DNA of 63,968 nt, filler included, from Stramenopiles sp. TOSAG23-2 (GCA_900128395.1; 3 parts of 3 records of this genome joined end to end with filler, not necessarily neighbours in it); one strand, 5' to 3'; positions 1-63,968 are shown, counted from the whole stretch's first letter. Notes: generated from the sequence alone by a model not told the origin. Made by a program: numbers and translations.

Positions 1-649
1 ATAGACACAGCAGGGACTAACTGTCCGCTTTTCTAGGCTTTACATAAATTCATAGACTAATTGTACCTATCACATTAACAAATCGATAAATCTATTTCAT
101 TTCCATCAAAATCATCCATTTCTTCATCCAAAATCACACAGAAATTCATAAAATCACTTTCCAAATGGATTCCAAAACTATTCAACAGGAATTTTGACCA
201 AGTTAAATTTTCAATTATTTCATAGGTAAATATACTTCTTAGTTATATATTTAAAACGTATAATGCTATTTAATGCTATCGATTTTACCATGTTCTAAGC
301 ATATCGACAATCTACTATGAGACCCTTAAATTTTATAAACTAAAAGTAATTACTTATGATATTTCAGGGCAGGGGTCCTTGCCTGGCAGGCGAATGTTGT
401 AATAGAGCTATTCCGTTATTAGTTTAAGTTTGTGTGTTGTTTGTTGTGCTGTATATTTTTATTATTATTATTACTGTGCTATTATTTATTATTATATATA
501 TATATTATTATTAACTAACTCAATCACCATATACATATTTTAGAAACAACCATATTCATCACTGTGTATGTATGATTGTTGTTGCAAAGCAAATACCTAC
601 ACAGCCCTTGTAAATATATTTTAAGGAGGCAAGGACAGTAAAAAAAAAT

Positions 650-3600
650 ATGTCCACGTTACGTGTAGTTGAAGACCTTAGGCGTAAGAAGAACAGACAA
701 CGGCCATCTAGAAGAAAAACGAGGAAAAATGCATTAATTCAAGAACCAGTCACTTCATTATCAAGTTATTTAGATCAACCTGATGTAATATCAGAAATAT
801 TGAGTAGTACTATGCCTATCAATGCACAAACAAGAGAAGATTTCGCATCTATCCCCGTTCGTTATAGTAATAGCGCAAGCAGTTTTCCCCGTCCTTTGAA
901 TGCTATTAACGATGATCAATTCTATGATGATAATAATAACTACTACAGCAACAGTATTAGTCCTACAACAAATAATAATAATAATAATAATAATAACGAA
1001 ACTAGTCCATCAACAAATAGTCCCCCACCAGCAATAGCATCCATATCTTTGTCAGATATGATTGCAGAAAAAAAAGTCCCTGTGTTTTCGACTATATCTA
1101 AAGATATGAAAAAGAAAGTTGCACGCCTTCCAGATCCAAATGAATTCGAACAAAAAGTCTTAGATAGAATACAAAAAGAATATATAGATGGAGAAATTGA
1201 CTTGTCGTTAAATAGTCCAAGTCTATACAAAGGTTTAAAAAAAGGTGCACAAATAGCACGTCGCCGCTCTCTATTCGCAAAAAGGAGGCCATTTTTGAAA
1301 AAAACATCACATGTAAAAGAAAAACAACCAAGTCTTACGAAACAAATCAAACCATCATCATCATCATTACAACCACCACCAAAGTCTACCATATCAAGTT
1401 TGCCTAAGTCAGCCGTATCCACCTTAGTATCTGGAACTTCAGAAAGTATATACAGTAGTGGTAGTAGTAGTGGTAGTATTACTAACCGCAGTGACAGTAC
1501 AAACATTAGTGAAAGTATTGGGGATAGAACTATACGGAGTGGTACAAATATTGAGATTAATAAAAAAAAAGAAATACATGTTGACACCCTTACGAAACTC
1601 CAGGATGATGATGAAAATGTGAAAGATTTAAAAGATAATAATAACACAAAAGTTGACAATGCTGATAAAAAAAATGAAAAACAAGTTAAGAATGTTACTG
1701 AACCGCCTAGAACTGCTACTTCTTCTACTACGCCTCCAAAAACTGCTAGTAGCACACGAATTTTTGAAAAAATAGATACGATACAAGAGGAACCGGAATA
1801 TGGGGAAGATTATCGAAAAGATAGATTTGCACTTCCACCACCTGAAATTCCAGTCCATGATGTACTTGTGAAAAATCGAATTGAAGATGAAATGATAGAC
1901 TTAAATCAAAAACTGGAAGAAGCAGCTTTACGTCAACAACAAAGTATAGAAACGATTGAAAAAGACGTAAGAAAAAAAGCACGAAAATTGTTACATTATC
2001 AAGAGGTTCATCACATTCAAAGTAAAATGCAATATCAACATGCAGTACAAAAAGTGGAAGCAATTGATGATACAATAGAGAAAAAGATGCAGGAAGCCAG
2101 GGATTCATTGCCAGCTGATTTTATGTTTAAGCGCGGCCTTGGTGCATTTGTCATGGCACGCGGCGCCGAGGTCATCTTTAAAGTTTTTAAAAGATTTACA
2201 AACCAAATACTTCACAGTGGAATAGAACACTGGCAACAATATATCGAAATGCATAGAAAAGCAGAAAAAATTCGAGCGGCAATAGAAATTCAGAAAATAG
2301 TTAGAGGATCTCTTGCACGGAATGATCTAAAGTTGAGGAAAGCGGAAAAGATAATTCAAGACGAACGCGAGCAAGATCGTTTAGCACGTTTATATAAAAA
2401 AAGATATGATGCTGCGAAATTGATACAGGCACATGTTAGAGGAAATATAGGACGAAAAATAGTTGCAAAAATGAAGAAACGTTTAAGCTCTGTGTACGTC
2501 ATTCAGCGTTTTATTCGTATGACACAAGCTAAATTCTTTTTATTAGCAAAGCGTGCCATGTGGGAGAAACGAAAAAAATCTGTTACGGCAATTCAAGCGT
2601 GTTGGCGTGGATGTAAAGGGCGATATAGGGCAAAGATCGTTCGAAAAATTAGACGTGCTGAAAAATACGTAGAGTATGAAAAAGAAAAGCATGAAAATTT
2701 GCAAGAAATTTTTAAGCAAGAAGGTGCTGCAGTTAGCATACAATTATGGTGGACAATGGTTCGGCTTCGCCATGAATTTTTACGATTGCGTAAATTAATG
2801 AAACGACGTCGTGTGATGGTATTGCAAAGATCCTATCGTTGTTATCGGGCTCGGTGCGAACTAGCAAGGAGAAGAGAAGCCAAACGTTTAGAAGACATAC
2901 GAATAGACAAAGCTGCTAAATTAGTTCAAGCTGCATTTCATCGCAAACAAGCGTATAAAAAAGTTAGACAAATTATTAATGACCAGGAACAGAAAAAGAA
3001 GGAACACGATGAATATTTAATGCATCAAAAAGATGAGAAAAAAATACATCTAGTCGGTGGTGTTGATTTGAATCTAACAAAAATGAGGAGAAGGATGTTC
3101 AAGGCACGGAAACTTTTGAACCCATTTGAGTCGAAGCGTGAGGAAAAAGCTGCATTGAAAATACAGGCTGCATTCCGGGGTATGAAAAGTAGAAAACGTT
3201 TAAGAGAAGTTAGAAAGCATCATCATTTAGATTATAGACGAGAATTGAAGCACAAGCGTCTTGAAGCCTCGAAAACAATACAACGCTTTTGGAGAGGTCT
3301 AGTTGGACGACGGCTATTTCTAAAAGCACGACGGGTGCGAATGGCAATCAGAGTACAAGCTCGTTTTAGAGGGTGGAAAGGACGTCAGATTGCGTTAGAA
3401 GTTGGAATACGATGGTATGCTGCGATCAGAATCCAAGCCTTGTTTCGTGGATTTGTACAACGTTCTCATTTTACAGAATACTGCAGACATCAAACATTGG
3501 TGAAAACATCAGCTATTAGAATCCAAAAATACATTCGTGGGTTTACATGCCGACAAAAATACGGTGAAAAATTGGAACGGGAACGATATTTGGCCGAAAT

Positions 3601-6016
3601 TCGTATGCGCGGTAGAACAGAACTAGAAGCTTGCGCTATTATAGCGCGTGACAAATTGTTATTAAAAGCCTCAAAAGCAAAGGCTAAATTTGATGGAGCT
3701 ACGCAAGCTTTATTTCACATTTTAAAGGGCTTATCTAAATCAAAAGATGGAGTGGCACCAAAATCATTTTTAAAATTAGCAAAAGAGACGAAAATGATTG
3801 ATGATAAGCGGATTAAATTGAATACATGTGATCTTGCAGTATCGAAAGCAAAAGGTATAAGTAAAGCCAATGGTACAGGAACAGGGGCAGGTAATTTAAC
3901 ACACGCGGAATTAGTATATGCGCTACAATATCTAGCTAATAAGAAATATCCTAAATTGGAATCATTAAGAAGACATGAAGGCGACGATGCACGTTTTAAC
4001 AAATTTTGCTATGAATTCATATTTACAAATGGAAGAGGAAATGCCAAAGAGAAAAAACAGGCTTTGAAACGTTTACCAACATATTTAAGACCACTTGTAG
4101 CGAAAATGAAAGATATTCAAAATGCATATCTTGGAAAATATGCAAGGAAAATACAAGGGCATATGCGTGGTGAATTTGGTAGAAATTTATTCGAAGTTCA
4201 AAAAAGAAGAATTTTACAAGAGAGGGAAAGAAACAAGATGATCCGCGCGTCACTAATGATATCTAAGCGCCAACGAATTTTAAAGGCGCGAAAAGTGGTT
4301 GGTTCGATGGCAGCCAAAATTATACAAAAATTTGTAGATCCTTTAACAGGAGATATGTATTATTACAATCCAAGGACAAAGCAACGATCGTATGATAAAC
4401 CTGAAATTTTAGGAAAACAGGACGTTGAAAAGCCCTTCATTTTGCCGGATAAACATTACGAATTTGTAGTTAATTGTGCAAGTTGCAAAAGAAAAGTTGC
4501 TACGGTATTATGCGATCCATGCGGTGATGCATATTGCGATGATTGCTTTAAAAGTTTACATAGCAAAGGGAATAAATCTAAGCATCATAAAGATGCCATT
4601 CCAATGTGTTCATTTTGTGATTACCAAGCATGCACACGTTTTGATAGGTTTCATAAACAATGGTGTGATTCATGCTATGAGCATGTGTATGAAGACACTG
4701 CGCAAGCAAAAACTTTCACATGGAACATTTTACCATGTTCTGAATGCGAGGAAAGAGCGTGTAAATGGAGATGTTTAGAATGCGACGATTGTTATTGCAC
4801 TAAATGTTTTGGAAAAGTGCATCGAACGGGAAATCGCGCTTTGCATCGCAATGTTCCATTAGCATATTACACAGTTAAGATGGAAAATCAGAAATTAGCA
4901 ATGGAACGAGAGGCAAAACGAAAGATTGCTGCTGCTGAAGCCGCGAAACGAATGGCAGTTGATGATAAGATGAAATTGGAATTTATTGCAAGAAAACTGC
5001 AAGCTATATGGAGAGGAAGAAAAGGTCGCGCGGACGGTAAAAAATATTTGAAGCAAGAACGAAAAAAGATGCGTGTATTGTATAAGAAAACAAAGGAAGA
5101 CAATAAGACGAGAAAAACTATGTCATACGGATTAAAAAGTTTAATTGGTGTTGAAGAAATACTCGAAACAGATGATGCAGAAACAAGAGCAAGAAAGGAA
5201 AGATCGTTATTGCGAGATCCAAATAAAGCCATGAAACATTTCCAAGAGCATGCGTTTGAATTCCAAATCAAAGGGGAGGAAGGAAAGTTATTACCGTTTA
5301 AAGTCAATTGCTATCATTTAGAAGTCGAATTCGAAACACTTGGAGATTTAAGAGATCATTTAAAGCCAGGAGATTATATACGAATCGGTTATGCAGATCA
5401 TACAATCAATATGGATACAGAAGAACGAAATTATACACATCAATTCATGTGTTTAGATCGACCATGGGCAAATGCAGACCTATTGGATGCTAATATATAC
5501 AAAATGCGACCACCAGCGAGAAAGATTGGTTTATCAGCTGAAATTGGATCTTTAGCCGCAGATGCAACTAAAGGCATACGCGGTGTTCTTGCGGAAACTA
5601 GAGGAAGTTTGATTAAAAGAGTTTCGAAGAAGATTGGTGGTGCAAATAAAATGTTCAAAAGTAAATTGTTGGATAAAGCAGCAAAATATTATGACTCTGT
5701 AAGTCAACGCGAAATGAGTAAGTCGTTGCAAGAGGAACGCACCCCTGGCGCATTCGAGAAAGAAAGACGTTATTGGACCGAAAATTACGACGAATGGGGC
5801 ACACCTAGTTGGTACAATCGTATTACTGACGAGACTGTATCTGAAAAACCTGAATGTTTATTAAATAAAGAAGAGATGAAAGAATTCAAAGCAAAAGAAG
5901 CAATAAGAATAGCAAAAGAAGAAGAACTGAAAGCACAAAAACGTGAGTTGCAGTGGAAAAAGGAACAACGTGCAAAAGCGAAAGCTGGAAGAGGTAGAGG
6001 TGGAAGAAGGCGTTAA
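650..6016 (+). CDS. Large multidomain protein: low-complexity N-terminus, many IQ calmodulin-binding motifs, p25alpha/TPPP-like domain, two WW domains, 2-3 B-box zinc fingers
   Basis: 1788-aa intact ORF. More than 10 IQ-type motifs (e.g. IQKIVRGSLAR, IQAAFRGMKSR). p25alpha-like FLKLAKETKMIDDKRIKLNTCDLAVSK...ELVYALQYLANKKY (~3760-3950). WW-like DPLTGDMYYYNPRTKQRSYDKP (~4335-4400) and WTENYDEWGTPSWYNRITDETVSEKP (~5775-5850). B-boxes CxxC...CxxC...CxxC...H...H (~4475-4850). Confidence 0.85.
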   Translation: MSTLRVVEDLRRKKNRQRPSRRKTRKNALIQEPVTSLSSYLDQPDVISEILSSTMPINAQTREDFASIPVRYSNSASSFPRPLNAINDDQFYDDNNNYYSNSISPTTNNNNNNNNNETSPSTNSPPPAIASISLSDMIAEKKVPVFSTISKDMKKKVARLPDPNEFEQKVLDRIQKEYIDGEIDLSLNSPSLYKGLKKGAQIARRRSLFAKRRPFLKKTSHVKEKQPSLTKQIKPSSSSLQPPPKSTISSLPKSAVSTLVSGTSESIYSSGSSSGSITNRSDSTNISESIGDRTIRSGTNIEINKKKEIHVDTLTKLQDDDENVKDLKDNNNTKVDNADKKNEKQVKNVTEPPRTATSSTTPPKTASSTRIFEKIDTIQEEPEYGEDYRKDRFALPPPEIPVHDVLVKNRIEDEMIDLNQKLEEAALRQQQSIETIEKDVRKKARKLLHYQEVHHIQSKMQYQHAVQKVEAIDDTIEKKMQEARDSLPADFMFKRGLGAFVMARGAEVIFKVFKRFTNQILHSGIEHWQQYIEMHRKAEKIRAAIEIQKIVRGSLARNDLKLRKAEKIIQDEREQDRLARLYKKRYDAAKLIQAHVRGNIGRKIVAKMKKRLSSVYVIQRFIRMTQAKFFLLAKRAMWEKRKKSVTAIQACWRGCKGRYRAKIVRKIRRAEKYVEYEKEKHENLQEIFKQEGAAVSIQLWWTMVRLRHEFLRLRKLMKRRRVMVLQRSYRCYRARCELARRREAKRLEDIRIDKAAKLVQAAFHRKQAYKKVRQIINDQEQKKKEHDEYLMHQKDEKKIHLVGGVDLNLTKMRRRMFKARKLLNPFESKREEKAALKIQAAFRGMKSRKRLREVRKHHHLDYRRELKHKRLEASKTIQRFWRGLVGRRLFLKARRVRMAIRVQARFRGWKGRQIALEVGIRWYAAIRIQALFRGFVQRSHFTEYCRHQTLVKTSAIRIQKYIRGFTCRQKYGEKLERERYLAEIRMRGRTELEACAIIARDKLLLKASKAKAKFDGATQALFHILKGLSKSKDGVAPKSFLKLAKETKMIDDKRIKLNTCDLAVSKAKGISKANGTGTGAGNLTHAELVYALQYLANKKYPKLESLRRHEGDDARFNKFCYEFIFTNGRGNAKEKKQALKRLPTYLRPLVAKMKDIQNAYLGKYARKIQGHMRGEFGRNLFEVQKRRILQERERNKMIRASLMISKRQRILKARKVVGSMAAKIIQKFVDPLTGDMYYYNPRTKQRSYDKPEILGKQDVEKPFILPDKHYEFVVNCASCKRKVATVLCDPCGDAYCDDCFKSLHSKGNKSKHHKDAIPMCSFCDYQACTRFDRFHKQWCDSCYEHVYEDTAQAKTFTWNILPCSECEERACKWRCLECDDCYCTKCFGKVHRTGNRALHRNVPLAYYTVKMENQKLAMEREAKRKIAAAEAAKRMAVDDKMKLEFIARKLQAIWRGRKGRADGKKYLKQERKKMRVLYKKTKEDNKTRKTMSYGLKSLIGVEEILETDDAETRARKERSLLRDPNKAMKHFQEHAFEFQIKGEEGKLLPFKVNCYHLEVEFETLGDLRDHLKPGDYIRIGYADHTINMDTEERNYTHQFMCLDRPWANADLLDANIYKMRPPARKIGLSAEIGSLAADATKGIRGVLAETRGSLIKRVSKKIGGANKMFKSKLLDKAAKYYDSVSQREMSKSLQEERTPGAFEKERRYWTENYDEWGTPSWYNRITDETVSEKPECLLNKEEMKEFKAKEAIRIAKEEELKAQKRELQWKKEQRAKAKAGRGRGGRRR

Positions 6017-6638
6017 AAAATTTATGCAACTTATTGAGAAGAGCAACCAAGACTATTTTTCTAATAAACTAAATTTATATTTTAAAAGTAAATTAAATTT
6101 AAAAGTGAAAGTTTATTAATACCTCACGTATACTTCAACTACTTTGGTTTATATTGTTGTTTCCTATTATTAATACCACGTAGCATAAAATAGCTAGGAA
6201 ATATTGTACTATTAATATTAAATCATCAGCAAAAATCAAAGGCAGGAAAATAATAGGAAAATCAGACCAAAATTTACTAGGCAGTAACAGGTAACAGGCC
6301 GTAATGCCGTAAGCTGGTAAGCAGGTAAAATAGTTTTTGTCAAATTGTTGCCATTTTGATCTCATTTTCCCCATACTGTGTAGTTTTAAATTGTATTTAT
6401 AACAGCACAGTATTGGATCAAAAATCTGATCGAACTAACAACGAAGAGGCGACTAGATCGCACAGTGCAAAAAAGAAAAAAGGGGCGCACCATCTGCAGG
6501 GGGGACACACATAAAAATAATACAGTAATTTTAAAAACTAACCGTAGCTTTAGTTTAATGGTCACACCAAAACATTATTTACCAGACATTGTATCATTGT
6601 GTATATTTAGAGACTCATGGAACAATATGTATAATACC

Positions 6639-9600
6639 ATGTCACGTCAAACATTAGTTTTTTTGTCTGTGTTCTTATTAGTGTCGACCTTGTCACAAGT
6701 TAATGGGGAAAATAGTAAAATTAGCACGTTTGAAGCTGCAGATAATGCGCTTTTTGTTGCAACTATAGGATTTTCTGGTCCAGCTATTACAAGCTATCAA
6801 CAAGAAAATTTACATAATGCATTGTTTGATAATAAGAATGAGGACAAAATAGAAGAGGATCACTGGAAAGACGTTTCTATTATGATGGAAGGTGCAAAAG
6901 CGTTGGCAAAAGTACAGCCACCACAAGCTGAAATGCGATTTATGAGAACTAAAAGTCAATTACAAGTAAAAGGCATTGCAAGTGTTGTTGTTAAAGCAAT
7001 GAAGGAGGCGTTCAAGTGGGTAGTGAAAATGTTGAAAGCAGCTATGAAAAAGGCTGTTGATATCATGAAAGCAGCTTTTGCAAAGCTTCAAGAATTGGCG
7101 AAAAAAGCATTTGAACAGTCTCTTGAGTTATTACAGAAGGCACAGGATGCAATTGCAAATGCTGGAGAACTAATAAAAGACGGCTATCAACAATGTAAGG
7201 ACCAGTTGCTACAATATAAAGACACATTAAAGGATCAGTGGAAAACTATTAAAGAGAAAGGAAAAGAAGCCTTAGGCAATATGAAAGATAAGTTTAAAGA
7301 TAGATTGAAGAAATGCAAAGATGAAACTTTAAGTTTTAAAAACCAAATTCCTACTAATGGAGAAGATATCAAAGCGATGATGCAAGAAACATTAAATAAG
7401 GAAAATCTAGAAAAACAGATACGTAGTGTCGCCAGTGATTATGTAGAGAAAAAGACAGGCATTAGCAAAGAAATGTTAAAAGACACAGATGCTATGAAAG
7501 GAGCTTTGAAAAACAAAGCGTTGGATACTTTAGAACAAAAGACAGGTATTAGCAAAGAAATGTTACAAGACACAGATGCTATGAAAGGAGCTTTGAAAAA
7601 CAAGGCGTTGGATACTTTAGAACAAAAAACAGGATTGGATCAAGGTGCTTTTTCCTCAAAAGAAGCTTTTAAAGCTGGACTTTCTCAAAAGTACAAGGAG
7701 GAAAAAGAAAATTTACAAGAGAAGGGGTTAGCATATGCTGAACAAAAAACAGGCATTAGTAAGGACGTACTCACGGATCCTAAAGCTATGAAAGCAGAAA
7801 TGGCTAAAAAGTTTGAAGAGAAAAAAGAAGAAGGATGGAAATTGATGGAACAACATACAGGACTCAGTAGAGAAGTTTTAAATGATCCAAATGCTTTGAA
7901 ACAAGAAATAAAAAAAAAAATCGATGAACAAAAAGAAGTAGCATGGAAAGCAATGGAACAAAAAAACTGGTTTGAGTCGTGATGTAATTTCTTCAAAGGA
8001 AAGCATGAAGGAAGAATTAAGATCACAAATGAAAGATGTAGAAGAGAAATCATGGAAATCGATTGAAGAACATACCGGTCTTAGTAAAGATGCATTGCTA
8101 GATAAAAATGCAATTAAGAATTTAGTTACGGAAAGAGCGAATATAGAAAAAAATAAAATCGCAGACAAAGTAAATGAGGCGAAAAATCAATTCAGCAAGG
8201 GAAGAAAAGAGGTATTAGCAAAATATAATGACGAAAAAAGTAAGATTTTGAAAACTTTTGATGATGCAAAGTCAAATTTAATAAAAGAAAAAGATGCACT
8301 TGTTAATAAATATAATGAAAAAATGGAAAATTTGGTTGCAACCCACATATGGGAGCAATTGGAAGAACAGACCGGTATTAGTAGCGACAAATTAAAGAAC
8401 AAGGAATATTTGAAGGCATTAGCGTACAAAAAAGTAAACGATGCAACAAAAGATGCAGAGTCGCTGGTCGATGAATTGAAAAAAAATACGGCAGTTAACC
8501 CATTAGAAGACGCTGAAAAGTTAGCTTTATTATTACATGAAAACAAAGTACTTCAAAAAGCTCTTGGAGTCGTAAACAAAGAGAATAGTCAAACTCAAAC
8601 ATCTTTATTCATTGAAATTAAGTCGCAAACACAAATGCCAGCCTTTGTTAAAGAAATAAATGCATTAAGAACGGACATTGAGACAAGTTTCTTAGAAGTT
8701 GTTGATGGAAAAAACCTCAATGAATATAACGCGCCTGGCTATGAAGCTGCAGTTAAATCCGTAAACAAGAAGTATATGCATGCAATTTTAAATCATTACG
8801 ATGTGAATCTGTCGGATGAACGTCTATCAAAGGTACATAGAGCTGCTAGTTTATTGGAGAAAGAACACCGCTTACTTCAGCATGGTAAAATCAAGAAAAT
8901 TAGTGATGATATTGAGACAAAATTTGACAATGCATTTTTAGAGACAGGAATGTCAACGAAACATACCGAATCAAGGGCTTTATTTTCTAAACGAGGGGGT
9001 GAAGATGATGAAGAAGAAGGAGAGGAAGACGGCGAAGTACCGAAGCGATCAAGGCGCCTTCTTTTTGGTAAGAAGGCGCGCAAAAAGGCGAAAAAAGGAC
9101 TTAAAAAAATTGGTAAAAAAATTAAGAAAGGAGTGAAAAAAGTAGGCCAGGCAGTAAAAAAGGGAGTAAGAGCAGTCAAAAAATTTGCTAAGAAGAATTT
9201 TTTCAATGTTGGTAAAAAACTTAGAAAGAAATTTAAGAAAGGTTTAAAGAAATTTGGACAAAAAGTTTACAAAGGGGTGAAAAAAATAGGAAAGTTTGTT
9301 GTCAAGGGCATTAAAAAAGCGTTTAAATTTATTTTGAAACATAGCCCTGTTCATGCATTTTTCAATGCGCTTATAAATTGTAAAGGTGGAGTCGGAAAAT
9401 GCCTCGGAACGGCTTTTAAAAAGCTGGGCGAGGCATTTGCTAATTTGATGACAGGTGGGCAGTACGGCAAAATTATGAAATGCATAGAGAATGAAAAAAA
9501 GAAAGGGAAAAAGAGCTCCCGTGCCCGAGCGCATTGTATTGGCGAATCATTGAAACGTATTGCAACCGCAGCTTTAGATGCTGCGGCTTTTATACCGGGT

Positions 9601-11040
9601 GTTGGGCAAATCATAGATGCGGCACGGACAGGAGTTGAAGTCGCCCTTCAAATCAAGGCACAACATGATATGAAGAGAAAAATGAAACGGGATAAAAAGA
9701 AAGCTTTAGAGCAAGAGAAGAAGAACAATGAAGCGATCACAAAAACACAGGAAAGAAAATACGCTGAAATAAGAGAGCAAGCAGAAAATGGAAAATTGAC
9801 CTTGACGAAATCTTCAATAGCCGAAGCTGCAGAAAAAGCGAAATCTTACATGGCAGATGTGAAAAATAAATATAAAAATCCTCTGGAAGATTACCAAGCT
9901 GAGGTCGATGCTGACGATTTTGCAGATGATGTAAAAGAAGCTGCCGCTAAAGGGGAAAAGAAAGGAGAATCAATAATTAGTAAAAATAAAAATTATGCAA
10001 AAGCTATGTCAATGCATATGAAAATGAAAAGGGCAGCAATGAAAATGAAGTTAAGAGGGAAGAAAAATTTAAGAAGACGATTATTGAACAGACAAAGCGA
10101 AAGAGGACAACGTCTATTTAAAAAGAAAAAAAAGAAGAAGAAGAAAAAGAAGAAGAAGGCTAAACTACCAACAAAGCCAAAAGGGGGTCCATATTGTAAA
10201 TGCGAAACGCCAACAGAGACTGCAACTAAAGGTAAAAATGCAATTGTATGTGATAATGATGAAAAATATTATTGCGAAGATGATCAGACATGTGCAACTG
10301 ATGTCACGATGAAATTAGCAGATAGACTACATCTTTGCACATATCCTACAAACTTGCCGCTGGAGATGATATACACAGAAAAAAAATGTTTTTGGGGAAC
10401 TCGAGCCCTCGATGACAAAGAGTATATAAAAGTTTATGATATCGAAGAATGCCACGAGGATTGTGTAGGACGTGATGATTGTTCCGGTGCAACATACGAT
10501 AAAAACGAAAAGAAATGTTTTCTTCGTGGTGGTTTTAGTGATCCAGTTATGGAAGATTGTAAAGAAGGCCTCGTTGGTTTAACAAGAACAACAGAAGAAG
10601 AAAAATTGAAAGTTGATGTCCTCAATGATTTAAATAACGAACGCAAAGTGAAACAGTTAACAAATGATAAAAAGGAGGCAGATGAGGAGGAAAAGAAAGA
10701 TGAGGAGGAAGTGAAGAAGATGGATAAAGATGCGGAAAAAATGAGGAAAAAGTTAAATGGAGACATAGCTAAAAAAGCAAAAGAAATGGAAGCAAAGATG
10801 AAACTAGAAAGTAAGAAAATAAGTGAAAAAATACAAAATGCTAAAAAGAAAGCAAATGACGATTTAAAAAAGCAAGGGGACAAGCTTGAAAAACAGATTG
10901 CAAAAGCAAAAAAAGAAGGAAAAGCAAAAGTGGACAAATTTAAAAAAGATGCTAAGAAAAAGGCAAAAGAAATGGGGAAAAAGCTAGGGAAAAAATTTGA
11001 AAAGTGTATGAAGAAGGGTGGTCTAGAAGCGTGGGTTTAA
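6639..11040 (+). CDS. Putative secreted precursor polyprotein (signal peptide, 29-33-aa EQKTG(I/L)S repeats, cationic amphipathic block, PT-TG-like motif, Cys-rich/PAN-Apple domain, Lys-rich coiled-coil tail); one frameshift at A7 run 7960-7966
   Basis: Joins ORFs 6465-7982 and 7972-11040. ATG 6639 gives the signal-peptide-like MSRQTLVFLSVFLLVSTLSQVNG. Deleting one A from 7960-7966 restores the repeat EQKTGLSRDV. PAN-like ECHEDCVGRDDCSGATYDKNEKKCFLR at ~10447-10527. Confidence 0.75.
7446..7632 (+). repeat. 87-bp (29-codon) near-identical coding tandem repeat, ~2 copies, within a longer degenerate protein repeat array
   Basis: gacagg[c/t]attagcaaagaaatgtta... starts at 7454 and 7541 (offset 87). 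Confidence 0.95.
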
Positions 11041-11227
11041 AATTCGTGTGCGTGTATATATATTTAAAGTCGTGTACTATTGCTGATTGTGTATTTGTGT
11101 ATTTGTGTATTTGTGTTAGTGTACTGGTACTGCCACTATTTTAATTTTTCATTTTTCATAATTGATACGAAATGATAGAATTCATAAAATACAAGCAATT
11201 ATACTTGTGTGCTTGTGCCATATTAAT

Positions 11228-11359
11228 AACAGCCATTTCTGAATGGGGTGCGACCGTGCGAGGCAGCTACGTAGATTTGGACCTGGAACGTGGAAATGCC
11301 TCTGCCAGTCTGTGGTGTCGAGAAGCCGAGGGGAGGATCGACAACAACAACAGCCATTT
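11228..11359 (+). mobile_element. Short GC-rich insert with (CAA)n tail flanked by an 11-bp direct repeat (SINE or 5'-truncated LINE-like)
   Basis: AACAGCCATTT at 11228-11238 and 11349-11359. The ~110-bp interior is far more GC-rich than the flanks and ends in gacaacaac. Confidence 0.5.
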
Positions 11360-11660
11360 TTTTAATACCCCACCCTTACTATAACTTAGAACATAATAGT
11401 TAAAAACAGGAATAATGAATAATATCATTTAAACACAAATACTATTTTCCATACTTTCCTCTAATATAACATTTTATCATTTTTTGTAACAACATAACCC
11501 CCCCCTTCTTCATTTTTTTAGATTTTTTAATCTGCAAAGCTTCTTTTTTTTTCTAAGTCAATAAATTAATGCATTGATAATATTTTTACACCGTTTCTGT
11601 AATATAGCTTTTCAATTTTATATTATTATTGTTCATTTTGTTAATAATACAGTAATAACA

Positions 11661-13031
11661 ATGAGTTTTGCTTTTAGTTTCATTCGTTATGCTGCAATAT
11701 GGGTATTTACGTTTGCTTCAATCATTTTTGTTGCAAATTTACATCGTATACAGTATGCTACAGTGGATAGAAATCCAGCGTATACACACAAAATGATAGT
11801 ACATAAAAATACGACATTGTTGGCAAAAGTATCAGAAGTAATTGATACACATAAGGCAGCACATTACCTTTCTGAACATGCTGAAGATGCATGGAGAAAT
11901 TCAAGGTTTCATAATGATATTAATAATTTAGCAGAAGCAACAAGAATAAAAGTTTCAGACAACAAAGTTACGTATGTATATGTACACGTCCCACGCACAG
12001 CAGGTGATAGCTTGCAAACACATTTATTTCCTATCCCTGAAGAGCAAACGCATGTAGATTCTGCATGGTGGGGTAGCACAGGTGTGCCAGACTTAGTAGC
12101 TTCTTTGAATTATCCAAAATCTTGGAAAGTAGACAATTACAAACGTCTGTACAAAGGTTTTTGGTCAAGAGACAGAGTTATAAACGTGATTAAAAATGCT
12201 ACAATTGGAAAACGAGGAACTGCGTTTGATACATCGACAAATAATATCAGAATGTTTACCATATTACGACATCCACATGAACGTATATGTTCCAATTATA
12301 AATTTTTCAAAGCACATGGTGTATTACCTCGTGCAGTTTGTAATGTAAATAAAAATAAAAATACCACTAATAAACAAGACAATAAATGTTGTCCAAGTAA
12401 AGGATTGTTAATAGATTATTTAAAGCGTGTATTAATTAAACATCCAAAACAATTAGAAAAAAAAGGATCATGCCCATTAAATGGGAACGAATGGAAAATG
12501 AAAAGTTTTATGGATAATGAAATGGCATATCAACTTGGTAATATCATGGAAGCTTTTAAACGTGATGTAAAACCGAAAGTTGCACTAGAACGTGGTAAAA
12601 ATTTTTTAGATATGATGGATTTTATTGGATTTTATGAAGATTGGAATACAGATTTTCATCGATTAAAGCATGATATATTCCATGATTTAGATAGCGAGGG
12701 CAATACATGGATAAAGTGGTTTCGGCAAGAAATTTTTTTTCTTGGTACATTTGCTGCAAGAAATCGTATGCGTACATTAAAATATAGTGGTGGTGTCCAC
12801 GGGGAGACAAGAACATTAATGGAAGAAGCGACAAAATTTGATATGGAAATTTATAAATATGCACGTCGTAAAATGGGACGTAGTGAAGATGGCGGCTTAT
12901 TCAAAAGTTACAACGAATGGCTTTTAAAAGAAGCTGTACCATTTGGCGCTTTTTCTCTAATTTTCTTATTTATATGCCGTCGTTATTGTACTTGTCTTTG
13001 TTGTACTTTTTGCCAAGAGAAAAGAACGTAA
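11661..13031 (+). CDS. Membrane-anchored sulfotransferase-family protein (Sulfotransfer_2/Gal3ST-like)
   Basis: 5'-PSB-like YVHVPRTAGDS and 3'-PB-like TILRHPHERICSNY motifs. N-terminal hydrophobic anchor and C-terminal TM with a Cys-rich tail. First in-frame ATG at 11661 (ORF track starts at TTG 11574). Confidence 0.75.
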   Translation: MSFAFSFIRYAAIWVFTFASIIFVANLHRIQYATVDRNPAYTHKMIVHKNTTLLAKVSEVIDTHKAAHYLSEHAEDAWRNSRFHNDINNLAEATRIKVSDNKVTYVYVHVPRTAGDSLQTHLFPIPEEQTHVDSAWWGSTGVPDLVASLNYPKSWKVDNYKRLYKGFWSRDRVINVIKNATIGKRGTAFDTSTNNIRMFTILRHPHERICSNYKFFKAHGVLPRAVCNVNKNKNTTNKQDNKCCPSKGLLIDYLKRVLIKHPKQLEKKGSCPLNGNEWKMKSFMDNEMAYQLGNIMEAFKRDVKPKVALERGKNFLDMMDFIGFYEDWNTDFHRLKHDIFHDLDSEGNTWIKWFRQEIFFLGTFAARNRMRTLKYSGGVHGETRTLMEEATKFDMEIYKYARRKMGRSEDGGLFKSYNEWLLKEAVPFGAFSLIFLFICRRYCTCLCCTFCQEKRT

Positions 13032-13195
13032 GAGGAGTATGATATGCATATATATTATACGATCGTATCTTAATCTAATATAATAATGTGGTGGTGGTGT
13101 ATGTGTGTGAGGCAAAAGGCTACATCGTTTTTTTTGCAGCCAAAAGCTTTTGCACTTTTATTAATAAAGTGCCAAGTGCCGTGAAAGGCAAGGAC

Positions 13196-13797
13196 CCCTG
13201 CCCTGAATGATGGTGAAACGATAGAAATGTCGTTAAAGATGGAGAAAGTTAAGTGATTATCTTTCGCACCCTTCGGTGACAATCAAATTTTCAGCGTGTA
13301 AATAGCAGCCACACTAATTTTTTTCATTACTATGTCTATGGTAACACTGTATTAGGCCGTCACAGCACTATTTTGTCCACATTTTACCTGCTATTGCGGC
13401 CTAATAAGTGGCGACATTGCCACTAATTTTTTTCACTACTATGTCTATGGTAACACTGTATTAGGCCGTCACAGCACTATTTTGACGAAAAATTACCTGC
13501 TATTGCGGCCTAATTAGTGGCGACATTGCCTACCATACACACAGGTGGTACTTGAAAGACTTTTATACTTAAAATCACTTTTCCTATATGCTTAGACTAG
13601 TTTTTTAATTCTAATAATCTTTATCCACCCTTTGATGTGTATACACACAGTTATATATTTTATACATATAGATTTAAAGCTACAGAGTCTAATATAATAA
13701 TTTATACTTTATATACTATATTTATTTTAATACTGTTTTCCTTAAATGTTTATTTCTTCCAAGTCTCTTCTTTGTTATCTTGTACGTCAGGGCAGGG
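13196..13797. mobile_element. Possible MITE-like element bounded by an 11-bp terminal inverted repeat
   Basis: CCCTGCCCTGA at 13196-13206 and TCAGGGCAGGG at 13787-13797. Non-coding interior containing the 109-bp tandem. No clear TSD. Confidence 0.3.
13312..13530. repeat. 109-bp tandem repeat (2 copies) with internal palindromes
   Basis: cactaatttt... starts at 13312 and 13421. Each unit carries ATTAGGCCG...CGGCCTAAT inverted arms, and AGTGGC-gacatt-GCCACT spans the junction. Confidence 0.95.
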
Positions 13798-14165
13798 AAT
13801 GCTATATATTACCTGTACTGTATATAATAACACCACAGAATCTATCTTTTTTTAAAGATAGATTTCGTTAATGCTATTATATGTGCATGCTATTTTTTAA
13901 AATGGATGCCGTACTTGAACCTGTGACAACCTGTGTACAACCTAAACTAATAATCTAGGTCCTCTATAGACTTTTCTTTTCTTATATATAATATATATAA
14001 TATAAATAGTATAAAAAGTACAATTACAACAAATTGTGTGGGCTGGGATATATTTAATCTTTGATATATATATATATATATATATACATGTAAGTAAGCA
14101 TCATTAAAACGTTTATTTATAAATTACGGAAAAAAGAAAACAAACAATTATTATATAAGAAAAAC

Positions 14166-16530
14166 ATGTCAAAAGTTGTTGATGAAAATGCAGCAGAATC
14201 AGATCCTTTAACTGGTCCGTCTATCGGGATGGAAGGGAGTTCAGGTCATGGATGTTGTAAAAAGTTTTGTTTTGGTGCATATGGCTGGACAACATTATCT
14301 ATGGAATTTTTTATCGGCGCTATCGGTGGCCAGTTTGTCACTGCATTTCGTGTCAGTGGAAATTTAATAGCACCTATACAAATTTGGATAAGAATATGGC
14401 AACTTATCATGGCACCTGGACTAGGATGGATACAAGATAGTGAAGTTATGTTTCCGCTATTTAATCTATGTGGCATCAGGAAAAATTCTGAGTATCAAAA
14501 AGATGCTGATGGAAAAGAAGTTCGAGGGTCTGATGGAAAGCGGATTGTTGTAAAGAAAGGTTGGGGAAGACGTGCTCCTCATATTATTTATACTACAATA
14601 TTATTGATTGTTTTAGGAGCGTTTGCATATTCACCTGCAAAATGGGCTGACATGTAAGTACTTGTATTTATATACATAAATAACAAACATTACATAGTAT
14701 TACTGTATGTCTTTCTAACAAAATTGGATTTTTGCATACACATATAATACACACAAATTACCTTTCGTTATATACCGTATGATGCATAATGTTGGTACTA
14801 TAATAATAATAATAATAAATAGGACAACTGCACCTGATTCGACAAGGTTACTGAACAATGCTATTGTATATGGATGGAAACAAGAAGATGGAATTTGGAA
14901 TGATGGTCCAATGCCATTTACTGCTACAGACGGACTTGATTGTAGTAAACCACTAACATTAAATACAAGCATTGGGATGCAATATTTCAATAAAACTAGC
15001 ACTGATTCGACTAACGCAGTAACATTAATATATTCATCAGATATTTGTGCAAGCTTGGCTTCAAAGTCAAGCGTTTGTTGGCCAGGACCATCTGGGGCTA
15101 AAAAAACTGGCGATGGCGCACCCCGTGTTTGCGCAAAAGTTGCAGGCGAGACATTAGCAATACATTACCTGTTGATTGTTACATTTACGAAATTTGCTTG
15201 TGAAATGCAGTATGCCGCAATGGGACCTGCACGAATTGAAGTATATCCATGGAAAGAAGAACGTGTACAAGTAAATGCTTTGTACATCATTTATGTTGTG
15301 CTGGCCATTTTGGTATTTGTAGTTGGAAATACACAAATTCAAGGTCAAAATGAGCTTGGGACAAAACCAGAGGGTGGACAATCGGTAAGAACGTTTTGGG
15401 CAATCTATTTGGTTATTTCAAATTTTATTGGTTTTGGATCTATACCAGCAGTAAGAGATGCACAGCAACTATCTCTTGTAAAAACAACGAATGTATTGGC
15501 CGAATACAAACAGATATTAACAAGTAAACACGAAGCTCACGCGACATTTCGCGCATATTTATTACAACGGTTTCTTCAAACTTTGTGGAACAATATACGA
15601 ATTGGAACTTATTATTATTACTGTTTGTATGTATTACAAGTTTCATTGGCACAGACAGCTCTTGTTATTGGTCTAGGTGCAGGCGTTGGGTTATTTTTAA
15701 ACGCTTTTTTACAAGGCTTTTGGGCTGGAATATTTGGTATGAAAAGTAAGAATGGAAGAGAACACGGGCGAGATCCAAGAGTATGGACTTTGGTAGTATT
15801 TGCGGTAGGTTTGGTTTTGTATTTGATTGTCGTTGCTACATTATTGCAACCACAACCACTTGGAAGCGATTACGCGGGAATGAGTTTCGTCATTTTCCAA
15901 ATATTCCATGAATGCCAAAATAGTATTTCTGGCACATTGGATGCAATCTGGTTGGGATGGGTAAGTAGTAAAATTCTATTCCCCTAAACCTAAACAAAAA
16001 ACGATATCGTCTCTAACACATCACTCATTCATATACGCTACGCTCCACAGTCTCATGACTTGGATAATCATTATTGGACCAGAGATATGGGTATTGTTAA
16101 AAGACGCGAAGGTGTATATAAAACGTTACAAGTTGTATTTAGAACACTTGCCCAAATTATTGGTGTAATAGTCGTTTCAAGTTTAGTCATTGGTGCAACG
16201 CCATTATGTGATACAACTATTGATCCATCATTGTTGAATCCAGCATGCCAAACTACAATATTTCATTATTGGATTATTTTAATACCAATAATTCGTGTGA
16301 TTGAAATTTGGTCCGTTTGGAGATTTCCATTAACAGGCGATAAAATCAGACAATTATATTTAATACAAGGAGATAATCAAAAAGCTGTTGAAGGTACAGA
16401 TGCAGCAAATACAGTTGATTTTACCAAAGCAGGAAACGTTAACCCTAATCCTGCAAACAAAACACCCACATTAATTGCTGTAACAAATCCTACAGTTGTG
16501 GAGACCAATGCAACCGACAAGGATGTATAA
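14166..16530 (+). CDS. MFS transporter, GPH/MFS_2 (MelB/MFSD2-like) family; 3 exons: 14166-14653, 14823-15960, 16051-16530
   Basis: GWGRRAPH and D..D...KRREGVY family motifs plus multiple TM segments. GTAAGT...AG introns at 14654-14822 and 15961-16050 join the three ORFs in frame. Confidence 0.8.
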
Positions 16531-16658
16531 AGGAAGGTTTGAAAAGTTTAAACCACATTTTTTTTTTATTTTGGCGCCACCGTTAATATCAATAATGACC
16601 TTATGCATATATGATATATATTTGCATTATACCAAAGATATATATATAGATATATATA

Positions 16659-17430
16659 TGTTTTTCTCTTACTCATATGTTATATAAAATTTTTTTACTC
16701 CCGTTTATTAACATCTCAAATCAAAAATGATTTATAAATTTTAGTAAAAATTATTTAGTATTCAAAAGATGTTTCCTCTGTCTGTGATTCAGAGCTAAAT
16801 GAAAGAGATCCTTCAAATCAAAAATGATTTATAAATTTTAGTAAAAATTATTTAGTATTCAAAAGATGTTTCCTCTGTCTGTGATTCAGAGCTAAATGAA
16901 AGAGGTCCTCCTTCATAAAGTTGTAAATCACATTCTTTAATCAATCTAAATGATATATATATATCATGAGTAAATTAAAAATAAATTATGCGTAAATATA
17001 ATATATATATATATGCATATATGACCCCGTTTATCTGGGAGAGAGAGAGCTTTTCTGTATATATCGAAAATATATCATATGATATGACATAGACATATCG
17101 AACCGTACTTCTATGTATTGTATTTTATTTATGTTAATTGACATTTTTTTATTATTTTAAAAATATTTCATTTCATTATACACACATGTACGTAATATGA
17201 TATAATATATGTGTTTTTCTCTTAATCATATATATTCGTATGATATAAAATATATATATGATATATGAATATGATATATATATATTATATTATACAATTG
17301 TTTCTTTACCTTATCATATGCTTTTTATCGCTACTTCTTATCATATGTTTTTCTCTTAATCATATATATTCGTATGATATAAAATATATATATGATATAT
17401 ATTATATAACATATGAGTAAGAGAAAAACA
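16659..17430. repeat. 29-bp perfect inverted repeat enclosing ~770 bp (foldback/MITE-like)
   Basis: TGTTTTTCTCTTACTCATATGTTATATAA at 16659-16687 and its reverse complement at 17402-17430. Degenerate direct copies at ~17212 and ~17346. Confidence 0.75.
16716..16909. repeat. 97-bp tandem repeat, 2 near-identical copies
   Basis: tcaaatcaaaaatgatttataaa... starts at 16716 and 16813. Confidence 0.95.
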
Positions 17431-17449
17431 CATATATGATATATATATT

Positions 17450-17783
17450 TTATACAATTGTTTCTTTACCTTATCATATGCTTTTTATCGCTACTTCTTA
17501 TCTTATTACTCGTACTGTACCAGTGTCGTATTACACACTTTAGGACAAATGATTATAATTCGAAATTCCTAAAAATACATCAATAGTTCCTAATGCAAAT
17601 AAAAATGAAAATGGTGTTATACAATTGTTTCTTTACCTTATCATATGCTTTTTATCGCTACTTCTTATCATATTACTCGTACTGTACCAGTGTCGTATTA
17701 CACACTTTAGGACAAATGATTATAATTCGAAATTCCTAAAAATACATCAATAGTTCCTAATGCAAATAAAAATGAAAATGGTG
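17450..17783. repeat. 167-bp tandem duplication including the 3' end of the nucleotide-sugar transporter gene
   Basis: ttatacaattg...aaaatggtg at 17450-17616 and 17617-17783, with about one mismatch. A third partial copy starts at ~17290. Confidence 0.95.
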
Positions 17784-18798
17784 CACTAAAAAATGCTATT
17801 GCAAATGAAGTCTTGGTTATAATAGCCCCAGATTGTGCAAAACTCTTATAAATTGCATCAGTATATTTCAAACAATATGCTACTAAAATACCACCGCATG
17901 CACTTAATAAAACTGCAATATAATATAAATATGAATGATTTGATGCTAATATATTTTCTTTTGACCATTTAAAGGAAGGAGTATATGATAACGATCCTGT
18001 AACAATGATCAATGTGAAGGTTGATAATTGGACATTTCTTGACCAAATATCTTCACATAAACCGTCACTGCTTTTTAAAACTTTTTCTACATATACAGCT
18101 ATTAAACCTGATAGTGAAAATGATATTAAAATACAAAGAAGACCGATCCAAAATTTATGTGCCTTCTTAGCAGAATTTCTTTTACTATTGTTATGATTAA
18201 GATTGCTTTGAACAACTAACATAGCACCGATTATAATCTGTATAAGAGATTTCCATTGAAGTCTACTATATCTTTTATTTAGAAGTAAAACACCAAAAAA
18301 TGCAGCAGAGACTAGTTTAGTTTGCCCCAAAACCGCTATCGTTGGAATAGGAAGATATTCATAGCCCGTATAACCTAGAATATTCTGTATGAGATAGAGC
18401 AATGCTGGAACAATCATTAATAATGAACTTTTTGTGAAAAACATTTTCTTCAACACTAACCCATGATTAGATTTGGGAATAGTAAAAATGACACCAAATA
18501 TGGAAAATATCAATTTCAATATCTCCGATTGAAATTGGAACAATTGTGGGTTTAATCCTTCGCCACTTAGGGCCCCAATGTAACGCAATAAAATACCCTC
18601 TGTTGCATTTTGCAAAGTTAAAGCTATTAAAAGTATAAGTTTCCAAGTTGCAAATGGTTTATTATTGTCGTAATCGTTGATATTATTATTGCTACGATAT
18701 TTATAGAATTTATCTTTTTCAAACTTTTGTATGGAACTACTATTTAATAATGATTGTGGTAATAGATTATTGTTCTCCTCATCATTATTGTCACTCAT
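17707..18798 (-). CDS. Nucleotide-sugar transporter, SLC35A (UDP-galactose/CMP-sialic acid) family
   Basis: Motifs VPALLYLIQN, QTKLVSAAFF, VYVEKVLK, WSRNVQL, GGILVAYCLKYTDAIYKSFA; about 10 TM segments. Confidence 0.92.
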   Translation of the reverse strand: MSDNNDEENNNLLPQSLLNSSSIQKFEKDKFYKYRSNNNINDYDNNKPFATWKLILLIALTLQNATEGILLRYIGALSGEGLNPQLFQFQSEILKLIFSIFGVIFTIPKSNHGLVLKKMFFTKSSLLMIVPALLYLIQNILGYTGYEYLPIPTIAVLGQTKLVSAAFFGVLLLNKRYSRLQWKSLIQIIIGAMLVVQSNLNHNNSKRNSAKKAHKFWIGLLCILISFSLSGLIAVYVEKVLKSSDGLCEDIWSRNVQLSTFTLIIVTGSLSYTPSFKWSKENILASNHSYLYYIAVLLSACGGILVAYCLKYTDAIYKSFAQSGAIITKTSFAIAFFSAPFSFLFALGTIDVFLGISNYNHLS

Positions 18799-19777
18799 TC
18801 TCCCGATGTATGTATGTGTGTGTGTGTGATGACATGTATGTATATACTATATATATACTTATTGTTTTGTAATCTATATATTTATATAATATACTTTTAG
18901 GTAGAGTGCAACTTAAACTACTATATATTAATTAATAGTGCCAGGAGTGCTTTCTGATGGCTCTTCTGGCGGCTTCTTTCCAGCTTTCCAGACTTTTTTT
19001 TTGGATTTATTATATTATTTTTTGGCTATTATAATAATTAATTCCTGGAATTCATCATGGAGGAGTATAAACTAAAACTTCTCTCTCTGGTGCAAATTTA
19101 AATTACTCGCTGCGCTCGACTCCTTTTCCTAGAGTCAATAGTGTGTATTGTTATTTTAAAATAGCATCTAAATAGCGTTATATAGAATAGGAATAGCACG
19201 AAAAACTACATGTATAAGGTATTTTTATGCGAAAGATTCGACCTTTTGAGTATACACGAATGGTCGGGTAAGTATAAATTATTGTAGTCATTTGATTTCA
19301 TTGATAGGAACTTGGAGAGCAGAGCGAGGGAAAAAATTCAAATATTTTTGTGACCGCGTCTTTTGGTGTTGAGCTCACGCTATTCTATAGCTACGGAAAT
19401 ATACTATCTTTTGTGTATTAGAGACTTCTTCATAATACTATTACTATTGCGAATGATGAGATACCAGATACTATTGATATTGGTCATTTTTCGTAAAATT
19501 AGTTTTTCATTCATTAAATTTTATAAAAAAGCTCCAAAACATGTACAAAACAGCAAGAACGTGAAGAGAGAGTAGTTTCTGTGTGTGTGCGCGGCTGTTG
19601 AATATAGAGATTCTAATATATTGATTGCTTTCTTTCTTTCTTTCTTTCTCTTTTTATTATAATATTTAGGTAAGATTTTACGCTATATATATATATATAT
19701 ATTATATTTTTTTTTTGAATAATATAATAATAATTTAATAATAATAATTTAATAATAATTATTTGAAATTTTGAACT

Positions 19778-21307
19778 ATGCAAGTAGCAGCATCCATTTC
19801 AAAACGTGTACAATTGGAACAAAAACAAAAAAAGCTTGTGAATGAACCTGCTTTAAGTTTATACAATTTACCACCAAGTCACAATGTTTCATTGGATGAA
19901 TTCGAAAGTTATGCGATTGATCGTTTACAATTGTTAAGAACTATTGAAGCACTTCGTGCAAGAAATATCAAAGGTAGTGATTTTCAAAATGCGTTAAAAA
20001 AAGCAGAGGCAAGATATATGCCAATGACTGAACGTGAACAACGACAAAAGGATAATACGTCACATTTTATTTTAAGATTAGCATATTGTAAAAGCGAAGA
20101 TTTACGACGTTGGTTTCTTCAACACGAATGCGAACTGTTCCGATTTCGATTTCAACAATCCAATGATGGTCAAATCGATGCATTTATGAAAGTGAACAAT
20201 TTAGGATATGCACCAATTAGTCAAGCGGAGAAAAAACGTTTAGAAAAAACTTTAATTAATGTTTACATTGCTGGTGTAAGAGGCGGTACAATTAGTTCTA
20301 AAATTGCTGAAAACTTTGCAAAGATGAAGTATTACCGAGTTCCATTCACGGAAGTACTTACGTTGGTTTCAAGGCGTTTGGTATACATTGAAAAAGGTTT
20401 TGCATATGTTCCCCGTGATCAATTGATTACGTTATTACAAGGTCGTTTCCGTGCTTCATTATCAAAAGAATTAATCCATGCATTTCAACAATTGCCAGTC
20501 ATTTATGATGATAAACGTATTTCACCATTGTTACGAAATGTTAGTAAATTATACGTTGGTAAAAATTTCACTGGAAACAACGCAAAAGGCGAAGTTAGTG
20601 CAGAAAGTGTCGATGGGTTTGCAAATGATGGATACATGCCTGCTTGCATGAATGAATTACATGCTGCATTGAAACGTGATCATCATTTAAGGCATGCTGG
20701 AAGAATGCAATATGGTTTGTTCTTGAAAGGAATTGGACTACCATTGGATGATGCATTGCGTTTTTGGCAACGTGAATTTACAAAGAAAATTACTTCTGAT
20801 GTATTTATGAAATCCTATGCCTATAATATTAGGCACAACTATGGTAAAGAAGGTAAACGTGCCGATTACAGTCCATATAGTTGCCAAAAGATTATCTTAG
20901 GTGCTGGACCTGGACATGGTGAATACCATGGTTGTCCATACAAAGAATACGATTCAAATCATTTAACAAGTATGTTACGTAAAATGAAGATCGATGAAGG
21001 ATCTATATCGGATATTGTAGAATCAGCAAGGACGAAGAATTACCAAATAGCATGTAGAAAGCAGTTTGAAGCACGTCATAAAGGCGTAGGGGATGGTGTT
21101 GGGAATCATCCAAATGCATTTTTCGAAGCTGCACAAACATTACATGGCACAACATCAACAAGTAGTAGTAGTAACAACAACAACAATAACAACAACAATA
21201 ATAATAAAATTAATAATGGTCAACCACTAAACAATAAAGAAATGGAGAATAAAACAGCAGTAGTACCAGAAAATATATCTGCAACTGCACAAGGTTTTAC
21301 GGCATAA
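19778..21307 (+). CDS. PRIM2: DNA primase large subunit (p58)
   Basis: SHFILRLAYC, MPACM, HHLRHAGRMQYGLFLKGIG, YNIRHNYGKEGKRADYSPYSC, HGCPY and HPN, including the Fe-S cysteines. Confidence 0.98.
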   Translation: MQVAASISKRVQLEQKQKKLVNEPALSLYNLPPSHNVSLDEFESYAIDRLQLLRTIEALRARNIKGSDFQNALKKAEARYMPMTEREQRQKDNTSHFILRLAYCKSEDLRRWFLQHECELFRFRFQQSNDGQIDAFMKVNNLGYAPISQAEKKRLEKTLINVYIAGVRGGTISSKIAENFAKMKYYRVPFTEVLTLVSRRLVYIEKGFAYVPRDQLITLLQGRFRASLSKELIHAFQQLPVIYDDKRISPLLRNVSKLYVGKNFTGNNAKGEVSAESVDGFANDGYMPACMNELHAALKRDHHLRHAGRMQYGLFLKGIGLPLDDALRFWQREFTKKITSDVFMKSYAYNIRHNYGKEGKRADYSPYSCQKIILGAGPGHGEYHGCPYKEYDSNHLTSMLRKMKIDEGSISDIVESARTKNYQIACRKQFEARHKGVGDGVGNHPNAFFEAAQTLHGTTSTSSSSNNNNNNNNNNNKINNGQPLNNKEMENKTAVVPENISATAQGFTA

Positions 21308-21656
21308 AAAAAAATTTAAAAAACACAGAGTAACACCACACAAGAGAGACGCAGAGAGAGAGAGAGGTGGATTTTAATTAAAAAGATAATTTTTATAATA
21401 TTTTAAATATTATATCATAATATCATACGTTCGTATATATAATATAATATTGCACGTACGTAGTAATTTGTACGTGTCGTACGAAGTCGTAAAAATATAT
21501 ATCTCTTTAAAAAATGTAAGATGCGGTCGTGTGGTATCGTGTGTCCAGTGTTTTAAAAAAATAGATTATTTCCTTCTCACCCTTTTACACACAAAAATAA
21601 AATATACGGAGAGATATTTTTTTTGATTTTTACTTTCTTTTAATTTATAAAAAATA

Positions 21657-22356
21657 CTATGCTTTTAAAGACATATTTTTAGAAACACTCTCCTTGTTTT
21701 CATTTGTTTGTTCTTTGTCTTCTTCTTTTTCTGGTAAACATAAATCGCCATATTCTCCATCAATTAATAAACCGTATTGCCATAAACCTTTCTTTTCCCC
21801 AAGTTGCTGATTCTTTTCATGTTCCTCACGTTGTTTGTTGCAANNNNNNNNNNNNNNNNNNNTCAATTAATAAACCGTATTGCCATAAACCTTTCTTTTC
21901 CCCAAGTTGCTGATTCTTTTCATGTTCCTCACGTATTTGTTTTTCATCACCTTTCCAATCTTCATATTTTTCTATGTTTTGTATACCTAACAAACGACAT
22001 GCTTTAATACGAATTTCAACTTCATCCCATTCTGGTAATAATTTTCTTCGTATTTCTGACCAATGACAAATACCATAATGCTGAATACCCTCTTTAAGCA
22101 ACGAATCCTCCGCGTTGCCCCAAACTAAATTTTCAGCATTACGAGGTTTAAAATACATCGAATCAAAACGACCTTCAGCATCTATCATTTCTGCTGGACA
22201 TAAATGTCGTCTCATTTTTAATATCCACTCTTCATCACGTTCATTTTCCGGTGGTGGCAATGGTACGACTACTACTGGCGCCGTCGCTTCCTCCCCTTCT
22301 TTCTCCACCTCCATGGGCGTTCCATTCGTATTATTATTATCCACAATCGCTGCCAT
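21657..22356 (-). CDS. Myb/homeobox-like protein resembling p2 (AMTP2) of the MTA1c/AMT1 DNA N6-adenine methyltransferase complex; interrupted by an assembly gap with duplicated flank
   Basis: Pattern MRRHL...G.FDSMYF...W...EDSLLKEGIQHYGICHWSEI...VEIRIKACRLLGIQNIEKY...N...G resembles ciliate p2 as recalled from memory. Removing the 103-bp duplicate plus gap gives one in-frame 198-aa ORF. Confidence 0.7.
21760..21934. other. Assembly gap (19 N, 21844-21862) flanked by an exact 72-bp duplication (unmerged overlap)
   Basis: 21760-21831 is identical to 21863-21934. Confidence 0.9.
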
Positions 22357-22547
22357 GGTTTTTATACAAAATACTCTGGTCTTCTTCTTTTTTTTTCTTC
22401 GTTAAAATATAATTTCCCACACACACACGCGCATTGCGTCCATCTTTTTTACAAAAATTTATATGTTTTTTATTATCCCGCCAATAATTTGTTTCCGATC
22501 ATCTGCAATAAAAATCTGACTAGAAAATCCAATTTTAAATATCATAA

Positions 22548-22848
22548 ATATTTAAGATGAAATCAATGCTCTCACTATATAATGATCATTTCAATGTCTT
22601 AAATCACGAAGATTTCCATTTTGGGATATCTTGCTTTGTATATATCCGAAATATTCAAAATAATTTTTCTGTTTATGATCTAGATCTGGGCATCTGGGCG
22701 GTGAAAAATAATCTTAATCTGAAAAATGCCACAAATATCAAAACATATTTAAGATGAAATCAATGCTATTACTATATAATGATCATTTCAATGTCTTAAA
22801 ATACCAAGATTTCCATTTTGAGATATCTTGCTTTGTATATATCCGAAA
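22548..22848. repeat. Diverged ~104-bp direct repeat, period 197 bp, near a contig end
   Basis: atatttaagatgaaatcaatgct...tatatccgaaa at 22548-22651 and 22745-22848. Confidence 0.9.
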
Positions 22849-23089
22849 CTATTTTTCAATATAATAATATCTAGTATATAGCATCGGAGCATGGCAGATG
22901 GATGACAAATTAAAATGGAAAAAAAGGAAATTTACGAAACCATATATATTCTATATATTTATTAATATTTTATAATACTTGGTAAAATGCAAACCAGCAA
23001 ATATTATAACATTCGAAAAATACAAAAAAAATATATTTTTACAAACGCATAATTTTTTTTAAATAACCTGGAGACCCAGCATATCTAGA

Positions 23090-23189
23090 NNNNNNNNNNN
23101 NNNNNNNNNNNNNNNNNNNNNNNNNNNNNNNNNTTAATTAATTAANNNNNNNNNNNNNNNNNNNNNNNNNNNNNNNNNNNNNNNNNNNN
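23090..23189. other. Artificial contig-joining linker N44-TTAATTAATTAA-N44 (stop codons in all six frames)
   Basis: Exactly 100 nt and identical to the linker at 46215-46314. Confidence 0.97.
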
Positions 23190-24603
23190 TTGAGGCGCAT
23201 CACCAGCTGGTGGATTATTATTCTTTCCGCCAGCTTCCGAATATGCTTTTAAAATACTAATCAGAAAAAGCAATCCTAACGACTGCAATAACAATATACG
23301 TTGATATTTAAACGATGACATGTTTAATATTTATAAAATATTTATGTCTGTGTTTGTATCTTTATATATATATATATATATATATATACCTACAAATCCT
23401 ATTCAAATCGAATCTATTTTGTATCAATATATCTACAAACCACGTTTATAATCTCTTGAATAACTATATATAAAATTGTTTGTGTTTATGTATGTGTGTA
23501 CCATTTATATCTATGTTTCACCTCTTTTTTTTATTATTGTGTATAATAATTATACTTTTTTACAATGTTTTTTTAGTCGTAATAATGCTATATGGTGCTA
23601 AAAAAGTCAATCATGTCGCAATGCTATCCTCTTGGCCCCTCTTTATTTCTACAACCAAAAGAAAAAAAAGAGGTGTCCTCCTTTATCAAAGGAAACAAAA
23701 AAAGGCTGTTGCCATATTCTTTTTATAGGGAAGCTTTATACTAAGCAAATAATTACATATTATATAATAAATAATGTGTTAAAAATCCAGTATTGATATT
23801 TAAAAACTATGAGGCAATACATATGTATAAAATGGAATAAAATGATATTTCATAAAAGTTGTATTACTAAAATTACAAAAGAATGGTATATATATTTAAT
23901 GAATTTCCATGTAATCTTGTGGTGTAGTGCTGTGGCTGTATGTAGTTCTGTGTTCTGTATACAGACGTCGTCTGTCCTGTAGTGGATTAGAAGATTATTC
24001 AGATTTTGAGTTTCTTTAGCTATAGCATCAACATAGCATTAAAATCCCAAAATTTAAAGGTTACCAAACTGACGACTATATTTAGAGTGGATAGTATTAA
24101 TAATATCCGATAATTAATAATTATTTACTAGGGTAAGTATACTTGTATAGTTAGTAGATGTGTTGATGATTTAGATTATTTTTAGATGATAAAAATTCCT
24201 GAAATGTCAATAATGTTAAGGCAAACTTCATCGGCATCACTTTAAAACTTTGTCTATACGACCAGCATAGCCTTTAAGCTAGCCTGGTTTTCGCACCTTA
24301 ATTCGGCACCCGTCTTCGATCCTTCGATGAAATGAAAATACACGTCATCAACGCCATCACGTGAATAATTAATAATAGTGGTAACTATTATTGAAATTAT
24401 TACTAAATATATAGCAATACAGAGCTTAGAAGAAAGCAAATGTACAAATGCAAATTAAGAATCAGATAAAACAATACAATAAAAAGGAAGTATATCTTTA
24501 ATCGTTATCAATAACAAATAGTGTTTTAAATTTTTTATAATTTCTGTTTTAAATTTTTTGATATAATACAATTATAATAATAATATTGTATATATATGTA
24601 ATC

Positions 24604-26800
24604 ATGGCAGAACTTGTTGCGAAGAATAATAATGCTTCATTGGCCTCACTAAATAATAATAGTGATGAAGAATTGTTCCTTTTTTTAGATAATATATTAA
24701 AGCGAGCAGAGAATTCTACTAATATATTGGATTTTACAGAAGCTGAATTGAAACAAACATCAGCAGCTATTAAACAATTAAATTTAGTTCTTGTGAAGAC
24801 CAGATATTACCATTTAAGATCATATAAAAGTTGTTTTATTGGGAAAGATTTTGTGAATGCGTTATGTGATGAGAAATTTACAAAGTTTCCAAATAATAGA
24901 AAAACGGCAACGTTGTTAGGAAATTATTTATTACGTGGTGGATTGTTACATCATGTATGCGATGACCACGTATTTAAAGATGATTATTTATTTTATCGAT
25001 TTTATAGTGATGATATAAAAGATGCCATTCGGCGATCATCGCTTCCTCCAGTAATAGGATTCCGAAGAAGAATACAAAGCTCGATGAGCGAGGATTCAAC
25101 GTCTGTTGATAGTAATAGTAATAATAGTAGTGTAGAGGAGAAAAATGTAGAACTTCCTGACATGGCTCAACTTGCTCGTTTAGCACGGAAACATTTACCT
25201 ATTTCAGACCGTAGATATCATTTAAAGATATATCATAATGCATTTACGGGGAAAGAACTTGTCAATATATTTATTGATAATGGCATCACCGATACACGCC
25301 CTCATGCAACATTACTAGGCAGAGCATTATGGACGGCTGGGTTTATCCATCATGTACATGATGATCATCAATTTAGCGATCGTGGTTTTTTTTATCGTTT
25401 TTATCAAGATGAAGATTATTTCACTTTTATGGACACTATAAGCTGGAAAAACGAACGTAAGCCAGGATTTCCACAAAATAAATGGGAACCAATTAAAGAG
25501 GATGAAAATATTGAATGGCGCATTGTTCCACATACAGCACATACATCTATTCTTTTTGAACCAGAAATTCTTGATGATAAGTATTTATGTAATAATTATA
25601 ATGCAAAATACAAAGGAAATATTCGTAACCGCGTGACAAACTTATTATATGACACTTATTATCGTGAACGTAATAACGATGATGCCAATAATGATCGAGG
25701 AAAAAAATCGAATTTTGCTTGGGAACCAGTTAGCAGTAATAATAAAAGTAAAGATGAATCATCAAATATTTCTATTTACAAATTAGCAGTTGACAGAAAC
25801 GAAAAACCAACCGTGTTAAAAAGGGTTGAATATATCAGTACTAAACGCGCGACAAACTTTTTATTATCAATTTTAAGTGATGGTGCAGTTGGAGATAGAC
25901 AAAATTGGTTAATTGATGAAGAGCATAAAATCCGTAAATTAAGTTGCAGCAAGGATTGCATCGATGTTGAAACATTGAGTAAATATGTTAAAAGTAACAA
26001 TCCAAATGATTTAAAATGTATCAATCAAGAAGGTCAACAAGCGGTAGTAATAAGAAAGGAAAAAAACATTAATGCATTACTTCCAATTTCTCATTCTTGC
26101 ATAGTGCAAGATACTTTTCGTATTGAAGATGCTACCATGGCAAAACAATATGGTTTTCCTATTGGAACTTGCATTATATATGAATTCAGCATTGAACATA
26201 TAAATGTAAATAGTAGACACCTTGATGCAAAAGAAAATTTAAATTATTGTCGTCCAAAGGTCTGCCCAGTGACACATTTTATACATGATCAGTTTGATGA
26301 TCAGTTTTATAAAATTAAAAGATTAAAAACAAAGGAAAAAAATTATTTTAACATGAAAGGTAGCAATAAAACTGATGGACAATCATCCAGTTTAAAAAAA
26401 AGCATGAGTAATCTATTCAAGAGGAAAGTACCAAATGTTGAAAAAGAAATTTTGTTAAATGCATGGGCTATTGAACCACCGGCTGAGAAAAAAGAGAACG
26501 ATGGTTCCATCGATGCGAAATGTAAAGTAACATTATTAAGCCAATCTATTTTTGGTGGGAAAAAATTACCATTCTGGATAGAGTGTGAAGTATTGAGGCA
26601 TCATCCCGTATTTGATGGACTAATGACAGACAAAAGGGATGCTAAACGTATATATGTTCGTAAAACAGCAATACAATCATCTGAAAAAGCAGAAACGCCC
26701 GTTGAAATAAGTTTATCCGATTTTGAAATAATGGCAGTCCTAGGACGTGGAGGATATGGCAAAGTGTTGCAAGTTAAATTAAACAAAGAAAAGAATATAA

Positions 26801-26832
<32 letters not shown>

Positions 26833-27873
26833 GAAGAAGAAAAAATTTTTGCAATGAAAGCGATTAAACGAGAAGCTGTTAAAGATGGAGATTCACAAGA
26901 ACGTCTAATTTTAGAACGTTTGATTTTAACGGAGTTACACCACCCTTTTATCACATCATTAGAGTATGCATTTCATACTTCAACAAAATTGTACATGGTA
27001 ATGGAATTTGTAGCTGGTGGTGATCTGTTTACACACATACATGCGGTGAAAGGGTTCACGGAAGAGCGAATATTAGATCATGCATCTGAAATAGTACTTG
27101 GTGTTGAAGCACTTCATCAAAATAGAGTCATTTATCGTGATTTAAAACCGGAAAATATACTTTTGGATCACAAAGGGCATATAAAATTAGTTGATTTTGG
27201 ACTTAGTTACAGAGGGGAGAAAAACTATGCTTTACGTACGGAGTCTTTCTGTGGTACGGAAAAATACATGGCCCCAGAGCAACTATTAAATCGCCAATAT
27301 GGTGCAGCTATTGATTGGTGGTCACTTGGTATTGTTATTGCAGAAATGGTTTCTGGTGGAAAGCACCCATTTGCCGGTCATAACAGATTGCAAACCTGTC
27401 GGAACATGGTTACTAAAAAGCAAACATATGTACGCCGCTTAAAAGGCGTCCCACCAGTATCAAAAGAGTTGATAAGTTTGATGAATGGATTTCTAGAAAA
27501 AAAAGAAGGCGATCGATTAGGATATGGTAGTAAAGGCTTTCTTAGGATTAAAAAAATGCAATTTTTCTCAGATGCAGATGGCGATCCTTTGGATTGGGAT
27601 GCTGTCATAGAATGTAAGCGGGATCTTACATTCACCCCAGATGTTACTGGTGCAAGTGATTTGAAATATTTCGATGACATTTTTACAGATGAAAAACCAG
27701 TTGATTCATTTGTACCTGGGGAAAATGGCAATGTCAAGCAAAAATCATGGTTCCATGGTGTTTGGCCATTTGGAACAAAGGCAAATAATAATACGAAGAA
27801 AGGATTGACAAAAAATAATAAATCACAATTTGAAGAATCATTCGACTATTCACCTCAAGCCAAGAAGCAGTAA
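24604..27873 (+). CDS. AGC-family Ser/Thr kinase with two N-terminal DEP domains and a possible START-like central region
   Basis: Two DEP motifs (RYYHLRSYKSCFIGKDFV...HHVCDDHVFKDDYLFYRF; RRYHLKIYHNAFTGKELV...HHVHDDHQFSDRGFFYRF). Kinase motifs GRGGYG, AMK, YRDLKPEN, DFG, SFCGT..YMAPE. AGC tail DLKYFDDIFT and FDY. First ATG at 24604. Confidence 0.92.
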
Positions 27874-28071
27874 AACACCCTGTGTGTGCGCGTCGTGATG
27901 TGTGTGTGAAGTGGTGGTGGTGGTATGTGTGTGTGGTGTATTAAAAAAAACATGTGGTACGACATTCGTACGGGTACATTAAACATTAATATTATATTAA
28001 AAAAATATAAAAATATGTTTTTACACGGGTGTCATATTTTACTGCTGAAAATTTAAAATTTTATTCTTTTC

Positions 28072-29373
28072 TTAAAATTTTGCTCTTCTCATAAAAGTGG
28101 TATTCATTTCTGTTATGGCACCATATACAATATTTCCCAAATTTGGACGATAATGTGGTGCACCTAATGCTTGCGTCATTCCTACGACAACAAATTCTTC
28201 TACCGGATCAACCCAAAAGATCGTTTTTGCAGCACCAGCCCAACAATATGATCCAGGACTTACACCCATATCACCATCTAAACCACTTTCCATTGAAATT
28301 GCAAAACCTAATCCAAAGCCGGAACGAGTAAGACTAACTTCTGAACTTGCTATGTTTTTATAACGTTCACTATCATATACCATATCAACAGTTGATTGTT
28401 GATTTGGAAGATGGTTTGATGTCATCCATTGTAACGTGCGTGGAGATAAAATCCGAGTACCTTCCAATATACCCCCATTTAATAAACAAGTTGCAAAGCG
28501 ATAATAATCATTACATGTAGAGGTTAAACCTTCTCCACCCGATTTAAATGTACTTAATATATTATCTGGATCATTTGCTTTTCCTGAATCATCGCTTACA
28601 TCAATAAATTTACCTGGTGCAATAAATGCATAATTTTTTGCTAGACGATGTTGCTTTTCTTTTGGTACAGTAAATCCTGTATCAAACATTTTTAATGGAG
28701 TAAAAATATATTGATCCAAATATTCACTTAATTCCATATTTGATAAAACTTCAATTAATCTCCCGACAACTTGAGATGCCCATGAATAATGCCATTTTGT
28801 ACCAGGATGAAATAACAAAGGCATTTTTCCTAATTCATTTGTAAATTCTTCCAATGTACAAGAGCGTCCAAATAAACCAGTGGCACCATTACCTTGTAAC
28901 AATTTATTTGATGCATATAATCCCTCTAATATAGATGTAGTTTGATCAGTTTCATCTGGAAAGTTAAAACCATAACTAAAACCAGCAGTATGACATAATA
29001 TATCTTTACACGTTATTTCAGTTTTAGCATCTTCTGTTTTATATTTTTTAATGGTATTATCTGGATTTGGCATAATGACTTTCATATCTTTAAATGCAGG
29101 TATAAATTTTGAAAGAGGGTCATTTAAACTAAATAGACCTTTTTCATACAGTTGACATAGACCAACAGAAACTACACACTTTGTCATTGAATATATTTTA
29201 TATATTGTGTCCTCCTTTGCTTCTCCATGTACGTTATTATATAATAATTCCCCTCGCCTTCCAACCATTATTTGTAACATCTTTAAATCTTGATTTTTAT
29301 CAATTTTTAATTTTAAAAATTTATTTAAATTTCTTTGTAATTTATTTACATCTACACCAGCAATTGTCGTCAT
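28072..29373 (-). CDS. Serine hydrolase, beta-lactamase class C / family VIII esterase-like
   Basis: Catalytic SMTK (SxxK), ILCHTAGF, LLFHPGTKWHYS, GGEGLTST, WAGAAKTIFWVDP. Confidence 0.93.
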   Translation of the reverse strand: MTTIAGVDVNKLQRNLNKFLKLKIDKNQDLKMLQIMVGRRGELLYNNVHGEAKEDTIYKIYSMTKCVVSVGLCQLYEKGLFSLNDPLSKFIPAFKDMKVIMPNPDNTIKKYKTEDAKTEITCKDILCHTAGFSYGFNFPDETDQTTSILEGLYASNKLLQGNGATGLFGRSCTLEEFTNELGKMPLLFHPGTKWHYSWASQVVGRLIEVLSNMELSEYLDQYIFTPLKMFDTGFTVPKEKQHRLAKNYAFIAPGKFIDVSDDSGKANDPDNILSTFKSGGEGLTSTCNDYYRFATCLLNGGILEGTRILSPRTLQWMTSNHLPNQQSTVDMVYDSERYKNIASSEVSLTRSGFGLGFAISMESGLDGDMGVSPGSYCWAGAAKTIFWVDPVEEFVVVGMTQALGAPHYRPNLGNIVYGAITEMNTTFMRRAKF

Positions 29374-29401
29374 TTTAGTTTCAAATCAAAAAACAAGAAA
29401 G

Positions 29402-29433
<32 letters not shown>

Positions 29434-29889
29434 TATATGTAGAAAATAGAATGGTAAAAGTTTTGTAATCTATTATTTTTTTTTCTTTGTTTTCCTTCTG
29501 TCCTATACATGGTATACACACCAGACATCATATCTATTTATTTATACAAAGTACCTTCCATTAGTTGCGAAAAGTTAAAGTTCAACAACCAATGTTGTTT
29601 TATGTTGTTCGTTGTTATATAGGAATATTAGTATACAAAATTCATACTTATAATATTTTTAAAAAAGTATGACACCTTTTGATTTTTTATCCTTGCGTAA
29701 GAATCAGTGCTATTGGGATGTTAAAATGCCCTTATTTTTAACATGAAAATCCTAGTGGGTGTATAGAGCATAGAGCAACTGTGATACTCATAAACTATTA
29801 CAACCATTTAAACCTGGCAATGATAAATATCCCATACCATACCATGTCTCCCATTGGTTTGATATATTTCAATGCTTTTCATTGCATTT

Positions 29890-31300
29890 TCATTATGTGT
29901 TTTTATGTGTGTCCAACGTTTTCTTGGAATTTTCTTTGCATGTTAAATAGATGAGGCTCTCTACCTGGTATTGCTCCTCTCATTTGTATATAGGAATCTG
30001 ATTTAATTTGGTAAATACCTACACTTCTCAAACTACTGCGTTTTTGTGCTTCCTGCATTGCTCCTTGTTGATCCATGTTTATCACTACAGGTTGTTGACC
30101 CAGTTTTTCTTTGAGTGCCACTTCTCTTCGTTCAGATTCAACTAAGGCAATAATAGAGGGGCATAAAACATCAGTTTCCTAATATTTATGTTGAACACTG
30201 CATGTATCAGCTGCAGAGGAAAACTCAGCGCTTTGTTTCCCAATATAAGACCCAGGTAGCTTTGTAATTGTTTACATACCTTCTTCCCTTTCTTCTCTTT
30301 CCTCCCCATGCATCCTCCTCCCTTGCATAATATCCCTGCCACTGCTTTCATAGCTACTGCTCTAGTAGAGCCATTTGAAAGCAAACTCACATTGTCATCA
30401 TCACTTTTTTTAGAAAACAAAAAAATGTTGGGTATTTAGAGGTAGAAATAACATACTACTTAACATTTAATAAACCCTTGTATGAGATTACAACAAGAGC
30501 GGAGTCAGACAAACAAAATTCACCAAAAGTATATGATTGGATTTTTCAGTTGTTCCTTCAACATGCTCTAAAAGATGGAAATGAAAGGTTTACTTCAACT
30601 AATCGGAGTGCTAGCTGTCCCAGTGTCAAAGTTTGCAGAGTTGTAAAGATATTCAGCTTGCTACTGCTTAGGCCGGACATGTCAACTGCTGCATTTTTGG
30701 TTTTTGTTGTATCACACACCATTAAATAATATCTATACCATCTTTGTTGTTTTTTTTTTTATTATTAATATCAAAAAAGTATCCTGATGTTGCATATGGG
30801 AAAAAAAAAGTATATGACAGTGGATCTGATTGTGGTGCCCCTACATTTAAATATTTTGTTTCACCATTTACTGCAGTTAATGCAATTTTATTCTTTGATG
30901 TCCCTAATTGTTGATCACCTATAATAATACATGCAACAGTGCCATTACTTGTTGGGAGATTGTATTGACCTTCATGGGCACCTGGAGGGAGTGCAACATT
31001 AGTAGAAACATGTAAATCAAATGTTGGTGCATGTGGGTGTGCCATCATATTTTGCTGCAAGGTATGTAAAAAATGATTGTGGTCATTTATCTCTTCCTTT
31101 ATCCTTTCACTTATCCTTTTAATATCTTCACTAACATTGTATATGGTATTACTATTTTCCCGGAAATACATTTGCAAGAATGCTGGGCCCATAAAAGTAT
31201 ATTTAAAGATAACAACAGAGAAGAACTGACAGTGTCAGAGTGGGAAAAAGCAAAAATTTATGATATGTACCACCTGGTTGTTTCAGTAGATCACCTCCGT
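29890..31300 (-). mobile_element. Degraded Helitron Rep/Hel N-terminal remnant (frameshifts and stops)
   Basis: Minus-strand fragments in the order expected for Helitrons: HNYGGDLL (~31300), PAFLQMY, YNLPTSNGTVACII, SDPLSYTFFFPYATSGY (ORF 30722-31192), shifted-frame WYRYYLMV (~30740), GAIPG...MQRKFQE (~29920-29980). These resemble consensus YHxIGSLL / PxFAQLY / YNxPTxxEVAAII / DPLQYPLLFPxGxxG / YYxYRLMxR / PSSFxGSPRxMxxxYQD. Confidence 0.75.
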
Positions 31301-31806
31301 AATTATGTAAAATGTTACAATTACATAAAGCAATGCATCACCCAGAAAAAAAAAGAAGAATAGTAGTTATATCTAAGCAAAGCTATACAGGGAGGAAAAG
31401 TACCAGTAAACAACCACCACCTTGTTTGTTTTATCCAAATCCGAAATTGAAAATAACACCCGCTGTGTCTATGCTATTGGTTTTAAGCGTACTACTATGC
31501 TAGAATATATTTACAATGGGCACAGCATTGCCTACGATCCCACCGGGTCTCACAATTATTTCTCTTCATTCAGCTCAAAATCGCCGTTGCAACCCGTTGG
31601 ACAGTGTAAAAATATATCTATCTCACACATCACACAGACACACACAGACACACAGGTAAATGGTTGAAAGGAACAAATTAAATATTCAAAAAAGGAATAG
31701 AAAAACATATAATATATACTTTAAAGTATTTCTATTCATTTGAAGAAAAGTAAATAATAATAATAATAATAATAATACTAGTACGCGTGAAGAAAATAAT
31801 TTTGAT

Positions 31807-33054
31807 ATGGGTTGTTGTTTTAGTTGTTGTTGTAGTAAAACAACATGGTTGTATGATGAAGATAAATGGGAACAATTAATGATACCACTCGAAGAAAATA
31901 TATTCAAAGAATGTGGTTATCAAAAAGGTACAGATTATGATGCAACGTTTACTATGATCGAAATGGATGATGCGCCGTTTAAAGTGCGTACGTTTTATAT
32001 CGGCGATGATGCAGGGAAAGCAAAGGACAAGCCAACTGTTTTTTTTATACATGGAAATATGATTATGTTTAGTGCATTTGCAAATTTTGCTAAAAATTTG
32101 AGTCAACATTACAGAGTGGTTGGTATAGACTTAGTTAATTTAGGACTTAGCACACGATCACCACAAAGTCATCGAGATAAAATTGGTACTGATCATGACA
32201 AAGCAGAAGCATGGAATACGGAATACATTGAAAAAGTTGTAAATGCATTGGATTTACCATCGAAATTTTTTATATGTACGAATTCAATAGGTGGCTGGTA
32301 TGGTATGAGGTATGCATCGTTACATCCTGAACGTATTGATGGTTTATTTTGCATGACACCACCTGCAACTACACCATATGATCCTGATAATAATCCTCGT
32401 CATAAAACTGGCCATGGAGTTGCCATTGATCTGGCTACATCAACGAAATGGGAAGATACGAAAACTACAGATTGGCATAGGGAAAGAAATGCTAAAGGTT
32501 TACATGGATACCATAAAGAATTACATTCACAAGGCACATGTATGAAAAAAATGGTGCTTGGACTTCTTCAATATTTCAGCGCAGCGTTATATAACAAATC
32601 AAATACACCACCAGCTGCTGCAAAAGCAATTGGTAAATATGCATATCATATGTTTGGCCGTACTGGTGGCGCAGATCAAACTATGGAACCAATGTTTGTT
32701 TGGCCATATTTATTGAAGCACCCATTTCAAGCAGAGGATCGTTTAAACAATCCAAAGTGCAATTTTCCAATGGCACTTGCATTTGGCGCTGCTGATCCGT
32801 TTGCATCAAATATTGGTGGGGAAGATTTATTAAAATTAATAGGAAATCATAATGGTGGACGTATTAATCTTTTTAAAATTGGTGGGGATAAAACAGATCC
32901 AAAAGATGGTGCACATCATAGTTTTTACATTCGATTTGAACAAGAATGTGTAGATGCTATTGTTGGTCATTTTAATGGCTCTATAACTGGAAGATGGGAA
33001 CCAACTGTGCATGGAAGTCATCTTAAACCTGGTACAAGGCCTGGAGGTGACTAG
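31807..33054 (+). CDS. Alpha/beta hydrolase (ABHD4/5-like) with an N-terminal myristoylation/palmitoylation motif
   Basis: FFIHGN oxyanion region, IDLVNLGLS, nucleophile elbow TNSIGG, C-terminal GAHH, N-terminus MGCCFSCCCS. Confidence 0.85.
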   Translation: MGCCFSCCCSKTTWLYDEDKWEQLMIPLEENIFKECGYQKGTDYDATFTMIEMDDAPFKVRTFYIGDDAGKAKDKPTVFFIHGNMIMFSAFANFAKNLSQHYRVVGIDLVNLGLSTRSPQSHRDKIGTDHDKAEAWNTEYIEKVVNALDLPSKFFICTNSIGGWYGMRYASLHPERIDGLFCMTPPATTPYDPDNNPRHKTGHGVAIDLATSTKWEDTKTTDWHRERNAKGLHGYHKELHSQGTCMKKMVLGLLQYFSAALYNKSNTPPAAAKAIGKYAYHMFGRTGGADQTMEPMFVWPYLLKHPFQAEDRLNNPKCNFPMALAFGAADPFASNIGGEDLLKLIGNHNGGRINLFKIGGDKTDPKDGAHHSFYIRFEQECVDAIVGHFNGSITGRWEPTVHGSHLKPGTRPGGD

Positions 33055-33436
33055 AAAATAATGTTTCAAATAATATGATGCATTAATAATTCGTGTCCGC
33101 ATATATTTACACATATATACACGCTGTTCACATCAGTTGATTTTTGAGTTTAAATTTTTGATAGATTGAGAGATTAGAGAGGTTTACAGTTTACAGAAGA
33201 GAGTAAGAGAGTGGAGTGCAAAGTGCAACAAAAAAAGGCAAAAAGGAAGGGGCGCACTTGTGATTTCCCCCCATTTAACATATAGACACCACGCTAAAAA
33301 CATTCTTATGCATATATCATAGAATAAAAAACAATGGTGTGGTGTAAAATGATATTTTTGAGATAAATTTTACTATTATTACCCCTCTCTCCTCTCTCTC
33401 TTCTTCAAAAGAAATATTTTCTGTGTTCTCTCTTAT

Positions 33437-35348
33437 TCAATCCCCCTTCCCAGGTCTTCCTTTAATATTGACTCTAATAGGTATTCCATTCATATCAAAT
33501 TCTTCTTTTAATAAATTGATTAAAAAACGTACGTAATGCGTTGGTATTGTTTTAGGATTTTTATTACTAAAAAATACAAAAGATGGTGGCCGTGAACTAA
33601 TTTGTGTACAATATTTAATTTTTCCACCACCTGGTATAGGTCTTGTACGTTGAATTTCTTGTATCCAACGATTTAAAATTCCTGTTTTGATATATGTATT
33701 CCATTTCTCATATACGTCTAATACATTATCTAATATAATATTAGTATTTTTACCATCCAATGCAGAAATTGGTACTACTGGTACACTGTGTGTGTGTTTA
33801 TTTATGTATGTATGTGTATTGTTAGTCGAGTTTACATATATATACGATTTTCGTTTTATATGTATATATATATATATACATATATATAATAATAAATACA
33901 TACCCTCTTGCTTGTGGTATAGCACTGTAAATAATATCTTCCACTGATTCTTGTATCCATTCATATGTTATTACTTGACCGTCCATCATATTGTTTTCCA
34001 TTAAATCACATTTATTTGCAAGGATTACTAATCCACGGCCTTCTTCACAAATTTGACCAATTAATGCTTTGTCATCTTTAGTTGGTGGCAACGTTGAATC
34101 CATTACTAATACGGCTACATGTGCATGTTTAATAGCATGCGATGTTTCCAACGCAGCCCATCGTTCAATGGAGGTTTCCGTATTTCGTTTTGGTATTTTT
34201 AACATTCTACGTATTCCAGCTGTATCTATTAATCGAATACATGAAGTTGGATCGGTTGGGTGTTCCATATCGATTCGTATAGGATCACGTGTCACACCAG
34301 CCATTGGACCAGTTAAAACACGTTGTGAATCTAATAATTGATTTAATAATGTTGATTTTCCAACATTTGGTTTTCCAACAATTGCTAATTGTAATGGCGG
34401 TTTTACTCCAGCATCCATCATATTATCCTTTACCATCGAATCATTACCATCATTTGTTTCTGTTGTGCTCATAGTATCCTCTTTTTTCTTTTCTTCTAAT
34501 TCATCTAATAAATCAAGATATAAATCACTTAAACCATGTCCATGTTCCCCACTTATGAATATTGGATGGCCAAACCCAAGTTTCAAACATTCTGCATTGA
34601 CGGAATGGATAATAGCATCATCGTCTAATATATTATCAATTTTATTTACGACAACGAAAGTTTTACATACAGCCTCTTTACGTAACCATTTTGCAAAATG
34701 TTCATCAACTGCTGTTACACCATCTTGTGCATCGATTAAAAATAATATTAAATTAGATTTACAAATTGCTTCTTTTGTTAAAAATAACATTTCCTCCTCC
34801 AATGATATAGATGTTTCTTCCAATCCTGCTGTATCAACAATCTTAAACGATAGATCCGATAATGAACCAATTGATTCTCGAAAATCACGCGTGGTACCAG
34901 GTTTATCATTCACAATTGCCACTCGTCTTCCAACAAAGCGATTGAATAAACGTGATTTACCAACGTTTGGTCTTCCAACTAACGTAATTGTTTTTAATAA
35001 ATGTTCTTCCTCTTGATTTGGATTTAATCGTTTTGAACGTTCCATACGTTTCACACGCCTTTGTTCGCGTTTAATATGTGTTTTTAAATTGGTTTTAAAT
35101 TGTACAGATGGTTTTGTAGAAAAGAAACGTATCATATTATTGTTTAAAAATAATCGTTGTTGTTGTTGATGTTGGTTATTACTATTATTATTAAAATGGT
35201 AAATGCATTTATTATTTATAAATGGTATGATTGTTGTTGATAAAAAATATTTCCTTTTAATCATACTTTTCACATGATTTACATATTGTTTTTTCATTGA
35301 AGTATTACGATTATTATGTCGTACATGGTGTAAAATGACACGTCGCAT
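33437..35348 (-). CDS. der: Der/EngA double GTPase, probably mitochondrial; exons 35348-33904 and 33785-33437
   Basis: Two G-domains (GRPNVGKS/GTTRD/DTAG/NKID and GKPNVGKS/GVTRD/DTAG/NKCD) and a KH-like tail (KIKYCTQISSRPPSF...GIPIR). GTATGT...CAG intron 33903-33786 joins ARG-VPVVPISAL in frame. Basic N-terminal presequence. Confidence 0.93.
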
Positions 35349-35590
35349 GGTTGTTGTGTGGTTGTTTGTTTTCTGATTATATATTATACTATGCCTGTGG
35401 TTCACACTACACACTCTGTTTTGTAATGTGTATTATATGTTGTTGTTTTATTCATAAAAATCAGGTTGAAATTGACTTTTTACAGGTGCATGCATGCATG
35501 CAATGCATCAATGGGAAAGAGTAGAAAAAATAGGAATCAATCACGGATAGAAAAACATAAATCAACAAATATATTCCATTTCATCTAATC

Positions 35591-36073
35591 ATGGAGGAAG
35601 GACAAAAAATGCAAACAAACGTTTGTGGATATAATTTAACATCATGGGAAGATGAAACAACAACAACAACAACAACAACATGGAAAAGAGATTTAGGGAC
35701 TGTATTGTATATTAAAAAAAAGAATAATGATGAGAATAATAATAATAATTATGTAAAAAAAAAAGGTAAAATAATAATTGTAAATAATGTAGTAGGTATT
35801 CAAGATGTTGGAAATACGGAGACATCTAAATCATTAAGATTGGATGGTAATGGATATAAGAATAACAATCAAAATTTCTTTACAAATACATCTGTATGGA
35901 TGGAAGAAGGACAATGGTTAAATGAAAATGAAACAAAAAACATTTGTGATAATTGTGAAATTAACGAAGTTTTATATACATGTGAGGATTGTAATGAATA
36001 TTTTTGTAAACGTTGTTGTGAAACGATACATAAAGGTGGTAAACGTCGTAATCATGATTTTTATGAAATTTAA
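35591..36073 (+). CDS. Small protein with a C-terminal B-box zinc finger
   Basis: CDNCE...CEDCNEYFCKRCCETIHKGGKRRNH; the rest is low complexity. Confidence 0.6.
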   Translation: MEEGQKMQTNVCGYNLTSWEDETTTTTTTTWKRDLGTVLYIKKKNNDENNNNNYVKKKGKIIIVNNVVGIQDVGNTETSKSLRLDGNGYKNNNQNFFTNTSVWMEEGQWLNENETKNICDNCEINEVLYTCEDCNEYFCKRCCETIHKGGKRRNHDFYEI

Positions 36074-36235
36074 AATGTTATATAGAAATATATATGATAC
36101 TACGCGTGTTTTCACTTTCTTTTTTTTTTTTAAAAATCTCCCGTGTCCCGCTTCTCCTCCGTTTGTTTGTGTGTTTGGTCTCTCGTTTGTAATTTGATGA
36201 ATTTTACACTACACTCAACTTTTTGTTGTTGTTGT

Positions 36236-38425
36236 TTAATTTGTATCCTTATAGATGATAATATCATTCATATCATTACTACTTCTTAATGCTAATGTAT
36301 TTTCATTTGATAAGAACAACATCGTTAAAAACATCATTGATACACTAACTTCATTTTCCTCTTTCACTTGTAATTTGGAAAAGATTTGACTAAATGAGGC
36401 ACCATCTTTCTCCTCTTCATTTGCATTCACAATCGTACCAACATCATCCGTTTCAATATGATTGACTTCTTTCTTTGTTTCTGGTGCATCATGTGAAATA
36501 TGATTCCACATATTGTGTTTCAATGCTTTGATATTAAATTTAGTAGCTGTCTTTGCATATGGTACTAATTTACTAGGCGATGGTGGAAGATCATTTCCAT
36601 TGGAAACATCTTTCACTGGGGAAAAGCCATTGTTATTACCATATAAATTTGCAAAGGAATCATTACCATTACCACCGACACTACCATTACTATTGTTACT
36701 GCTTGTTGATGTATTTAACATTGGTGTAAATTCATCTCCTTGGTTATTATTGTCTTGCTCATCTTCGTTATTACTATTATTGTTGTTATTAGCATTTGTA
36801 AAACCAAATTTAATTCTTTCCGTTGTATATAAACTTCTTAAACTTTCTGGTTTATAATGCACATCTTCTGGTAACATATTTGAAAATGGATTTTCACGAC
36901 GTTTTTTCAACGTAGCAGCTGTTAACATCCCTGCCGTTTTTCGTTTTGGAATTTGAAAATCAGGATCTTCTTCAATATTCACAAATGTATTTGCAAAATC
37001 AATCGTCACATCTTTCTTTTTGCTTTTCTTTCCATTTTTATTGTTACCATTTTTCTTTGCTGCAAATTTTGCACTTTTTGGAACAAAACATTTCCAATAT
37101 GGACAATTTGTTAATATATTTTCAATCTTATCTTGATCTTTCGTTTCAACATAACCATCAGTTGTTATATGTATATTTGTTGCATCTATTACTTGTCCAA
37201 ATTGGAATGTAGACGAACCATTGTTGTTGTTGTGTATGTTGTTATTATTCATATTTTGTTGTTGTTGCGATGGTGAAAATGGTGCAGCGATAAAACCATT
37301 TGTTGGTAACATTTCATTAAAACTATCATTGTTACCACCACCCATTGATATATCTTGTGTAATATTTCCATCATCAATGTCCTCCGTCGTCGATGCAACA
37401 TCAATAAGATCTTTACCTTCAATAACAGTATTACTGTTATTCATCCCATTGTAAAAATGTTCTAAACTTGGGCATAATGTTACATTATTTTCCCAATTGT
37501 TTTTCATCAATGCATCTTGGAAATTCGTAATATCAATTTCTTCATCATCACATGTTGCTAACCCTTCCTTTGCAAAATCCGTATTGATAATAGCAGTTGC
37601 ATCAAATACAATATTTAAACCATTTTCAACGTTTAATTTTCCAAGTAACATACCTCTTGCACCACCTTGATCCATATTTGTACTCATCTTTGCAAAGATT
37701 GGATCAATATCGTATTCACTTTCTAAACGCGTACTGGTAATATTTGATATTTTATCCAACGTATTGCCTTTGGAACGAATCTTTTTCTTTTTTACTTTCT
37801 CACCATTTCCATCACCACTACCGTCCATATCCTCATCATCATCATCGTCAGCTTCATCATCCGTATTATTTGAATTACGGTTTAAATCTGCTACAAAACG
37901 TCCAGTTGCTGCATATGTTTCATCCACTTTTGCTGCATAAATTTGTGCACCTGTCTCTACGGCACAACCACATTCTTCGAATTTCGTAATTTGTTCTCCA
38001 TCGTCACCACCGGAATTGTTAATATTCTCAATAATATCATCGATTTTTTCAATAAAACGATAATAAAAATTTGCAGTTTTTAAATTAATTTTATTTTGTG
38101 AAGCAGCTTGCATTGTACTACGTCGTATTTCTTCCACAGCAATATCATTTGCAGCAGAGGTTGTTGTTGTTGTTTTTGTGCCATTTTTCGCACCACCGAT
38201 GCTTAAACGTGAAGATGCACCTTGTGTACCAGATAATAAACGCCCACTTGAACGTCGTCTGGTAGATCGTGGTGTACGTTGCCTTTGTTGAAATTTTTTC
38301 ATAGACGCACGTCGATTTCGTGAAGATGGTGTGTTAGGTGCAACGTTTTCACCATTATTATTATGTTGTAAATTGGTTTGAATGGTAATGGTTGGTTTAC
38401 CAGATAAACGTCTACGAGATGGCAT
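36236..38425 (-). CDS. NCAPH: Condensin I kleisin subunit (CAP-H/Cnd2/Barren)
   Basis: NKINLKTA, F..CGCAVETGAQIYAAKVD, IDPIFAKMSTNMDQGGARGMLL, LPEDVHY, YAKTATKFNIKALK.MW, C-terminal F.TMLFLSNE. Confidence 0.92.
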   Translation of the reverse strand: MPSRRRLSGKPTITIQTNLQHNNNGENVAPNTPSSRNRRASMKKFQQRQRTPRSTRRRSSGRLLSGTQGASSRLSIGGAKNGTKTTTTTSAANDIAVEEIRRSTMQAASQNKINLKTANFYYRFIEKIDDIIENINNSGGDDGEQITKFEECGCAVETGAQIYAAKVDETYAATGRFVADLNRNSNNTDDEADDDDDEDMDGSGDGNGEKVKKKKIRSKGNTLDKISNITSTRLESEYDIDPIFAKMSTNMDQGGARGMLLGKLNVENGLNIVFDATAIINTDFAKEGLATCDDEEIDITNFQDALMKNNWENNVTLCPSLEHFYNGMNNSNTVIEGKDLIDVASTTEDIDDGNITQDISMGGGNNDSFNEMLPTNGFIAAPFSPSQQQQNMNNNNIHNNNNGSSTFQFGQVIDATNIHITTDGYVETKDQDKIENILTNCPYWKCFVPKSAKFAAKKNGNNKNGKKSKKKDVTIDFANTFVNIEEDPDFQIPKRKTAGMLTAATLKKRRENPFSNMLPEDVHYKPESLRSLYTTERIKFGFTNANNNNNSNNEDEQDNNNQGDEFTPMLNTSTSSNNSNGSVGGNGNDSFANLYGNNNGFSPVKDVSNGNDLPPSPSKLVPYAKTATKFNIKALKHNMWNHISHDAPETKKEVNHIETDDVGTIVNANEEEKDGASFSQIFSKLQVKEENEVSVSMMFLTMLFLSNENTLALRSSNDMNDIIIYKDTN

Positions 38426-38742
38426 AATAATAATAATTTATAACAATTGTCGGTTGGTCGAGTAAATTAGTAGATTATATGTAATGTGAATGTGATATGT
38501 TCTTTGATAATATATGTCGTACAGTACTTTTGTCTATTTGTATTATTGATTGATATGTACATATATTTATGTTTTAAGTCGCCGTTTGTAAATATATTTT
38601 TCCAATAGTCCTTCGTGTTAAATTTATGTGAAAATTGTTGATGGATTTTTTTTAACTGCCACATCAATGATGAAAAGAGATATAAAAAATTTCTAACGTT
38701 CGCTAGGATGGACATAGCATTGATAATTCTTTGGTAAGTAGG

Positions 38743-38941
38743 TAGCATAGGGATAGCATCTCTAATAATCTCGGAGAGTAAAACCCTAATAGTAACATGA
38801 AAGTGCGGGAAAGTTTAAGGTCAAAAGTGCGGTAGTGCGGTATCATTCTTCCCATGTGGCCCATATTTTGTTGTAAGTAATAGCATTGGGATAGCATCTC
38901 TAATCTCTGGGTGCGGGAAATTTAAGGTCAAAAGTGCGGTA
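38743..38941. repeat. Degenerate direct repeat in the divergent NCAPH / guanylate kinase intergenic region
   Basis: gggatagcatctctaat at ~38748 and ~38888; gtgcgggaaa(g)tttaaggtcaaaagtgcggta at ~38802 and ~38911. Confidence 0.85.
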
Positions 38942-39309
38942 TCGAAGGAACTGTAGTCAGACGACACTCCTTTTGTAAAAACTCACCAATACTGCCAATA
39001 CTGTGCCATTATAAATATAAATTTCATTAATTTAACACGTATAACAAAGGGAAAATCATGATCAAATTTGTATGTTTGCATGACCGTTTTCACTTCTTCT
39101 TGGCGTTGGAAATTATTATAAAATGCGATGGGAGTTGAGAGGATCCCTTACATCGAAATTATCGTGTAATAATAGTAGAAAACAACCAAAAGCAACGAAT
39201 AACCAGGACAATAAGTGTTGGATTTTTTAGTTATTTTAAATAGTAATATTTGATTTACAGATACACCACTATATATATATATATATAAAAAAAAAAATTT
39301 ATAATAATA

Positions 39310-40137
39310 ATGTCAACATCCATCACATCCACACCACAACAACGGTTAACATATGAAGAAATATCGCAATTAAATCAAAGAAAAGATGAATTAAAAGATA
39401 AACATCAAACCTACCTCAATACGCATCCGGAAATATCAAGAATGTTATCAGATTTCATGGCTAGCGTGTTGATAGATAAGCCAGATGATGTATTTTTATT
39501 TGCCGGTGAACATTTTGGTACGTTTGAAGGTGACGATGGTGGTCACCGTCCAATTGTCTTATCTGGTCCTTCTGGTGTTGGTAAATCAACATTAGTTGGT
39601 ATGTTAATTAAAGCGTTTCCAGATGCGTTTGGGTTTTGTGTTAGCCATACAACTAGGGAACCGAGGGAAGGCGAGGTGGACGGGGTTAATTACCATTTCA
39701 CCACCGAGGAAGATTTTAAAAAAATGGTTGATGATAAGAAATTTTTAGAACATGCTGTTGTACATGGTTCTTCTTATGGTACATCTGTTAAAGCAGTTAG
39801 TGAAGTACGTAAAAGTGGTAAATTGTGTATTTTAGATATTGATATAAATGGTGTAAAATTAGTGAAAGAAACGAAAATTGCACCAAGGTATTTATTCATA
39901 ACACCACCATCCATTGGTGAATTGGAATCGCGTTTACGAGGCCGTGGAACGGAAACGGAGGAAAATTTAGCATTACGTTTAAAAAATGCAACGACTGAAA
40001 TTAAATATGGTACAGCTGTTGGTAATTTTCATAAAGTAATTACAAATGATGATGTGGAAGAAACATTTAGTGAATTGAAAGATACATTACTTGAATGGTT
40101 TCCACATTTAACTGGATTGGAAGTCGAGGAAGATTGA
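39310..40137 (+). CDS. Guanylate kinase with an N-terminal RIIa/RIIAD1-like dimerisation-docking domain
   Basis: GPSGVGKS, SHTTREPREGEVDGVNYHF, YGTS, ILDID, RLRGRGTE. N-terminal YLNTHPEISRMLSDFMASVLIDKPDDVFLFAGEHF. Confidence 0.93.
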   Translation: MSTSITSTPQQRLTYEEISQLNQRKDELKDKHQTYLNTHPEISRMLSDFMASVLIDKPDDVFLFAGEHFGTFEGDDGGHRPIVLSGPSGVGKSTLVGMLIKAFPDAFGFCVSHTTREPREGEVDGVNYHFTTEEDFKKMVDDKKFLEHAVVHGSSYGTSVKAVSEVRKSGKLCILDIDINGVKLVKETKIAPRYLFITPPSIGELESRLRGRGTETEENLALRLKNATTEIKYGTAVGNFHKVITNDDVEETFSELKDTLLEWFPHLTGLEVEED

Positions 40138-40635
40138 TGAATTATTATATATATATATATGATATGAACAACTAAAACTATGATATTGAACAAATGAAAG
40201 AAGGAGAGGGAAGAAAATGGTGAACTTTCCTATAAAAAATGTAAAAAAAATTATAAAATAATAATAATATTTTTAATTATACTTATTACATTACATTTTC
40301 TCATAGGCAAAGAATTATACCAGTTCATTTTCATTTTTCTTCACAGTGCCACATTGGCACAACACATACTGTACACCACACACCACACCAGCAGCACAGA
40401 CTTTATTTTTAACCTGTGTAAAAATGATGTGCAAATTACAAATATACACTAAAGTTATAATACTTTTGAATTCACATCCATCACATCTTTTAAAAGTATT
40501 TTATATATATCCATCTCTCTCTCTCTAGTAGAGCCAATTTGCAGAATTCGCCCACTTTGTATATCAACCCCCTTTTGATTAAAACCCCAACACCATCAAT
40601 ATATAAATCAATCATCCACAAAAATATCAAGAACA

Positions 40636-43600
40636 ATGTCACGTACCATTCTCATGATTGCTTGTATTATTATTAGTAGTAGTAGTAGTAGTATTCCACA
40701 ACTATCAACTTCTACTCTAATATTACCTTCCGATGATGTTAGTATTAAAATAATATCACCTATTGACTTATCAACAATTACACAAGAAACAATAAAAAAG
40801 AATCAATCACCATCTATTATCGATAAATCACTGACGATAAAATTTCAAGTTCCAACCATAGCATTTAATCATCAAGTCCATGTCCTTGTCGGTAGTTATA
40901 ATCCAATAATATTTCAACATCCTTGTATTAATATTCCAGGATGTTTATATAACTCAAAAGAAAATATGATTCAAATAACTATTCAAACAATAGAGGTTGG
41001 GACATATACATTAAAAGTAATGGCATTTTATGATCGTAATATTAATAACAAGGAAAGAAAAAGCAGCATATTGGAAAATATAAAATCAAAAGAAATTATA
41101 TTTGATATTATACCAGCAGCATTGAAATTGGAAAATTCATTACTTCCTGTAAAAGAAAATTATTATGAAGATGAATATGAAATACAACGTCGGATACAAT
41201 CAAGTCCAGGATTTTTATCCATTTGCCAGGAAAATCACCACCACCACCAGCAACAACAACAACAACAACAACGAAATCTTATGTCAACAATGAAAATAGC
41301 AATTGTATCATCATTTGCCCATGGATTAAATGGACAAATTATTATGTTAACTAAATTAGTGGAAGAAATGAAAAAGAAAAAAAATATAGAAATTAAATGG
41401 GTTACCGCAGATGAAAACTCACCTGATGGGGATGATATTAATGATAACAATTTATTACGTTTGAAACATTGGAATATAAAGTATGTAAAAACAATTATGA
41501 AAGTACCAAATGAATTATATGAATATGCAAATAAATCGATTGAAACATTAGTAAAAATTGCATATGAATTATATAATTATGAACAAATGATAGAAAATAT
41601 ACATCAATACCAATCAAAACAACATTTATCACAACCACCACCACCATCACCACCACATCTTTTTAAATATAAAAAATTAATATATAAAATGCTTAGTCCA
41701 GTAATCAAAGAATTACAAAATTATGATATTGTTCATTTTACAACAAGGGAAATGCGTAGATGGGAAGATCAATTATTCGTAATAGCTTTACGTTTTGCAA
41801 ATGTTAAAGTTATTATCGCAGAGCCTGGAAGTATTGAAACAAATCTAGTTAATTACGTAGATGCATATATCGTGCCTTCACAAGTAGCAAAACGTCATAT
41901 GAAACAAATTAGACCCGACATTCCAACATTTGTTTTGAAACCATATGTTGATAAAACACTATATGAAAGATATTGGCCAATACGTCAAAAAATGTATAAT
42001 TTTAAAGAGAAAACAGACATGACTATAGCATTTCTTGGGCGATTAGCGTCTGTTAAATCGCCTGGAATTTTTTTAAAAGTTGTTAAAATTATCATTGATC
42101 AATGGAAAAAGGTAAAATTGAACCAACAACGCAACAATGTCACTCCGGCATTAAAATTTAAAATTATAGGCACTGGGACGATGGAACAAGCATTGAAAAT
42201 GGCATGTGAAAGATTAGGTATTGAAGTTATATTTCGTTCAAAATTACATGAAGATTTACCATCGTATTTATCACAAAATGTCGATATAGTAGCACATACA
42301 ACATTGCTAAATGAATCATTTGGCTTATCTAACTTGGAAGCAATGGCTGCAGAAGTTGCAGTAGTTACATTTGGTGTTGGAGGTGTAAATGAATATCTTA
42401 GTTTAAACAGTGGGAATCATCGACGTGGATTAATAGCTTCACGTCCATCTGCAGAGAGTATGGCATTTACAATTTTAAGTTTAATTACAAACAATCGGTT
42501 TAGACATGCTGTTAGTGTTGCAGGTCGTGAATACGTATTCAAGCAACATTCGCCTTATCATATTGATAATATGGTTAGGCGATATCATCATATATTAAGT
42601 GGCTTACTATGTTTTGCAAAGACTCATCGTCAGCATACCAATGTCAATCGGCATTCTGTTGACCATCCCGGTAATGATGATGATGATGATCATCATAAGA
42701 CGAAATTGAATAAAAACTTCGTCTGTACAACCGAAACATGTTTATCGGATGATATAGAAACAGATACTTCAAAATTATTTAATGTACTTGGCGATTGGTA
42801 TGTTAAAGAACGTGGATATCCGTACAATGATGGAAACGATGATGGTTTTAAATATTTAACATTGCGAAATGAAACTTTTTTCCAAAAAGCTATTGAATTT
42901 TATAAATTTGAATGGAAAAACATAACTGAAACGTATAAAGATACATCGATTCCACATCCAGTGTTACAAGGGATAGAATTATCACCTACGAAATGGTTAC
43001 GACGAGGTAATTTTTACATGACTGCACCACACAAATTAAGACATGATATCGAGCAATTGTTGTATTTGATTGATTTGAAACGCTTACCAAAAGTACCTTT
43101 TCAAGATTTAGTAACACGATACGAAAATGTTTTACAAATTATATTAAAAGATCTAAAAGAAGCGAGATCAATTAATAACAATGAGAATCAATTGAAAACG
43201 AAAACAATTGATATTACTAATTACATTTTAAAACGGGAACAAATACAACATATGTATGCTACACATAATACATTATTGTACTTATATGAAGGTACGTTTG
43301 GCAGTAATAATAATGAGGATAATAATAAAAATAATGATGGGGATAATAATATTATTGGAAAAAGTTCTTGGCAGCAAAGAAGGAATAACAAATATATAAA
43401 TCTTATCATCAATCCATATTTAGACTTTTACAATTTAGAAATGAAATTTAAAGATCAATACCAACCTGGTTATATTGTTGTAGATGATTTCTTAACAAAT
43501 GACGCTCTTAATTTTCTATATAATTATTGTTTAGAATCAACAATTTGGCATGCGGTGAAACATGGATATGTAGGTGCGCATCATGATGATGGTTTTATGC

Positions 43601-44049
43601 ATCCAGTGGTAAATCAATTAGTAGAAGAATTATATTTAAAATTCCCACAATTGATTGGAGGATTAGAATTACTCAATTTATGGGCATATAAATCAGAGCA
43701 AATGTATGATGGTGTTCCAGTACATGCAGATCAAGCCACTGTGAGCTTTAATTTATGGATTACCCCAGATGAAGCCAATTTAAATAACGAAAATGGTGGT
43801 TTATTAATTTATCCAAAAGAAGCAATCAAACCAAAAGATTGGTCGTTTGTAGATGCAAATGGATTAGATTCAATAGGACGTATTAAATCACATTTAAAAC
43901 GTTTTCAACCGGCAAAGATACCATATAAAGTAAATCGTATGATTATACTAAGAAGTGCATTGTTTCATAAAACCGATACGTTTCAATTTAAAAAAGGGTA
44001 TAAAAATCGTAGAATCAACTTGACGATTATGTTTGGTAAGAGGGAGTAG
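40636..44049 (+). CDS. Secretory-pathway GT4-like (GT-B) glycosyltransferase fused to a C-terminal 2OG-Fe(II) oxygenase-like domain
   Basis: Hydrophobic N-terminus. FLGRLASVKSP and ESFGLSNLEAMAA (EX7E). C-terminal VHADQ (HxD), NLWITP, LFHKTD (distal His), RRINLT. Confidence 0.82.
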   Translation: MSRTILMIACIIISSSSSSIPQLSTSTLILPSDDVSIKIISPIDLSTITQETIKKNQSPSIIDKSLTIKFQVPTIAFNHQVHVLVGSYNPIIFQHPCINIPGCLYNSKENMIQITIQTIEVGTYTLKVMAFYDRNINNKERKSSILENIKSKEIIFDIIPAALKLENSLLPVKENYYEDEYEIQRRIQSSPGFLSICQENHHHHQQQQQQQQRNLMSTMKIAIVSSFAHGLNGQIIMLTKLVEEMKKKKNIEIKWVTADENSPDGDDINDNNLLRLKHWNIKYVKTIMKVPNELYEYANKSIETLVKIAYELYNYEQMIENIHQYQSKQHLSQPPPPSPPHLFKYKKLIYKMLSPVIKELQNYDIVHFTTREMRRWEDQLFVIALRFANVKVIIAEPGSIETNLVNYVDAYIVPSQVAKRHMKQIRPDIPTFVLKPYVDKTLYERYWPIRQKMYNFKEKTDMTIAFLGRLASVKSPGIFLKVVKIIIDQWKKVKLNQQRNNVTPALKFKIIGTGTMEQALKMACERLGIEVIFRSKLHEDLPSYLSQNVDIVAHTTLLNESFGLSNLEAMAAEVAVVTFGVGGVNEYLSLNSGNHRRGLIASRPSAESMAFTILSLITNNRFRHAVSVAGREYVFKQHSPYHIDNMVRRYHHILSGLLCFAKTHRQHTNVNRHSVDHPGNDDDDDHHKTKLNKNFVCTTETCLSDDIETDTSKLFNVLGDWYVKERGYPYNDGNDDGFKYLTLRNETFFQKAIEFYKFEWKNITETYKDTSIPHPVLQGIELSPTKWLRRGNFYMTAPHKLRHDIEQLLYLIDLKRLPKVPFQDLVTRYENVLQIILKDLKEARSINNNENQLKTKTIDITNYILKREQIQHMYATHNTLLYLYEGTFGSNNNEDNNKNNDGDNNIIGKSSWQQRRNNKYINLIINPYLDFYNLEMKFKDQYQPGYIVVDDFLTNDALNFLYNYCLESTIWHAVKHGYVGAHHDDGFMHPVVNQLVEELYLKFPQLIGGLELLNLWAYKSEQMYDGVPVHADQATVSFNLWITPDEANLNNENGGLLIYPKEAIKPKDWSFVDANGLDSIGRIKSHLKRFQPAKIPYKVNRMIILRSALFHKTDTFQFKKGYKNRRINLTIMFGKRE

Positions 44050-44329
44050 TAGTACGTAGGTTACGAGAAGTCAGGGAGATTCAGAGAGATTATAGTATTA
44101 AGAGTAGAAGAGTCAAGTGAGTTATAGAGTGTACGTATCATATCACCAAAATTTATACGAAGTAATATTATACGAACCACACTGTCCACGCCACGCGTAA
44201 ATATTTTTGCGTGTCTTTATTTTAAATGTTTACGTTAATCATACTTTTTATAATACCCCGCACCAAAAATCTATGCGCTCTTGTGGTTTTTACATTTTAA
44301 AGCCTTTTCTCTCTCCTCTCTCCCCCCAT

Positions 44330-45748
44330 TTACTCCCCATGTATAATTTCCAAAATGGAACCGATTGTACCACTAATCGTCATAATAATACCCGATACAA
44401 ATAAAAGCCAACATGCAATATATAAAAATCTAGATAAATCATTACCATTGTTAAATTTTATCATCATATATCCTGGTAAAACCAATCCTAATGTTCCGGT
44501 GCATGACCAACCAATTAAACTAATGAATGATCCAAAATCTTTTGCAAAAATAGCAACAATAACAGTTGTTGTTACCAATACAATTCGTATAGAATAATAT
44601 TGCATAGTTGAAAGTGTTTGATTTGTTGATGATGCATTCATCCTCATCGGATCATCATCATCATCGTCTTTTTTTTTCTCCGATGATGATGATGGTGCCA
44701 TCCATCCTAAAATGGTTCGATCAATTGTTTGTGCCAATGGATACATTTGAAAAGGATATGTACATAATATATACAATACCAATGCAATGCGACTACCAAT
44801 ACCTGCAGTTACAGTGAGTGGTATATTTCTTGTAATGACACTTTCCGTTTTTTTACCAAACATTAAACTACCAAACAGACCAAATAATGTATATAATATT
44901 AACATCGTTCCAATTGTTAAATTTAATACAGTTGGAAAATATTTCGGTTGTTTCATATTTGCTTGTAAACTTGGTATTTGTGTAATGCTTTCCATTGCAA
45001 ATGTACTAATACCACACATGATAACCAATCCATTGACATCTAACGATGGTAATTTCTGTGGAAATGCTGGTCGATTGGACTTACTTAAACCAAATGAAAA
45101 GATAAAGATAAGACCAATAAATAGCAACCCTAATCCAGCAGCTGCAACTGGTAATAAATTTTTCAATGTCTTTACAAAACTTAATACAAGTAATATTGGA
45201 AATATAAATAATACAACCACAACTCTTGAAAATGTTTCTGCAGGAAAAACGGATGAATGCAAATTATTTGTAATAAATATAGCATATGAAACGCAAACGC
45301 CTAGTTGCCCAACGACTACGCCCCACCATGCAGCACGCCGTGCCCATGTTCCAGATGCTAAAAATGCAATATCAATAAATTCAAGATATTCACGTTGACT
45401 ATATTTTTTAGATTTTTTCACAACTGAAGAAATATTTTGTCGTGTTATAATTAAACAATGCATTCCAAATCCTGTAATACAGGAAAGAATCAAACATGAC
45501 ATAATTCCACCTAACCAACCTGCTTTTCTAAAGCCAAATGGAAATCCTAATAAACCAGCCCCTAATGATGATTTTAATAAATTTAAAAACGTACCATGAA
45601 AGGAAACTTTATTTTTTTCGAGGATATTGTTACCTATATTGCCATTATTATTATTATTATTCGTTGGTGTATTATTTTTATTTTTAATTAATGGTGAATT
45701 TTCTTCAATAGCAATTGATTCCATATCGGTTGTACCATTTGATGCCAT
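44330..45748 (-). CDS. Amino acid/auxin permease (Aa_trans, SLC36/AVT3-like) transporter
   Basis: NLLKSSLGAGLLGFPFGFRKAGW, FAMES, MKQPKYF, TYPFQMYP; about 11 TM segments. Confidence 0.93.
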   Translation of the reverse strand: MASNGTTDMESIAIEENSPLIKNKNNTPTNNNNNNGNIGNNILEKNKVSFHGTFLNLLKSSLGAGLLGFPFGFRKAGWLGGIMSCLILSCITGFGMHCLIITRQNISSVVKKSKKYSQREYLEFIDIAFLASGTWARRAAWWGVVVGQLGVCVSYAIFITNNLHSSVFPAETFSRVVVVLFIFPILLVLSFVKTLKNLLPVAAAGLGLLFIGLIFIFSFGLSKSNRPAFPQKLPSLDVNGLVIMCGISTFAMESITQIPSLQANMKQPKYFPTVLNLTIGTMLILYTLFGLFGSLMFGKKTESVITRNIPLTVTAGIGSRIALVLYILCTYPFQMYPLAQTIDRTILGWMAPSSSSEKKKDDDDDDPMRMNASSTNQTLSTMQYYSIRIVLVTTTVIVAIFAKDFGSFISLIGWSCTGTLGLVLPGYMMIKFNNGNDLSRFLYIACWLLFVSGIIMTISGTIGSILEIIHGE

Positions 45749-46214
45749 ATTTGTATATCTTATATGTTATATTAAAAAAAAGAAAAGGTAGGAAAAAATT
45801 GATTGTTGACAATTGTGCTTGATGGATAAAGGAAAGTTTACATTGTTCTGTCGTTGTACTCTTGTTGTCTTTGTGTCTCTCGACTGTTTTTATATGTTTG
45901 TTTGTTGTGTTTTGTTTATAAAAATGAATGGGAGAGTATATTATATAGGGATATTGTATTTGTTAGTATATAAATATATAGATATATTATTTAAAGCCCG
46001 TTCATAGCTCATAGCCATAGTGAGCTGACTTATTTAAGGCTGCTCCACCCCCAAAAGTTAAAATAACAAGGGAATAGCATAGGCATTTTTCCTGTCTGAA
46101 AAGGCCAAAATAGTGATTATTTGGTGTTATTTGACTGATTTGCCTAATAAATATTTGATATCCGAAAAATAGCTTATTGACCGTTATTTCATAAAAATTA
46201 AAAATTCACAATAA

Positions 46215-46314
46215 NNNNNNNNNNNNNNNNNNNNNNNNNNNNNNNNNNNNNNNNNNNNTTAATTAATTAANNNNNNNNNNNNNNNNNNNNNNNNNNNNNN
46301 NNNNNNNNNNNNNN
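46215..46314. other. Artificial contig-joining linker N44-TTAATTAATTAA-N44
   Basis: Identical to 23090-23189. Confidence 0.97.
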
Positions 46315-46956
46315 AAAAGGATGAAATTGTTAAAATGACGATGTAATTTTTACATGTATTTTGTGTTTTTAAAAATGGATATTTTCATAATTTAATGATT
46401 TGTATGAATTTTATACTTTATTTTCGTCATTTCTGTAAATTAACAATTTATTTAAGTACAAATTTTAATGTAAAAATTCGATACCAGAAATTCTGCTATC
46501 CCTAATTTCTGAAAACAAGAAATGTCAAAATTATTTTGCCAATTGATAGGAAAAATGGTATACTAGTGGAGCCTAAGTTTAAAAAGGTATTTTCAATGTT
46601 TTTCCTTTGTTTTCATGTAATGAAATGAAAAATCCATCATCATAACAATTAAATATAAGAATTGAGGTTGAAAATGTTGATTTTAATAAAATTGGATGAA
46701 AAATATGCGAGTTGAGTGTGCTTGCTGGCTTGCGCTTCTTTCCAGCAGTAGCTAGAGCTACCTGGTAATATGCACGTATGCCAGGAGTAGATCTAGCACA
46801 GTACGGTTACAGGTTACAAATAATAAATTAAATAAGTATTATATCATAGAAACAAAAACAAATTTAATACATGTAAATACTGTATGTAAGTTTATTATCG
46901 TCCAATATTTATTTCATGAACAAGATCGTGGCATAAGAAAGCTTCTTCTTTCCACA

Positions 46957-48897
46957 ATGACTTCAGATTTTCTTAAGATGAAAGAGGAGTTCGAAGCAGA
47001 ATTATTAGAGGGTGACTTAGATATTGAATTATCAGATAGTTCTTCTAATGACAACTATGATGATGATTTCGAAGTTACAACGCCATTAAATAGTAATAAA
47101 GGAGACGACGCACAATTTTTTAGTAATGTCGAGAAAGAACTACAAAAAGGCCTAAAAAGACTGAATACTGGGCAACGACAATCGTTCAAGCACGAGATTG
47201 AAGACTACCATGCTAATGCTAAACGAGAGAAAGAACGCAGAAACACAGCGCGAGAAATTGAATCAAAAAAAGTACTAGATAAACTGAATAAGAAAAACAA
47301 CAATAATAAAACACCTCCTCGTCCTTCACCACCACCACATCCACCACCACAAAGATCTACTATAACTTTGGAAAATAATAATAAGAAGGAGATTCTAGGT
47401 GATGATAAAAATGTAGAAACGCCTCCACCAAAAACACCCACTACGGTCGATACGTCGCTAGATAATGATAAAACCATACAATGGTCCATGAAACAATTAC
47501 AAAAGGTCCCTATTGCAAATATCAACAACAATGCAGGAAGTGAAAAAAACAATGTAGATACACTGGGCGAATTAAAAGGGTTAATAAATAATACAAGCAA
47601 TGGTACATATCGAAATACAGCAAAAACATCATCATCATCATCATCACGTATGTCATTTAGCATAAATCCAGATTTTATAAATAAGCCAAAAAGTAATAAA
47701 GCAAAAATGAAATATTTAAGAAGTCGACAGTCAAAGCTGTCACATGAATTACATCGCGCATTTCGCTCAAATGACTTATCACTTGCTGACAGAATTAATA
47801 GCAAATTAGTGAAAATAAATAATGAATTAATTAAGTACAGTGGAAAAATTCAAGAAATAGTGACAAATGTAACTTTAGCTGACCAATCGTACAAATTACC
47901 GGCGAAGCAATCAATTCGCCACTTAACAGCAAATAAACCCATGGTACCAACAGTACTGTCAAGTAGACGTGACCACTCAAATAAAATAGAGATTAATAGA
48001 ATCATGAAACCAATAAATTGGTATGTAGAAGCGAAAGCAACATCACCATTGTTTAAAAAGCAAAACCACCGACCAAATTTTGAAACAACGAATGATCAGA
48101 ACACGAAAAACGATCATGATCATTATTTAAATAATACATACCAACAAAGCCCATCTAATTTGAAGGTAAAAAGTTTATCAAATATAAAAAATCATGAGGA
48201 AATAACACGGAAAGAAGAATGGTTAAAGGAAGTGAAAAATGATAGTTGGAATATCGTGAATAATTTAAGGGAAGAATTAAAGGAAGCAAGATTGAATGAT
48301 ACAGGCAATCAAATAGATATTATAAATGGTGCACAATATAAACGGCTGGTTAAAAATTATAATCAAAGTTACAGTTATGTAAAAGGTGCATTAGATATAT
48401 ATCTAGATAAAGAAGCCCAACGCCTTGCTGTAGAACCAAAAATATTAAATGAAGTCCAAACGTTAATTAGATTAACGGCTAGGGATATGGGTATTGATTA
48501 CAATACAGTTATGAAAAAAAAACGTCGGCCTCAATCTGCAATGCCTTTATCACGATCAAAGACTGGTTTTGAAACAATAACATTGGCATCTACCCATAAA
48601 AAATCAAGAAGGCCGAGAACGGCAATGCTAAAATCTTCAAACAGAAGGATTATTAGTAGTGCTGGTAGAAAAAATAGTAATAGAACCTATGGAAGAAGTT
48701 CCAGTGCTAAAAGTAGACGTAAATATATTCATTCAGCAGGTAGCAGAAGTAGCGTTGGAAACAAAAAAATGAATAGAAGTAGGCCAAGATCAGCGCATGT
48801 TACAAGGTTACGCAAAAAGGTAGAATCATCCAATCGTTTGTATTTCACTGGAAGCAACGATAGTATTGGAACGGATGATAGCAGCATTATGTATTAA
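46957..48897 (+). CDS. Hypothetical protein: acidic N-terminus, short coiled coils, basic tail with RPx(S/T)A motifs
   Basis: 646-aa ORF; RPQSA, RPRTA and RPRSA motifs; no recognised catalytic domain. Confidence 0.75.
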   Translation: MTSDFLKMKEEFEAELLEGDLDIELSDSSSNDNYDDDFEVTTPLNSNKGDDAQFFSNVEKELQKGLKRLNTGQRQSFKHEIEDYHANAKREKERRNTAREIESKKVLDKLNKKNNNNKTPPRPSPPPHPPPQRSTITLENNNKKEILGDDKNVETPPPKTPTTVDTSLDNDKTIQWSMKQLQKVPIANINNNAGSEKNNVDTLGELKGLINNTSNGTYRNTAKTSSSSSSRMSFSINPDFINKPKSNKAKMKYLRSRQSKLSHELHRAFRSNDLSLADRINSKLVKINNELIKYSGKIQEIVTNVTLADQSYKLPAKQSIRHLTANKPMVPTVLSSRRDHSNKIEINRIMKPINWYVEAKATSPLFKKQNHRPNFETTNDQNTKNDHDHYLNNTYQQSPSNLKVKSLSNIKNHEEITRKEEWLKEVKNDSWNIVNNLREELKEARLNDTGNQIDIINGAQYKRLVKNYNQSYSYVKGALDIYLDKEAQRLAVEPKILNEVQTLIRLTARDMGIDYNTVMKKKRRPQSAMPLSRSKTGFETITLASTHKKSRRPRTAMLKSSNRRIISSAGRKNSNRTYGRSSSAKSRRKYIHSAGSRSSVGNKKMNRSRPRSAHVTRLRKKVESSNRLYFTGSNDSIGTDDSSIMY

Positions 48898-48970
48898 TTT
48901 TTATACGATTTCGTAAAATTTTTTTACTCGTGTACTCGTAAATAACATCCCGTGAACGCACAACACAGTA

Positions 48971-50149
48971 TCAAAAACCAATTTCATACAATGTACCTTG
49001 TGTTAACATAAATATAATTGGATTCCATACAATTAAATACCTCAATGCATCTAATAATTGCGACCATACGACTCCTTGACTTTCCCATGGTGTCATTCCT
49101 AAAATGCTTCGTATGTTGACTTTTTCTCCACAATTCGGACAGGCGGTATGTTTGCCAACAATCATCCATCCTCTTAAACAGAATTCGTGAAATTCATGTC
49201 CACATTTTAATTTAACTACACGTTCTTCGCGTGTTAATGATCGTTGCTCAACATTGGATATATGATCATTCGCAAAATCTTGCCCTTCGATTAGCTCTTC
49301 TACATCTGGCCTTAATTGCACTGCACATAACGCACATATATGCCGCGGCAGCAATCGTTGTGGTTCATCATCATCTTTCTTACTGTATCCCATAGCTTGG
49401 TTCATACGCCAAGAACATAATTCTGCAAAATCACGTCCCAAGACACCAAAGTACAATCCATAAAATAACAATAATGTTGCATACGTACTGGTGGATTTTG
49501 GCAAAAATAATGCCTCGCGTATACCAAAAATTTCCAATAAAACAATAATATAGCCAAATACACCCATTGAATAGCAAGCACGATATAAATTGAAGAACCA
49601 AGAATAAACTAATCTTGGTGCATGTACATCTAACGGTGTCCCCATTGCTAAAGAACAATAGTATCCTGTTGAAAACGTAAATAAAAGCCAGGCAACAACA
49701 AAACGCCAAAAGTGAAAATATAAGCTAAAGAAAATAGGAAACAGCCACATGCCAAGTAATGTTACTTGTTGATAGGAACGATAATGTTTCTTTCTCCAAG
49801 TAAATAACACAATTTGACCACATACCATGACCGATAATAATAACATAAATACCATAGGGGCTTGTTTCCGTCTACGTCGAAATTTTTCAAGTCGTTCCAA
49901 TTCTTTTTTTTGTTTTGTATTAACTTGATGAAATTTACCTTTATGATGTTTAAAACCATGTTCATCTGTATAGACCATATTACCTTGTTGATCAGTTTTA
50001 TTTATTTCTTTCACCTGTATCAAGGCTTCTTTATTGTTATTGTGTTTATAAGACGATACAACAGCCGCAGAGCAAAAACATGGATGAAAATTTAACCACG
50101 ATAAAGATATTACAAAAAAAAATATTGTAGTAATAATTGTATTCTTCAT
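48971..50149 (-). CDS. RNF121: RNF121/RNF175-like multi-TM RING-H2 E3 ubiquitin ligase
   Basis: SYQQVTLLGMWLFP, FYGLYFGVLGRDFAELC, CALC...CGHEFHEFCLRGWMIVGK..CPNCGEKV, LLDALRYLIVWNP. Confidence 0.92.
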   Translation of the reverse strand: MKNTIITTIFFFVISLSWLNFHPCFCSAAVVSSYKHNNNKEALIQVKEINKTDQQGNMVYTDEHGFKHHKGKFHQVNTKQKKELERLEKFRRRRKQAPMVFMLLLSVMVCGQIVLFTWRKKHYRSYQQVTLLGMWLFPIFFSLYFHFWRFVVAWLLFTFSTGYYCSLAMGTPLDVHAPRLVYSWFFNLYRACYSMGVFGYIIVLLEIFGIREALFLPKSTSTYATLLLFYGLYFGVLGRDFAELCSWRMNQAMGYSKKDDDEPQRLLPRHICALCAVQLRPDVEELIEGQDFANDHISNVEQRSLTREERVVKLKCGHEFHEFCLRGWMIVGKHTACPNCGEKVNIRSILGMTPWESQGVVWSQLLDALRYLIVWNPIIFMLTQGTLYEIGF

Positions 50150-50891
50150 ATTGTTTTTTTTTATTATTTATTTTAAAATAATAATAAATATAAGTATAAC
50201 AACCTAATTTATACAATTTAGACAAATTAATACAACAAAATGAAATAAATAAATAATATATTATATGTTATGTTTTATATATAGTACCTTTGCCTTTATT
50301 ATATTATATAATAAAACATAAAATGAGAGGAAGTTATATGTTGCAAAAAGAAGTAGCAGAAGTAGAATATATCATTTTGAATTTTATTATTGGATACTTT
50401 AGTTGCTTTACATTAACGAAATTATTATAATATATATGTGGTACCGCGTGGTAAGCAGCTGGTAAGCCAGTAAGCTAAAGCACGTAAAAATTGTCAAAAA
50501 ATTTTTATTATTATTTATTAAGGTGCCAGCAGCATCTCACAGATAGAGAATAGAGAGGTAGGTAGTGGTGCTATTACCTGGTACGTACTAATAGTAGATT
50601 TAAGGAGGTTACTATGGTGCATCGATAAGTAACAATAAAGTAGTAGTAGTATAGTAGTAGTAGTATAGGTAAAAATAATTTTTTCAATATATTATTATAG
50701 CAACATAGCAACATTATACATGTATATAATATATAGACACGAATAAATATTAAATAAATATGTCTTCTCAACTAATTACAGAAGTATGTCGATAATGTTG
50801 ATCGGTAGAAAGAAGAAAATAATAAAGATCAAACAACCATAATAACAAAAAATAACAATATTTGAGAATACATATATTACATACAACAAGG

Positions 50892-52115
50892 ATGACATCT
50901 AAATTAAAACGATCATTGAATCCAAATTTTAATTGGAGACGATGGTTAGATAGGGGTAGTGGAAAAAAATTAAATATTCGAGACGCAATGGCAGAGGCAG
51001 CAAATAAAAAATCAACAAGTGTTTCTATGCAAACCTTATTAGACACTGGACGTGGAAAAAGATTACCTGATGGTTACGATTCGTCATCAATCATGGAAAA
51101 GGAAAGGAATGTAAAAAATCAAATAGCAAGTTTTCTCTATCGGGAAATGCCTGTTCGTTTTTCACATCGTGCACGTGAATTGGCACGTTTGCCACATGGG
51201 TTGAATAAACAGCCAAGTATAAAAGAAGTGGAAAATTGGTATTGTGAATCTTTTGCTGATATAGTGAAGTTGTCACCACCATCCACCGAGGCAGACGAAG
51301 CGATTTTCATGGATACATTGGACAATATATACAAACGCCATGCAGAAACACAAGTAACAATTGCAAAAGGTTTGCGTGAATTTTCGTTTTCACCTGAAAT
51401 TCAAAAAACTGGAAAAAAATTATATGAGTTTGAGGACATACATAAGTTTTTAGATAAATTTTCAACATCACGAATAGGTATACGAATGTTAATAGGTCAA
51501 TATTTAGAAATTGAAAATAGTGATCCGGATTATGTTGGATTGATATCGATCAATACATCTCCAGTTGATGTTGCTAATCAAGCTATTGATCATGCACGTT
51601 TTATGTGTGAAAGAGAATTTGGGGACTCCCCTATGGTCAGTATTCGTGGTAGGAAAGATTTGACATTTGCATATGTTCCATCACATTTATATTATATGCT
51701 TTTTGAATTGTTAAAAAATAGCATGCGTGCTACTTGCGATATGTATATGGACGAGGATGGTATGTATGATGGAGAACTGCCTGATATTAATATTATAATA
51801 GCAGATGGGGAGGAGAATGAAGATGTTGTGATTAAAGTCTCTGATGCTGGTGGTGGAATTCGACGATCCCATGTTAGTCGTATTTTTAGATATTTATTTA
51901 CAACTGTTAGAGATGAGCCAACAACAATTGAAGAGGCAAATAGTGATTTTGGTGTAGAAGGTCCATTGGCTGGATTGGGATATGGCTTACCAATTAGCAG
52001 AGCTCATGCAAGGTATTTTGGTGGAGATTTAGAAATTATTTCAATGGAAGGCTATGGAACTGATGCATTTTTATATTTAAGTCGTTTAAGAAACCATTCC
52101 GAACCATTGATGTAA
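50892..52115 (+). CDS. Mitochondrial alpha-ketoacid dehydrogenase kinase (PDK/BCKDK family)
   Basis: FLYREMPVRFSHR, SRIGIRMLIGQ, FELLKNSMRA, KVSDAGGG, LAGLGYGLPISR, SMEGYGTD. First ATG at 50892. Confidence 0.95.
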   Translation: MTSKLKRSLNPNFNWRRWLDRGSGKKLNIRDAMAEAANKKSTSVSMQTLLDTGRGKRLPDGYDSSSIMEKERNVKNQIASFLYREMPVRFSHRARELARLPHGLNKQPSIKEVENWYCESFADIVKLSPPSTEADEAIFMDTLDNIYKRHAETQVTIAKGLREFSFSPEIQKTGKKLYEFEDIHKFLDKFSTSRIGIRMLIGQYLEIENSDPDYVGLISINTSPVDVANQAIDHARFMCEREFGDSPMVSIRGRKDLTFAYVPSHLYYMLFELLKNSMRATCDMYMDEDGMYDGELPDINIIIADGEENEDVVIKVSDAGGGIRRSHVSRIFRYLFTTVRDEPTTIEEANSDFGVEGPLAGLGYGLPISRAHARYFGGDLEIISMEGYGTDAFLYLSRLRNHSEPLM

Positions 52116-52545
52116 ATAGTCGTCTAGAGCTAGAGTTTCATATAAAAAATGATTATTTGACGGACATCTTATAAATATTTGATACTTACCTATGGTGGTA
52201 GTATACTAAATATTATACGTATAATACTAAATATTATACTAACCCAATTCCGGCTTGCAATTGGCTATTTTTTTTGATATTGTTTTTGAAAATTTTATTA
52301 TTAGAATATAATACCTGGTAATAGCACAATACCACCAAATAAGACGGCGGTGGTAAAAATAATATAATATATAGATACTGTATATAATATATAAATTCTT
52401 ATAAATTGAAAATAGAAATACATTAACATCTACTTAGATATATTATATTTTTAATTCAGCCATATGCAAAACAATATACTACCTGTGAATATATATACAA
52501 CTTTCATATATATTCACACACGCACACATACACACAAATAGCAAT

Positions 52546-55500
52546 ATGGATGGTAGCAAGGAGGAATATAGTGATAGTGAAGTAAATGAAGAACAATATG
52601 ATGAAGATATTGATTTTGTAGATGCAAATACAATAAACACCAAAGTTAATTCTATGACAATATCAACAGAATCTTTACTGAAAGAATTACATGTTGCACG
52701 AAAATCTTTAGATCAGACTTTGACACATATGATAAGATCTAAGAATAAGGGTAGCAAAATAAATAGGAAGGAAACCAGTCAATGGATTGATAATGTAAAA
52801 AAGATTGTTTCCAACGCCAGTTCGAAAGATGAATATATTAAAACTGTTATAGGTACACTAAAGGAAACAAATACTGGCAAGATGGATCAAAAGACGGAAG
52901 ACGCTATAAAAATGGATGACGAGGCAACAAACCCTTCAACAAAACCAATACCATGGAGATGGTTGGAAAAAACTGTATACACCAAAAAGAAACCGAAACG
53001 ATTCAATGCAGAAGTACTTGAACTAATGAACAAGCAAGCGAAAAAAGATGTTGAGCGAGATTTATTTATAATAAATGGAGTAGACGTGCCTGGTACAATC
53101 GGTTATGATAATTTATTAATTGCGATACAAGCTACAGTGGAAGGCTTTGATCCTACATTTAATGACGATGAGAGCTTCAAAATAGCAACCGATATTTTAC
53201 GTTTTGCAAGTAGAACACAATCTAGTGGTGCTGCGTATGAAGCTATGACATATATATTTTCAAATCAACGTTTATGTACATTTCTACCAGAGTCACAAAT
53301 TGCGCCACCAATAATAATCGATATAGGTATCGGGAAATGGGGAGATGACTGGGGTCTAGGTGTATCTTTAAGAGCCGCAAGTGTTTACAAAGTTGCTGGC
53401 ACGAAAGCATTGGAAAATGCAAGTAACGATGAAGAAATTCAGCAAGCTACATGGTTTCATATGGAAGCAATTTATGACCAAACTCATTGCTTAAATGCAA
53501 TCGAGGCAAAACAAACAAATACATATAATGCTGCACAGTTAAGAGCAACAGTGGCTTTTGCACAATTTGGTGCTGCTGGATTGAATAAAAAAAATCCACG
53601 TAATTTAGAAGGCGATGATAGTGATGATAAAATAGAAGAAGAAAACGAAAAAGATTCCGATTTTGATACTGATAGCAATGATGATGATGATGATGACGAC
53701 GATGATGAAGATCAAGATGTGATCCAAGAATATGACGAGGATGCGGAAGATGATGAAAAAGATGAAAATTACGAATCGATAAAAAATAAGTTTAGAAAAG
53801 ATGCAGACCCATTGTACAGATTTGCTGGGTTAAAACTCGCTGATATGACCGCAGGAACAATTCCTACGGAGTCCAATGCGTCTACAAACGGGGATGACAA
53901 GGAGGAAAACAGGATTGTAGATACAATCAACGAAGTTTATTCCTTTGGTAGAAATGAAAGTGGTATGCTAGGTATGGAGGATAACCGAGGAAGATTGAGA
54001 CCAAGCCCAATAAATTTTTGTGGTGTAGTCGAATTGACTCGTGTCTCTAAGGTTAGCTGTAGTTGGTACCATAGCGTCGCATTAACTGATGTTGGCCTTT
54101 TGTATTCGTGGGGTGACGGTGCTGATGGTGCGCTTGGTCATAGAAATAGAGACAACGTCTTACAACCTCGGTTGGTGGAATGGTTTACAGAGCAAATGGT
54201 AGCAGCGAAAGATATTCACTTAGATGATGATGATTTAGATGAAAATGATGAAGCTGGGCAAGAAGAAGCAATGGGCAAACGTGGGATAGATCCAATATTG
54301 TTGATTGATGTTGCATGCGGCGCCGATAAGATTGGCGCGCATACGGTAGCATGCTCAACCCGCGGTCGTGTATATGCTTGGGGCGCAGCCGGGGCAACAG
54401 GACATCGCATAACAGTTTCTATTACAGCTCCTAGAATTATAGATCACCCAAACGTGATCCGGTCTAAAATAAAATCAGTTGCCGCGGGCGGTAGCTTCTG
54501 CTTAGGCTTAAGTATGAAAGGTTCGGTGTTTTCATGGGGGAGATTTGCAAATGGGCGGCTGGGGCATGGTATTTTACCATCGGCAAGAAGGCAGAAAATA
54601 CGCAGTTTATCAAGGAGACAGGTTCCACGATTCTTACTATTTCCAAAACGAATTGATCGTCTAAAGGGCACAAGAATTTCAAGTATTTGCGCTGGGGAAA
54701 GCCACGCCCACGCAGTAGATGAGGATGGCAATTTATATTCTTGGGGTAGCGCTCGATGTGGCCAACTAGGATTAGGAGAAACTGGAGACCAATTGTTTCC
54801 AGTTAAAGTGGAGGAATTTCGCATTGAAAATGGTGCATTGATCACCGATGATGATGTTGTAATTAAACACGTTTGCGCTGGGGCTACACACTCTATGGCG
54901 GTTACAGTGGAGGGAGATTTATACACATGGGGCGGTAACGGTGGCGCTATGCTAGGGTTATCTGCTGATCATCATGGCGACACTGCAGTTGTTCGTTCTA
55001 GCGGTGCGCTAGTAAAAGCTTCGCGATACATAGACGACGCTGAGGATGATGAAGGTGCCAGCAACGAAAAATTGCGCGAGGAGTCTGCATGGTTGCGTCC
55101 ACGATTAGTTACTATGTTCAATGGTTCACAAAAAAAGATAGTAGACATATCAGCTGGAGTGGAACACTCCGTTTGTCTATCTTCCGATGGGATGGCATAC
55201 ATTTGGGGTGGTGGTTTAGATAACGATGTTGATTTATTTGCAGAAAATGTAAATGTTGGAACGGCAAAGGCATTAGGCGTACTTGGGGACGGGAAGCTTC
55301 GTTCGATCGAACCAGAGCCAACGTTACTAGAAGCGGCTGAGTTTGATGGTGTTGCACAGAAGAATATCCGTGCTATATCTTGTGGTGGATGGCATACCGT
55401 GCTTGTAACACAGGGAACACACTTAGGCAATCAAATGCGCAAACCAATGAAAGCTGGTATGGGCGTGAAGGCAGAAATTGGAACTTTTGCTAGCGATTTA

Positions 55501-56892
55501 ACCATTGCCATTAGCGGATATAACTTTCATGTCCATAAATTAATATTATCTAGTAGAAGTAAATATTTCAAAGAGTTGATCGAAAAAGAGGAACGGGATG
55601 CTGCTGATAGTATTATGGCAGATGAAAAGTTAACGAAAGCGATGAAAGGTAAAAAGGATGACGATGACGAGGATAGTGAATCTGTAATCACTGTGAATGA
55701 CATTGGACCTATCCAATTATTATTATCAGAGATGGACCCGAGGCTAGTTATACGCTTGCTAGAGTATATTTATACCGATACAGTTCGTGGTAGATTAGAC
55801 CCAACATCTTATGAGGTGAAAGATTTACTTGTATTAGCCGATCAATTTTTTTTGCCAAGACTTAGGCAAATCTGTGAATCTGCAATGGCAGGAAAACTTG
55901 GAGCGCTTCAAAGCCAAGAAGATGGTTCTGTGCTACGAGTTCCCTTAACGGTCTCGTCGCAATTAGGGAAGGATCTTGGTCAATATATTAACGCCAGGCG
56001 TTTTGCTGACATTTGCTTCATCGTGCAAGGTCGACCATTGTATGCGCATTCTGTTATTCTAATGTCAGCAAGTAAATATTTTGAAAAAATGCTTGGACCG
56101 ATTTGTAACAAACCTACCCCGTTAAAAGAAATGGAAAAATATGGCCGAAGGTTGAAAGACGATATGATCGAAATCGAGGTTCCTGATACTTATGATTTGT
56201 TTTTAATTGTCTTGGCATTTATGTATACTGGAAATATTGTAAAGCCAGACAACTTAAAGTCCATAGGTAGTAATAGTAACACCAAGAAACCTATGAAAGA
56301 TATTAACACGGCTAAAAACGACAAAAGGACGGTTTATGATCCCATTGAAGTCTTAGGGATATTAATTGCAGGAAAAAGATATGGTCTTCGAAGGTTAGTT
56401 ACTCTTTGTGAAAATTTTTGTTTGCCAACCATGGACACATGTTTAAATATATTAAAAGAATCAGATCGATTAAATGTTTCAGGCTTACGGGATCGTTGTC
56501 TGACATATGTCGCTACAAATATGGACGAATTGAAAGATTCAGCTGAGTTTTCGATGTTGAAAATATCTTCACCACGTTTACTGGAGAAAATTTTAATTCG
56601 CGTAAGAGAAATAGATCGTAGTAGAGATTGGAATGTGAATCGTCAGATGTCAGCTAGAAGAATCATCGACGCAGAGGTTTTGGAAGAAGTGGAACGAAAG
56701 CAAAAGATTGAAGAGGATAAGAAAACCGAACCATTCCCATGGGTAGCTATAATTTCGATTCTTGTTGGATTTGCTGCATTTTTTGTAACAATGGCAAATT
56801 TGAGAAGTGAGATAATGTGGGTTATACCATTTGTGAATATTGCAGGGGTTGCAGCAATATTGTTAGTGGTATTTCGTGCATTGAGTAATTAA
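52546..56892 (+). CDS. RCC1-repeat + tandem BTB protein with two C-terminal TM helices and an unassigned N-terminal domain
   Basis: Repeated RCC1 motifs (YSWGDGADGALG, FSWGRFANGRLG, ICAGESH, YSWGSARCGQLG, ISCGGWH). Two BTBs (FHVHKLILSSRSKYF; YAHSVILMSASKYF). Hydrophobic C-terminal hairpin. Confidence 0.9.
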   Translation: MDGSKEEYSDSEVNEEQYDEDIDFVDANTINTKVNSMTISTESLLKELHVARKSLDQTLTHMIRSKNKGSKINRKETSQWIDNVKKIVSNASSKDEYIKTVIGTLKETNTGKMDQKTEDAIKMDDEATNPSTKPIPWRWLEKTVYTKKKPKRFNAEVLELMNKQAKKDVERDLFIINGVDVPGTIGYDNLLIAIQATVEGFDPTFNDDESFKIATDILRFASRTQSSGAAYEAMTYIFSNQRLCTFLPESQIAPPIIIDIGIGKWGDDWGLGVSLRAASVYKVAGTKALENASNDEEIQQATWFHMEAIYDQTHCLNAIEAKQTNTYNAAQLRATVAFAQFGAAGLNKKNPRNLEGDDSDDKIEEENEKDSDFDTDSNDDDDDDDDDEDQDVIQEYDEDAEDDEKDENYESIKNKFRKDADPLYRFAGLKLADMTAGTIPTESNASTNGDDKEENRIVDTINEVYSFGRNESGMLGMEDNRGRLRPSPINFCGVVELTRVSKVSCSWYHSVALTDVGLLYSWGDGADGALGHRNRDNVLQPRLVEWFTEQMVAAKDIHLDDDDLDENDEAGQEEAMGKRGIDPILLIDVACGADKIGAHTVACSTRGRVYAWGAAGATGHRITVSITAPRIIDHPNVIRSKIKSVAAGGSFCLGLSMKGSVFSWGRFANGRLGHGILPSARRQKIRSLSRRQVPRFLLFPKRIDRLKGTRISSICAGESHAHAVDEDGNLYSWGSARCGQLGLGETGDQLFPVKVEEFRIENGALITDDDVVIKHVCAGATHSMAVTVEGDLYTWGGNGGAMLGLSADHHGDTAVVRSSGALVKASRYIDDAEDDEGASNEKLREESAWLRPRLVTMFNGSQKKIVDISAGVEHSVCLSSDGMAYIWGGGLDNDVDLFAENVNVGTAKALGVLGDGKLRSIEPEPTLLEAAEFDGVAQKNIRAISCGGWHTVLVTQGTHLGNQMRKPMKAGMGVKAEIGTFASDLTIAISGYNFHVHKLILSSRSKYFKELIEKEERDAADSIMADEKLTKAMKGKKDDDDEDSESVITVNDIGPIQLLLSEMDPRLVIRLLEYIYTDTVRGRLDPTSYEVKDLLVLADQFFLPRLRQICESAMAGKLGALQSQEDGSVLRVPLTVSSQLGKDLGQYINARRFADICFIVQGRPLYAHSVILMSASKYFEKMLGPICNKPTPLKEMEKYGRRLKDDMIEIEVPDTYDLFLIVLAFMYTGNIVKPDNLKSIGSNSNTKKPMKDINTAKNDKRTVYDPIEVLGILIAGKRYGLRRLVTLCENFCLPTMDTCLNILKESDRLNVSGLRDRCLTYVATNMDELKDSAEFSMLKISSPRLLEKILIRVREIDRSRDWNVNRQMSARRIIDAEVLEEVERKQKIEEDKKTEPFPWVAIISILVGFAAFFVTMANLRSEIMWVIPFVNIAGVAAILLVVFRALSN

Positions 56893-57526
56893 ATTTTTTT
56901 ACATGAGATGACGTATCATTATCAATATATAATACATGGCCCGTTCAACGAGTGCAGGAAGGATAGAAACCTACTCGTGCTTGTGGAGTATTAGTTTGCA
57001 GACGTGCATTACAGCTTCACTATAGTAGGATACAGAATATTTATTCTCGAGATTGAGTATTGAGCATATTATTTTCCATGAGAAGTAAAACTATTATAAC
57101 TTACTTCTCGTAGATTTTAACCAATATAATAGTACTATTAATACATCATATATAATATGATATATATCTTATCTTATGCATATCATATTTCATAGTTTTT
57201 AATTTTTTTATTTTTTTAAAAAATATATATATATCACATATATATATATATAATATTTTAAAATATGAACCTCTTCACGTGCGAAGTCATATATTATAAT
57301 GCTTCGTCGCAATATATTACTCTTATACAATACGAAATTTATATATATATATATATTATACATATGATATATAATATATATAATATAAAATATACGAAAG
57401 TATATATTATACGAAGTATATACTGTTGTGTGTTCATAAATCAAAATACATACTTGTTGTATATTATATATATATTATATATACAATCATCTGTTCATCT
57501 ACCGTTACTATTGCTTAAACTACTAT

Positions 57527-57769
57527 TTAATGATGATGGTCATCATGACCACCACCAGCATGCGGATCCCATACTGGAATACCACCAATTTCATTCAAAA
57601 CGTAACCACCTTGGATATGTTCGTCATGGTCGTTTGAACCAAATATAGCGTCAAATGCTAAATATCCAACAAATATTGGAATTGCTATACGTAAACCAGG
57701 AAATGCCGCACGATGACCACGTGAAATCAATGGATGGCTTCTCCATAAGTCTTGATTTTGAAATACCAT
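57527..57769 (-). CDS. NDUFB3: Complex I subunit B12
   Basis: WRSHP...AFPGLRIAIPIFVGY motif, single TM, His-rich tail; 80 aa. Confidence 0.85.
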   Translation of the reverse strand: MVFQNQDLWRSHPLISRGHRAAFPGLRIAIPIFVGYLAFDAIFGSNDHDEHIQGGYVLNEIGGIPVWDPHAGGGHDDHHH

Positions 57770-58461
57770 AATTTCTTTTACAGGCTACAAAAATAGTACT
57801 ATTCGTAAAGAAATGTTGTCTATGTATATGTATGTATGTATTTATCTGCATATGTCTGTATACATATATATATAATATATAATTATACTATTATAAATTA
57901 TTATCTTCATTCATTTTCGATTCTATCTGTCGTCTGCACGTCTGCTGGTCTGGCTGTGTTAATTTATTACGGCCGCTACAGAATACAAGGCTTATTGTGA
58001 TTAATACAAATATATTAGCTATAGATAGGCCTCTCTCTCGTCAGACAATACTAGCAACTCACTATAAGCATTTACCATTGATTTTTGCAAGATATATTAT
58101 ATAGGACTCACATTATATGCCACTAAGAGGATAGCTACCCAAGTATAAAGTAGTTAACGTTGTGGTGATGTTGCTGCTATTAATTATAGGAAATACATAT
58201 TTTATTATTATATGATATGCACATAGTGCCATATCATAGTAAAATATATTTTTTAAAAAAATAGTATTTATTAAAATAGACTATAAACACGCTTCTCCTC
58301 TCCTCATTAAGGCTAAATTATCTTTTATTTAACCCAAGTTAGCGTGTACTAGATTTTATACATTGATGTATGAAGTGTAACATGTGCATTTTCCTTCTCG
58401 CGTGCCTTTTTTGTAATGTTCTGTAGTTGCTATGTTTTTTTACATATATATATTCAAATAT

Positions 58462-59697
58462 TTATTTATAAATGACTGCATTGTTAGAATTCCTTCCGCT
58501 TGGTGATTTATTTGATTGCGGTGACTTTCTCGACCTCAAATGATCACCTTGGCTCATTGATGCTAAATCTTTATCTGAAATAGACATATTTCCAACACCA
58601 TAAGACATGCCATTCATATTGTTGCTACCACTTGAACCAGATTTGCTACTTGATTTTTTATTTTGTTTCGCACGCATTTCATCACCTAAACGCCACATGA
58701 TAGGTTGCATTTGTTGTAAGTAATGTTGTTGAGGACCAATCACACTTCCTGGTCGACAGACGCGTAACCAACCAATAATTTCCTCTGCAGTAAAGCCATA
58801 ATGTTTCATCGCCCAGCACCCAATGCAAGTTCCAGTACGACCTAAGCCAGCTTTGCAATGTACTGCAATTGCATTTGGCTCTGTTTCAAATGAATCAATT
58901 ACACGATGTAATAAATGATCTGGTGGTGTACTACCATCCAAATAATAAAATTCTTTGTGTCTGATGCCAGCACGTATGAATCGTCCTTCGTCGTAATACT
59001 TCTTGTTCAATCTTACTACTAAACCTACATTCTTTTTTTTGAAATATGGAATATAATCTTCAGGTGTCAACGTCAAATACCCTTCTGCACTTGAATTATG
59101 GGTATTATGTGGACCTGCAAACGCACAAATTTTATTATATGCAATCCAACTTAAATCTCCATTTTCAACTTTTTCAAAATGTTCATATTCATCACAATCA
59201 AACATATCGAACGAGAAAAATCCAGTTTCCCGTGCTTTGTAAATACCACGCAATACCCCCAAGATGGTCAATTTGTACGTGCAAACGCATGGCGATGCAT
59301 CATGAAATGGAGGAAATGGCGGATATGCATCTTTGAAAGGCGCAAATGCTTCCTCAGGTGTCAATCCTAAATACAACATGGAATAAGCACATATCATAGT
59401 CACACTATTTGTTCTTCTATGGCTATGTGTACTACTGTAATAATAGATTTTTTTATCCGCTAAACGTCTATCATTTAATTTTGAGTTAAGCTTTTGGCAA
59501 AAGCGAAACAGTTGCCCCGTATTCAATGGACCGAAATCCAAGAAAAAATTCCAATAAACGAGCTCATTGTCAGTGGAAAAGTAGTGTGCTTTTGCCGTTT
59601 GTCGTGGATTAGCACGTAGTGCTACATAATAGACACGACCAGGTATAATTTCATATGGCCTTTCAGCACTTTGCGATGATTGCATACGTGATGACAT
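58462..59697 (-). CDS. CDC14: Dual-specificity phosphatase Cdc14
   Basis: DFGPLN, YEHFEKVENGDLSWI, VRLNKKYYD, AVHCKAGLGRTG, RPGSVIGPQQ. Confidence 0.98.
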   Translation of the reverse strand: MSSRMQSSQSAERPYEIIPGRVYYVALRANPRQTAKAHYFSTDNELVYWNFFLDFGPLNTGQLFRFCQKLNSKLNDRRLADKKIYYYSSTHSHRRTNSVTMICAYSMLYLGLTPEEAFAPFKDAYPPFPPFHDASPCVCTYKLTILGVLRGIYKARETGFFSFDMFDCDEYEHFEKVENGDLSWIAYNKICAFAGPHNTHNSSAEGYLTLTPEDYIPYFKKKNVGLVVRLNKKYYDEGRFIRAGIRHKEFYYLDGSTPPDHLLHRVIDSFETEPNAIAVHCKAGLGRTGTCIGCWAMKHYGFTAEEIIGWLRVCRPGSVIGPQQHYLQQMQPIMWRLGDEMRAKQNKKSSSKSGSSGSNNMNGMSYGVGNMSISDKDLASMSQGDHLRSRKSPQSNKSPSGRNSNNAVIYK

Positions 59698-60498
59698 ATT
59701 TCTGATCTTTTCTTTTGCTTATTGTTTGTATGATGATGCTAATGCTAATATGTTGAATCTATTTCTTTCTACTTGATCTAAAATAAATAAAAAGTAAGTG
59801 TTGCTTGGAACAGAATTGAACTATACTAAATAAGGTAACGATATATATATATTATATTTAAAATAACAATATTATCAATTTTTTTTGACCGTTTCTAATT
59901 AAATATTAATATTTTATTGAGAATGATATATATAATATGATATATATTATTTTGAAAAATGAATTACAAAAATAAAATAAGCACGGAAACGTTTATATGA
60001 ATGAATGAATCAATGTATATATATATAAGTTACTATTATGAAGTAAACTGTTGTATAATATTTGTCAAATATCTCTCTATTCTATGTACTTTTAGTTGAT
60101 GTTTAGTAATATTATACATGTATTATTATCATCTTATTCTTCTGTTCTGAAAATATGGTTCTAGTATGGAATTACCATTACAACTCGATACATTTTTTGA
60201 AATTTTTTATGCAGATAGAGATCAATGTAACTGTGGTGAATAGGCACATCATTTTTTAACTGACAAAATATTACATCTGCACATCTATCCAAATAGTGAG
60301 GATAGTCGGAACACACGTGCACACGACGCTCATAGACTAGTTAGGAGCTAGAGCTCTTAGCAATAAACCCTATTCCTAACCACAAAATTTTATCAGAAAT
60401 AGCTATATACTACCAGGTATAGCTTTTTAACCTATTATATCGAATATAGAAAAATAATAAAATTATTTTATTTATAACTAGAGATTCCCCCACTTCGA

Positions 60499-61135
60499 TG
60501 GAGGGGGAGTATTTTGTATGGCAACTGTTTTAGAATACTCTTTTCGTCTCTTGTTCCTATACACATCGATGTTATGTGTTACAATGTTTTTTTATAATGT
60601 TTAATGAATCTGCATTTTTAAACTTAGAAAATTCTTTTTCATACTCATTGACTCTATTTATTAATGTATTACCAGCCCGGGATAAGCCTACGTTTTTTTT
60701 TCCAAATTTATTAATGGCAATGTAAAGCTGTATTTCCTTTCACATCTTGCATATCAAGAGTTGCTTTAAAACGAATCAATAACTTGACAGCTTTAGGATG
60801 TGATTTACGCGCTGCCCAAATAAGTGGAGTGGCTTTTGTAGCTTTAAGAAACGAATCCGGCGATGTGCCGTTCTTCAGCCATTTATACAACATTTTTAAA
60901 TTTCCTGCTTCCGCAGCACGGTATATATCTGCCATTTTTCTGTTTCTTATATATGTATGTATACGATGTGGAGGGGGAGTATTTTGTATGGCAACTGTTT
61001 TAGAATACTCTTTTCGTCTCTTGTTCCTATACACATCGATGTTATGTGTTACAATGTTTTTTTATAATGTTTAATGAATCTGCATTTTTAAACTTAGAAA
61101 ATTCTTTTTCATACTCATTGACTCTATTTATTAAT
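60499..61135. repeat. 167-bp exact direct repeat (60499-60665 and 60969-61135) flanking an ankyrin fragment
   Basis: tggagggggagtattttg...ctctatttattaat occurs twice, offset 470. Confidence 0.95.
60711..60935 (-). pseudogene. Truncated ankyrin-repeat gene (about 2.3 repeats)
   Basis: MADIYRAAEAGNL...TPLIWAARKSHPKAVKLLI...DVKGNTALHCH* stops in the middle of a repeat; no convincing splice donor seen. Confidence 0.65.
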
Positions 61136-61555
61136 ATACATGTTGAGTAATGATTTCTATTATTTTTCTACAACCGCTTTTTATTTTTACTGTTGATATG
61201 AGTTATAAGTTAAGGGGTCTCGTACGGAATCGTTCGTGATGAGGGTGGGAGGCGGAAGTAGGTCCCTTAAAAAAAGCTATCTACTATTTATAACCTAATA
61301 TATATTCGCACTTATGTACCAGAAATAAAATTATTATCCTTGTGGTACACATTAAAATTGATGAAAAAATATATATATTATTCTTTCAATAGCACAATAC
61401 ATTGGTCTAAAAGAAATTCTTTATGTACTATAAAATAAAAGGGAAAAGAATGTTTGGTTATTGAATTGACATTACTAGTACTATTCTCTTTCTCCCTTCT
61501 CTTTTTTTTCATTCTTTTTTTTTTGATAATTTTTTGCAAGAGTGAAAATATTAAA

Positions 61556-63763
61556 ATGATTAAAAATATATTCTTGAAACATCAATATCGAACATTTGTA
61601 AAATATAATACAATTAAAACATACAAATATAATAATAATAATAATCATGCTGTAATATCAACAATTATTTGTAAAAAATTTTCTAATACAAAAAATAATA
61701 TTAATGCCAAAAAGAAAAAAAATAATATAAAGTATGAAGCTAATAAACAGAAAAGGAAAGATCAAACAATATTAATTGAAAGACTTAAACAAAAATGCCC
61801 AGCATCATTAAATTTATTAGGGGAAATGGCTATATTAGAAACCGTGCAACCTTCACGATATAATCATAATACATTTATTGATGGCTTAAATAATGCACGT
61901 TACTTTTTTGAACAAGTTGAACTAGTGAAGGATGATGATGGTAATAATAATAATGATAAAAGCAATGTAAAAGATCAGGAAATGGAAGAATCAGATAGGA
62001 AACTTTATGATGAAATTATCGCGGAAAAAGTTGGTAGGTATGTGGATAAAGATGTGACGGCGTTAGAAACAATCATAACCCCTGAACAAGCTAATGATGA
62101 TAATGATGATGTAGATATGGGTGGCGATATTGATAAAGATGAAAATGTTGTGAACTTAGAAACAAGGCACTACCGCAATTCAAGATATATGTTAGGTGCA
62201 TTGGATTTTGTACAAGCAATATCAATGGTCAGCGACAATGTGAATAAATTACCAAAGTTAAATGTAAACCAAAAGCTAATTGATAGAAGCTATAGTTATT
62301 TCACTGAAGCTGCTGAACTAGGTCAAGCCGATGCATTGTTTCTATTGAGCTATTTTCACCACAAAGGCTTTCAACCTTTAAATATTGAACCAAATACTGA
62401 GAAATCTGTGGAATATCTTGTCGAAGCAATTCAGAAGGAACATGCTGGTGCAATTTTATATGCAGCGCAACGATATCGTTTTGGTGATTCAGACCTGGTT
62501 GAATTTGATAAAGATGGTGCACTTGAGCACTTTCAATATTTGTTAAAAAATGGATCGGAAGATGGATGGGCAATGTTTTTCATAGGTGATGATTTTGGTT
62601 CTGTTTATAACCAGAAGAGTAGTTTAAGAAGAAGGCCAAAACGTAGGGAAGACAGGAATAAAGTATATCCAAACTCAGCATTAAAATGGTATTTACGCTG
62701 TTTAAAAATTCAAGAAACAGAAATATTAGGTGATACAGAAGCAGATGCATTAATTAGAGACGACAATCAAGGAAGTAAACTTGAAGATGATACTGATTTA
62801 GAAAATTCCAAGAACATTGCAGATTTAGACAACGAATTGGTAGAAAAAGCACGTTTATATTTATTTGATGAAAACGAATTTCGATATAAAGATGATGATT
62901 TAGTAACAAATACAAATAGAAAGCGTGTATCTCTTGGTGCTAGTGTACACGAACCTTCTCCACCACTTTTATATGGTTGTGGCCGTCGTTTGCTAAATCA
63001 ATTGGTAGCTGGCGACACACTAGGCAAAGCAAAGTCATTGTTACGCGCTGGTATACATTATTACAATGGTTTTGGTGTTGACAAAGATGCAGATAAAGCA
63101 TTAGATTTATGGCAACGTGCTATAACATTGGATCCATGGAATGCAACTATAATGGAAGCGATACGCAATAGCGATGCAGATAAAGAAGTTCGTTCAAATA
63201 TGATTATCAGAATGTCACAATTAGCGAAAGATTCTTGGGAAATGCCATTTCCACAGCATTGGTACTTCGAAGCACTAAATACACCTACAATTATAAACAA
63301 TGATTTTGAATTTGATTTTTTTCTGGAAAGTACTCAAATTAATCATGGCGACGAAGAAAAATTACCAGAAAAAGTTGAAAGTGAAAATAAACCAAAGATA
63401 GGATTTGTATTAGTAACAACTGGTTGGGCATCCATGGCATGGATTGAGGAACATGGTATAACGAATCGACTTGGTGCATACCAGTTACGGAGACGTTTCG
63501 AAAGATATGCAAATCATAAAAAAAGCAATAAAAAGGAACATGAATGTTTATATGCTGCTGTTGATTTGAAAGCATATCCAAATTTTTTGGAAAAATATGG
63601 TTATACAATCGATCAATGTCCAACTATAATATGTGTTTACAATGGAGAAATTCATTCTGAATATGGTGGATTGCCTGATATTAAATTTGATCATTTAGTA
63701 AAACATATGAAACGATGGGCACCAAGGTTTAGTGATTTAAATGATTTAGTTCGTAGAATATAA
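61556..63763 (+). CDS. Sel1-like repeat protein with a C-terminal redox-inactive thioredoxin-like domain, probable mitochondrial presequence
   Basis: Sel1 motifs (YFTEAAELGQADALFLL, GIHYYNGFGVDKDADKALDLWQRA). Trx-like FVLVTTGWAS...AAVD...PTII..YNGE. Basic N-terminus from ATG 61556. Confidence 0.75.
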   Translation: MIKNIFLKHQYRTFVKYNTIKTYKYNNNNNHAVISTIICKKFSNTKNNINAKKKKNNIKYEANKQKRKDQTILIERLKQKCPASLNLLGEMAILETVQPSRYNHNTFIDGLNNARYFFEQVELVKDDDGNNNNDKSNVKDQEMEESDRKLYDEIIAEKVGRYVDKDVTALETIITPEQANDDNDDVDMGGDIDKDENVVNLETRHYRNSRYMLGALDFVQAISMVSDNVNKLPKLNVNQKLIDRSYSYFTEAAELGQADALFLLSYFHHKGFQPLNIEPNTEKSVEYLVEAIQKEHAGAILYAAQRYRFGDSDLVEFDKDGALEHFQYLLKNGSEDGWAMFFIGDDFGSVYNQKSSLRRRPKRREDRNKVYPNSALKWYLRCLKIQETEILGDTEADALIRDDNQGSKLEDDTDLENSKNIADLDNELVEKARLYLFDENEFRYKDDDLVTNTNRKRVSLGASVHEPSPPLLYGCGRRLLNQLVAGDTLGKAKSLLRAGIHYYNGFGVDKDADKALDLWQRAITLDPWNATIMEAIRNSDADKEVRSNMIIRMSQLAKDSWEMPFPQHWYFEALNTPTIINNDFEFDFFLESTQINHGDEEKLPEKVESENKPKIGFVLVTTGWASMAWIEEHGITNRLGAYQLRRRFERYANHKKSNKKEHECLYAAVDLKAYPNFLEKYGYTIDQCPTIICVYNGEIHSEYGGLPDIKFDHLVKHMKRWAPRFSDLNDLVRRI

Positions 63764-63968
63764 AAAAAAAAACATATTATTTTTTTACGAGCGTATATTT
63801 TTTTATAATTTAATTTACGCATTAATTTATTGTTTTAATTTACTCATGATAATTCCTACTCTTCAAAAGAATACAAATAACTGTGAAATAAATCTACTCG
63901 TATCTCACACTAATGTGTTGATATTCCCATAATAGAGAAAACCAATGAAGGTAAATAGATGGTATCAA

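Follow-up and report, generated by a model that had tools for sequence, protein, structure and literature searches.

The molecular basis of prey recognition and killing by small uncultured bacterivorous ocean flagellates is, to our knowledge, largely unknown. Linear cationic antimicrobial peptides, such as cecropin, magainin and designed peptides of the KLAKKLA type, are characterized by a KKxxKKx periodicity, a high hydrophobic moment and the absence of acidic residues. Amoebapores and naegleriapores are small, basic, disulfide-braced helical bundles with a six-Cys saposin pattern that derive from larger secreted precursors of phagotrophs. PAN domains have the canonical Cys pattern C-x3-C-x5..7-C-x11-C, the S1P consensus is R-x-(hydrophobic)-L, and in oomycete RxLR effectors the RxLR motif is found within a few dozen residues downstream of the signal peptide. 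In diatoms, RXL processing (RRIL/RRNL) has been described for secreted precursors with acidic and Lys-rich parts, and in silaffin-type precursors Ser/Lys-rich repeat units each end in RXL (PMC4557024).

The locus described here lies in the window, i.e. the whole stretch of 63,968 nucleotides (filler included) from Stramenopiles sp. TOSAG23-2 (GCA_900128395.1) that was analysed. It is one intact, intron-free, transcribed gene on the plus strand, as are all features below, and its product is a modular protein of about 1466 aa. All features that the first-pass annotation had listed were found at their positions, including a frameshift that it had assumed: an extra A in an A-run (A7, 7959-7965) breaks the reading frame in the window, which could in principle point to a pseudogene or an assembly artefact. 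This surplus A is absent from all three public runs that cover the site (two RNA, one DNA; four runs were compared, the fourth being without cover there), with the letter at 7960 dropped in every covering contig (RNA: X3, X8; DNA: X7), and therefore the gene is a single intact ORF. The fragment P0007 reads through MEQKTGLSRDV in a single frame. As the gene also occurs in RNA libraries from several studies, and as constraint at the module level is seen among the homologues, a pseudogene or artefact is hardly credible. Programmed frameshifting at the A-run was rejected, because DNA and RNA of other samples are simply one A shorter. RNA contigs from three RNA runs are colinear with the gene, without joints or intron; they extend from 6602-6645 to 10983-11093, and at both flanks the RNA depth is 0 while the DNA run continues.

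The protein starts at 6639 with MSRQTLVFLSVFLLVSTLSQVNG; an alternative in-frame ATG at 6627 would add MYNT. The signal peptide claimed in the first-pass annotation (6639..6707) can be recognized by its n-, h- and c-regions, which were read from the sequence as MSRQ, TLVFLSVFLLVSTL and SQVNG, in which positions -3 and -1 are occupied by V and G, respectively. It contains the most hydrophobic 19-mer of the N-terminal part, and a signal-like start (MRTNVVVCALLLAAVLPLQG) is also present in the N-terminal homologue P0208. Another hydrophobic span was not found in the protein (the best 19-mer scores 1.55). Because of the signal peptide in the window and in P0208, the 12-Cys PAN module as an extracellular-type domain, and the lack of any other hydrophobic span, the protein is most likely secreted.

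The signal peptide is followed by a region with amphipathic helices and two Cys (6708..7412), which is 45% identical to P0208, with the conserved block DHWKDVSIMMEG...EMRF...AMKEAFKWV...LKAAMKKA, and which has a hydrophobic moment of 0.40 versus 0.22 in shuffles. Exchangeable apolipoproteins, phasins and perilipins likewise consist of long amphipathic-helix runs, but the Pfam matches to apolipoprotein, ApoLp-III and phasin families are sub-threshold (E 0.004-0.03) and fall far short of the curated cut-offs (for instance 14.6-21.7 bits versus 90), and judged by these scores the resemblance is one of composition, not of membership. Thereafter, eight helical repeats of about 29-40 aa (7413..8445) are each hinged on E-x-x-TG(I/L)(S/D). 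All of these units, noted already at first reading, can be counted in the sequence, of which five precede the frame break, one spans it and two come after it; the region gives internal tblastn self-matches, matches no Pfam family and is 30% identical to P0004. Further downstream is a conserved helical segment (8683..8985; FLEVVD..YN.P.YEAA...AIL.HY.V.LS.ERL...AASLLE..H.LL) that is 67% and 48% identical to the distant homologues P0003 and P0004, respectively, and for which neither a family match nor a usable ESM Atlas match was obtained.

Next to it is a linker (8986..9063) that comprises SRALF, an acidic spacer (GGEDDEEEGEEDGE, 8995-9036) and KRSRRLL, the RRLL of which (9052-9063) is candidate processing site 1. 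A second site, RRRLL (10072-10086), is located further downstream in a charged helical linker that leads to a basic tract with K13 (together 9661..10191; K13 at 10120-10158, encoded by 13 mixed AAA/AAG codons). RRLL thus occurs twice, versus 0.011 expected from composition, a count reached in 1 of 5000 shuffles, and RxL(L/F) has only three occurrences in the C-part. The conservation of the RRLL sites, on which the proposed processing depends, is divided. Site 1 is preserved as R-x(1-2)-L-L-x-G in all three lineages (RRLL in the window, RTLL/RSTLL in P0003, RQLL in P0004), each time directly upstream of the cationic tract, and R343, L365, L366 and G368 of the linker are invariant in the three sequences. 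Site 2 is absent from both distant homologues, which read MALLEV at this position, and it is retained in the near-identical fragment P0011. In the surrounding charged linker, identities are 36% and 31% to P0003 and P0004, and they drop to 19% and 14% in the basic tract. As not only the second RRRLL but also K13 and the acidic spacer are missing from both distant homologues, a layout in which an acidic pro-piece precedes an antimicrobial peptide that is set free is not supported. Besides being confined to the window lineage, the spacer is much too short to balance the charge of the +41 tract that follows.

The linker of this secretory protein carries an R-x-(hydrophobic)-L motif that fits substrates of S1P or of diatom RXL-type processing. 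Whatever the function of the protein, the conservation of this motif suggests a possibly wider occurrence, among related protists, of RXL-type processing in the secretory pathway, which is known for the wall proteins of diatoms. The layout of RxLR effectors is not seen: the first 442 residues contain no R.LL, RR.L or R.L[LF], and the sites are more than 800 residues away from the N-terminus. Sil1p and other RXL-processed diatom precursors resemble the window protein in that a signal peptide and RR-x-L motifs go together with an acidic stretch and a strongly basic part rich in Lys (PMC4557024). In combination with a possibly stramenopile host, this could be taken to indicate a silaffin-like biomineral protein, i.e. 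an RXL-processed Lys-rich precursor that guides silica deposition. However, the Lys tract does not contain a single Ser among its 92 residues and has the strict periodicity of an amphipathic helix, whereas silaffin units are Ser/Lys-rich and Sil1p is disordered; RXL is not found at the end of repeated units in the window protein; the acidic stretch is absent from the homologues; and there are large conserved folded modules. Silica deposition therefore is a very improbable function of this protein.

Directly after the conserved RxLL element, 92 residues form a polycationic amphipathic helix (9064..9339) with 41 K/R and without any D/E or Ser. Its mean helical hydrophobic moment is 0.68, versus 0.26 +/- 0.05 after shuffling, and the homologous tracts have moments of 0.65 (P0003) and 0.70 (P0004) versus 0.25; in each case, none of 1000 shuffles reached the value. 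What had been described as Lys-rich amphipathic repeats thus is a genuine polycationic amphipathic tract. As the moment is kept while the identity is only 49% (P0003) and 41% (P0004), selection acts on the pattern. In P0004, the non-Lys face of the helix consists mostly of Ala and Gly, and by its composition such a face is nearer to polyanion-binding tracts than to membrane-inserting peptides.

With linear cationic antimicrobial peptides and their precursors, the window protein has in common the KKxxKKx periodicity, the high moment, the absence of acidic residues and a basic motif directly upstream. What differs is that, in place of short excised peptides, there is one 92-aa helix with a conserved core as its fusion partner. 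Inside the 92-aa tract, which continues unbroken into the core, neither R-x-L-L nor a dibasic-plus-spacer motif was found, and the earlier suggestion that small peptides are released is at odds with this. Moreover, conservation does not extend to the anionic pro-piece, and it is higher in the “cargo” than in the “pro-region”. This is the opposite of the conserved pro-region with variable cargo that the first-pass annotation had envisaged, as identity is 30% in the repeats and 74-77% in the core. Conservation therefore argues against a classic antimicrobial-peptide precursor.

The helical core itself (9340..9660) includes an A/G-rich segment (LDAAAFIPGVGQIIDAA, 9574-9624) and four Cys (C-part residues 472, 479, 506, 524), spaced C-x6-C-x26-C-x17-C. 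With identities of 77% and 74% to the two distant homologues, and a mean column identity of 85% in alignment A3, it is among the most conserved modules, and therefore a specific binding or structural role fits better than generic membrane attack. Pfam, NCBIfam, PDB-sequence and atlas searches gave no relative of the core, the best ESM Atlas score of 0.80 being at chance level. AlphaFold2 models that were based on three-sequence alignments are all-helical, with pLDDT values of 43.7 (661 aa) and 47.9 (core, 146 aa) that make only the secondary structure usable. In its small, basic, disulfide-braced helical character, the core resembles the saposin-like pore formers of amoebae, but it has four Cys with a different spacing instead of the six-Cys pattern, and there is no SapB match in Pfam. 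Profile, PDB-sequence and family searches revealed no pore-former fold or family.

A PT-TG-like module had also been assigned to this part of the protein, which would imply that a bacterial polymorphic-toxin module (PT-TG pre-toxin domain) has been acquired by a eukaryote. The sole support is that, by eye, FIPGVGQIIDAARTG looks similar to the P...TG pattern seen in PT-TG sequences. This assignment does not hold: the core alone has no match to PF14449 even at E<=10, an hhalign comparison between the core profile and two PT-TG stretches gave a probability of 0.95% with a different part aligned and with both profiles being shallow, and the second TGE..S element is missing. Downstream, there is no toxin domain but a charged linker, the PAN module and a helical tail. 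A prokaryotic relative was not found either, as none of 123 pattern matches could be confirmed when prokaryote genomes were scanned for the core, using patterns derived from its Lys-rich end rather than its FIPGVG segment. We therefore regard such an origin as extremely unlikely.

The only part of the protein that belongs to a known family, according to Pfam, NCBIfam, PDB-sequence and atlas searches, is the PAN domain. It is part of a 12-Cys module (10192..10644) in which a six-Cys region is combined with the PAN/Apple domain (~10366-10575), and in which GLTRTTEEEKLKVDVLNDLNNER is nearly invariant. PAN_1 (PF00024) scores 26.4 and 29.4 bits in the window, 23.7 bits in P0003 and 30.8 bits in P0004, in comparison to the Pfam cut-off of 21.4, and the PAN/Apple-like domain noted at first reading thus is above cut-off in all three sequences. 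The PAN Cys pattern C-x3-C-x5..7-C-x11-C is present in ECHEDCVGRDDCSGATYDKNEKKC, and these Cys are invariant in all three sequences; the model of the region has a pLDDT of 25-45. The stretch directly after the PAN domain is 96% identical in both homologues, and it is followed by a K/E-rich helical tail (10645..11040) that ends with EKCMKKGG... before the stop codon. This tail is 44% and 32% identical to P0003 and P0004, with a hydrophobic moment of 0.41 versus 0.21 in shuffles. NCBIfam returned 0 families for three queries, and a PDB sequence search with the profile gave, apart from low-complexity noise, only two weak PAN matches (4a5v, 2yil; E 0.001 and 0.005). These matches are apicomplexan micronemal proteins (MIC4 and microneme antigen L2, respectively), which share a signal peptide and a disulfide-rich PAN module with the window protein. 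In contrast to them, the window protein has a single PAN domain in an otherwise helical, highly basic context and no micronemal architecture.

As PAN is a family of secreted adhesins and the sole family recognized, the protein could also be a non-lytic extracellular adhesin or matrix protein, with the PAN domain bound to glycans, the Lys helices bound to sulfated polysaccharide, extracellular DNA or mineral, the repeats serving as spacers, and the processing being incidental. This would agree with a highly conserved core and PAN domain between drifting linkers, with the Ala/Gly-rich helix face in P0004, and with the tail and the linkers being long charged helices. A neighbouring gene has a weak, sub-threshold sulfotransferase match, which is at the level of coincidence. 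On the other hand, strict amphipathicity over 90 aa in three lineages exceeds what simple charge would need, and it is precisely where the tract begins that the RxLL element is conserved. We consider an adhesin or matrix function to be a serious possibility, but a doubtful one. If it applied, the product would be a surface or matrix protein restricted to its lineage, and its general interest would be modest.

The explanation that we prefer, tentatively and with somewhat less than even confidence, is that of a lectin-guided protein that binds membranes or polyanions and is matured at the RxLL linker. It would enter the secretory pathway via its signal peptide and be cut at the RxLL linker by a secretory endopeptidase, possibly of the diatom RXL-processing kind or of the S1P type. 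The cleavage would free a basic C-terminal product, which in the window lineage would have about 38 kDa and a pI of 10.4 if site 2 was used as well. The PAN module could then dock this product on a glycan-bearing target, such as a prey envelope or a particle, where the Lys helix and the core would bind to anionic membranes or polymers and possibly permeabilise them. In such a mechanism, the Lys tract and the core would act as a single unit and not as a string of small released peptides. If the membrane-active reading is true, the protein is a concrete effector candidate that lends itself to expression, as well as an antimicrobial scaffold of a new kind. A more far-reaching version is that the Lys helix and the four-Cys core constitute a new fold class, a lectin-guided polycationic membrane attacker with which marine bacterivorous flagellates kill or open their prey, and which is freed by RxLL cleavage from an apolipoprotein-like masking N-terminal half. 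This would be the first such prey-killing factor for these grazers, and we regard it as unlikely.

The secreted, modular product proposed by the first-pass annotation is borne out, and its family is restricted to few lineages. A search of 1.84 billion representatives gave 82 matches, of which 7 are true fragments, and there are three lineages in total, those of the window, P0003 and P0004. The presence of a signal peptide, of candidate sites for processing and of extended helices might suggest that the protein is stored as a processed precursor in a regulated secretory organelle (an extrusome or a dense-core granule), as the first-pass annotation had proposed. However, no extrusome-protein family was matched and, with only these seven fragments and no paralogue within the window, there is no paralogous family with variable cargo, which makes such a storage role quite improbable. 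In the literature on secreted PAN proteins and Naegleria, and on phagocytosis and antimicrobials of MAST-4, we did not find a described relative. A scan of metagenome contigs gave one locus (L001) from 481 pattern matches; it has the same sequence as P0004 and is chimeric with genes of Rhodobacterales, and therefore gives no genomic context. The host is an uncultured marine protist, probably a stramenopile: in a one-gene tree with stramenopile, metazoan and unnamed rows only, i.e. by placement via one protein, it falls on the stramenopile side. An assignment to Naegleria, which had been considered first, was abandoned. That the gene is eukaryotic and belongs to a marine protist, as assumed at first reading, is in agreement with the AT-rich nuclear genome of the host and with the presence of the gene in polyA metatranscriptomes. 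In the family of three related lineages, a lectin domain is combined with a cationic amphipathic helix of exceptional length and with a conserved core that has no classification. In situ expression of the gene is seen in several seawater metatranscriptomes that are independent of each other (of the 20 runs that contain the gene, which come from nine studies, 11 are RNA).

The gene at 6639-11040 (+) is real, expressed and unusual. In the window it is spread over two long ORFs that differ in frame (6465-7982 and 7972-11040) and translate into the N-part (P0001) and the C-part (P0002) of the product, and the frame break lies at an A7 run (GAACAAAAAAACTGG, 7959-7965, +). When contigs of four public sequencing runs were placed on window 6300-11300, all contigs covering position 7960 omitted one letter there, at a depth of 12.2 of 12.2 in a polyA metatranscriptome (X3), 6.45 of 6.45 in a second metatranscriptome (X8) and 15.5 of 15.5 in a DNA run (X7), the fourth run (X17) being without cover at this point, and a database fragment (P0007) reads MEQKTGLSRDV in a single frame. 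The gene is therefore intact elsewhere, with a product of about 1466 aa, and the A7 run of the window reflects either a homopolymer error or a change private to it. A pseudogene, as the frame break might suggest, is unlikely. In an A11 run inside the same gene (7910-7920, behind 7909), an extra A occurs in the RNA of X3 only (0 of 6.45 in X8 RNA, 0 of 35.6 in X7 DNA); as the length of this run differs between sequencing runs, homopolymer length in this gene is unreliable in assemblies.

Contigs in RNA libraries alone do not prove transcription. Here, colinear RNA contigs cover 6622-7509, 7574-9063, 9034-10115 and 10166-10987, with starts at 6602-6645 and ends at 10983-11093, no joints occur over the gene region in the three RNA runs, and RNA depth is 0 in the flanks 6300-6466 and 11143-11300, through both of which the DNA run continues. 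Of the 24 listed runs, 20 contain 87% or more of the sampled words (11 of the 20 being RNA), and these 20 come from nine studies of seawater or marine samples. Together this indicates that the gene is transcribed, intron-free and from a marine organism. A 95% identical fragment of the N-part (P0207) carries the source label 'merc'. The DNA run X7 also contains a second set of contigs, lower in depth and with many substitutions, at window 8647-8769 and 10569-10675. This points to a related strain or species that occurs together with the host and has the same gene.

Each element listed in the first-pass annotation is found in the gene. A signal-like N-terminus (MSRQTLVFLSVFLLVSTLSQVNG) starts the product, in which there is no other hydrophobic span, and is followed by eight E-x-x-TG(I/L)(S/D) repeat units (one across the frame break), an acidic spacer (8995-9036, +), RRLL (site 1, 9052-9063, +), a Lys-rich tract of 92 aa, a four-Cys helical core (9340-9660) containing LDAAAFIPGVGQIIDAA, RRRLL (site 2, 10072-10086, +), K13 encoded by 13 mixed AAA/AAG codons, and a 12-Cys module that carries the PAN domain. 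The Lys tract contains 41 K/R and zero D/E, with a mean helical hydrophobic moment of 0.68 versus 0.26 +/- 0.05 in shuffled sequences, none of 1000 shuffles reaching this value; RRLL occurs twice versus 0.011 times expected from composition, and two copies were reached in 1 of 5000 shuffles. Both features are clearly non-random.

The PAN assignment holds, as PAN_1 exceeds the Pfam cut-off in the window and in both distant homologues of the C-part (P0003, P0004), and it is the only family to do so; a profile search of PDB sequences adds weak matches to 4a5v and 2yil, both micronemal PAN proteins (E 0.001 and 0.005, respectively). The sub-threshold matches of the N-half to apolipoprotein, ApoLp-III, phasin and perilipin reflect amphipathic helices, not family membership. 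The core has no Pfam match at E<=10 and none in NCBIfam, PDB sequences or ESM Atlas. It had been labelled PT-TG-like. Two PF14449 stretches, from three matching genomes among 401 searched, gave a profile that matched the core profile with a probability of 0.95%, both profiles being shallow and the aligned part other than the FIPGVG segment. As this comparison and the Pfam result are both negative, the PT-TG label is unsupported; the second TGE..S element of these bacterial sequences is also missing from the window protein.

A word-indexed search through 5.8 billion proteins retrieved only P0003 (746 aa, 54% identity) and P0004 (1016 aa, 48%) with the C-part, and P0207 and P0208 with the N-part, P0208 being 45% identical with a signal-like start of its own. 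Among the 82 matches (E<=0.001) of a three-sequence HMMER profile to 1.84 billion representatives, seven are same-family fragments and the others cover PAN or Lys-rich positions only. By these searches, the family is limited to about three related lineages. The sole metagenome locus recovered (L001) is a chimera with Rhodobacterales DNA; in its positions 1-2853 the protist gene ends abruptly after ...RIVCDNN, followed by sarcosine-oxidase-like genes 84% identical to Lentibacter. A series of paralogues with conserved pro-region and variable cargo, as had been envisaged, was found neither in the protein searches nor in the window. A polymorphic toxin, as the PT-TG label might suggest, is unlikely.

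Conservation differs strongly by module. Identities to P0003 and P0004, respectively, are 67% and 48% for a conserved helical segment, 49% and 41% for the Lys tract, 77% and 74% for the core, 36% and 31% for the charged linker, 19% and 14% for the basic tract, 72% and 67% for the Cys-rich region, 64% and 65% for PAN, 96% and 96% for a post-PAN 23-mer and 44% and 32% for the tail; the TG repeats are not covered by P0003 and 30% identical in P0004. The moment of the Lys tract is 0.65 in P0003 and 0.70 in P0004 versus about 0.25 shuffled (0 of 1000 shuffles each), i.e. the property is kept, the sequence less so. The cores of P0003 and P0004 contain a histidine ladder (i, i+4, i+8, i+12; KHSPVHAFLHALIHC) aligned to window 9340-9381, where Asn takes the third and fourth positions in the window; the ladder may form a face of the first core helix that binds metal or senses pH.

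S1P-type subtilases accept RRLL as a substrate motif, and both sites had been proposed to be processed. At site 1, R343, L365, L366 and G368 are invariant in all three sequences (RRLLFG in the window, RSTLLVG with RTLL just upstream in P0003, RQLLSG in P0004), so that this element is kept in three of three; site 2 is retained in a near-identical fragment (P0011), and in P0003 and P0004 it is replaced by MALLEV, with K13 missing. The acidic spacer occurs in the window lineage only, among the three compared. The proposed layout of an antimicrobial peptide precursor is not supported, as the anionic pro-piece is not conserved and no short peptides are predicted to be excised. According to one report (PMC4557024), diatom secreted precursors are cleaved at RXL motifs, e.g. 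RRIL and RRNL, and Sil1p has acidic and Lys-rich parts as well as a signal peptide; a silaffin-like role, which this likeness might suggest, is unlikely. The window protein fell outside the silaffins, PT-TG, saposin-like proteins and RxLR effectors in the tests for each.

From its signal peptide and disulfide-rich lectin-type module, the protein is predicted to be in the secretory pathway; storage in an extrusome is unlikely. In the aligned lineages, a polycationic amphipathic helix is selected for its pattern and fused to a strongly constrained core, with a putative R-x-L-L processing element exactly at the start of this helix/core unit in all of them. Cleavage in the linker would free a basic C-terminal product; for the window lineage this is computed as a 341-aa piece of 38 kDa, pI 10.4 and net charge +67, provided that site 2 is cut as well. 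The PAN module may dock this product on a glycan target; its Lys helix and core would bind anionic membranes and perhaps disrupt them. We tentatively favour this mechanism, at somewhat less than an even chance. A non-lytic adhesin or matrix protein, in which the Lys helices bind polyanions, is the main alternative and only somewhat less likely; the very high core conservation and the Ala/Gly face that the helix shows in P0004 speak for it. In its mode of action, the closest analogue would be a cationic binder of membranes or polyanions that is linked to a lectin. Its family membership is PAN superfamily only. No described relative of architecture or core was found in the literature searched, Pfam, NCBIfam, PDB sequences, ESM Atlas or the 1.84-billion-representative scan, and both appear undescribed as far as these searches reach. 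The exciting part of the first-pass annotation, a processed prey-killing or defence cargo, remains inference.

The host is probably a stramenopile. The window (G+C about 32%) is dense with eukaryotic nuclear genes, among them genes for an IQ/B-box protein, DNA primase large subunit, condensin subunit 2, a DEP-domain kinase, a CDC14-like phosphatase, an RCC1-BTB protein and a kinase of the mitochondrial branched-chain ketoacid dehydrogenase kinase family. Primase relatives without species name are 99%, 78% and 71% identical; among named relatives, oomycetes and other stramenopiles come first (43-48%), then animals (41-45%). In a 34-row primase tree, a 100/100 split groups the window and four unnamed rows with all eight named stramenopiles and separates them from Metazoa; as other supergroups are absent from this tree, the placement goes no further than probably stramenopile. 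The product of the upstream gene (650-6016, +) is 1788 aa long and contains an Asn-rich tract besides B-box zinc fingers and numerous IQ motifs, and Asn and Thr runs recur in several window proteins. The next gene downstream (11661-13031, +) encodes a product with an N-terminal hydrophobic stretch, whose match to Sulfotransfer_2 is weak and stays under the cut-off (E 0.0055, 17.3 bits vs 22). Five N blocks of 195 bases in total (locations include 21844-21862, 23090-23189 and 46215-46314) make the window a scaffold with gaps. A double-GTPase gene (MMR_HSR1 x2, Der/EngA-like; 33437-35414, -) appears split into the overlapping ORFs 33437-33964 and 33822-35414, as a short intron or a further frame error would explain.
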